A DNA stretch of 40,284 bases, taken from a virus. Lineage: Duplodnaviria; Caudoviricetes. Location of the stretch: IMG/VR virus record IMGVR_UViG_3300027518_000018, positions 1 to 40,284 of that record. One strand, 5' to 3'. The translations under genes were made by a program, and so were the position numbers. Below the pieces are notes generated by a model, which worked only from the letters and a program-made list of their open reading frames with translations, had not been told where the DNA came from and searched no databases. Of this stretch, positions 1-40,284 are shown piece after piece (positions within the stretch are counted from its first letter, which is position 1; the number at the start of each line of letters is the position of its first letter).

Positions 1-72
1 GCATTAAACGAATATATAAATAAATTTAATACTGAGAACGATAAAGTTTTCACATGGTTTATAGGTAATTAA
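1..72 (+). CDS. 3' end of truncated virion/tail-associated gene (...ALNEYINKFNTENDKVFTWFIGN*)
   Basis: Open frame from base 1 to TAA at 70-72, one base before the ATG at 74. Confidence 0.6.
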   Translation, partial: ALNEYINKFNTENDKVFTWFIGN

Positions 73-73
73 T

Positions 74-1780
74 ATGGCAGGAATAAAAGATTATAGTACA
101 ACCGCAGCGAATAACACTACAATAGGAAGTATTAATACAGCAGAAGGTATGTTGCCTTCTAATATTAATAACTGTTTTAGAGGTTTAGGTGCTGAGATTA
201 GAGAATGGTATAACGATTCTCAATGGGTTATTTATGGTGATGGAGATAATGGTTTTACTATTACTTACGCATCTGCAACTTCATTCACAGTATCAGGTGT
301 AGATGTTACAAATTTTTATCATGTTGGTCGTAGAGTAAAAGCTGTAGGTTCTTCTACTGGAACTATTTATGGAACTATTGCTACAACTACATTTTCAACT
401 AATACAACTGTTACAGTAACTTGGGATAGTGGATCATTATCAAATGAATCAATTACAATTTATGTTGCAGCACTTTCTAAAACAAATGATTCAATTCCTG
501 AATTAGTAATCACTAATGCTAAAGTCGCAACAGGAGCTGCAATTGACGCAATTAAAATTGGCGGTGGTGCAGTATCTAATTTAGAATTTTCATATCTTGA
601 TGGAGTTACATCTGCAATACAAACACAAATAGATGCTAAACAAGCTACAATAACAGGAGCTGCTACAACTGTAGTAACATCTGACTTAACTGCTAGTAGA
701 GCTGCTATATCCAATTCATCTGGAAAGATTGCTGTATCAACAGTAACAGATACTGAACTAGGTTATGTATCAGGAGTAACAAGTGCTATTCAAACGCAAC
801 TTGGAACAAAGTTAACAGCTTCAAATAATTTATCTGATGTATCTTCTACATCTACTGCTAGAACTAATTTAGGTTTAGCTATTGGTACAAACGTACAAGC
901 ATATGATGCTGAACTAGCTGCAATCGCTGGATTAACTTCTGCCGCTGATAAAGGTATTCAATTTACAGGATCAGGAACAGCTGCAGTATTTGATTTAACA
1001 ACTGCTGGTAAAGCATTACTTGATGATGCTGATGCTACAACTCAAAGAACAACATTAGGATTAGGAACTATAGCAACTCAAAATGCTAACAACGTAGCTT
1101 TAACTGGTGGAACAATTACAGGATTAGGTGATCCGTCATCTTCTTCTGAAGCTGCTACTAAAAATTATGTTGATAATTTAGTTACTGGTCTTAGAACAAG
1201 AGTTATTGCAAGAGTTGCTTCTACTGCAAATGTTAATATTTCTACAGGATTAGAAAATGGTGATGTATTAGATGGTGTTACATTAGCAACAGGAAATAGA
1301 GTTTTATTAAAAGATCAATCTACTGCATCTCAAAATGGTTTATATATTGTTGTTGCTTCAGGAGCTGCTTCAAGAGATACAGAATTTGATATAATATCAG
1401 AAATTGCTGGACAGTTAATTTTAGTATCAGAAGGTACTACTCATGCTGATGATTTGTTTTTATGTACTACAGACACAAGTGCTACACTTGGTTCTAGTGC
1501 AATTTCATACACACAAGTATTTCCAAGTTCAGGTGGTACAGTAACATCTGTAGCAGTAGCTGATTCAGGATCTTCAGAATTTACAGTAACAGGAAGTCCA
1601 ATAACTTCTTCTGGTACAATATCACTTGCAGTTAATTCAATTGCTGCAACTAAGATTGGAACAGGTACAGTAGATAATACAGAATTTGGTTATTTGAATG
1701 GTGTAACTTCAGCTATTCAAACTCAAATAGATAGTAAAGCAAGTAATGGTTTTGCGATTGCTATGTCAATTGCCTTGTAG
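74..1780 (+). CDS. Tail fibre / structural fibre protein (568 aa)
   Basis: T/S/G/A-rich; three copies of E(F/L)xY(L/V)xGVTSAIQTQ; fibre motifs ARTNLGL, TLGLGTIATQNANNV, AATKNYVD; C-terminal GFAIAMSIAL tag. Confidence 0.8.
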   Translation: MAGIKDYSTTAANNTTIGSINTAEGMLPSNINNCFRGLGAEIREWYNDSQWVIYGDGDNGFTITYASATSFTVSGVDVTNFYHVGRRVKAVGSSTGTIYGTIATTTFSTNTTVTVTWDSGSLSNESITIYVAALSKTNDSIPELVITNAKVATGAAIDAIKIGGGAVSNLEFSYLDGVTSAIQTQIDAKQATITGAATTVVTSDLTASRAAISNSSGKIAVSTVTDTELGYVSGVTSAIQTQLGTKLTASNNLSDVSSTSTARTNLGLAIGTNVQAYDAELAAIAGLTSAADKGIQFTGSGTAAVFDLTTAGKALLDDADATTQRTTLGLGTIATQNANNVALTGGTITGLGDPSSSSEAATKNYVDNLVTGLRTRVIARVASTANVNISTGLENGDVLDGVTLATGNRVLLKDQSTASQNGLYIVVASGAASRDTEFDIISEIAGQLILVSEGTTHADDLFLCTTDTSATLGSSAISYTQVFPSSGGTVTSVAVADSGSSEFTVTGSPITSSGTISLAVNSIAATKIGTGTVDNTEFGYLNGVTSAIQTQIDSKASNGFAIAMSIAL

Positions 1781-1820
1781 GTACTTGCATTATAATATAA
1801 ACTAATATAGGAAATAAAAT

Positions 1821-2147
1821 ATGGCACAAAATTTTAGAAGATACACAAACAATAACGTAGGCACATCTGCTGTTACATCTTTCACAGCTAACTCATACGA
1901 TACAGTAGTTGGAATATCTATTGCTAATATAACAGGTTCTGCAGTTAATGCAGATGTTTATATTAACGATGGAACGAATGATATTTATTTAGTAAAATCT
2001 GCACCAATCCCTTCAGGTTCAGCATTACAAGTTTTAGATGGTGGAGCTAAGTTTGTTTTACAATCTGGCGATGCTTTAAAAATACAATCTGATACTGCAA
2101 GTTCATTAGATGTTTGGGTTTCAGCAGTTGACGATATAAGTTCATAA
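1821..2147 (+). CDS. Conserved 108-aa beta-rich virion protein following the fibre (putative adaptor), paralog of 38749-39075
   Basis: About 73% aa identity (hand count 79/108) to 38749-39075; same gene context. Confidence 0.75.
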   Translation: MAQNFRRYTNNNVGTSAVTSFTANSYDTVVGISIANITGSAVNADVYINDGTNDIYLVKSAPIPSGSALQVLDGGAKFVLQSGDALKIQSDTASSLDVWVSAVDDISS

Positions 2148-2160
2148 TAGGATTATATTA

Positions 2161-2916
2161 ATGGGTTACTTAGGATATAAACCAGCTGATAAACCTTTAA
2201 CAGCTGCGGATATAACAGATAGCATTATAACATCTGCAAAGATTGTAGATGGTACTATTGTTAATGCAGACATTAATGCATCTTCAGCAATAGCAATATC
2301 AAAAATTGCAGCAACTGGAACTTCTAATCAAGTATTAAGAATGAATAGTGGTGCAACTGCATTAGAGTTTGCAACTCCAGCTGCTGGTGGTGCTTTTAAA
2401 TTAGTTACAAGAACAGCAATTACATCAGATGTATCTTCGGTTTCATTTACAGGATTAACTGCAAATGTAATTCATCATTTTCAATTAAACGCAATAGATA
2501 GTGTGGCTAATGCTGGAGAAGATTTACTTTTAAGAGTTTCAACAAATGGTGGAAGTAGTTATCAAACATCAGGATATTATAATTCTTTATGGCAACATTA
2601 TTCTTCTGGTTCTACAAATAATCAAACAAAAACAGATTCTTTAATAAGTTTAAATGATGGAATGACTGATAGTGGAACTGAAGAAGGAGTTAATGGTTTT
2701 GTTTATATATATAATATTGGAAATTCAGCTCAAAAAGTTATGGCAGTTGGTAATACTGTTTCAGTTGCAGATGCGAATTATTTAAGAAGTAATCACATGG
2801 GTGGAATTTATGATACTGCTGGTAGCGTAACAGCAGTACAATTTTTATTTGATACAGGAAATATCTCAGGAAGCACAAAAGCATTTATAACTCACTATGA
2901 ACAGGTAATAATATAA
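2161..2916 (+). CDS. Putative fibre-tip / receptor-binding module
   Basis: N-terminal MGYLGxxP...ITSAKIVDGTIVNADINAS shared with other tip genes; variable beta-rich C-terminus. Confidence 0.65.
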   Translation: MGYLGYKPADKPLTAADITDSIITSAKIVDGTIVNADINASSAIAISKIAATGTSNQVLRMNSGATALEFATPAAGGAFKLVTRTAITSDVSSVSFTGLTANVIHHFQLNAIDSVANAGEDLLLRVSTNGGSSYQTSGYYNSLWQHYSSGSTNNQTKTDSLISLNDGMTDSGTEEGVNGFVYIYNIGNSAQKVMAVGNTVSVADANYLRSNHMGGIYDTAGSVTAVQFLFDTGNISGSTKAFITHYEQVII

Positions 2917-3122
2917 TGAAAAAAATTGTTAATGGTATTGAAATAGAATTAACTCAAGAAGAAATTTCTCAAAGACAAATTGACGAAGAAAAAGCAGAAC
3001 AAGACAGATTAGCTAGAATTGTTAAAAAAGAAACAGAACTTGCCAACAAACAATCAGCACTAAACAAACTTAAAGCATTAGGTTTGAATGAAGCTGAGAT
3101 TAACTCAATACTGGGGAAATAG
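2916..3122 (+). CDS. Small helical partner (putative fibre assembly chaperone)
   Basis: Coupled (TAATG) to the tip gene; ends KLKALGLNEAEINSILGK. Confidence 0.55.
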   Translation: MKKIVNGIEIELTQEEISQRQIDEEKAEQDRLARIVKKETELANKQSALNKLKALGLNEAEINSILGK

Positions 3123-3230
3123 TATGCTGCATTTATGCTTAATACTATATTTTAAATACATGCTATCTTTAGATTTCATAGTTAAATTTTTTGTGATACT
3201 AAATAACAACCAAGTTAAAAAAATTTAAGT

Positions 3231-3788
3231 ATGCCACTAACAAGAATAAAATCACTAGGAATAACTGATGGCACAATAGTTAATGCCGATATTAATGCTA
3301 GTGCTGCTATAGCTACATCTAAGTTTGGTGCTGGTTCTGTATTGCAAGTTGTATCAACTAATAAAACAGATACATTTACAACAACATCTACTTCATACAC
3401 AGATATAACAGGAATGTCAGCTTCAATTACTCCTTCATCTACTAGTAATAAAATTTTAGTTTTAGTAGAAATAAATGGTGGTGCTTTAGACCAAGCATAT
3501 ATTAAGTTAGTAAGAACTTCTACTGATATAAATGTTGGTGCTGCAGCTGGAAGTAGAACTTTAGCTTCAGGTGGTGATATGTATAATTTAGGAACTTCTG
3601 GTACAATAAGATGTACTCATTTATCATTTTTAGATAGTCCAAGCACAACATCTAGCACAACATATAAAATTCAAGGAAGAATTATTTCAGCAACTACATT
3701 TGCTATTAATCGTTCAACAAATGATGGTGATAGTTCTAATTTAGCAAGAACAGCTTCTAATATTACTTTAATTGAAATAAAAGGTTAA
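3231..3788 (+). CDS. Putative fibre-tip / receptor-binding module
   Basis: DGTIVNADINASAAIA N-terminal motif; VLQVV...SITPSSTSNKILV...LDSPSTTSSTTYKIQ...ITLIEIKG domain, paralog of 39085 and 40020. Confidence 0.7.
   Translation: MPLTRIKSLGITDGTIVNADINASAAIATSKFGAGSVLQVVSTNKTDTFTTTSTSYTDITGMSASITPSSTSNKILVLVEINGGALDQAYIKLVRTSTDINVGAAAGSRTLASGGDMYNLGTSGTIRCTHLSFLDSPSTTSSTTYKIQGRIISATTFAINRSTNDGDSSNLARTASNITLIEIKG
3369..3495 (+). repeat. 127-bp exact repeat, copy 1 (copy 2 = window end 40158-40284)
   Basis: Base-by-base identity from gatacatttaca to gctttagaccaag. Confidence 0.95.
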
Positions 3789-3789
3789 T

Positions 3790-4089
3790 ATGACTGATAT
3801 AATTAAATCAATACTTGCAATTAATCCTAATGCACAAGTTAGTGTTAATGATGAAGATATAAATCAAATAACTTGGTTTAATGGAACTACACCAATTCCT
3901 GCAAATGAAATACTTGCTAAGCAACAAGAACTAATTACAGAATATAATTCTAATAAATACCAAAGAGATAGAGCCAAAGACTATCCTTCAATACAAGAGC
4001 AACTTGATATGCAGTATTGGGATAAGATTAATGGCACTAATAAATGGCAACAAGCCATCAACGCAGTTAAACAGAAATATCCAAAATAA
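3790..4089 (+). CDS. Putative tail-fibre assembly chaperone
   Basis: Follows tip gene; R..DYPSIQEQLD..Y...W...I.AVKQKYPK motif shared with 5581 and 39657. Confidence 0.65.
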   Translation: MTDIIKSILAINPNAQVSVNDEDINQITWFNGTTPIPANEILAKQQELITEYNSNKYQRDRAKDYPSIQEQLDMQYWDKINGTNKWQQAINAVKQKYPK

Positions 4090-4092
4090 TTT

Positions 4093-4737
4093 ATGTTTAT
4101 TGAAAACAAATATAAAGTTTGGCATGATAAGATAATTGCTAGAGCTAAGAACAGAACATTAGAAGGATATAAAGAAGTTCACCATATCATTCCTAAAAGC
4201 TGTGGTGGTTCAAATGATAAAGATAACCTTGTAGCTTTAACAGCTAGAGAGCATTACATAATTCACATGCTTTTGCCATTCTGCGTAACTAAAAAATATA
4301 GATTTAAAATGATTAAAGGTTTTCTTTATATGAATGTAAAACCAAAAAGCACACAAAGATTTTATAAAATTAATTCAAGAATGTATCAAAAGTTTAGAAT
4401 TGAATATGGTATTTTACATACAGGATTTAAACATACTGAAGAAACAAAAATGAAAATGAGAGGAAAGAAACTTTCAGCAGAAACTAAAGCAAAGATTAAA
4501 TATGCTAGACAGTTTCAAGTTTATTCAGATAAGCAAAGAAAAAGATATAGTGAAATATATTCTAATTCAATTTGGGTTAATAAAGATAATAAATCTAAAA
4601 GAATACAAAAAGAATTAAAGCAAGAATATTTGAATAATGGATATAAACTTGGTAGAGATATGTCTTACATGACTAAAGAATTAAAAAATATATATTCACA
4701 AAAAACAAAAGCATATTGGGAAAGGAGAGTAGCATAG
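4093..4737 (+). CDS. HNH homing endonuclease with NUMOD3-like DNA-binding repeats
   Basis: EVHHIIPKSCGGSNDKDNLVALTAREHYIIH HNH core; HTEETKMKM and LSAETKAKI NUMOD3-like motifs. Confidence 0.88.
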   Translation: MFIENKYKVWHDKIIARAKNRTLEGYKEVHHIIPKSCGGSNDKDNLVALTAREHYIIHMLLPFCVTKKYRFKMIKGFLYMNVKPKSTQRFYKINSRMYQKFRIEYGILHTGFKHTEETKMKMRGKKLSAETKAKIKYARQFQVYSDKQRKRYSEIYSNSIWVNKDNKSKRIQKELKQEYLNNGYKLGRDMSYMTKELKNIYSQKTKAYWERRVA

Positions 4738-5577
4738 TTGTCATATATTGGACGTACTCCCATTGTAGGAAACTTTGTAAAGCTAGATACAATTACTACA
4801 TCTGCTACAGCTACATACAATTTATTAAATGGTGGAGTTTCTTATTACCCACAATCTGCAAACAACTGCATCGTATCTTTAAATGGTGTTATTCAATCGC
4901 CAACTTCAGCTTATACAATATCAGGTTCAACAATCGTATTCTCAGATGCTTTAACTTCATCTGATACAATAGATTTTATTTTAGTATTAGGAGATGTATT
5001 AAATTTAGGTACACCTTCTGATAATACTGTATCTTTAGCTAAACTAACTGCTACTGGAACTAAAGATGCTACAACCTTACTAAAAGGTAATAATACTTTT
5101 GGACTTGTAACACCAAATAATATTTCAACTGATAATGCACAATTAAGATTTATGGCGGCAACTACTTCAACAACAACCTTGACAACACAAAATGTTTTTT
5201 ACAAAACAACTTGGAATCAACAATTAATAGATAATTTTAATGAATTTGATCCAACTACTAATTATAGATTTACAGCAAGTGAAGCTGGTACTTATCTTTT
5301 TAATTGTTTTTGTTCTTTCAGATTAAATAGCGATCAAGATATAGCATTTTTAGCATATTATAAAAATGGTAGTGCATCATCAAACACAGATGTTTATAAA
5401 TCAATTATAGGTTCTGCTGATGGTGAATGTTATATGGCTACAGCATATAAAGTTACCTTGGCTGCTACTGATTATATAGAAATATTTGCAAAATGGACTT
5501 CATTAGGTTCTAGTAGAGAATTCAATAATGGTGCTATTGGTGGAGAAGCCATTTGGACAGGTTGGAAAATAGCATAA
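4738..5577 (+). CDS. Putative fibre-tip protein with C1q/TNF-like C-terminal head
   Basis: TTG start with AGGAG upstream inside the HNH 3' end; MSYIGRTP N-terminus; FDPTTNYRFTASEAGTYLF...TLAATDYIEIF C1q-like pattern. Confidence 0.7.
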   Translation: MSYIGRTPIVGNFVKLDTITTSATATYNLLNGGVSYYPQSANNCIVSLNGVIQSPTSAYTISGSTIVFSDALTSSDTIDFILVLGDVLNLGTPSDNTVSLAKLTATGTKDATTLLKGNNTFGLVTPNNISTDNAQLRFMAATTSTTTLTTQNVFYKTTWNQQLIDNFNEFDPTTNYRFTASEAGTYLFNCFCSFRLNSDQDIAFLAYYKNGSASSNTDVYKSIIGSADGECYMATAYKVTLAATDYIEIFAKWTSLGSSREFNNGAIGGEAIWTGWKIA

Positions 5578-5580
5578 ATT

Positions 5581-5907
5581 ATGAAAAATATAGATATTAA
5601 AATAAAACTATACACAAACAAGGAAGTAAATTTTTCTAAAGATGTACTATTACAAGACAATTTAGATGGTAAAGGAGTATTCATAGCTGAATGGAATCTT
5701 GATATACCTAAACCTACAATGGCACAACTAGATGCCTTTGAAGAACAAGCCAATGAAATTGAAAGACTAAACCTAGTTAAAGCAAATAGAGCAAAAGAAT
5801 ATCCTGACTTTAAAGAATACCTAGATGGTGTTGTTAAAGGTGATAATGCTCAAATACAAAAATACATTAACGATTGTTTAGCAGTTAAAGCTAAATATCC
5901 AAAATAA
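5581..5907 (+). CDS. XkdW-like tail-fibre chaperone
   Basis: LQDNLDGKGVFIAEWNLDIPKPT resembles XkdW family; C-terminal RAKEYP...AVKAKYPK. Confidence 0.65.
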   Translation: MKNIDIKIKLYTNKEVNFSKDVLLQDNLDGKGVFIAEWNLDIPKPTMAQLDAFEEQANEIERLNLVKANRAKEYPDFKEYLDGVVKGDNAQIQKYINDCLAVKAKYPK

Positions 5908-5956
5908 TAGATTTAACAATCCTAAAGAATAAGATATAAATACTGTTCATACAACA

Positions 5957-6712
5957 ATGAACATCTTAATAGCAATCCCCTGTTATGGTGGAAATGTTTC
6001 TAATCTAACATTCCATTCCATACTAAATACATTACGTTGGTTAAATGATTCTGGACATAATATCAGAGTTGAAACACTTCCAACTGAATCATTAATCAAT
6101 CGTGCTAGAAATAAATTTGTAACTAAGTTCTTAGATAATAAAGAATTTAATGGAACACACTTATTATTCATTGATGCTGACATAGGTTTCACTATTGATA
6201 ATCTAAAAAGAATAATAGATTTTAATAAAGAAGTTGTAACCTGCACTTATCCTGTCAAAGGTTTCTATTGGCAGCAATTACTAGATCGTATCAAGAAGAA
6301 TACAGATATAGATGAAAAATTAATGCGTGATTATTTGTTACAGTTTAATGTTAATCTATATCCTAACACAGAATTTAGAGAAGGATTCGCTCGTGTGAAA
6401 GAAAGTGCCACAGGTTTTATGATGATTAAACGTGAAGTGTTTACTACAATCATGAAGAAATTTCCTAATCTTAAATATAAACCAGATTTAAGAACAGGAA
6501 TAGAAGGATCAGATAATGCTTATGATTTCTTTCCTGTTGGAATATATAAAGAAAAAGATGGTGTTAATAGATTCTTATCTGAAGATTATTACTTCTGTAG
6601 ATTAGCTGAAGAGTGTGGCTTTGAAATCTGGACAGACTTATCTACGCCTATAAATCATTTAGGATCTACAGAATACTACGGCAAATTCATAGATCAAATA
6701 AACAGACGTTAA
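5957..6712 (+). CDS. GT-A fold glycosyltransferase
   Basis: ILIAIPCYGG strand 1, LINRARN, THLLFIDADIGF (DxD), ATGFMMIKREVF, SEDYYFC, C-terminal H. Confidence 0.85.
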   Translation: MNILIAIPCYGGNVSNLTFHSILNTLRWLNDSGHNIRVETLPTESLINRARNKFVTKFLDNKEFNGTHLLFIDADIGFTIDNLKRIIDFNKEVVTCTYPVKGFYWQQLLDRIKKNTDIDEKLMRDYLLQFNVNLYPNTEFREGFARVKESATGFMMIKREVFTTIMKKFPNLKYKPDLRTGIEGSDNAYDFFPVGIYKEKDGVNRFLSEDYYFCRLAEECGFEIWTDLSTPINHLGSTEYYGKFIDQINRR

Positions 6713-6786
6713 GTCTTGTAAATATAATATCATATATTATATAGCTGTCATGGCACCATATAATGAACAAGAACTGGAGTTTTTAA

Positions 6787-6912
6787 ATGCTTGATTACAA
6801 ATCAATCAAAGAATACTTTACTAAGTTTTACGCAGATGCTTTTGAAGATGCTAAGAAGTTTTGGAAAGACTATGCTAAAGCAGTTGAAGAATTCTATAAT
6901 AAAAATAAATAA
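6787..6912 (+). CDS. 41-aa amphipathic helical peptide (MLDYKSIKEYFTKFYADAFEDAKKFWKDYAKAVEEFYNKNK)
   Basis: Below ORF-track cutoff; GGAG RBS upstream; periodic aromatic residues. Confidence 0.6.
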   Translation: MLDYKSIKEYFTKFYADAFEDAKKFWKDYAKAVEEFYNKNK

Positions 6913-7014
6913 ATAATAGTTACAAAACAATAAGTTATAAAAAATAATTTTATTTACTTATTATTCAATTAATTCTATTTCCGCACTGCCTAACCAACTA
7001 ATAGGAGTTTGTGC

Positions 7015-7176
7015 ATGGCAAAGAAAAGTAAGTCTGCAGAAGACATCATATATGAGATCAAAGATTTATTGGATGATCTCCAATTGAAACTTGATCCAGA
7101 TGATAACTATATCTCTGAAGATGAAGATGATCTAGATGAGGATGAACTTGATCTAGAAGATTCAGAAGAAGAGTAA
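7015..7176 (+). CDS. 53-aa highly acidic small protein
   Basis: AGGAG RBS at 7003-7007; MAKKSKSAEDIIYEIKDLLDDLQLKLDPDDNYISEDEDDLDEDELDLEDSEEE; followed by terminator. Confidence 0.7.
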   Translation: MAKKSKSAEDIIYEIKDLLDDLQLKLDPDDNYISEDEDDLDEDELDLEDSEEE

Positions 7177-7189
7177 TCCACATAGTATT

Positions 7190-7210
7190 GGTGGCAGCAA
7201 TGCCACCTTT
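7190..7210 (+). terminator. Intrinsic terminator
   Basis: GGTGGCA-GCAA-TGCCACC 7-bp stem with GNRA loop, then TTT. Confidence 0.75.
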
Positions 7211-7249
7211 ACTTGATCCATTATAAATTTTTGTGTAATATATTTATTA

Positions 7250-7795
7250 ATGAATAAAAAAAAACAAAGGGAAATAAATAGATTATATCAAAGTAAATAT
7301 CGTTTTAATAATAAAGAAAAAGTTAATAAAATAAATAAATTATATCGTTTAAATAATAAAGAAAAAATAGCAATTACTAAAAAAAAATATTATTTAAAAA
7401 ATAAAGAAAAAATTAAAAAATATAATAAAGTTTATAATAAATTATATCGTTTAAAAAATAAACAAAAAATATCTAAAATTAAAAGCGAACATTATTTAAA
7501 AAATAAATATAACATAATAAAAAAAATTAAATTATATCGTTTAAATAATCCTCATACTCAAAGAAATTTGTCTGCCAAAAGAAGAGCATTACAATTAAAT
7601 GCAACTCCTAAGTTTGCCAATCTTAATAAGATAAAAGAGATATATAAGAAATGTCCCAAAGGTTATCATGTAGATCATATTATACCATTGCAGGGAAAAG
7701 TGGTTTGTGGATTGCATGTAGAATGGAATCTTCAGTATTTACCTGCAAAAGAAAATCTTTCTAAATCTAATAAAATTATTAACACCTACCTATAG
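7250..7795 (+). CDS. HNH endonuclease with N-terminal [10 protein letters not shown]-type repeats
   Basis: [43 protein letters not shown] core. Confidence 0.88.
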
Positions 7796-7834
7796 GTTGA
7801 CTTTATTTTAATACACACTATAGGTTGTGTTATT

Positions 7835-8062
7835 ATGAAAAGAAAGAAAACAGCTATATCTGCTACAGCTATAAGATTATCTTCTTATGAGAAGTATTCA
7901 AAAGAAAGAATGGATACAATCATTAAGAGATTAGATGATCTCACAGTTGAAGTTAAAGATTTAAGAACTGATGTGAGCATGGGTAAAGGTGTCATAGCAT
8001 TTCTAGTAGTCATTGGTAGCATAGCAGGTTCAGTAATAGGTTTCTTTCAATTCAAAAACTAA
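7835..8062 (+). CDS. Small coiled-coil protein with C-terminal TM helix (lysis-region, XhlA-like architecture)
   Basis: Heptad segment then GVIAFLVVIGSIAGSVIGFF. Confidence 0.55.
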   Translation: MKRKKTAISATAIRLSSYEKYSKERMDTIIKRLDDLTVEVKDLRTDVSMGKGVIAFLVVIGSIAGSVIGFFQFKN

Positions 8063-8079
8063 AACAACATAGGGTTACA

Positions 8080-8382
8080 TTGTTAAAAGCAGACAAAGGA
8101 TTAGTATCCGAAGCATTAGCTCAAGCATATTTCGCTAAAGATCCAAACTTAATTGTATTCACAGCACTGGGTGGCGTTGGTCCAATAGATATTATAACTT
8201 ATAACACTAAGACAAAAGAGTATTGCAACTATGACGTTAAGACTGTGTCATATAGAAAATCAAATACCAAGTATGGTCATAAAAGTAATGATCGTATAAA
8301 TAGATCTCCATCTAAAATACAAAAGAATTTAAACGTTAAGATTGTTTATGTTCATGAAGATGGTAAGGTAATTATAAAATAA
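8080..8382 (+). CDS. PD-(D/E)xK endonuclease (Hjc/resolvase-like)
   Basis: G..SE..A helix, PIDII, YDVKT motif order. Confidence 0.65.
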   Translation: MLKADKGLVSEALAQAYFAKDPNLIVFTALGGVGPIDIITYNTKTKEYCNYDVKTVSYRKSNTKYGHKSNDRINRSPSKIQKNLNVKIVYVHEDGKVIIK

Positions 8383-8426
8383 ATAAATTTATTTTAAGGT
8401 AGTTATAAAATAACTGAAAGGTAAAT

Positions 8427-8855
8427 ATGTACGAAGATTTAAAATCACGCATTAAAAAGCACGAAGGTTTTTTAGATAAAGTTTATTTTGATTCATTAGG
8501 TAAAGCTACTATTGGTTATGGTCATTTGCTTACAGAAGAAGATGATTTTGTTGAAGGAGTTATCTATGACAAAGATATATTAGAAGCATTATTTGAAAAG
8601 GATTTTAATAAGGCTGTGCAAGGTGCTGAGCAATTATTGGATGGTTACAATATTGCTCTTGTAGCAAAAGAAGTAATCATTGAAATGGTATTTCAATTAG
8701 GAAAGACTGGAGTATCTAAGTTTAAAAAAATGTTTGATGCTTTAAAGAATAATGAATATAATAAAGCTGCTGATGAGATGTTAAATTCAGCATGGTATAG
8801 ACAGACACCATCTAGATGTGAAGAGCTGTCTAACTTAATGAGAAGTTGTTATTAA
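8427..8855 (+). CDS. Endolysin, T4-lysozyme-like (GH24)
   Basis: HEGFLDKVYFDSLGKATIGYGH (E-x8-D-x5-T); MVFQLG; AADEMLNSAWYRQTPSR. Confidence 0.92.
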   Translation: MYEDLKSRIKKHEGFLDKVYFDSLGKATIGYGHLLTEEDDFVEGVIYDKDILEALFEKDFNKAVQGAEQLLDGYNIALVAKEVIIEMVFQLGKTGVSKFKKMFDALKNNEYNKAADEMLNSAWYRQTPSRCEELSNLMRSCY

Positions 8856-8856
8856 T

Positions 8857-9234
8857 ATGTGGTGGAATATCATACCTACAGTAGTTAAAACTGGTGCTGA
8901 GATTTATAAAAATCATAAGCAATCAGAACTATTAGAATCAGAAGCTGAACGTAGATACTATGAACGTATGGCTAAAGGTGAGATTGAATATCAAAGAGAT
9001 GTTTATGATCAACAAGACAAATCATGGAAAGATGAATTTGTTTTAATTATAGTATGCGTTCCAATCATTGTATTATCTTATGCCATCATTAGTGATGATG
9101 TTAATATCAAATCTAAATTAGATTTATTCTTTGATTACTTTGGAAGATTCCCTAGTTGGTATCAATGGTTAATCGTTGGTATCTTCGGTGCGATTTATGG
9201 ATTAAAGCCGACAATAGATATGTTTAAAAAATGA
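8857..9234 (+). CDS. Holin-like membrane protein
   Basis: Directly after lysozyme; SWKDEF followed by two hydrophobic helices. Confidence 0.65.
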   Translation: MWWNIIPTVVKTGAEIYKNHKQSELLESEAERRYYERMAKGEIEYQRDVYDQQDKSWKDEFVLIIVCVPIIVLSYAIISDDVNIKSKLDLFFDYFGRFPSWYQWLIVGIFGAIYGLKPTIDMFKK

Positions 9235-9362
9235 GTGATGATATAGTTACAATGTTTGCTCAGGCATATTCTAAAAAGAAACCTACCTTGCTTGCACAAC
9301 AAGGATCTAATGTTAAGATTAAACTAAAAAAGAAGAATGGCAAAAAAGCACTTAGAAAATAA
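9231..9362 (+). CDS. 43-aa basic peptide
   Basis: ATGA overlap with holin stop; MSDDIVTMFAQAYSKKKPTLLAQQGSNVKIKLKKKNGKKALRK. Confidence 0.55.
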   Translation: MSDDIVTMFAQAYSKKKPTLLAQQGSNVKIKLKKKNGKKALRK

Positions 9363-9462
9363 ACACATTCGTAAGCCACCAAAGAAACGAAGAGGCAGAC
9401 ACACTAAGCGTGTAAATAAACACAAGACTTATAAACCATACGTTGGTCAGGGTAGGGTATGA
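9337..9462 (+). CDS. 41-aa very basic peptide
   Basis: MAKKHLENKHIRKPPKKRRGRHTKRVNKHKTYKPYVGQGRV. Confidence 0.6.
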   Translation: MAKKHLENKHIRKPPKKRRGRHTKRVNKHKTYKPYVGQGRV

Positions 9463-9575
9463 TACAATTATTATTAATCAAGTTAAGCAACTGGTTAGTT
9501 GGTGAGCCTGTTAAAAAGAAAAGACGTATAGTAAAATTTAAAAAGGTTATAAAAAAATCAAAGAAGTTTATATGA
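9459..9575 (+). CDS. 38-aa peptide, hydrophobic N-terminus and basic tail
   Basis: ATGA-coupled on both sides; MIQLLLIKLSNWLVGEPVKKKRRIVKFKKVIKKSKKFI. Confidence 0.45.
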   Translation: MIQLLLIKLSNWLVGEPVKKKRRIVKFKKVIKKSKKFI

Positions 9576-9697
9576 TTAAAGTTAAAATTAGCAAATGTAT
9601 TTTTTGGTTATCAAGAGGATTCTGTTCTTTACTCAAACAATGTAAGTGTGGTAACATTAACGAGGATCACTTTAATCCTTTTAAGGAGAAATTATAA
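9572..9697 (+). CDS. 41-aa Cys-containing peptide
   Basis: ATGA/TAATG coupled; four Cys; carries the AAGGAG RBS for 9697. Confidence 0.45.
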   Translation: MIKVKISKCIFWLSRGFCSLLKQCKCGNINEDHFNPFKEKL

Positions 9698-9969
9698 TGG
9701 TTAAAAAAATGTATCAAAATCCAAGCGGTGGATTGAACGCTGCTGGTCGTGCTTACTATAAACGTACAGAAGGTTCTAATCTTAAGTCGCCTGTCAAATC
9801 TGGCGTGAACCCAAGACGAGTTTCTTTTGCTGCACGCTTTGGTGGGATGAAAGGATCTCTATTATCTAAGTCAGGCAAACCAACAAGATTAAAGCTAGCA
9901 CTCAAAGCCTGGGGATTTAGTTCTAAAGAGGCTGCTAGAAACTTTGCTGCAAGACATAAGAAAAAATAA
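9697..9969 (+). CDS. Conserved basic phage protein (DUF6321-like)
   Basis: NPSGGLNAAGRAYY...NLKSPV...RRVSFAAR...RLKLALKAWG pattern. Confidence 0.7.
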   Translation: MVKKMYQNPSGGLNAAGRAYYKRTEGSNLKSPVKSGVNPRRVSFAARFGGMKGSLLSKSGKPTRLKLALKAWGFSSKEAARNFAARHKKK

Positions 9970-9971
9970 CA

Positions 9972-10247
9972 ATGGCTAAACGAAAGGTAATACTTAAATC
10001 ATGTGGCTTCTGTCATATGTGTGGCAAAGAGCATATGTCAAATGAGGGAGGATGGGTGATCAATGCAGAACGATTCAATTTTTGTCACAGTTTAGAGCAT
10101 AGTTGCTATGAGATTTACTTTAATAATGTAAGAGCAAAAGAGAAACAATCATCTGTCATTAATAATAATAATGACAAACGTATGGAAATGTATATAGAAT
10201 ATCTAAAGAAACAAAAGTGTAAACATAAATACCAAGGAGAAATGTAA
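9972..10247 (+). CDS. Hypothetical, putative Zn-binding protein
   Basis: CGFCHMC ... FCH..EHSC. Confidence 0.6.
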   Translation: MAKRKVILKSCGFCHMCGKEHMSNEGGWVINAERFNFCHSLEHSCYEIYFNNVRAKEKQSSVINNNNDKRMEMYIEYLKKQKCKHKYQGEM

Positions 10248-10396
10248 TGCCACTTAATGTTAAAGGTAAAAAGATTTTAGCAGCGATGCAAAAAGAATAT
10301 GGTAAAGAAAAAGGTAAAGCTGTGTTCTACGCATCAGAGAATAAAGGAACTATTAAAGGTGTTAAGAAAAAAGGCAAATCATTAATGGCGAGGTAA
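10247..10396 (+). CDS. 49-aa basic peptide
   Basis: AAGGAG RBS; MPLNVKGKKILAAMQKEYGKEKGKAVFYASENKGTIKGVKKKGKSLMAR. Confidence 0.7.
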   Translation: MPLNVKGKKILAAMQKEYGKEKGKAVFYASENKGTIKGVKKKGKSLMAR

Positions 10397-10397
10397 T

Positions 10398-10574
10398 ATG
10401 GAAGACGAAAGAAAAGAATCTAAATATCACGAAACAAAAGAAGGTAAGATGGTTCGCAAAGGTTTATACTATAATATAAATCAAAGAAAAAAAGCTGGTA
10501 CATCTAGAAGTAAATCTAAATCTACAATTTCAAAAAAGGCTTACAAAAGTTTATTAGCTGGTTTCAAGGATTAA
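10398..10574 (+). CDS. 58-aa basic peptide
   Basis: GAGG RBS; ...KGLYYNINQRKKAGTSRSKSKSTISKKAYKSLLAGFKD. Confidence 0.7.
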   Translation: MEDERKESKYHETKEGKMVRKGLYYNINQRKKAGTSRSKSKSTISKKAYKSLLAGFKD

Positions 10575-10586
10575 ACTTCGTTAGGA

Positions 10587-11093
10587 TTAGTTCTTAACAT
10601 TATCCATCACATACTCATATCGTTTCCAAATGATATGACCAGGTTTCCAGAAATGTTCTTTATTTATTTTCATCTTAACATGATGGATCATTGTAGTGTG
10701 GTCCCTATTACCTAGGATAACTCCAATCTTAGTGAATGGCATATCATACTTATCTCTTAAAACATTTATAAGTATTGATCTTGCAATTACTGCCTGCTGT
10801 ATTCTAGTCTTAGCAATAATATCATTTACATTAACACCAAGTTGATTGGCTACAATTGTTAAGATCTCTCTAACATTCTCAGGTACAACTACATCATTAA
10901 TAGTTACATACTTAACCACTTCTTTAATAACAGTATTCTTATATCTGAAATTGTTTCTAAAAAATTCTCTAGCTAGTTTGTATCCTGTTTTAAATCCTGT
11001 GCGATAAATCTTTTTCTCTCTGTCATCTAGATTTGAAAAGCTATTAAATAAATATCTTAACTTAATTTCTTTATACATTTCTTTTGGTGTCAT
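10587..11093 (-). CDS. DnaA C-terminal (domain IV) HTH-containing protein
   Basis: R..QAVIARSILINVLR...PFTKIGVILGNRDHTTMIH matches the DnaA domain IV signature (G.RDHTTV.H); no AAA+ domain. Confidence 0.82.
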   Translation of the reverse strand: MTPKEMYKEIKLRYLFNSFSNLDDREKKIYRTGFKTGYKLAREFFRNNFRYKNTVIKEVVKYVTINDVVVPENVREILTIVANQLGVNVNDIIAKTRIQQAVIARSILINVLRDKYDMPFTKIGVILGNRDHTTMIHHVKMKINKEHFWKPGHIIWKRYEYVMDNVKN

Positions 11094-11259
11094 AATTATC
11101 CTCTTTCTGTCTTATGTTAGTTGATTTAACTTTTACTTCTCCTATCTTAACCTTAATAAACAATCCTATTTTACTAGGATCAAGTGCATGTTCTGCTGTG
11201 TCAAACTCTTCTACATAAGTAAAAGTGCATTCACCTTTTTTAAGTCTTACAACTTTCAT
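11071..11259 (-). CDS. Hypothetical protein
   Basis: Coupled within the leftward operon. Confidence 0.6.
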   Translation of the reverse strand: MKVVRLKKGECTFTYVEEFDTAEHALDPSKIGLFIKVKIGEVKVKSTNIRQKEDNYDTKRNV

Positions 11260-11549
11260 TACTTTTTCTTTTGTCTAAGTTGTTTAGTCATCTTGCAATA
11301 GATAGATAAATCATCATAGCTGTCTGCTTTATATTTCTTAGTGCAACGATAGAGTTTAAGTGCCATCATTAAATGACCAACATCTTCTGGTTCTAATGCC
11401 ACTTTAATTTTATTAAATAGAACGATAGAGAATAGTTCAGCAAGTAATGCAAAGTTCTCTTCGTAATCTCCATATTCTCTATGGCGATCATCTATAATTT
11501 TCTTTTGTATTTTTTCTTCAAGACTAATGAAGTCTTCTTTATTAATCAT
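11259..11549 (-). CDS. DUF6378-like protein (all-alpha nucleotide pyrophosphatase-like)
   Basis: DR..EYGD..ENF..LA.LFS...DVG.LM..LKL.R...DSYDDL..Y pattern; AAGGAG RBS. Confidence 0.7.
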   Translation of the reverse strand: MINKEDFISLEEKIQKKIIDDRHREYGDYEENFALLAELFSIVLFNKIKVALEPEDVGHLMMALKLYRCTKKYKADSYDDLSIYCKMTKQLRQKKK

Positions 11550-11569
11550 ATATCTCCTTTGTTGTTTTA

Positions 11570-11632
11570 CTCTACCCCTAGGGACAACGAAAGGGAAGGC
11601 ATGACTGCCTGATGAAAACCCTAGGGATAGAA
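11570..11632 (-). ncRNA. Structured RNA element (candidate antisense sRNA or cis-regulatory pseudoknot)
   Basis: 14-bp stem with U-G pairs only on the minus strand, enclosing loops UUUUCAUC and UCCCUUUCGUUGU and an inner AGGCA-GUCA-UGCCU hairpin. Confidence 0.6.
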
Positions 11633-11654
11633 TTAATAGTTACTTACGTAGCTA

Positions 11655-11996
11655 TTAGTATTGTCTATTACCGAAAGACTTATTGCTTGTAAATGGTTTC
11701 TTTTGAAATCCACCAGCTTTAAATCCAGGTTGTTTATTTGCTCCTGCTGTTGCTTGTGCTTCTTTCTTAGTTAAGATCACAGTGTATCCACCTGTTGGAT
11801 TACCTTCTATGTCTGTACCATCAAACGCACAGTAGTCATACCAATCACCATTGATATTCACATTCATCTTCCAATTCTTTCCTTCTGGAGCTTTTGGAGA
11901 ATTAGGTGCTACCATTACTGGTTGATTGTCGCCTGCTTTTTTATTTACGTTTGGAATAAGATTCAAATAGATCTTATTCTTTGGTTGGTCGTTCAT
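11655..11996 (-). CDS. Putative single-stranded DNA-binding (OB-like) protein
   Basis: Downstream of SSAP; beta-rich core with flexible G/K/F tail; mostly positional inference. Confidence 0.45.
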   Translation of the reverse strand: MNDQPKNKIYLNLIPNVNKKAGDNQPVMVAPNSPKAPEGKNWKMNVNINGDWYDYCAFDGTDIEGNPTGGYTVILTKKEAQATAGANKQPGFKAGGFQKKPFTSNKSFGNRQY

Positions 11997-11998
11997 TA

Positions 11999-12604
11999 TT
12001 ATACCTCATTTTGAGTTGTGATCTCATCACGCTTACTATTAAATTTATTTAAAATAGAATTGTAAGTTGCGAGATCTTTTATTTTTATCTGATCAAGTAG
12101 TTCCCTGTTGGCACGCCAAAGGAAATCTAGTTTCGCTGTGTGCGGTGCGTAGTGAACTTTCTTTACCAGTTCATTAATTATACTATCATCATAATTTATA
12201 TTGTTTGATGTAGTATCTTTTCCATTCATTGGCTGTACTGGAATATCTAATTCCTCATACTCTTCCTTTGAAGTTATATCTTCAAGAAGAATACCCATGA
12301 ATGATAAAGCTCGTGTGATTGCAAATGTTTCAGCAATCTCTAAGTAGCCTGGTTTATCACGATATTGCTTTGAGAAACCAGTGGCTATGATATGTTCAGG
12401 ATCTGATTTAGTTATAATACATTTCATTATAACATAACGATCTGAATGTTCTTGTATTACACAATTGATTCCATATTCAGTACCAAACACTTCTCTAAAG
12501 TATTTAATCTTACTCCAAGCTGATACTGTTTTCTTTCCATGTTGATTTAAGTATGAGCCATGAGCTGCACACAAATCATTAACTATTTTTAGTTTGTCTT
12601 TCAT
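11999..12604 (-). CDS. Single-strand annealing protein (Rad52/Sak-like)
   Basis: IIATGFS....YLEIAETFAITRALSFMGI helix pattern; in operon with exonuclease. Confidence 0.6.
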   Translation of the reverse strand: MKDKLKIVNDLCAAHGSYLNQHGKKTVSAWSKIKYFREVFGTEYGINCVIQEHSDRYVIMKCIITKSDPEHIIATGFSKQYRDKPGYLEIAETFAITRALSFMGILLEDITSKEEYEELDIPVQPMNGKDTTSNNINYDDSIINELVKKVHYAPHTAKLDFLWRANRELLDQIKIKDLATYNSILNKFNSKRDEITTQNEV

Positions 12605-12857
12605 TCGTTGTTTCCTTTTTGTTGTTTAAACCCAATCTATTTTTTAATCTATAGACTAAGTCATGTCGTTCATGAATGCAAGAGTAAGCAAATACTTCTT
12701 TACCATTATAGTATAATCTACTCCTGTTATTAACCACTTGATGTTTAGTTAATCTTTTAAAAAACTTATCACAATTATAAGGATCATATCTTACATCATT
12801 CATTTCAAATGTATGAACATAACCATTCATAAGTATAATCGTTAATATAAGTTTCAT
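12579..12857 (-). CDS. Hypothetical protein
   Basis: ORF track; coupled in operon; hydrophobic N-terminus. Confidence 0.55.
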   Translation of the reverse strand: MKLILTIILMNGYVHTFEMNDVRYDPYNCDKFFKRLTKHQVVNNRSRLYYNGKEVFAYSCIHERHDLVYRLKNRLGLNNKKETTNERQTKNS

Positions 12858-13069
12858 CTATTAGCGATTATTGTAAGCAACAATATTGCTATAACAATAA
12901 TCAAAAATATTTTTGTAAACATATTTCTAAATTCCTTATCTTCTTTTTCTTTTAATTTACGCATTATAATATCATGACGAAACTGTTGTTTGATTTTGTC
13001 ATGTTGCTTTTGATAATAATTTATATCCATATTTCTACACATGAGTTTACCATTTATACATTGTCCCAA
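12854..13069 (-). CDS. Small protein with C-terminal TM helix (true start may be the downstream MDINYY)
   Basis: FTKIFLIIVIAILLLTIIA. Confidence 0.55.
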   Translation of the reverse strand: MGQCINGKLMCRNMDINYYQKQHDKIKQQFRHDIIMRKLKEKEDKEFRNMFTKIFLIIVIAILLLTIIANR

Positions 13070-14004
13070 AGACTAGCAGCCTTGCGAACATATTCCTCTT
13101 GAATATCTTTCCACATAAAACCAGAAAAGTCTGGTGGTGCAATTAATTTAGCCATCTCAAAAGGATTACCTTTGCAAATATAAACTAAGTTCTGTCTTAT
13201 CTTTGCTTTAATTAAATCCTGTTGAATTAAAAATTCCATGTACTCAGGAGTTAATAGATCACAAGTGTCAGGCGTAAATACATTGTAGCTATCTTGATTT
13301 ACATACAATAGATGAGGTATCTTTTTAGTAGCATACCAATAGAAAGCACATTGCTTAACGTGGTTTACATCAGGTTGTTTAGGAAGATAACCTTTGATCC
13401 AACTGAAACCAGCTTTCGTATCTGATTTTCTTTTTGATCTGTGTTTAGTTTTTAATTCAATAAATTTATTTTTAGAATCTTCGTAATCTATTCTACCTAT
13501 CTTTGGTAAAACTAATTCTTTAAATTTATATGAGCAATATCTTTCGCTAGCAGACTCATTATCTAATCCAATATCCTGAACAGCTTTCACTGTTATCTTA
13601 ATCATATCAACTAAATAATTTTTAGTATCCTCGTGTTGTATTTTATCTTCTTCGTTGTGTGCCTGGTATTTATCATACTCTTTTAATTCTTCATCTATGA
13701 TCTGGTCCAGAGATATTTTTTCATTTAATATTTTTTTCTCAGCATCATACATATACTTAGAAACAAATCTTTGTGATGCTCTACCAATAGAAACACCAGC
13801 AGTCATACGATAAGAGATGTTCATTAATCTTCTATCTTCTTGAGTGAAGTGGCAGTATCTAACTAACCAATCACTGTCAGACAAATTCTCTTGTGATGGA
13901 GAGCTGTGATCTAAGTTTAATTTTTTATAAAATTGTAATGCAATATCCTCATCAATATTTTTTAAAGATGGAATAGTATTAGTCTTTGTTAAATCAATAA
14001 CCAT
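13054..14004 (-). CDS. PD-(D/E)xK (RecB/Cas4-like) exonuclease
   Basis: HSSPSQ, ER, GRIDY...FIELKT, HVKQCAFY motifs. Confidence 0.8.
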   Translation of the reverse strand: MVIDLTKTNTIPSLKNIDEDIALQFYKKLNLDHSSPSQENLSDSDWLVRYCHFTQEDRRLMNISYRMTAGVSIGRASQRFVSKYMYDAEKKILNEKISLDQIIDEELKEYDKYQAHNEEDKIQHEDTKNYLVDMIKITVKAVQDIGLDNESASERYCSYKFKELVLPKIGRIDYEDSKNKFIELKTKHRSKRKSDTKAGFSWIKGYLPKQPDVNHVKQCAFYWYATKKIPHLLYVNQDSYNVFTPDTCDLLTPEYMEFLIQQDLIKAKIRQNLVYICKGNPFEMAKLIAPPDFSGFMWKDIQEEYVRKAASLWDNV

Positions 14005-14030
14005 TTTAAACCTTTCATTGTTGTAAATAC

Positions 14031-14059
14031 TGTTTACCTTTATTGGTTATACATGTCAA
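14031..14059 (-). promoter_or_regulatory. Leftward sigma70-type early promoter
   Basis: TTGACA-17 bp-TAAACA (weak -10), then ACAAC leader and GAAAGG RBS. Confidence 0.55.
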
Positions 14060-14081
14060 ATAAATAATTTAAAAATATGTA

Positions 14082-14110
14082 TTGACTATAATAACCATAT
14101 AGTTTATGGT
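14082..14110 (+). promoter_or_regulatory. Rightward sigma70-type early promoter with overlapping ATAACC-N5-GTTTAT operator-like site
   Basis: TTGACT-17 bp-TATGGT. Confidence 0.65.
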
Positions 14111-14141
14111 ATTTTTAAACAACAAAAGAAAGGGTTAAAAA

Positions 14142-14459
14142 ATGAAAGATAAGTTAAACAAACAAACAAAGAAACTGTTGCAAAATTATCACAAAACATT
14201 TGATTGTTTTGGTAACAGAAAAAAAGTTAAGAAAGATACATACGAGTGGTATGTAACAACAGTTGAAAATAATAACTTTGAATATGTTATTAGTAAAAAG
14301 AATAATACTTTTTATATTAATAAAAAAATACCAAACAAAAGTTGTTATCCAAAATACTACAATAATAAATATGCTGGTCAATTTATTGAAGTACAATTTG
14401 ACAAAGCAAAGTCATTAAAAAAGGCTAAACAAATAATAACAAATGATAAGGAGATGTAA
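14142..14459 (+). CDS. Hypothetical early protein
   Basis: First ORF after promoter; GAAAGGG RBS. Confidence 0.6.
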   Translation: MKDKLNKQTKKLLQNYHKTFDCFGNRKKVKKDTYEWYVTTVENNNFEYVISKKNNTFYINKKIPNKSCYPKYYNNKYAGQFIEVQFDKAKSLKKAKQIITNDKEM

Positions 14460-14462
14460 TAA

Positions 14463-14690
14463 ATGAAACACAAACTATTAAAATTTCAGGAGGATAATAA
14501 TTTTAGCAATAAAGAAATGGCTAAACTCTTTGGATTAAAAGGTACTAATCCAATGGTAACTTATTTAAGATGGAGGAATTGCCAAAGGTTGCCTCATCCT
14601 AAACTAATGAAAGTTATTACAGAAAAAACTAATAACTTGTGCACACCCAATGATTTTTATGAGGCATGGTATGAAACCCATAAACTTTGA
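14463..14690 (+). CDS. Cro/XRE-like HTH transcriptional regulator
   Basis: FSNKEMAKLFG...TYLRWRNCQRLPHPKLMKVI...T...TPNDFY Cro-like pattern; AAGGAG RBS. Confidence 0.72.
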   Translation: MKHKLLKFQEDNNFSNKEMAKLFGLKGTNPMVTYLRWRNCQRLPHPKLMKVITEKTNNLCTPNDFYEAWYETHKL

Positions 14691-14931
14691 TAAAGTTATT
14701 GTTGAGTGGATGGATATAAATTCTTGTGATGATGCTTGGAATAGTGAAGAGCATTTTAAAGATTTAATGCCAGCATCATGTACAACTATTGGTTATCTAT
14801 ATGAAGATACACCACACTTTGTAAAAACATTTGCAACATTTAGTTTTAATACTGATGACACAATAGACTTTGGAGATTGCGTTGTTATTCCTAAAGGCTG
14901 CGTTGTTTCAATTAAGAAATTGGAGAACTAA
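14671..14931 (+). CDS. Conserved phage hypothetical protein
   Basis: V.VEW.D...W...C.T.GYL...IPKGCVVSI pattern; start placed at ATG 14671 after GAGG. Confidence 0.65.
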   Translation: MKPINFDKVIVEWMDINSCDDAWNSEEHFKDLMPASCTTIGYLYEDTPHFVKTFATFSFNTDDTIDFGDCVVIPKGCVVSIKKLEN

Positions 14932-15743
14932 TGGAACGATCAAAAGTTTTAACTGTAATATCTTTAGGAGTTGGAGTTCAATCATCTACTATGGCATTGA
15001 TGTCAGCTAAAGGTGTGCTGCCAAAAGTTGATTGTGCTATCTTTGCAGACACAGGGTATGAGCCAAAGAAAGTTTATGAATATTTAGAGTGGATCAAAAC
15101 TCAATTACCATTTCCAGTTTATACAGTTATGAAAGGCAACATCAAAGATGATATGCTAAACTCTATATCAAATGGTACTAGATTTTTAGTAGCTCCATTT
15201 TATACTAAAAATAGTATTACTGGTAAAAAGGGTATGGTTATGCGTCAGTGTACTAATGATTATAAGATACAACCAATTAGAAAAAAGATTAGAGAGCTGT
15301 GTAGTATAACTTATAAAAAACATTTTCCTAAAGATAAGTTTGTTGATCAGTGGATAGGTATATCTACTGATGAGATTAGTAGAATGAAACCAGCTAGAGA
15401 TAAATATATTAACAATGTACACCCATTAATTGATTTAAAAATGAGTAGAAAAGATTGTCTTAAATGGATGAGTGATAATGCTTTTCCATTACCTGAGAAA
15501 TCGGCTTGTATATGTTGTCCCTTCCATGATGATAAGTATTGGTACTTCATGAAACATAACAGACCAGAAGAATTTGCTGATGCTGTTGAGTTTGATAAAA
15601 AAATTAGAAGAGGATCAAGAAAACAAGATGATGAATTATTTACACACAGAAAATGTATTCCTTTAGATGAAGTGAACTTTGATATTAAAAAAGATCAACC
15701 TGATATGTTTAATAATGAATGCGAGGGAATGTGCGGAGTTTAG
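14931..15743 (+). CDS. PAPS-reductase/PP-loop (adenine nucleotide alpha-hydrolase) family protein
   Basis: ISLGVGVQSS PP-loop, IFADTGYEP, RQCTNDYKIQPI, WIGISTDE..R, KSACICCPFH, C-terminal CEGMCGV. Confidence 0.8.
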   Translation: MERSKVLTVISLGVGVQSSTMALMSAKGVLPKVDCAIFADTGYEPKKVYEYLEWIKTQLPFPVYTVMKGNIKDDMLNSISNGTRFLVAPFYTKNSITGKKGMVMRQCTNDYKIQPIRKKIRELCSITYKKHFPKDKFVDQWIGISTDEISRMKPARDKYINNVHPLIDLKMSRKDCLKWMSDNAFPLPEKSACICCPFHDDKYWYFMKHNRPEEFADAVEFDKKIRRGSRKQDDELFTHRKCIPLDEVNFDIKKDQPDMFNNECEGMCGV

Positions 15744-15928
15744 TAGAGTCTATGATTGATGTTGGAAGTGGATTTGTATTAGCATTATTAATACAGATAT
15801 TTATTTTTCCAATGTTCAATCTATACCATACTATTTTAGTAGGAATTAAGATCGCTTTAATATTTACAGTTGTATCTATTTTAAGATCTTGGTTTTGGAG
15901 AACAATGTTTAATAAAATGAAAGGATGA
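15719..15928 (+). CDS. Small two-TM membrane protein
   Basis: RSLVES..DV.SGF.LA...Q..IFP...FTVVSILRS..WR..F. Confidence 0.65.
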   Translation: MRGNVRSLVESMIDVGSGFVLALLIQIFIFPMFNLYHTILVGIKIALIFTVVSILRSWFWRTMFNKMKG

Positions 15929-15929
15929 A

Positions 15930-16079
15930 ATGATTGACCAACCATTACACGTTGAAGACGTGATTGATATGTATAACGAAAAAATAATCATACTTAAAAA
16001 AGAAATAGATAGATTAAACGAAGAGATACAGGTTTTGCATATAGAACTTATGCAGGAAAGAGCTAAGAACAATGATTGA
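15930..16079 (+). CDS. 49-aa coiled-coil protein
   Basis: AAGGA RBS; MIDQPLHVEDVIDMYNEKIIILKKEIDRLNEEIQVLHIELMQERAKNND. Confidence 0.55.
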   Translation: MIDQPLHVEDVIDMYNEKIIILKKEIDRLNEEIQVLHIELMQERAKNND

Positions 16080-16230
16080 TTTAAAGAACAGAGGATTTAA
16101 TGATCTTGAAGTTATAATTCATAGATTAAAAAATCATGTAAATATTTTAGAAAGATTAATTCTTGAACAGCATAAAGAAATTAAACAACTAAAATATAAA
16201 TTAAAAGAACAAATTAAATCTAATAACTAA
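16072..16230 (+). CDS. 52-aa coiled-coil protein
   Basis: MIDLKNRGFNDLEVIIHRLKNH...; coupled to neighbours. Confidence 0.55.
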   Translation: MIDLKNRGFNDLEVIIHRLKNHVNILERLILEQHKEIKQLKYKLKEQIKSNN

Positions 16231-16466
16231 TGAAAGAAAATACAATGCAAAATAACTGGCAGGAAGAATGGTTAGATATGCCTGAATTTGTACAAGAAAA
16301 ACAAGAACCTTATGCAAAGATTATAATAAGATTTGATAATGAAAAAGATTTAAATGATTTTTCAAAATTAATTAATCAACCATTAAATAAAAAAACCAAA
16401 AGCATTTGGTTTCCAAAATTAATTAGAGGAATAAATTCAAACAAAAGATATGTAGATGAATCCTAG
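16230..16466 (+). CDS. Small protein associated with TAGT-type glycosyltransferase
   Basis: W.DMPEF.Q...IIIRF....D..DF.KLI.Q....KTKSIWFP; overlaps the GT start. Confidence 0.65.
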   Translation: MKENTMQNNWQEEWLDMPEFVQEKQEPYAKIIIRFDNEKDLNDFSKLINQPLNKKTKSIWFPKLIRGINSNKRYVDES

Positions 16467-17277
16467 TTATCCAGTTTACATAGTATCAAAAGGAAGATTT
16501 AATAATTGTCTAACTGTTAGAGAGTTAGAAATTATGAAAGTTCCATATAAAATTGTAGTAGAACCACAAGAATTTGATCTTTATAATAAAAATATTGCAG
16601 CAGAAAAAATATTAAAACTTCCATTTAGTAATTTAAATCAAGGATCTATTCCTGCTAGGAATTGGATATGGGACCACTCAATATCACTTGGTTTTGATAA
16701 GCACTGGATATTGGATGATAACATTGAAGGTTTTCATAGATTAAATAGAAACATGAAACCAAAGGTTAACTCTGGTACAATTTTTAAATGTGCAGAAGAT
16801 TTTATAAATAGATATTCTAATGTAGCTTTATCAGGTTTTAATTATTATAATTTTTGTAAGACAACAGATAAAGTTCCACCCATAGTTTTTAATACAAGAA
16901 TTTATTCATGTATTTTAATTGATAATAAAATACCATTTAGATGGAGAGGAATTTATAACGAAGATACAGATTTATCTATTAGAGTTTTAAAGTCAGGTTA
17001 TTGCACCATATTATTTAATGCTTTTTTGATTGGTAAAATTACTACCATGAGAATGAAAGGTGGAAACACAGATACACTTTATAAAAATGATGGAAGAAAA
17101 AAAATGGCTGAGTCTTTAAAAGAGCAGCATCCTGATATTGTTAATGTTGTTTGGAAGTTTAATAGATGGCATCACAGTGTTAATTATAAACCATTTAAAA
17201 ATAATAAATTAATTAAAAAAAATAATAAAGTTTTTGCTAATAAAATTAATAACTATGGGATGCAACTTATAAACTAA
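16456..17277 (+). CDS. TAGT / GREB1-like GT-A glycosyltransferase (predicted DNA-base glycosyltransferase)
   Basis: YPVYIVSKGR, VVEPQE, ARNWIWDHS, HWILDDNI, YNEDTDLSIR, MKGGNT motifs. Confidence 0.78.
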   Translation: MNPSYPVYIVSKGRFNNCLTVRELEIMKVPYKIVVEPQEFDLYNKNIAAEKILKLPFSNLNQGSIPARNWIWDHSISLGFDKHWILDDNIEGFHRLNRNMKPKVNSGTIFKCAEDFINRYSNVALSGFNYYNFCKTTDKVPPIVFNTRIYSCILIDNKIPFRWRGIYNEDTDLSIRVLKSGYCTILFNAFLIGKITTMRMKGGNTDTLYKNDGRKKMAESLKEQHPDIVNVVWKFNRWHHSVNYKPFKNNKLIKKNNKVFANKINNYGMQLIN

Positions 17278-17684
17278 TGGCAAGATATAATTACTTTGTT
17301 GGTGGATTTGGCGACTTCTATTCCGAGTGGCATAGGAATAAATGTTCAGACATAGGCTATATAGATATTGATAGCGTACCAATATGTATTAATAAACCTT
17401 GCTGGAAACCACTGGCAGTTATTGAAACTGTCTATGATACTGGTAGAAATTACAAGAAATATACCACAGTTGTAGAATACATAGCCAAAGGCTTAAATAT
17501 ACCCTGTTTTTTGCTGTATTATAAACCCATACCTCAGACGGATAGCCTAGAGTTCAAAGTTCAGCGTCTATACCCCTTTAAAAGCGATTTAAACCCTATT
17601 CTAGAGGAGGAATGGTATTACGAAATGCTTAAACTACAGATTGAGCATGATAAAGTGTGTAAATACAAGGTAAATAATGGCTAA
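17277..17684 (+). CDS. Restriction-endonuclease-fold (PD-(D/E)xK-like) protein
   Basis: YSEWHR...IDID...PLAVIET motif order. Confidence 0.5.
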   Translation: MARYNYFVGGFGDFYSEWHRNKCSDIGYIDIDSVPICINKPCWKPLAVIETVYDTGRNYKKYTTVVEYIAKGLNIPCFLLYYKPIPQTDSLEFKVQRLYPFKSDLNPILEEEWYYEMLKLQIEHDKVCKYKVNNG

Positions 17685-18435
17685 ATATACACCACATATT
17701 AGAATACCTGTATCTTTGTTTGAACATCCTAGTTATTTAGGCTTGCCAGAGGGTAAGAAGTTGCAGTGTTTTGCCGTTCTCGCAGTGCTTTTACGCTTTG
17801 CAGATAAGAATACTGGTAAATGCCACCCACGTCTTGTTTTAATGGCAGACATGCTTGGCGTCAGCCGCTTGACGATATATCGTTGCATTAATCTTATGAT
17901 TAAGAATAAAATGCTTATAAAGAAACGCCTAAGATCAACTAATCTATATGTAATTAACCCTATTTTTATGATTAATGATGTTAAACGAGATGTATCTAAT
18001 AGAAACATAGATGTATCTAATGGATACATAGATGTATCTAATAGAAACATCAATGTATCTAATGGAAAGGTATTAATAGAACCATCTAATATACCATCTA
18101 ACTATCCATCTAATATAACCAATACAAAGTTAATAAATAAAATAGATGGTATAGTTAATAATACTTCTTTAGATAAACAAAGTAAGATTATTCAATTGGC
18201 TAGTCTGACACTGCCAGAACTAAAACAATGTATTAAACAACATCCTCACTATGTACAAAAAGCCATTGAGTACCAAGAACAAGTGGCTCGTGATGCAAGA
18301 GCTGTGCCAAAAAATATACTGGACCAAAGATTAACTGCTGCGATGAGAGCCAATGCCAAGAACAGATCAGCAGCTTATAAAGCAAAGGTAGAATACAACA
18401 AACGAAATGGTATTAAACCATGGGAAAAGAAATGA
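17677..18435 (+). CDS. Replication initiator, N-terminal winged HTH (lambda O / DnaD-like architecture)
   Basis: CHPRLVLMADMLGVSRLTIYRCINLM...TNLYVI wHTH followed by internal iterons. Confidence 0.78.
   Translation: MAKYTPHIRIPVSLFEHPSYLGLPEGKKLQCFAVLAVLLRFADKNTGKCHPRLVLMADMLGVSRLTIYRCINLMIKNKMLIKKRLRSTNLYVINPIFMINDVKRDVSNRNIDVSNGYIDVSNRNINVSNGKVLIEPSNIPSNYPSNITNTKLINKIDGIVNNTSLDKQSKIIQLASLTLPELKQCIKQHPHYVQKAIEYQEQVARDARAVPKNILDQRLTAAMRANAKNRSAAYKAKVEYNKRNGIKPWEKK
17989..18116 (+). repeat. Putative replication origin: four 21-bp iterons plus three 12-bp repeats
   Basis: GATGTATCTAATAGAAACATA / GATGTATCTAATGGATACATA / GATGTATCTAATAGAAACATC / AATGTATCTAATGGAAAGGTA (17989-18072); CCATCTAA x3 at 12-bp period (18081-18116). 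Confidence 0.8.
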
Positions 18436-18436
18436 T

Positions 18437-18910
18437 ATGCCAGGCAGACCAAGCAGAAAGATTACTTGCATGGCAAATAAACGAAGAACAAATATCAGAT
18501 GTTCAGCTAAAGGGTTTTTAGTTAATACATTTAATGCAGATGGTACGCCTAGATATCTTTGTAGGATGCATGGGGGACAATCCTCAGACAATTTCGGTGT
18601 TAAACATAAGCAAGGAAGAGGTGGTTTTAAAAAGCCAGGTTATGATGATGAGGATAGGATTAAGTTGCTATCAAATTTAAAACAGTTTAAAAACAAGCCA
18701 ATAGAATATGTCAGAAATTACTACAACACCACAATCAAAGAACGAATTGATAATAAACGATACCGATCTGAATACAGTAGAAGAGCTGCTGACAGAAGGT
18801 TTAACGCTTACAGAGATTTTTACCAATCAAAAAGTCTTACCGATAACCTTACACAAATTTTACTCTTACTTAAGAAAGCCAGAAAACAAAGAGATCAAAG
18901 CCAGAATTGA
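18437..18910 (+). CDS. HGGxSTG-domain Zn-binding protein
   Basis: C.A......C...CRMHGGQSS; likely start MPGRP at 18437 just after the initiator stop. Confidence 0.7.
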   Translation: MPGRPSRKITCMANKRRTNIRCSAKGFLVNTFNADGTPRYLCRMHGGQSSDNFGVKHKQGRGGFKKPGYDDEDRIKLLSNLKQFKNKPIEYVRNYYNTTIKERIDNKRYRSEYSRRAADRRFNAYRDFYQSKSLTDNLTQILLLLKKARKQRDQSQN

Positions 18911-19208
18911 TGAAGCAAGAAGGCAAGGTGTTCAAACTTTAGTTGATAAACTATTACAAATTTATAATACAAATCTAGATGATAAAACTTTAGATCCTGC
19001 TGTGGTAGTGTGGACCAGAGATCGTGCAGCTATGGTTAAGTGGGTTGCTTCTAAGATTTCAGATATTTATTCTGATAAGCCAAAGGATATTAATATTAAT
19101 AAGCAACAATCAATTGTTGTGAGTTGGCTTGATAGTCCAGAGCTTGAGCAGAAATACACTCAATATGAAAAGATAAACGAAGAAAAAAAAGAAATTATAG
19201 ATCAATAA
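18708..19208 (+). CDS. terS: Terminase small subunit (Sf6 gp1-like)
   Basis: L.EG.TL.EI...F..YL...I.EARR.G..TL.D...KWVASK...YSDK...IVVSW. Confidence 0.65.
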   Translation: MSEITTTPQSKNELIINDTDLNTVEELLTEGLTLTEIFTNQKVLPITLHKFYSYLRKPENKEIKARIDEARRQGVQTLVDKLLQIYNTNLDDKTLDPAVVVWTRDRAAMVKWVASKISDIYSDKPKDININKQQSIVVSWLDSPELEQKYTQYEKINEEKKEIIDQ

Positions 19209-19298
19209 TTATTTATACTTCCAGACTACAATAAAAAACAAAGCCAAGACTAACAAAGCAGCTTCAAAAATATTATAGTCTGAAAGTATTTCAATCAT
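19209..19298 (-). CDS. 29-aa single-TM peptide (MIEILSDYNIFEAALLVLALFFIVVWKYK)
   Basis: Abuts the upstream peptide stop; ends head-to-head with the TerS stop. Confidence 0.55.
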   Translation of the reverse strand: MIEILSDYNIFEAALLVLALFFIVVWKYK

Positions 19299-19388
19299 TT
19301 AATTTAAAACTACGTACATAATTGTTATTATGCCTATCATATTAACAAAGCCAAGTATTGTAGCCAAAGTATAATAAAAGGTTTTCAT
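19299..19388 (-). CDS. 29-aa hydrophobic peptide (MKTFYYTLATILGFVNMIGIITIMYVVLN)
   Basis: ATGA overlap with 19385-19591; GGAG RBS. Confidence 0.55.
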   Translation of the reverse strand: MKTFYYTLATILGFVNMIGIITIMYVVLN

Positions 19389-19591
19389 TGTGCATACTCC
19401 ATTTCGTAATTATCTTCCATTATTTTATGGTCCAGTAATCTTCTAGAATATAATTCATATTCTATGATTTGTTGGTATATTATTTCTCTAATACCCTTTG
19501 AATGAACAGATCTATATAAATCAAATTCATTTAAAAGTTTTTCATCATCAAACGTGCTAATGTATTCTTTCATTGTTTGAATTGAATTCAT
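19385..19591 (-). CDS. Hypothetical early protein
   Basis: ORF track; coupled operon. Confidence 0.65.
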   Translation of the reverse strand: MNSIQTMKEYISTFDDEKLLNEFDLYRSVHSKGIREIIYQQIIEYELYSRRLLDHKIMEDNYEMEYAQ

Positions 19592-19791
19592 TATGCAGCC
19601 TTTTTATTAAGTTTATACTTAGCAAAAAAAGCAATAGACAATCTAATTATTCTTTTTGCTTCTAATTTATTATCAGAAAATAAATATCTGTTTTTTTCAA
19701 AACCAGAATTTAAAAACTCTGACAATTTTTTATTGCTGAATTTAGCAATAGTTTTATTTTTATAGTCTATAACGTACATTTTACCCTCCAT
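19591..19791 (-). CDS. Hypothetical early protein
   Basis: ORF track; follows promoter at 19807-19836. Confidence 0.6.
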   Translation of the reverse strand: MEGKMYVIDYKNKTIAKFSNKKLSEFLNSGFEKNRYLFSDNKLEAKRIIRLSIAFFAKYKLNKKAA

Positions 19792-19806
19792 TGTTTATTT
19801 GTTGTT

Positions 19807-19836
19807 ATACTATCATTGTAACCATATTGGTGTCAA
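19807..19836 (-). promoter_or_regulatory. Sigma70-type early promoter with operator-like site in the spacer
   Basis: TTGACA-18 bp-TAGTAT with extended TG; GTAACC-N5-GGTGTC at 19818-19834. Confidence 0.65.
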
Positions 19837-19864
19837 TCTAGTATAGATCCTATTTTAAGATCTC

Positions 19865-19891
19865 ATTAGCCTATAAAAATCATAGGCTAAT
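19865..19891 (-). terminator. Hairpin (terminator or processing site)
   Basis: ATTAGCCTAT-7 nt-ATAGGCTAAT perfect 10-bp inverted repeat after the 19904 stop; weak U-tract. Confidence 0.55.
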
Positions 19892-19903
19892 AAGTTGTTA
19901 AAA

Positions 19904-20095
19904 TTATGCTGCGTCTTTTTTTCTGAACTGTTGAATAAATTGGTATGTTTCAACATCATTAATTATTTCATTTCTCTTTGTTGAATACCAAGCATAAAAA
20001 GCTGTATTGTCTTCAACATGAATATTAAAAAACTTGCTTATTAAATCTTTAAATTCATTATTAAAAGATTTGTATTGTTCAGTAGTTATTTTCAT
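19904..20095 (-). CDS. Hypothetical early protein
   Basis: ORF track; GGAGG RBS. Confidence 0.65.
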   Translation of the reverse strand: MKITTEQYKSFNNEFKDLISKFFNIHVEDNTAFYAWYSTKRNEIINDVETYQFIQQFRKKDAA

Positions 20096-20308
20096 TTAAG
20101 CAACCTCCATATAAGTTTGTTTGATATATTCATCAGATGCAGCTTGTGCCTGTTCTATTGTTTTAGCATTATAATTAGTAAAACAATCAAGTGCATGATG
20201 ATCTCTACTTCCAGTTTCATCTATTGAATAAACATTAAATGTAGAAGTTCCATACCATTCTACTTCTAAATGATCATATTCAAAAACTACTCTTATTTTG
20301 CTTTTCAT
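20096..20308 (-). CDS. Hypothetical early protein
   Basis: ORF track; ACAACAAAGG leader. Confidence 0.65.
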   Translation of the reverse strand: MKSKIRVVFEYDHLEVEWYGTSTFNVYSIDETGSRDHHALDCFTNYNAKTIEQAQAASDEYIKQTYMEVA

Positions 20309-20309
20309 A

Positions 20310-21120
20310 TTATTTACCTTTGTTGTTTAATTAAATAACCTTTTAGGGTATGAATAATAATAAGTAAATACATAAAATGAACTAAAATATTAAATAACTG
20401 ATTTTATTATCTTATTTCTTTATATCTATATTTTACGCCAATTAAAAAAGGGAAAGGCAAAAAGAGAAAATTATATAAAAGAGAAATAGCTTTAAACATA
20501 TCCTGGACATTGGACCAAGTTATAAACAACTAACTATTAGATTGTATTTTAGGAATTTAATAGCAACTAAGATTAAACAATAGATGAAACAAAATCATTG
20601 GTTGTGTGAGTAATTACTAAGATTAAAAGATCAATAAAAGATCCTATTTATAATCACATCCAATCGTTTGCTTGTTATGCGTTTATAATTCGGTGTGATG
20701 TTATTGCAACATTGTGTAATAAATATACAACATTAATTATTAGTAGTGATAATTTATGATTATCAATAGTAATGCCATTATGTTGCAGTGCAAGGGTGAT
20801 AACTATTTATTATCGGAAATGCAGTGTAGGTTGTATTTGGCGTATTATTGCATCCAATTAATTCTATGCAACAATATAGGTGTTGTATAAATATCACATA
20901 ATTTCAGATTGAACACCCCCCCTACACCCCCATAAACCGCCGCCATTTTTATTATATATATACATGGGACTTTTTAGGATACCTTTAGCCAGTCAGCCTT
21001 CCACAGGATTCCGCCGCACCAAAGTTTCCAAAAACATAAATGGGTATATCCACAAAACAACCCGCACCTTTTTCCTTTGCCTGACCAACCTTAATATAAT
21101 ATTAAAATACCACTAATAGT
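20310..21120. other. Longest non-coding region; candidate genome terminus / packaging control region
   Basis: No ORFs in track; divergent between early genes and TerL; several dyad motifs and C-tracts. Confidence 0.55.
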
Positions 21121-21122
21121 AT

Positions 21123-21332
21123 ATGTTTAAAAACATGCACCAAGATGATGATGACTTTTACAACTCTAACGTCAAAGCAGTTGTATTTATAGAAAAGGAT
21201 AATTCCATAACTGTTAAGTTCACAGGATTTGAAAGCAAAGAACATTCAGCAATATTTAGTTCTTGGTTAATGATGTTATTGAATATTGAGAATGCAATCA
21301 TAAATGATGCAAAGTCTAAAGCTATACACTAA
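21123..21332 (+). CDS. Hypothetical protein upstream of TerL
   Basis: ORF track. Confidence 0.6.
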   Translation: MFKNMHQDDDDFYNSNVKAVVFIEKDNSITVKFTGFESKEHSAIFSSWLMMLLNIENAIINDAKSKAIH

Positions 21333-22668
21333 TGAACAACACTGTAGCGATACACTAATGACACAGATTACAGAAACAGTAATTAACAGTGGAACTGTAC
21401 AATACAAAATTCCATACTACCCAAGAGAAAAGCAAATAGAACTTCATTTCAATATGAAGAAATATCGCTGGTCGGTATTAGTCTGCCACAGAAGATTTGG
21501 TAAAACAGTTTGTATGATTAATCATTTACTTATGTCAGCACTACGTTCTACTAACAAAGCACCCAGATACGCCTATATAGCACCCACATTCAAACAAGCT
21601 AAATCAATTGCTTGGGATTATATGAAACAATACACAGCATTAATACCAGGTGTTAAATTCAATGAAACAGAATTACGTTGTGATTTACCGAATGGTTCAA
21701 GAATAACTTTATTAGGTTCAGAGAACTCAGATGGATTACGAGGTATCTATTTAGATGGTTGCGTTATTGATGAGTATGCAAACGTACAAGGTAAACTATT
21801 TACAGAAATTATTAGACCAGCATTATCAGATAGAAAAGGATGGTGCGTATTTATTGGTACACCACAAGGAACAAATAATAACTTCTATGAACTCTACCAA
21901 CATGCACAAGGCGATAAAGAATGGTTTAACTATAAAGCTAAAGCATCTGAAACTAAAATAGTTGATCAAGCCGAATTAGACGCTGCGAAAAAAGTAATGG
22001 GTGAAAAGAAATACCTACAAGAGTTTGAATGCGATTGGATTGCAAATATAGAAGGCGCTGTTTATGGAGATATTATAACTAAGATGGAAGATGCTAGGCA
22101 GTTAACAAGAGTGCCTTATGATCCATCACTACCAGTTTCTACTGCGTGGGATCTAGGTGTATCAGATCATTCAGCAGTTATATTCTTTCAACAAATGGGT
22201 AGAGCTATAAACATTATTGATTACTACGAAGAACGTGGTCAAGGATTACCGCATTATATTCAAATGCTACAAAGCAAAGACTATGTTTATAAAGATCATT
22301 TTGCACCCCATGATATTGAAGTTACTGATTTTAGTAATGGTAAAACAAGACGTGAGGTTGCTTATCAATTAGGTGTTAATTTTAAAGTAGTTCCTAAGAT
22401 TCCTTTTGAAGATGGAATCCATGCTACCACAATGTTATTACCTAGATGTTGGATTGATACAGATAGTTGCAAAAAACTAATAGATGCGTTAAGACACTAC
22501 CATAGGAAGTTTATAGATAAAAACAGAATGTTTAGATCTAAGCCTGTACATGATTGGAGTTCCCACGCTTGTGATGCTATGCGTTACCTTGCAGTTGGAA
22601 TCCAAGAAATAAATACTAGACAATCTGCACCGCAAAGTGTAGCAGATAGTGATTATAGGATTATATAA
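21304..22668 (+). CDS. terL: Terminase large subunit (start possibly 21358)
   Basis: VCHRRFGKT Walker A, LRGIYLDGCVIDEYA Walker B, FIGTPQG, AWDLG nuclease, HDWSSHACDAMRY. Confidence 0.95.
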   Translation: MMQSLKLYTNEQHCSDTLMTQITETVINSGTVQYKIPYYPREKQIELHFNMKKYRWSVLVCHRRFGKTVCMINHLLMSALRSTNKAPRYAYIAPTFKQAKSIAWDYMKQYTALIPGVKFNETELRCDLPNGSRITLLGSENSDGLRGIYLDGCVIDEYANVQGKLFTEIIRPALSDRKGWCVFIGTPQGTNNNFYELYQHAQGDKEWFNYKAKASETKIVDQAELDAAKKVMGEKKYLQEFECDWIANIEGAVYGDIITKMEDARQLTRVPYDPSLPVSTAWDLGVSDHSAVIFFQQMGRAINIIDYYEERGQGLPHYIQMLQSKDYVYKDHFAPHDIEVTDFSNGKTRREVAYQLGVNFKVVPKIPFEDGIHATTMLLPRCWIDTDSCKKLIDALRHYHRKFIDKNRMFRSKPVHDWSSHACDAMRYLAVGIQEINTRQSAPQSVADSDYRII

Positions 22669-22670
22669 AT

Positions 22671-22883
22671 ATGGGATTCTTATCGCCGAAAATGCCATCG
22701 TTGCCACCAGTGCAACCATTGCCAGAACCACCTTCTACTAAGTTGTCAGAAGAGGAACAGGCAAGAATTAAATCTGAACAAGACGCAATTGAAAGAAGAC
22801 GTAAAGGTAGAGCAAGTACAATATTAACATCTCCATTAGTTGAAGAAGCAACGACAGAGAAAAAAACTTTATTAGGAATGTAA
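22671..22883 (+). CDS. Small Pro-rich virion protein (pre-portal, T7 gp7.3-like position)
   Basis: RRRKGRASTILTS...TLLG. Confidence 0.7.
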   Translation: MGFLSPKMPSLPPVQPLPEPPSTKLSEEEQARIKSEQDAIERRRKGRASTILTSPLVEEATTEKKTLLGM

Positions 22884-22884
22884 T

Positions 22885-23106
22885 ATGGGTGGTCCAATAC
22901 CAAATCCTTTTAAATCTCCATCTGCTCCTGCACCACAACCTGTAGCCGCTGCACCAACTACTGCAGAAGTATCTCAGGCTACAACAACTGATATGGATGA
23001 AAAAGGAATTAAAAGAAGAAGACGTGGTAGATCTCCAACGATACTAACAGGATCAGCTGGTCTTTCAGAAGGTGCAACTTTAGGCACACCAACTTTATTA
23101 GGATAA
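22885..23106 (+). CDS. Small Pro-rich virion protein, paralog of 22671-22883
   Basis: RRRRGRSPTILTG...TLLG. Confidence 0.7.
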   Translation: MGGPIPNPFKSPSAPAPQPVAAAPTTAEVSQATTTDMDEKGIKRRRRGRSPTILTGSAGLSEGATLGTPTLLG

Positions 23107-23109
23107 ACA

Positions 23110-24735
23110 ATGGGTGAAACGGATTTAGTAAAAGATCTCTTAAAGAGATTTGGAAAATTAGTAACACAAAGACAAACGTGGGAATCGCATTGGCAAGAAG
23201 TTTCAGATTACATGATGCCAAGAAAAGCAGATGTAACTAAAAGAAGATCACCAGGAGATAAACGTTCTGAATTAATATTTGATTCATCACCATTACATGC
23301 AGTGGAATTGTTATCTGCATCTCTACATGGTATGTTAACTAATCCATCTACACCTTGGTTCTCATTAAAATTTAAAAATATAGATTTAGTAGATGAAGAT
23401 GCAGCTAAAGAATGGTTAGAAGATTCAACTGAGAAAATGTATGAAGCATTTAATAGATCTAATTTTCAACAAGAAATATTTGAACTGTATCACGATCTAA
23501 TTACTTTCGGTACAGCAGCAATGTACATTGAAGAAGATGAAGAAGACATAGTAAGATTTTCTACAAGACACATTGGAGAAGTTTACATTTCAGAAAACAA
23601 TAAAGGAAAAGTAGATACAGTATTTAGAAAATTTAAACTTACAGCTCGTGCTGCGATTATGCAATTTGGAGAAAAGAATGTTTCTAAAACAACTAGAGGT
23701 ATTGCATTAAAAGATCCTTATGAAGAAATTACAATTCTTCACGTTGTATATCCAAGAGAGAATTACGATCCTAGAAAAAAAGATAACAAGAATATGCCAT
23801 TTGCTTCTTGCTATATTGAACCAGAAAACAAACACGAAATATCTCAATCAGGATTTAATGAATTCCCATACGTTGTACCACGTTATTTAAAAGCATCATT
23901 TGAAATCTACGGAAGATCTCCTGCTATGACTGCTTTACCAGATGTTAAGATGTTAAATGAAATGTCTAAGACAACTATTAAAGCTGCACAAAAACAAGTT
24001 GATCCTCCACTATTGGTTCCTGATGATGGATTTATATTACCAGTAAGAACAGTACCAGGTGGATTAAATTTTTATAGAGCAGGTACTAGAGATAGAATTG
24101 AACCATTAAACATTGGTGCAAATAATCCATTAGGTTTAAACATGGAAGAGCAAAGAAGAAATGCAATTAGAGATACGTTTTATGTAAATCAATTAATGAT
24201 GCAATCTGGACCACAAATGACTGCAACAGAAGTTGTACAACGTAACGAAGAGAAGATGAGATTACTTGGTCCAGTTCTTGGAAGATTACAATCTGAATTA
24301 TTAAGACCATTAATTGATAGAACTTTTGCAATATTACTTAGAAAAAAATTATTTAGACCAGCACCAGATTTCTTATCAGGTGTAGATATTCAAATTGAAT
24401 ATGTATCACCTTTAGCTAAAGCACAAAGATCTTCTGAACTACAATCTATTATGAGAGCGATTGAAATATTCGGATCACTTGCACAAGTATCTCCAGTATT
24501 TGATCATATTAATATTGATAATCTAGTTACACATTTGGCTGATATTGTTGGAGTTCCTGCTAAAGTATTAAATTCTAAATCAGAAGTTAATGCGATTAGA
24601 CAACAGAAACAACAACAAGCAGATCAACAAATGCAATTGCAACAATTACAACAAGTTGCACAAGCAGGTGGTCAAATAGCTCCACTTGCAAAAGCATTAC
24701 CTGAGGAGGCACAAGAGTTAATTAGATCTGAATAA
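23110..24735 (+). CDS. Portal (head-tail connector) protein
   Basis: YGRSPAM.ALPDVK.LN, MTATEV..R.EE....LGPVLGRLQSE, IEYVSPLAKAQ. Confidence 0.95.
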   Translation: MGETDLVKDLLKRFGKLVTQRQTWESHWQEVSDYMMPRKADVTKRRSPGDKRSELIFDSSPLHAVELLSASLHGMLTNPSTPWFSLKFKNIDLVDEDAAKEWLEDSTEKMYEAFNRSNFQQEIFELYHDLITFGTAAMYIEEDEEDIVRFSTRHIGEVYISENNKGKVDTVFRKFKLTARAAIMQFGEKNVSKTTRGIALKDPYEEITILHVVYPRENYDPRKKDNKNMPFASCYIEPENKHEISQSGFNEFPYVVPRYLKASFEIYGRSPAMTALPDVKMLNEMSKTTIKAAQKQVDPPLLVPDDGFILPVRTVPGGLNFYRAGTRDRIEPLNIGANNPLGLNMEEQRRNAIRDTFYVNQLMMQSGPQMTATEVVQRNEEKMRLLGPVLGRLQSELLRPLIDRTFAILLRKKLFRPAPDFLSGVDIQIEYVSPLAKAQRSSELQSIMRAIEIFGSLAQVSPVFDHINIDNLVTHLADIVGVPAKVLNSKSEVNAIRQQKQQQADQQMQLQQLQQVAQAGGQIAPLAKALPEEAQELIRSE

Positions 24736-24753
24736 CAACTGAAAGGAAAATAA

Positions 24754-24972
24754 ATGGAAGACCAAGTAAATAAATTAAAAGAATATTATAAAATAGTTTT
24801 TGAATCTGATCATGGCAAGATTGTCATGCAAGATTTAGAAAAGAGATGCCACTATAATGCTACCACTAATGTAAGAGGGGATAGTCATGAAAGTGCATAT
24901 ATGGAGGGACAACGCAGCGTTCTTCTATTTATTAAAAACATGCTGCTTAATGATAAACTAAAAGGAAAATAA
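24754..24972 (+). CDS. Bbp19-like small protein
   Basis: YK.VF.S..G..V..DL...AY.EGQRSV...I; portal-scaffold position. Confidence 0.7.
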   Translation: MEDQVNKLKEYYKIVFESDHGKIVMQDLEKRCHYNATTNVRGDSHESAYMEGQRSVLLFIKNMLLNDKLKGK

Positions 24973-25848
24973 ATGTCAGAACAAATACAGACAACTGAGG
25001 TAACTCAGCCTGTTGCAACTGAAACAACAACACAAACAACCGCAACAGCAACACCAATACTAAGCTCAACACAACAACCAACTCAACCACTTTCTGGTAA
25101 GACTTGGAAAGAAGCAATCTCACAAGAGTACAGATCAAATCCAAATATAGAAAAATTTACTGAATTAGATGCACTAGCTAAAAGCTACATCAATGCAGTA
25201 TCTATGATTGGAACTGATAAGATTCCTCTTCCAGGAAAGTCTGCAACAGATGAACAGTGGAATGAAGTATATAATAAATTAGGCAGACCAGAATCTCCTG
25301 ATAAATATACTTTAGAACTTAAAACGGATGTTGCTCCTGTTGATGAAAATATAATCAAAGGATTCGCACAGAATGCTCACAAGCTAGGTTTAAATAATAA
25401 ACAAGCTCAAGGTATTCTAGAGTTTTATAAATCAACATTAGAAGGCTCAGCAAAAGAAATGTCAGTGAATATGGAAGCTGCACAAGCTGAAGCTACTAAT
25501 GCTTTAAGAGCTGAATGGGGAAGAGCATACGATGACAACTTAAGAAAAGCTGCCAATGTTGCTCAAACTTATTTAGAACCAGAACTTCTTGATACTCAAT
25601 TAAGAGATGGTACTAGATTAGGTGATAATCCAAAGATTATTAAAGCATTTGCTAATATTGCTAATCTATTATCTGAAGATAAAATTATTGGTACAGAAGC
25701 TGATAATGTTCTTCAAGGTAGAGATATTGAAAGAGAAATAGATGAATTAACATCTGATAAACAAGGTGCTTATTGGAATAAAATGCACCCTAACCATAAC
25801 AAAGTAGTAAATCAGGTGCTTGCATTAAGAGAATTATTGACTCAATAA
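24973..25848 (+). CDS. Capsid scaffolding/assembly protein
   Basis: Flexible N-terminus, LAKSY, KLGRPE.PD.Y, LRAEWG..YD; precedes capsid gene. Confidence 0.8.
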   Translation: MSEQIQTTEVTQPVATETTTQTTATATPILSSTQQPTQPLSGKTWKEAISQEYRSNPNIEKFTELDALAKSYINAVSMIGTDKIPLPGKSATDEQWNEVYNKLGRPESPDKYTLELKTDVAPVDENIIKGFAQNAHKLGLNNKQAQGILEFYKSTLEGSAKEMSVNMEAAQAEATNALRAEWGRAYDDNLRKAANVAQTYLEPELLDTQLRDGTRLGDNPKIIKAFANIANLLSEDKIIGTEADNVLQGRDIEREIDELTSDKQGAYWNKMHPNHNKVVNQVLALRELLTQ

Positions 25849-25878
25849 TTTTATTGCAATCAAATCAAAAATACTATA

Positions 25879-26030
25879 TTGCGATTTCTAGGGTGATTTT
25901 TAATTAAGTTACCTTAGAAATTGTAAGACAATTCTATTAGAACCTTACATGCCTGTTGGAAAGACAACCGACTAACAGTCGTTAAATGCAAGATAGCCTA
26001 TCTTTTGGTGGGGAACTTTCTGAAACTAAA
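25879..26030 (+). promoter_or_regulatory. Structured 5' leader of the major capsid gene
   Basis: About 21-bp G-U-containing hairpin 25879-25926 followed by smaller hairpins. Confidence 0.5.
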
Positions 26031-26065
26031 ACTTAAACTTAACTTAACATAAAGGAAATGACACT

Positions 26066-26938
26066 ATGTCAAATCAAATAACAACTGCTTTTGTACAGCA
26101 GTACAGTTCAAACGTACAAATGTTATCTCAGCAAATGGGATCATTACTAAGAGGAGCTGTGGATGTTGAGTCAGTAGTAGGAAAGAATGCGTTCTTTGAT
26201 CAAGTTGGTAAAACAACTGCTGTTCTAAGAGCTTCTAGACACGCTGATACTCCACAGATTGATACGCCTCACTCTAGAAGACGAGTAAGTCTTGCAGATT
26301 ACGAGTGGGCTGATCTAATAGACAATGCAGATAAAGTTAGATTATTAATTGATCCAACTTCTTCTTACGCAAAAGCTGCGGCTGCTGCTATGGGAAGAGC
26401 GATGGATGATGTAGTAATCACTGCTTTAGGTGGAACATCATACACTGGTGAAACAGGATCTACTTCTGTATCACTTCCATCTGGACAGAAACCATACAGT
26501 GCATCTCAAACTGATGGTTTAACTATTGCTAAACTAAGAGAAGCAAAAAAAATATTGGACTTAAACGATGTTGATCCTAGCTTGCCTAGATACTTCGTAT
26601 GTGGTCCAACTCAAATCAACAATTTATTAGGAACAACTGAAGTTACTTCAAGTGACTTTAACACTGTTAAAGCTCTTGTTCAGGGACAATTAGATTCTTT
26701 CTTAGGATTTAAATTCATCGTTTCTAACAGATTGAAATTTGACGCAACTAACACTGACGACAGACTATGTTACGCTTTCACTCAAGATGCTATTAAATTA
26801 GCAGTGGGTCAAGATGTTGTAGCGAGAATAGACGAGAGAGCTGATAAATCTTACAGCACTCAAGTTTACTACTCTATGAGCATCGGAGCTACTAGAATGG
26901 AAGAAGAAAAAGTTGTGGAAATTGCTTGCGACGAATAA
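26066..26938 (+). CDS. Major capsid protein
   Basis: MS.QITTAFVQQYS.NV.ML.QQ.GS.LR, VKALVQG..DSFLGFKFI, GATRMEEEKVV. Confidence 0.93.
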   Translation: MSNQITTAFVQQYSSNVQMLSQQMGSLLRGAVDVESVVGKNAFFDQVGKTTAVLRASRHADTPQIDTPHSRRRVSLADYEWADLIDNADKVRLLIDPTSSYAKAAAAAMGRAMDDVVITALGGTSYTGETGSTSVSLPSGQKPYSASQTDGLTIAKLREAKKILDLNDVDPSLPRYFVCGPTQINNLLGTTEVTSSDFNTVKALVQGQLDSFLGFKFIVSNRLKFDATNTDDRLCYAFTQDAIKLAVGQDVVARIDERADKSYSTQVYYSMSIGATRMEEEKVVEIACDE

Positions 26939-26962
26939 TAATTAACAATAGGAGAATAAAAT

Positions 26963-27460
26963 ATGTCAAACGCAAATAGTGATCTAGTAACTAATTTTGT
27001 TGCTGTTCCTCAAGTATTAAGCTCTGCACAACAATTACATGGTGTGAAAAGAGTTGCAGCTGGAACAATAGCATTAGCAGTTGCTGATCTAGGAGCTAAC
27101 GATACAGTTATGTTAGCACCAATCCCAAGCAATGCGAGTATTACTTCAATCAAAATCTTCAATGATGATTTAGATTCTAGCACTACAAACACTGCGGATG
27201 TTGGTATTTACAAACAAGATTTATCTGTTGTAGATGCTGACGCTTATGCTTCTGCTATTACTACTTTAAGATCTGCTAACACAACAGGTGTGGAAGTGGC
27301 TTTTGAAGCTAGAGATATTAACAAATGTGGACAAAAAGTTTGGCAAGATGCTGGACTTTCTTCTGATTCAGGATTGACTTACTTTGTAGGTTTATCTTTC
27401 CCAGGAGCTGGCGATACAGCTGGTGATGTTAGCTTTGTTATTGAATACACAGTAAGCTAA
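26963..27460 (+). CDS. Capsid-associated (decoration/minor) protein
   Basis: Directly after MCP; AGGAG RBS; beta-rich; co-terminated. Confidence 0.65.
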   Translation: MSNANSDLVTNFVAVPQVLSSAQQLHGVKRVAAGTIALAVADLGANDTVMLAPIPSNASITSIKIFNDDLDSSTTNTADVGIYKQDLSVVDADAYASAITTLRSANTTGVEVAFEARDINKCGQKVWQDAGLSSDSGLTYFVGLSFPGAGDTAGDVSFVIEYTVS

Positions 27461-27472
27461 TTACTACTTTAA

Positions 27473-27499
27473 ATAGTGGGGACTAAAAATCCCCACTAT
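27473..27499 (+). terminator. Hairpin terminator after the capsid operon
   Basis: ATAGTGGGGA-7 nt-TCCCCACTAT perfect 10-bp stem. Confidence 0.7.
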
Positions 27500-27504
27500 C
27501 TACA

Positions 27505-27708
27505 ATGAAGAAAATCAACGAAGTAAAAACCATTTTACATTTCCAAAATAAAGATTATATCTATCGCTATGTTCTAGTTGATAGATTTAAACATACATCA
27601 ACTGCACATCATGGTTTTGATAAAGACTTAGAACTTACAGAAGCTGAGATCTTTGCATTGGTTAAACCTAGACAATTAAGACGTAAATATATTATAAAGA
27701 AAGATTAA
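27505..27708 (+). CDS. Hypothetical protein
   Basis: ORF track; coupled to HNH. Confidence 0.6.
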   Translation: MKKINEVKTILHFQNKDYIYRYVLVDRFKHTSTAHHGFDKDLELTEAEIFALVKPRQLRRKYIIKKD

Positions 27709-28250
27709 TGAAAAATTGTTTCATTTGTAATAATAAATTTAAAGATACAACTCATAATAATATAAAAAAATTTTGTTCTAAAGAATGTAGAAACAAAAAA
27801 TATTATAATTCACCAAAATCAAAAATACTTTTAAAAATAAGACAAGAAAAATATAATAAAACAGAAAAATCAAAATTAAGATCAAAAAAATGGTATGAAA
27901 CAAAAGGAAAAAAAATTAGAGAACAATATAGAAAAAGTAAAATTGGAAAAATAGTAGTAAAAAATGCTTATAAAAAATGGTCTAAATCAGAACATGGAAG
28001 ATTATATAATTTAATTAGATCAGCAAATAGAAGAGCATTAAAATTAAAAGCCACTCCAAAATGGAGTAATATAAATAAAATAAAAGAAATTTATAAAAAT
28101 TGTCCAAAAGGCTATCATGTTGATCACATTATACCATTAAAAGGTAAAAATGTTTCTGGATTACATGTTTATTGGAATTTACAGTATCTTAAATCTAATA
28201 TAAATATGTCTAAATCCAACAAAATATTAGATAAAAATATATGTTGGTAA
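27708..28250 (+). CDS. HNH endonuclease with N-terminal Zn finger
   Basis: CFIC...FCSKEC; [34 protein letters not shown]. Confidence 0.88.
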   Translation: MKNCFICNNKFKDTTHNNIKKFCSKECRNKKYYNSPKSKILLKIRQEKYNKTEKSKLRSKKWYETKGKKIREQYRKSKIGKIVVKNAYKKWSKSEHGRLYNLIRSANRRALKLKATPKWSNINKIKEIYKNCPKGYHVDHIIPLKGKNVSGLHVYWNLQYLKSNINMSKSNKILDKNICW

Positions 28251-28300
28251 TATTAAAAAATTAATATATTCAATTATATTAACAAATTATTAATAATTTC

Positions 28301-28882
28301 ATGGCAAGTATAGTAGAAATATGCAATGGTGCTTTAAATCAATTAGGTGCATCTACAATCTTAACACTTACAGAAGATTCTAAAAATGCAAGACTTTGCA
28401 ATGCTAGATATTTGAATGTAAGAGATGCAGTATTTAGACATCATCCTTGGAACTGTTTATTAAAAAGAGCTCAACTACCAGCTGATACAGAAACACCAGC
28501 TTGGGGATTTACAAAACAATTTACATTACCATCAGACTGTTTAAGATTAATTAAAATTTTAGATTACGAATCTGATCACGTTGTAGAAGGTAGAAAAATT
28601 TTATCTCACGCATCTTCTATGAAAATATTATACATATCAAGAGTTGAAGATCCTAACGAATACGATCAATTACTAAGAGAAGTTTTAAGTGCTGCGTTAG
28701 CTGCTGATATTGCTTATGCAGTAACTTCATCTAATCCAGTAGCTCAGCAAATGTATTCATTGTATCAAGAGAAATTAAAAGATGCTAGATTCGTAGATTC
28801 AACAGAAGGATATAATACAGATCAAGAAATGGGTATGGCATCTGTAGTAGATTCAAATACGTTTATTAACTCTAGGTTTTAA
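28301..28882 (+). CDS. Tail tubular protein A / adaptor (T7 gp11-like)
   Basis: S.VEICN.AL..LGA..I, HPWNC, FTLPSDCLR. Confidence 0.85.
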   Translation: MASIVEICNGALNQLGASTILTLTEDSKNARLCNARYLNVRDAVFRHHPWNCLLKRAQLPADTETPAWGFTKQFTLPSDCLRLIKILDYESDHVVEGRKILSHASSMKILYISRVEDPNEYDQLLREVLSAALAADIAYAVTSSNPVAQQMYSLYQEKLKDARFVDSTEGYNTDQEMGMASVVDSNTFINSRF

Positions 28883-28887
28883 AAACC

Positions 28888-31146
28888 ATGGCTAGAGTTG
28901 CTGTTCAATTAACAAACTTTACAGGTGGAGAATTATCACCACGTTTAGATGGTAGAAATGATCTAACTAAATACGCATCTGGTTGTAAGACATTACAAAA
29001 CATGGTTGTTTATCCTCATGGATCTGCAGCTAGAAGACCAGGCACAACATTTGTAGCAGAAGTTAAAACATCATCTGCATTTACAAGATTAATTCCTTTT
29101 GAATTTTCAACAACACAAACTTACATTTTAGAATTTGGAAATTTATATATTCGTTTCTATAAAGATAATGGTGCAATATTAGAATCAAGTAAAACTATAA
29201 CAGGAATTACACAAGCTAACCCTGGTGTTGTTACATCTTCATCGCATGGTTTTGCTAATGGAGATACAGTTGTTATTTCTGGTGTTGTGGGAATGACACA
29301 AGTAAATGGTAAAAGATTTAAAGTTGCAAGTGTTGCAACAAATACATTTCAATTACAAGATATAGATGGCAACAATGTTAATACATCTTCTTACACTGCT
29401 TATACATCAGGTGGAGTTGCAAATAGAGTTTATACATTAACAACAACTTACGAAACTGCAGATCTACCAGATTTAAAATTTGCTCAATCAGCTGACGTTA
29501 TGTACATTTGTCATCCTGATTTTCCACCAAGAAAATTATCAAGAACTGGTCATACCTCTTGGACTATTACAGATGTTGATTTTTCTAATGGACCATTCTT
29601 AGATCATAATATTACAACAACAACAATGACACCATCACATAAAAACGTTGGTGATACTGTTACAGCAACATTCTCAGCAGTTACTGGTATTAATGATGGT
29701 AATGGTTTTACATCTGCTGATATTGGAAGAATAGTTCATTTTAATACTGGTCATTTTGAAATTACATCTATTACATCTACAACAGTAGTTGTTGGAACTG
29801 TTATTAAAGATTTAGGTAAGACCACTGCAGATACTGACTGGGCTTTAGGTGCGTGGTCAGAATATACAGGTTATCCTTCTTGCGTAACTTTCTATGAACA
29901 AAGATTAGTATTTGCAGGAACTGAACATCAACCACAAACTTTATTCTTTTCTAAATCAGGTGATTATGAAAACATGGATGATAATTATCATGGTACAGTA
30001 GCTGATGATGATGCAATCATTTATACAATCGCTTCTAACCAAGTTAATGCAATTAGATTTTTATCTGCAACACGAACACTAATCGTTGGCACAGTAGGTG
30101 GAGAATTTTCAGTATCAGGTGGTGGTACAGATGATCCTGTAACTCCAACAAACATTCTTATTAAAAAACAATCTAACCATGGTTGTGCAAATATAGATGC
30201 TATACCAGTAGGTAACGTAACTCTGTTTTTGCAACGTGCTAAAAGAAAGATTAGAGAACTAGCTTATAACTTTGATGTTGATGGTTATGTTGCTCCTGAC
30301 ATGACTATTCTTGCTGAACATATTTCAGAATCTGGAATTAACTCTATGTCTTATCAACAAGAACCTAATCAAGTTATTTGGTGTGTTAGATCAGATGGAA
30401 GATTAGTTGGTTTAACTTATCAAAGAGAACAACAAGTTGTTGCTTGGCATCAACATATATTTGGTGGTGCATTTGGAAATGGTATTGCAGTATGCGAATC
30501 TATAGCTACTATTCCAACAGATGATAAAGAATATCAAACATGGGTTGTTATCAAAAGAACAATCAATGGTGTAACAAGACGTTATGTTGAATACATCAAT
30601 CAATTTGATTTTAATGAAACAGATAATACAGAATTTAATTTCTTAGATTCACAACTTGCTTACTCTGGATCTGCAACTACTACAATTACAGGATTAGATC
30701 ATCTTGAGGGACAAGTTGTATCTGTTCTTGCAAATGGTGCAACACATCCAGACAGAACTGTATCTGGTGGATCTATTACTTTAGCAAGATCATCTACTAA
30801 AGTTAAAGTTGGATTAAAATATACATCACTATTACAAACTATGAGATTAGATGCTGGAGCTCAAAATGGTACATCTCAAGCTAAAACAAAAAGAATATTT
30901 AATATCTCTATTAGATTATATGAATCTATTGGTGTTGAAGTTGGTCCAGATTTAAACAATATGGAAGCTATACCATTTAGATCTTCTGCTAATCCTATGG
31001 ATCAAGCTATACCAGTATTTACAGGTGATAAAGAAGTAGAGTTTAGAGGCAACTATGAAACTGATGGTTTTATATATGTACGTCAAACTCAACCTTTACC
31101 TTTAACAATTTTATCGTTATACCCAGAATTAATAACAAATGACTAA
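28888..31146 (+). CDS. Tail tubular protein B / nozzle (T7 gp12-like)
   Basis: NFTGGELSP.L.GR.D, YPSCVTFYEQRLVFAG, VVAWHQH, QPLPLTIL. Confidence 0.9.
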   Translation: MARVAVQLTNFTGGELSPRLDGRNDLTKYASGCKTLQNMVVYPHGSAARRPGTTFVAEVKTSSAFTRLIPFEFSTTQTYILEFGNLYIRFYKDNGAILESSKTITGITQANPGVVTSSSHGFANGDTVVISGVVGMTQVNGKRFKVASVATNTFQLQDIDGNNVNTSSYTAYTSGGVANRVYTLTTTYETADLPDLKFAQSADVMYICHPDFPPRKLSRTGHTSWTITDVDFSNGPFLDHNITTTTMTPSHKNVGDTVTATFSAVTGINDGNGFTSADIGRIVHFNTGHFEITSITSTTVVVGTVIKDLGKTTADTDWALGAWSEYTGYPSCVTFYEQRLVFAGTEHQPQTLFFSKSGDYENMDDNYHGTVADDDAIIYTIASNQVNAIRFLSATRTLIVGTVGGEFSVSGGGTDDPVTPTNILIKKQSNHGCANIDAIPVGNVTLFLQRAKRKIRELAYNFDVDGYVAPDMTILAEHISESGINSMSYQQEPNQVIWCVRSDGRLVGLTYQREQQVVAWHQHIFGGAFGNGIAVCESIATIPTDDKEYQTWVVIKRTINGVTRRYVEYINQFDFNETDNTEFNFLDSQLAYSGSATTTITGLDHLEGQVVSVLANGATHPDRTVSGGSITLARSSTKVKVGLKYTSLLQTMRLDAGAQNGTSQAKTKRIFNISIRLYESIGVEVGPDLNNMEAIPFRSSANPMDQAIPVFTGDKEVEFRGNYETDGFIYVRQTQPLPLTILSLYPELITND

Positions 31147-31606
31147 TAGATTAATTATAATTCCTTATATTTCAGATCATGGTAAAATAATCATGGAATC
31201 CCAAATGAACCACATGCTTACTCAAAGAGATGCTGAGTTTATTAAAAAAGATAATAATGTTGAATGTATGAGTTTAGAACAAGATGGTTTAGCATTTACA
31301 GGATTAATTAATAATGAAGTTATTGCATCAGCTGGTATGAAAAGAGTATGGGGTAATGTAGCTGAGGGTTGGTTTCTTGGTAAAAATGATGTATGGAATC
31401 ATCCAATAACAATTGCGAAAGCAGTTAAACAAAATTTAGATCATTTAGCTAAAACAAATAATATTAAAAGATTACAAACTGCAGTTCGTGCAGACTTTGG
31501 AATTGGAATTAGATTTGCTAAATGGTTAGGATTTACTAATGAAGGATTAATGAAGCACTACGGATTTGATGGTAGCGATCATTATAGATTTGCGAGGATT
31601 TACTAA
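31139..31606 (+). CDS. GNAT-like protein (T7 gp13-like position)
   Basis: VAEGWFL...RLQTAVR.DF....RFAKWLGF..EG.M..YG. Confidence 0.7.
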   Translation: MTNRLIIIPYISDHGKIIMESQMNHMLTQRDAEFIKKDNNVECMSLEQDGLAFTGLINNEVIASAGMKRVWGNVAEGWFLGKNDVWNHPITIAKAVKQNLDHLAKTNNIKRLQTAVRADFGIGIRFAKWLGFTNEGLMKHYGFDGSDHYRFARIY

Positions 31607-32094
31607 TGGCACAGGCAATACCTTTTGTACAATTAGGCTTTCAAGTAGTTCAAGCTAAAAATCAAAGTGCAGCTGGAAAATATAATCAACAAGTTTATAA
31701 TAGAAATGCACAGATAGCTGAACAAGAAGCAGCACAAATAGAAAAACAAAATGAAGTTGATTTACAAAGATTTGATCAAAAATTTTCACAACTTCAGGGA
31801 CAAACTAAAACTAGAATTTTAACATCTGGTGCAGATTTATCTGGATCTGGATTAAGAATATTACATAATAATGATACACAAGCACAATTAGAAAGAAACA
31901 CAATTACTTACAATTCTAAAATAGCACAACAATCTAAATTTAATGAAGCTAACTTTGCGAGAATACAAGGTGGAGTTGCTAGACAACAAGGTAGAGCAGC
32001 AGCTTTAGGAACATTAGCTAGTGCCGCTTTTTCTTTTGGTCAATCAAAACCTGGTCAAACATTACTAGGAAGTGTACCTAACCCATTCGCTTAA
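31606..32094 (+). CDS. Internal virion (ejection) protein, gp14-like
   Basis: Q/A-rich helical; synteny. Confidence 0.65.
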   Translation: MAQAIPFVQLGFQVVQAKNQSAAGKYNQQVYNRNAQIAEQEAAQIEKQNEVDLQRFDQKFSQLQGQTKTRILTSGADLSGSGLRILHNNDTQAQLERNTITYNSKIAQQSKFNEANFARIQGGVARQQGRAAALGTLASAAFSFGQSKPGQTLLGSVPNPFA

Positions 32095-32097
32095 ACT

Positions 32098-33516
32098 ATG
32101 CCAAAAATACCTACATTTACAGCACAGACAAGAATTACTTCAGATGTTGCTGATATTAAAACTCAATACCAAGCACCTTTAACTGGTGGACCCATTGCTC
32201 AATTGATTCCAGCAATGCAAAAATTAAGTGATTATTATGTTGCTCAACAAGATTTAACAGAAAAAGTTGAAGCTAAAAAAGAAACTTTTATTATAAAAGG
32301 CGAAGCAGATAAATTTTTAAAACAAGAAGAAAATAATTTTAATGAAACAAATGCTATTCAAAATTTTTCTAATAAATGGGAACAATTAACAAAACAAAAA
32401 TTATCTAATATTTCTAATCTTGGCGTAAGAGAAAGAATAAAACAAAATTTAGATCTTGAGTATGGTGATTACATTTACAATATTAAAAAACAATCATTCA
32501 AAGCATTAGAAACTGAAAGCACAAATACTTACAATACTGAACAAAATACTTTAGCTGCTAAGTATCAAACTTATAAAGACAATCCTATTATTAAAGCACA
32601 AGTTAAAACACAAATGTTAGACAATGCAACTGACTTTGTTAAGTCTATGCAATTATCTCCAATAGATGAAATTAATAAAAGAAATGCTGTTGAACGTGAT
32701 TTGTTTTTATTAGATTTAGATTCAGTTATTGGAACTACAAATGCTAAAGAAAACTTTGCTAAGATGGATGAAGCATTTGGTGCTACAAGATTTGTTAAAG
32801 ATGATGAATTATCAAAAGCATTATTTATTACTTATAAAGAAAAGATTTCTAAGATTGCAGTTAAAGGAGATCCTAATTCTGATTACGATAGAGCAATACA
32901 GATAGCAAATGAATTTGAAACATTACAAAGAGCTAATGGTAAAAAAGTATTAACAGGAAAACAACAAAGCGATTGGAGTGATTTTAAACAAAATTTATTA
33001 TCAGAATCTATAGCACATGATGAAATTAGAACTAAAGTTGTTAGAGGAACAGAGGTTAATGAATATAGTGTTGCTCAAAAAGATATATTACAAAAAACAT
33101 TTTATAATGCCATTGTTCCAGATTTATCTGGTCAAAGAAATAAAACTTTAGCAACAGAATCTGGTTTTGAATATGATCAAAGACTTAATCAATTCTTAGC
33201 TGCTAATCCTTCTGCTTCTGTATTAGAGAAAAAATTATATGCAAAAGAATTATCAACTTTATTAATTGATAAATATAGAGATGCAGATATTGCAAACATT
33301 ACAACATTTGATTTACAGAAAAACAAATTTAATATTGTAAGAGAAAAACAACAGATTGCTGATCTTATTACATCTTATAATTTAGATCCTACTCAACCTA
33401 ATCAGTTAAAAACATTAGCTAAATTAAATGGATATAAAGATAAAAATGGTAATCCAGATGTTAATGGTTTTTTAAAAGAATATCAAAAAGTTATTCAATC
33501 AAGACAGAAGGAATAA
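32098..33516 (+). CDS. Internal virion protein, gp15-like
   Basis: MPKIPTF start; helical; synteny. Confidence 0.6.
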   Translation: MPKIPTFTAQTRITSDVADIKTQYQAPLTGGPIAQLIPAMQKLSDYYVAQQDLTEKVEAKKETFIIKGEADKFLKQEENNFNETNAIQNFSNKWEQLTKQKLSNISNLGVRERIKQNLDLEYGDYIYNIKKQSFKALETESTNTYNTEQNTLAAKYQTYKDNPIIKAQVKTQMLDNATDFVKSMQLSPIDEINKRNAVERDLFLLDLDSVIGTTNAKENFAKMDEAFGATRFVKDDELSKALFITYKEKISKIAVKGDPNSDYDRAIQIANEFETLQRANGKKVLTGKQQSDWSDFKQNLLSESIAHDEIRTKVVRGTEVNEYSVAQKDILQKTFYNAIVPDLSGQRNKTLATESGFEYDQRLNQFLAANPSASVLEKKLYAKELSTLLIDKYRDADIANITTFDLQKNKFNIVREKQQIADLITSYNLDPTQPNQLKTLAKLNGYKDKNGNPDVNGFLKEYQKVIQSRQKE

Positions 33517-36500
33517 ATGCCTACTATTGATCCAGCTTTGCAGGAGTTTTTCTCTACACCAGATACTCCTAATAAAAATATAAACACACCACCTGTTCCT
33601 GTTACAGAAACAGTGGCACCAGAACCTAAGCCTACTGGCAAACCTCAACCTGTAGATCCTAATTTATTAAATTTTTTTAATGAAGAAAAAAGAAATTATG
33701 AAAAAATACAACCTAAGCAATCTGGTTTAGTTAAAGATCCAAAGGAAGATGATTTTGGTTTTTGGCGTACTGTGGGGGATATGACTTTATCAATTCCACA
33801 AGGAGTTGTTAATGCTGTTGAAGAACAAGGAGATTTCTTAGATGAAAATATTGTATCTTTAGGTGGTATTGAATTTGGTGATAAAGATGGAAAATTATCA
33901 TTCAAAGATTTTATTCCACAATATGTTTCACCAACAAGATGGAAAGAAAAAAGATATTCAGAAGAAAGACAGTTACCATTATTTTATAAACCAAAAACAT
34001 TAGCTGGTAATATTACTGAAGGAGTTTCAAGATTTGTTACTGGGTTTTATACACCAAACAAATTTCTTAAAGGAGCAGGATTAGTTGGTGGTTTTGGAGT
34101 TACAGCATTAAGAGGTATGGCTGCAGGAGCTGTTGCAGATCTTACTGTGTTTGATCCTAACGAAGGAAGATTATCTGATATGTTAGTTGAGTTTGATTCA
34201 CCAGTATTAAACAATGCTGTTACTCAATATCTTGCTACAGATGTAGAAGATACAGAAATGGAAGGAAGATTAAAAAATGTTTTAGAGGGTATGATTGTTG
34301 GAGGTGTTGCAGAAGGAGTTCTGTTTGGTATTAAAGCATTTAAAAAAGCTAAAGCCACACAAAATTTTGATGAAAAGAATGCTATTTATAAAGAAGCTGG
34401 TGAGGCAATAAAAGAAGTACAGGCTGGTAACAAAACATCACCTGTTGTTAAAAAAGCAATCGTTGATGGTAATAATGCAATTAATGTAGATGAGCTTACA
34501 AAAGAATTTAAAATTGGTGAAAAGACTGCAAAAACAGATTCAGAATCTTTTATTAAAAAAATATTAAATACTAAATCATTTAGAAATGCTGAGCATGTTC
34601 TTAAAACAATAGATGATGTTGCAGATCAATTTGATGATGCTACTAAAAACTTTTTAGAAAATGACGTGTTAAGAAATGACGTTGCAGAAGAACTTGCAAA
34701 AACATTAGCAAGAAATAAAGATGAAATATTAAGAGCATTACCAAAACAAACTGAAGCTGCTAAACAAGGAACAGTTAGAATGTTAGCATCTAAAATGGTA
34801 TTGCAAGAAATTGCTAGAAATTTACAAGATACATCTATTAAATATATAGCTCAGTTTGGTGAAAATGAAAAACTTTGGACTAAAGAAGCTAGACAAGAAA
34901 TTGCTAATTATGCAAATCTAATTCAAAATGTAACTTATTCATTAAAAGAACAAATAAGAGGTGCAGCAAGAGTAACTCAAGCTGGTAGAGTACAAGTTGG
35001 TGCAGTAGGTGGTAAAGTTATTGACGCAGAAAAAGCAGCTCAATTTGTAAGATTATATAATTCTAATCCTATTATTCTTGCTAAGAAATTTAGCAAAGGT
35101 TCTTTAGATGAGGTTATTCAAAATGCTGGTAAAACTAAATATCAAAAAGCAATAGAAGTATTTAACTCTGCTTATATTAACTCATTACTATCTGGTGTAT
35201 TTACACAAGCAGTAAACTTAAAAAGTGGATTATATGAAGCACTAATTAGACCAATGGAACAAGTTATTGGTGGTGCTATTGCAAGAGATAAAAAATCAAT
35301 TCAATTAGGATTTGCTCAGTATCGTGGAATGGTAACATCATTCAAAGATACTTGGAAAGCTGTAGGTATAGCACTAAGACAAGGAGATGCTGTTCTTGAT
35401 CCACTTGCTAGAACTCAAGATAATTTACAAATTGTTAATGGTAAAACAGTAAGACCAATCAGTGCAGCTAATTTAGGATTTAATGGAAGAGTTGGAACTG
35501 CAGTAGATTGGATTGGTAGAGTTGTTGAACTTCCATCAAGATTATTAATTACAAGTGATGAATTTTTAAAACAAGTTAATTACAGAGGAAGATTACTTTC
35601 TAATGCTTTAGAAAATACAATGGAACTTGGTTTAGATATTACATCTAAAGAAGGTAAAAAGAATATTGAAAGAATTTTAAAAGAAGGATTTGATGAAAAT
35701 GGATTAGCAAATATTAAAAATAATCCTATTAATGAAAAAGCATTACAATATGCTAGAGAATCTACATTTACTAATTCATTAACTAATGGTTCTTATTTAA
35801 ACTGGGGATCTAAGATTGAAAACTTTTTAAGACAATCTCCTGAGTTTAGATTTATTATGCCATTTATTAGAACTCCAACTAACTTATGGAGGCATTTTAG
35901 TAATCGTGTTCCAGGTTTTGGTGCTTTAACAAAACAAAATCAAGAGTTATGGAATAGTGGAGATAGACGTGCAAGAGCAGAAGTTTTAGGAAGACAAGCT
36001 CTAGGATTCGCTGGAACAATGTATGCACTAGATGTTGCATTAGAATATGTTGAAACTAAAGATGGTATGAGATTACCTAAACTTACAGGTAATGGTCCAG
36101 CAAACTTTGATATTAAAAAACAATGGTTATCTCTTGGATGGCAACCTTATTCATTTGCAAGACAAAATTCAGATGGAACAGTAACTTATGTTCAATACAA
36201 CAGAATGGATCCTCGTTTTTATGTTTTAGGTATTATGGCAGATTTAAAAGAAAATATAGCAAACATTAATGATGAAGATAAATCAGATATATTTGGTTCT
36301 GCATTTTTAACAGTATTTAAAAATGTAACTAATAAAACTTATTTAAGAGGATTATCAGATGTGTTTGAAGTTTTAGCTGAACCTACCCCTAAAAACATTT
36401 CTCAATTCTTTGGTGGAGTTGTAGGTAATATTATTCCTTTTGTATCATTTAGATCACAAGGAATACCAGGAATATTAGATCCAGATAAAGAAGCACTAGA

Positions 36501-37116
36501 AACAAGATCATTTATAGATCAGGTTATTGCTAAGACTCCTTTTGCTAAAGGTTACTTAGAAACAAAAAGAGATATATTAACTGGCGAACCTATTGAAAAG
36601 AAACCAACAGGATTAGTTATAAATCCAGATGGCGTAGCTTCTTTCTCTTTTTGGTTTATGGGACCAACAATGGTTGGAAAATCATCAGATGTTAAACAAG
36701 ATCCAGTATCTTATGAAGTTGCAAGACTTAAATTAACACTATCAGCACCAGAAACTAAAAAGTTTAAAGTTGATTTAACTGAATTTAAAAAAGGAGATCA
36801 AACTGCTTATGATTATTGGTTAGAACAGGTTGGTAAAGCTAAGGATTTTGATGGCACAACACTTAAACAAAAATTAGAAAATACATTTAAAACATCACAA
36901 TATAAATCAGCTAAAGAAGGTGATGAAACATTTGATGGTGGTAAAGAGTATATTGTTAAAAGAATATTTGAAGGTTATAAAAAATTAGCTTATGCTAATA
37001 TGTTACAGAAATATCCAGAAGTTAGAAAAGAAATAGAGAAATCACAAGGATATAAGTATCAAATGCTTACACCTTTAAAAGCTGGTGAAAAACAAATACC
37101 AAAAGGTTTAGAATAA
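33517..37116 (+). CDS. Large internal virion protein, gp16-like
   Basis: 1199 aa helical; PFIRTPTN, YNRMDP motifs; precedes fibre. Confidence 0.7.
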   Translation: MPTIDPALQEFFSTPDTPNKNINTPPVPVTETVAPEPKPTGKPQPVDPNLLNFFNEEKRNYEKIQPKQSGLVKDPKEDDFGFWRTVGDMTLSIPQGVVNAVEEQGDFLDENIVSLGGIEFGDKDGKLSFKDFIPQYVSPTRWKEKRYSEERQLPLFYKPKTLAGNITEGVSRFVTGFYTPNKFLKGAGLVGGFGVTALRGMAAGAVADLTVFDPNEGRLSDMLVEFDSPVLNNAVTQYLATDVEDTEMEGRLKNVLEGMIVGGVAEGVLFGIKAFKKAKATQNFDEKNAIYKEAGEAIKEVQAGNKTSPVVKKAIVDGNNAINVDELTKEFKIGEKTAKTDSESFIKKILNTKSFRNAEHVLKTIDDVADQFDDATKNFLENDVLRNDVAEELAKTLARNKDEILRALPKQTEAAKQGTVRMLASKMVLQEIARNLQDTSIKYIAQFGENEKLWTKEARQEIANYANLIQNVTYSLKEQIRGAARVTQAGRVQVGAVGGKVIDAEKAAQFVRLYNSNPIILAKKFSKGSLDEVIQNAGKTKYQKAIEVFNSAYINSLLSGVFTQAVNLKSGLYEALIRPMEQVIGGAIARDKKSIQLGFAQYRGMVTSFKDTWKAVGIALRQGDAVLDPLARTQDNLQIVNGKTVRPISAANLGFNGRVGTAVDWIGRVVELPSRLLITSDEFLKQVNYRGRLLSNALENTMELGLDITSKEGKKNIERILKEGFDENGLANIKNNPINEKALQYARESTFTNSLTNGSYLNWGSKIENFLRQSPEFRFIMPFIRTPTNLWRHFSNRVPGFGALTKQNQELWNSGDRRARAEVLGRQALGFAGTMYALDVALEYVETKDGMRLPKLTGNGPANFDIKKQWLSLGWQPYSFARQNSDGTVTYVQYNRMDPRFYVLGIMADLKENIANINDEDKSDIFGSAFLTVFKNVTNKTYLRGLSDVFEVLAEPTPKNISQFFGGVVGNIIPFVSFRSQGIPGILDPDKEALETRSFIDQVIAKTPFAKGYLETKRDILTGEPIEKKPTGLVINPDGVASFSFWFMGPTMVGKSSDVKQDPVSYEVARLKLTLSAPETKKFKVDLTEFKKGDQTAYDYWLEQVGKAKDFDGTTLKQKLENTFKTSQYKSAKEGDETFDGGKEYIVKRIFEGYKKLAYANMLQKYPEVRKEIEKSQGYKYQMLTPLKAGEKQIPKGLE

Positions 37117-37154
37117 TAATAGACATAGTGATTAAAATATAATAAAGGAACTTT

Positions 37155-38687
37155 ATGACAATATCTTCAACTACAGTTAAGAATAGTTACGCAGGTGATA
37201 ATTCTACAACTACGTTTTCATATACATTTAAGATATTCCAAGACTCAGATATTCAAGTAATTATACGTTCAGCTAATGGAACTGAAACAACTAAGACTAT
37301 TACAACTCACTATACTGTAACAGGTGCAGGTAACGCTGGTGGTGGATCAGTTATATTCACAGCTGGTAATATTCCAACATCAACTCAGACAGTTGTATTA
37401 AGACGTAACATTCCACAAACACAATCAATAGATTATATCGCTAACGATCCATTCCCTGCTGAATCTCATGAAGAAGGTTTAGACAGAGCAACAATGGCAA
37501 TTCAACAATTGCAAGAAGAAGTAACAAGATCTTTAAAATTATCTAAAACAAATACAATGACATCTACTGAGTTTACTGTAGGTGCTACAGATCGTGCTAA
37601 TAAAATTCTAGCATTTGATACTAATGGCGAATTATCAGTTACACAAGAGCTTGGAACTAACAGAGGTTCATGGAGTGCTGGAGTTACATACAATGCCAGA
37701 GATATTGTAAAAGATGGTTCTAACAATAACGTATATCTTTGTAATACAACTCACACATCTACAGGTACAACTCCAATCAGTTCTAATGCTGATGTAGCTA
37801 AATGGGATTTAATTGTTGATGCACAATCTGCTACAAACTCAGCTAATGCAGCTGCGAACTCTGCATCTAACAGTTCTAATTTTTCTAACAACTCATCTAA
37901 TTTTGCTAACGCATCTGCTAATCATGCATCAAATTCTAGTAATTTTGCAAACAATGCTTCTAATTCTGCTAATACAGCTTCAACTTATTTAGCTGATGTA
38001 AGTGCTAATGCTAATGCTGCCGCAAATTCTGCTAGCAATGCTTCTAACTTTGCAAACAATTCTAGTAACAGTGCAAACTCAGCATCAAATCATTCTAGTA
38101 ACTCAAGTAATTTTGCAAACAATTCTAGCAATAGTGCTAACACATCAGCAAACCACGCATCAAATTCTAGCAACTTTGCTAACAATAGTTCTAATAGTGC
38201 AAATGCTTCTAGTAATCATTCTGCCAATTCATCTAACTTCGCAAACAACAGTTCAAATCATGCGGCAAACAGCTCAAACTTTGCCAATGCTTCTAGCAAT
38301 CATGCAAGTAATTCATCTAATCATTCTGCTAATTCTAGTAACTTTGCTAATACATCTAGTAACCATGCAGCTAACTCAAGTAACTTTGCTAATAATTCTA
38401 GTAACTTTGCTAACACTGCTAGTAACGCAGCTAATGCGGCAAACAGTGCAAGAGATGCAGCTCTAGCCGCAACAGATAGTTTTGATGATACATATTTAGG
38501 TGCTAAAGCAAATGATCCTTCAGTAGATAATGATGGTGATCCTTTAAATGCTGGTGATCTTTACTTTAACACAACATCTAGTGTATTGAAATATTATACA
38601 GGTTCTGCTTGGTTAAATGTAGAGGCTACTGATACAAGCACTTTTGCAACAAAAGGTTTTGCTTTAGCTGTTTCTATTGCATTATAA
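37155..38687 (+). CDS. Tail fibre with T7 gp17-like N-terminal anchor and Asn-rich heptad stalk
   Basis: Y.GD.STTTFSYTFKIF..SDI.V, E.GLDRATM.IQQLQE; FDDTYLGAK..DP..DNDG..L..G.LYFNT; C-terminal GFALAVSIAL. Confidence 0.88.
   Translation: MTISSTTVKNSYAGDNSTTTFSYTFKIFQDSDIQVIIRSANGTETTKTITTHYTVTGAGNAGGGSVIFTAGNIPTSTQTVVLRRNIPQTQSIDYIANDPFPAESHEEGLDRATMAIQQLQEEVTRSLKLSKTNTMTSTEFTVGATDRANKILAFDTNGELSVTQELGTNRGSWSAGVTYNARDIVKDGSNNNVYLCNTTHTSTGTTPISSNADVAKWDLIVDAQSATNSANAAANSASNSSNFSNNSSNFANASANHASNSSNFANNASNSANTASTYLADVSANANAAANSASNASNFANNSSNSANSASNHSSNSSNFANNSSNSANTSANHASNSSNFANNSSNSANASSNHSANSSNFANNSSNHAANSSNFANASSNHASNSSNHSANSSNFANTSSNHAANSSNFANNSSNFANTASNAANAANSARDAALAATDSFDDTYLGAKANDPSVDNDGDPLNAGDLYFNTTSSVLKYYTGSAWLNVEATDTSTFATKGFALAVSIAL
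37830..38450 (+). repeat. Coding heptad (21-nt) repeat, consensus (F/H/S)ANNSSN
   Basis: FANNSSN-HAANSSN-FANASSN-HASNSSN-HSANSSN...; synonymous codons vary between units. Confidence 0.9.
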
Positions 38688-38748
38688 TGAAAAATATACT
38701 ATGGCTTTATTTCGTAAACTCAATAAAGAAATTTAAATAAGGATTTAA

Positions 38749-39075
38749 ATGGCACAAAATTTTAGAAGATACATAGCAAGAAACGTAACAACTTCTGCTA
38801 GTACATTATTAACTGCAAATAGTTACGATACAATTATAGGAATATCTATAGCTAACACAACTGCTTCAGCTGTTAATGCTTCAGTATATATTACATCAAG
38901 TGCTGCAGATTATTACATAGTAAAAAATGCACCAATTCCAGCAGGATCATCATTACAAGTTATTGATGGTGGTGCTAAATTCGTTCTTGAATCTGGTGAT
39001 GCACTAAAAGTAATTTCTGACACAGCTACATCTTTAGATGTAATTGTTAGTGCAGTTGACGATATTTCAACATAG
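38749..39075 (+). CDS. Conserved 108-aa virion protein (putative adaptor), paralog of 1821-2147
   Basis: MAQNFRRY...VSAVDDIS. Confidence 0.75.
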   Translation: MAQNFRRYIARNVTTSASTLLTANSYDTIIGISIANTTASAVNASVYITSSAADYYIVKNAPIPAGSSLQVIDGGAKFVLESGDALKVISDTATSLDVIVSAVDDIST

Positions 39076-39084
39076 GAATAAACA

Positions 39085-39654
39085 ATGCCTTTTATAGGAA
39101 ATACACCAGCACAAGTTCCTTTAACTTCTGCGGATATAGCTGATGGTATTATAACATCTGCAAAGATTGTAGATGGTACTATTGTCAATGCAGATATAAA
39201 TGCAAGTGCCGCAATCGCTTCTACAAAATTATCTGGTGTTGGTGCTACTGCTGGACAAGTTATTCAGGTTTTAGGTGCTACCGATTCAACACAAAGAAGT
39301 ACAACATCAACATCTTTTGTTACTGCTTCAAATACATTATCAGTAACAATTACTCCATCAGCAACTTCTAGTAAATTTGCAATATTTGCTACTCATTATG
39401 GTTATACTAATTCTGCTGTTGTTTTTTATACGATTTTTAAAGATTCAACCAATTTAGGTGGTTCAAATGGAATAGGATATATTGATACTTTTAATGCTGC
39501 AATAGATGGTGTTGTATCTTATTGTCATTTAGATTCACCAAATACAACTTCTGCAATAACTTACCAATGCTATATGAGAGTTTCTGGTGGAACTGGATAT
39601 ATGGGTTCTACTAATCGTGTAGCACAAATAATAGTAATGGAAATTAAAGGTTAA
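39085..39654 (+). CDS. Putative fibre-tip module
   Basis: N-terminus like 2161 (ITSAKIVDGTIVNADINAS), C-domain like 3231 (ITPS.TS.K...LDSP.TTS..TY...EIKG). Confidence 0.7.
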   Translation: MPFIGNTPAQVPLTSADIADGIITSAKIVDGTIVNADINASAAIASTKLSGVGATAGQVIQVLGATDSTQRSTTSTSFVTASNTLSVTITPSATSSKFAIFATHYGYTNSAVVFYTIFKDSTNLGGSNGIGYIDTFNAAIDGVVSYCHLDSPNTTSAITYQCYMRVSGGTGYMGSTNRVAQIIVMEIKG

Positions 39655-39656
39655 TT

Positions 39657-39947
39657 ATGAAAATAAATATTTGTACTGCAATAACTTCAATAAAAAAAGA
39701 TGCACAAGTTTCAGTATCAGGAGATGATATTAATACATTAATTTGGCATGATAATAATCCAACAAACATTACTAATCAACAAATACTAGATAAACAATCT
39801 GAATTACAATCATTAGAAGATGTTTATGAAAATAGACGTAAAGAATATGGAACTGTTGTATTTCAATTAGATGAGATTTATCATAATGGTTTAGATAGCT
39901 GGAAAGCTAGAATAGCTAATATTAAACTTAACAATCCTAAGGAATAG
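39657..39947 (+). CDS. Putative fibre assembly chaperone
   Basis: AQVSV..DIN...W, R..EY.....QLD..Y.....W...I..IK...PK; paralog of 3790. Confidence 0.65.
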   Translation: MKINICTAITSIKKDAQVSVSGDDINTLIWHDNNPTNITNQQILDKQSELQSLEDVYENRRKEYGTVVFQLDEIYHNGLDSWKARIANIKLNNPKE

Positions 39948-40019
39948 TATGCTGCATTTATGCTTCATGTTGAAATTCCTTGTAAAGACTGTTAATAAAA
40001 CTATAAGAGGAATTTAGAC

Positions 40020-40284
40020 ATGCCACTAACAAAAATACAATCACTAGGAATAACTGATGGCACAATAGTTAATGCCGATATTAATGCTAGTGCTGCAATA
40101 GCAACAACCAAATTAGGTGCTGGTGCTGTATTACAAGTTGTTTCAACAACTAAGACTGATACATTTACAACAACATCTACTTCATACACAGATATAACAG
40201 GAATGTCAGCTTCAATTACTCCTTCATCTACTAGTAATAAAATTTTAGTTTTAGTAGAAATAAATGGTGGTGCTTTAGACCAAG
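40020..40284 (+). CDS. Truncated fibre-tip gene, near-identical to 3231-3788
   Basis: MPLTKIQSLGITDGTIVNADINASAAIA...; runs off the window end. Confidence 0.8.
   Translation, partial: MPLTKIQSLGITDGTIVNADINASAAIATTKLGAGAVLQVVSTTKTDTFTTTSTSYTDITGMSASITPSSTSNKILVLVEINGGALDQ
40158..40284 (+). repeat. 127-bp exact repeat, copy 2 (of 3369-3495)
   Basis: Exact identity up to the last base. Confidence 0.95.

Follow-up and report, generated by a model that had tools for sequence, protein, structure and literature searches.

A conserved structured RNA in HTVC010P-type pelagiphages and its predicted pairing with early-type ribosome binding sites

The P4 CI RNA is a phage antisense RNA with loop sequence complementary to the ribosome binding site (RBS) that it blocks, and RNAs of the c4/P4 CI type are processed from a longer transcript by RNase P. 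GcvB, a host small RNA of enteric bacteria, is Hfq-dependent. It represses multiple targets through ACA enhancers, pairing upstream of the Shine-Dalgarno (SD) sequence (PMC3879156; here and below, citations refer to the sections of an article that were drawn on). The c4 RNA of phages P1 and P7, an antisense RNA that blocks an RBS through complementary loop sequence, controls antirepressor mRNA and immunity in these temperate phages (PMC12197685) and is catalogued as Rfam RF01695 (PMC2864571). In Staphylococcus aureus the regulator RNAIII carries UCCC in three hairpin loops, and these C-rich open loops seed pairing with several RBSs; the cuckoo RNAs of Alphaproteobacteria (RSs0680/CcsR, C14, NfeR1), chromosome- or plasmid-borne, consist of two to four adjacent hairpins, without a multiloop, whose variable stems show a fixed loop motif, CCUCCUCCC, and one of them, RSs0680a, binds Hfq (PMC4615179). 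The SAS motif of cluster K mycobacteriophages is phage-specific, sits at the RBS position of non-structural genes, and contains bases unexplained by 16S rRNA; four genomes have a single copy in the opposite orientation, which is not described as an RNA, with RNA or protein binding left open (PMC3203893).

The element considered here is a 65-nt minus-strand RNA (positions 11569–11633) in the window, which is the whole 40,284-nt stretch of viral DNA that was analyzed. A 15-bp outer stem encloses an inner hairpin and two open loops, the second with the anti-SD core CCUUUC. It resembles the cuckoo RNAs in its alphaproteobacterial setting and in having variable stems that display an invariant anti-SD loop motif, but it is phage-borne, has one closing helix with an interior or large loop, carries CCUUUC and not CCUCCUCCC, and belongs with host-like genomes in which Hfq was not found; membership in that family was rejected on loop motif and hairpin number. 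As with the ACA enhancers of GcvB targets, the GU-rich tail of loop 2 faces an ACAAC leader element, although here the predicted pairing would span the enhancer as well as the SD and be directed at phage genes. Like GcvB and RNAIII it has an accessible, conserved seed with complementarity to several RBSs, and many of its variants have two C/U-rich segments recalling the several loops of RNAIII, a host regulator unrelated to the element in sequence and context. Like the c4 and CI RNAs, it is phage-encoded, with loop sequence complementary to RBSs; unlike them it has no Rfam match, faces a leader class with no dedicated co-varying target, occurs in lytic phages (neither integrase nor antirepressor was found in the window), and has no conserved second antisense arm (the anti-AUG arm is seen in 12 of 62 interiors), so it was not placed among them. 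The inverted SAS copy and SAS itself recall the element and its leader motif, although motif and host differ. The element was not described in the literature searched, including the sections used of PMC2864571 and PMC12753301; the supplements of PMC10690425, an article with over ten thousand viral candidates, were searched in part without a match and may list it.

The window is an HTVC010P-type pelagiphage of the lytic subgroup I, with a portal protein 74–78% identical to those of HTVC010P-type (subgroup I) isolates and 57% identical to that of the temperate HTVC028P. Phages of this subgroup are described as having no integrase and no RNA or DNA polymerase (PMC8477408), and neither integrase nor antirepressor was found among the 65 window proteins scanned. 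We infer a freshwater SAR11 host, for which relatives of a Pelagibacteraceae genome stand in wherever host data are given. The element's operon runs nuclease, strand-annealing protein, a 113-aa gene, a DUF6378 gene, and a DnaA-HTH gene. The 113-aa gene (11655–11996, minus strand) is always directly upstream of the RNA. It is labeled a putative ssDNA-binding protein by position alone, since neither profile nor fold matches confirmed that identity: there was no PHROG or Pfam match, its protein model (pLDDT 69.9) gave no Foldseek match at E 0.001 and a best VIA Z of 2.5, and the Atlas lead, DUF736, reached only 0.87. Downstream of the RNA, the DUF6378 gene (11259–11549, minus strand) gives way to other genes in some relatives that nonetheless keep the RNA. 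Elsewhere in the window there are paralogous tail-region genes at both ends of the record (1821–3788 and 38749–39947; a 108-aa pair, tail-fibre-like genes, and three of the phrog_9114 family), three homing or HNH/endonuclease VII-like genes among the late genes (4093–4737, 7250–7795, and 27708–28250), and PAPS-reductase-like and glucosyltransferase-like genes in the middle operon (14931–17277), which suggest DNA modification.

The folded element is real. A first-pass annotation of this DNA had described a structured minus-strand RNA with a 14-bp stem; fold and strand were both confirmed, while the outer stem proved to be 15 bp long. RNAfold gave –29.0 kcal/mol for the minus strand (z –6.90, with none of 200 shuffles equally stable), where the MFE structure is also the centroid, and –23.8 kcal/mol with a weaker centroid for the plus strand; two U-G pairs lie within the outer stem, P1. 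All parts are on the minus strand. A small hairpin, P0 (11634–11657), sits on the stop codon of the upstream gene, with similar hairpins of varying sequence in relatives, and is followed by the 5′ arm of P1 (11619–11633), loop 1 (11611–11618), the 5-bp inner hairpin P2 (11597–11610), loop 2 (11584–11596), and the 3′ arm of P1 (11569–11583). Loop 2, made up of the anti-SD core and the GU-rich tail, costs 0.4 kcal/mol to open and is predicted to be the pairing seed, its tail complementary to the ACAAC leader element. Each arm of the window's stem contains an 8-bp palindrome.

No Rfam covariance model matched at gathering score within the window, and a search of eight loci at E up to 5 returned one weak, unrelated match elsewhere, so the Rfam search proposed in the first-pass annotation yielded nothing relevant. 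An intrinsic terminator was rejected, none being called at the element on either strand and P1 being followed by mostly A-rich sequence with no U-tract. A separate small-RNA promoter inside the operon was rejected as well, with fewer promoter-like sites (14) than in shuffles (25.5). Further copies of the element were found neither by covariance model (54 sources; the freshwater model scores marine forms weakly) nor by a helix scan of 16 genomes, and L084, from a pattern scan, was an unrelated match.

A strong helix occupies the same site in all ten cultured relatives that have the 113-aa gene, with unrelated stem sequences, and the closing helix is present in 430 of 432 loci, a redundant set that includes pattern-selected loci. 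When loci were found by protein alone (sets that contain duplicates, with 116 pattern-selected loci left out of the counts), CCCUUUC followed the gene in 80 of 82 freshwater loci, 68 of 79 from the HTVC010P query, and all 78 from the Skadi query; the remaining 11 of the HTVC010P set have UUCCUUUC. Among 62 distinct interiors, a 5′ U-run occurs in 62, CUUUC in 61, CCUUUC in 57 (the other five are without it), and a GU-rich 3′ end in 61, with U-runs flanking the interior in 62 and 61. Co-variation of the stem around a conserved loop, which had been proposed as a check, was seen among relatives: of the 31 distinct freshwater variants, 25 were compared, and among these 13 of the 20 base pairs show changes in both partners (eight of 15 in P1 and all five in P2), 96.6% of cells pair, and loop 2 has invariant columns, with CCUUUC in every variant. 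None of 500 shuffles had as many double-sided changes, a control inflated by relatedness. The stems of different clades share no sequence, and G-U pairs outnumber A-C pairs by 73 to 1 in 47 distinct helices, which were picked for pairing, so that the ratio is partly circular. The architecture varies from a single large loop, as in HTVC024P and 204P, to apical display in HTVC010P and 034P, where the anti-SD motif is at the tip of the inner hairpin; P2 is missing from simple marine forms. Overall, these comparisons point to a conserved RNA family that is uncatalogued, and comparative support for its predicted class-specific antisense pairing is good.

Several relatives depart from this pattern. 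In the 18.4 of 36.4 kb of the temperate HTVC028P that were examined, neither the element nor a GAAAGG leader is seen, and no early small-gene cluster is annotated there. In the freshwater relative L030 (about 4340–4380) the whole element and the next RBS are gone, leaving a short microhomology junction that may be a deletion or an assembly artefact. One marine variant (L437–L444) has a C-rich UCACCCU or UCCCCU at the inner-hairpin tip, without CCUUUC. In a different pelagiphage, Pelagibacter phage Baldr (L378, 32245–32297, plus strand), a look-alike helix behind a small HTH-like gene has a U-rich loop that combines CUUUC with a GU-rich tail, and a terminator-like U-tract comes next. Of 49 annotated starts, the one that this helix matches best has an early-cluster leader, at 37903 (–20.8, mean –8.8, sd 3.2).

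The 16S genes of all five SAR11-like genomes examined end in CCUCCUUUCU, which makes CCUUUC a copy of the 16S tail tip and GAAAGG an SD shifted to that tip. In 16 phage genomes GAAAGG is found at 48 of 261 starts on the element strand and 25 of 742 on the opposite strand; in 400 kb of one SAR11-like genome it is found at one of 393 starts. AGGAG is more frequent at middle and late starts (88 of 742) than at early ones (14 of 238), and the ribosome-optimal GAAAGGAG occurs at none of 1003 phage starts. The 16S tail by itself also favors early starts (–7.5 vs. –5.6), and the early preference of the loop holds among strong-16S-pairing starts (60 early vs. 71 late, p 8e-6). Hfq was found in none of the five SAR11-like genomes and RNase III in all five. 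The sequence just past the 16S end is U-rich and loop 2-like in five SAR11-like genomes (L448–L451, L467); one of the five shares a GUUGUUUU run, whether by chance or through precursor-rRNA mimicry.

Pairing was scored with an in-house script as an accessibility-weighted duplex that omits target opening, against script-called starts of which some are wrong; duplex scoring of whole interiors, ignoring inner structure, was abandoned after giving spurious GC-rich matches for long interiors. Assignment to gene classes (early, own-operon, middle, late) followed strand and position and not any measured timing. The six leaders quoted in the first-pass annotation as antisense to the loops are all present in the sequence, and loop 2 alone places all of them in the top nine of 73 starts (14004, 14142, and 24754 at ranks 1–3, 11549 fifth, 20308 seventh, and 12604 ninth), which supports the view that loop 2 is complementary to a type of leader common to several phage genes. 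Early-strand pairing in the window also stood up to shuffled controls of the sort that annotation had called for: none of 100 loop shuffles or 30 leader shuffles did as well.

The best predicted target in the window is the nuclease leader at the head of the RNA's own operon (14011–14024, minus strand; 11 bp with one G-U, –14.3), followed by the leader of the first gene of the divergent transcript (14119–14148, plus strand; –13.1), which is the only GAAAGGG leader present. A further strong predicted target is the leader of a Bbp19-like late gene after the portal (24735–24760, plus strand; –12.8). This early-type leader conflicts with an early-only rule; it is kept in the freshwater genomes examined, where the late gene at 24754 is a top match. 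Moderate predicted targets are the leader of the first gene of the early small-gene cluster (20302–20326, minus strand; –9.6) and that of the strand-annealing gene, annotated from relatives (12598–12627, minus strand; –8.8), and the RBS of the DUF6378 gene (11556–11565, minus strand) is a partial loop 2 match at –10.6 kcal/mol.

Two of these regions vary among relatives. In freshwater loci the divergent transcript (14142–14459 in the window) begins with a variable ORF with a strong RBS, ahead of an HTH-like gene; this ORF is 105 aa long in the window and mostly 28–32 aa in relatives, and in most marine isolates examined the HTH-like or next gene comes first. At the nuclease gene, HTVC010P (L087, 30234–30477) has some 240 nt of very AT-rich sequence between a GAAAGGG leader and the annotated start; in two relatives (L217 and L263) the leader is directly on the gene. 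In HTVC034P (L088, 5327–5420) the annotated start is apparently too far upstream, and a likelier one follows the GAAAGGG leader found at 5393.

Across the 16 genomes, strong pairing (z below –2) was found for 52.5% of 122 early-cluster starts, 37.9% of 116 in the own operon, 14.7% of 156 middle starts, and 11.6% of 586 late ones, with control values of 6.3% for host and 4.0% for random windows (1920 each). The top start belonged to the early cluster in 13 genomes, the own operon in one, and the late genes in two, and was on the early strand in 14. After removal of three near-duplicates, no loop shuffle out of 100 reached the observed top-three score in seven of 13 genomes; in the other six, 1, 2, 3, 3, 5, and 11 per 100 did.

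Loops also pair better with leaders of their own genome than with those of others, by 1.56 kcal/mol relative to the row/column-mean expectation (permutation p 5e-5; marine only, p 7e-4; no advantage within the freshwater clade, p 0.30), though the genomes are related and these p values overstate independence. In 15 distinct freshwater leaders the base after GAAAGGG is T in 12 and A in three, and the loop base is A in 112 of 129 loci; in marine leaders it is A in 51, G in 12, and never T, and the facing loop base is U in all 280. Within-clade tests of single-base co-change were not significant (p 0.09 and 0.65), and at the level of clades the co-change of loop and leader may amount to one or two evolutionary events. 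The window itself has the minority U-CCC loop, a mismatch to the T of its one GAAAGGG leader. The nuclease leader was rejected as sole partner, one-to-one co-change with the loop not being found.

Other parts of the first-pass annotation fared less well. It had taken the two loops for a bipartite antisense to RBS and start codon. Loop 1 keeps its U-run in all 62 distinct interiors, but the anti-AUG part is clade-limited, with UUUCAU opening just 12; loop 1 and loop 2 scores are uncorrelated over the 73 window starts (rho 0.10, p 0.40), and freshwater variants without UUUCAU face the same AUGAAA leaders (9 of 12 vs. 18 of 27). As a general principle the design was therefore dropped. A cis pseudoknot with the RBS at 11549 would have to cross a 15-bp helix with a 3-nt linker, which is probably too short, and all 40 010P-type and all 34 Skadi-type variants lack an SD-like motif for the next gene. 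Nor does immunity of the C4/CI type fit phages of an integrase-free subgroup (PMC8477408), a window with no integrase among its 65 proteins, or the missing element in the examined half-genome (18.4 of 36.4 kb) of temperate HTVC028P. The proposal of a multi-target translational silencer remains plausible, given the conserved loops, co-varying stems, and shared leader class.

RNA-library contigs, which give no ends or strand, cover the operon in four runs, one of them spanning 11566–11816; contig X4 ends 3 nt past P1, a single case that is not evidence of an RNA end. Matches were found in 24 RNA runs, at small shares in every one.

The explanation judged probable, on the strength of the sequence comparisons, is that the element is a trans-acting, multi-target silencer of early translation through predicted pairing with GAAAGG-type early RBSs. 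The RNA would accumulate with the operon transcript, either as its 3′ domain or as a processed piece clamped by P1, and its pre-opened seed would pair without Hfq, which fits host-like genomes with RNase III and no Hfq found. In early leaders, the loop 2 seed would cover the SD together with the ACA-rich enhancer that precedes it, and as the RNA accumulated, translation of early genes and of its own operon would fall, most late genes would be spared, and ribosomes would shift to these late genes, mostly with AGGAG or no SD. A wider two-class SD code, with GAAAGG marking early genes, AGGAG or no SD late ones, and a single Hfq-independent mimic of the 16S tail silencing the early class, is offered tentatively and is somewhat more doubtful than not.

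The element could instead act only in cis, P1 protecting or defining an mRNA end or processing site and the loop pairing back with RBSs of its own operon as feedback. Its position is tied to one gene's 3′ end, all five hosts have RNase III, the window's best match is the operon's first gene (the nuclease leader, 2.4 kb upstream), and the downstream DnaA-like gene ranks second in genomes G045 and G046. However, an invariant loop would be superfluous in a plain processing stem, several marine nuclease leaders have no SD, and the best match in 13 of 16 genomes is in the early cluster, 4–9 kb off and past an operon on the opposite strand, which makes this reading unlikely. Hardly different in probability is a decoy, in which the loop copies the 16S 3′ tail or U-rich single strands and binds a protein and not mRNAs, candidates being ribosomal protein S1, a maturation factor, an anti-phage nuclease, or the product of the adjacent gene. 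The identity of CCUUUC with the 16S tip, the loop 2-like post-16S sequence at five host loci, the near-universal flanking U-runs, and the paired C/U-rich segments of many variants would all suit a decoy; beyond the core, on the other hand, the loop departs from 16S toward phage leaders and shifts with them by clade. A host shut-off acting on host SD sequences would likewise draw on this mimicry of the 16S tail, yet the motif is rare at host starts (the one in 393 above, in 400 kb of one SAR11-like genome), which score near random (6.3% vs. 4.0%), and of all the readings this one is the hardest to credit.

Superinfection exclusion as the main role, with a resident phage's RNA silencing early genes of a related second phage, is improbable: predicted cross pairing between loops and the early leaders of other genomes does reach about –8 to –17 kcal/mol, but own-genome fit exceeds cross fit, and lytic carriers have no prophage state in need of protection (PMC8477408). 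As a side effect, exclusion is compatible with silencing of early translation. It is very improbable that the element is a DNA-level inverted repeat, or the relic of an inverted RBS kept similar by recombination, with no function as RNA. Its place beside nuclease and strand-annealing genes, the palindromes in the window's arms, and the relative L030 without it could be read that way; the excess of G-U over A-C pairs (partly circular, as noted), the co-variation of the inner hairpin as well as the stem, and the unrelated stem sequences of different clades argue against it.

HTVC010P-type phages are described as encoding no RNA or DNA polymerase (PMC8477408), and how expression is timed in a streamlined host is the question addressed here. 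If the silencing of early translation by this RNA is borne out, one RNA addressing a leader class would be a timing mechanism, and an RNA-only switch from early to late expression would operate in one of the ocean's most abundant phage groups. It would also give a reason for private RBS motifs on non-structural genes, such as the mycobacteriophage SAS, and would offer a design for Hfq-free multi-gene silencers. Cultured phage-host pairs exist in HTVC010P, Skadi, and Greip on HTCC1062.
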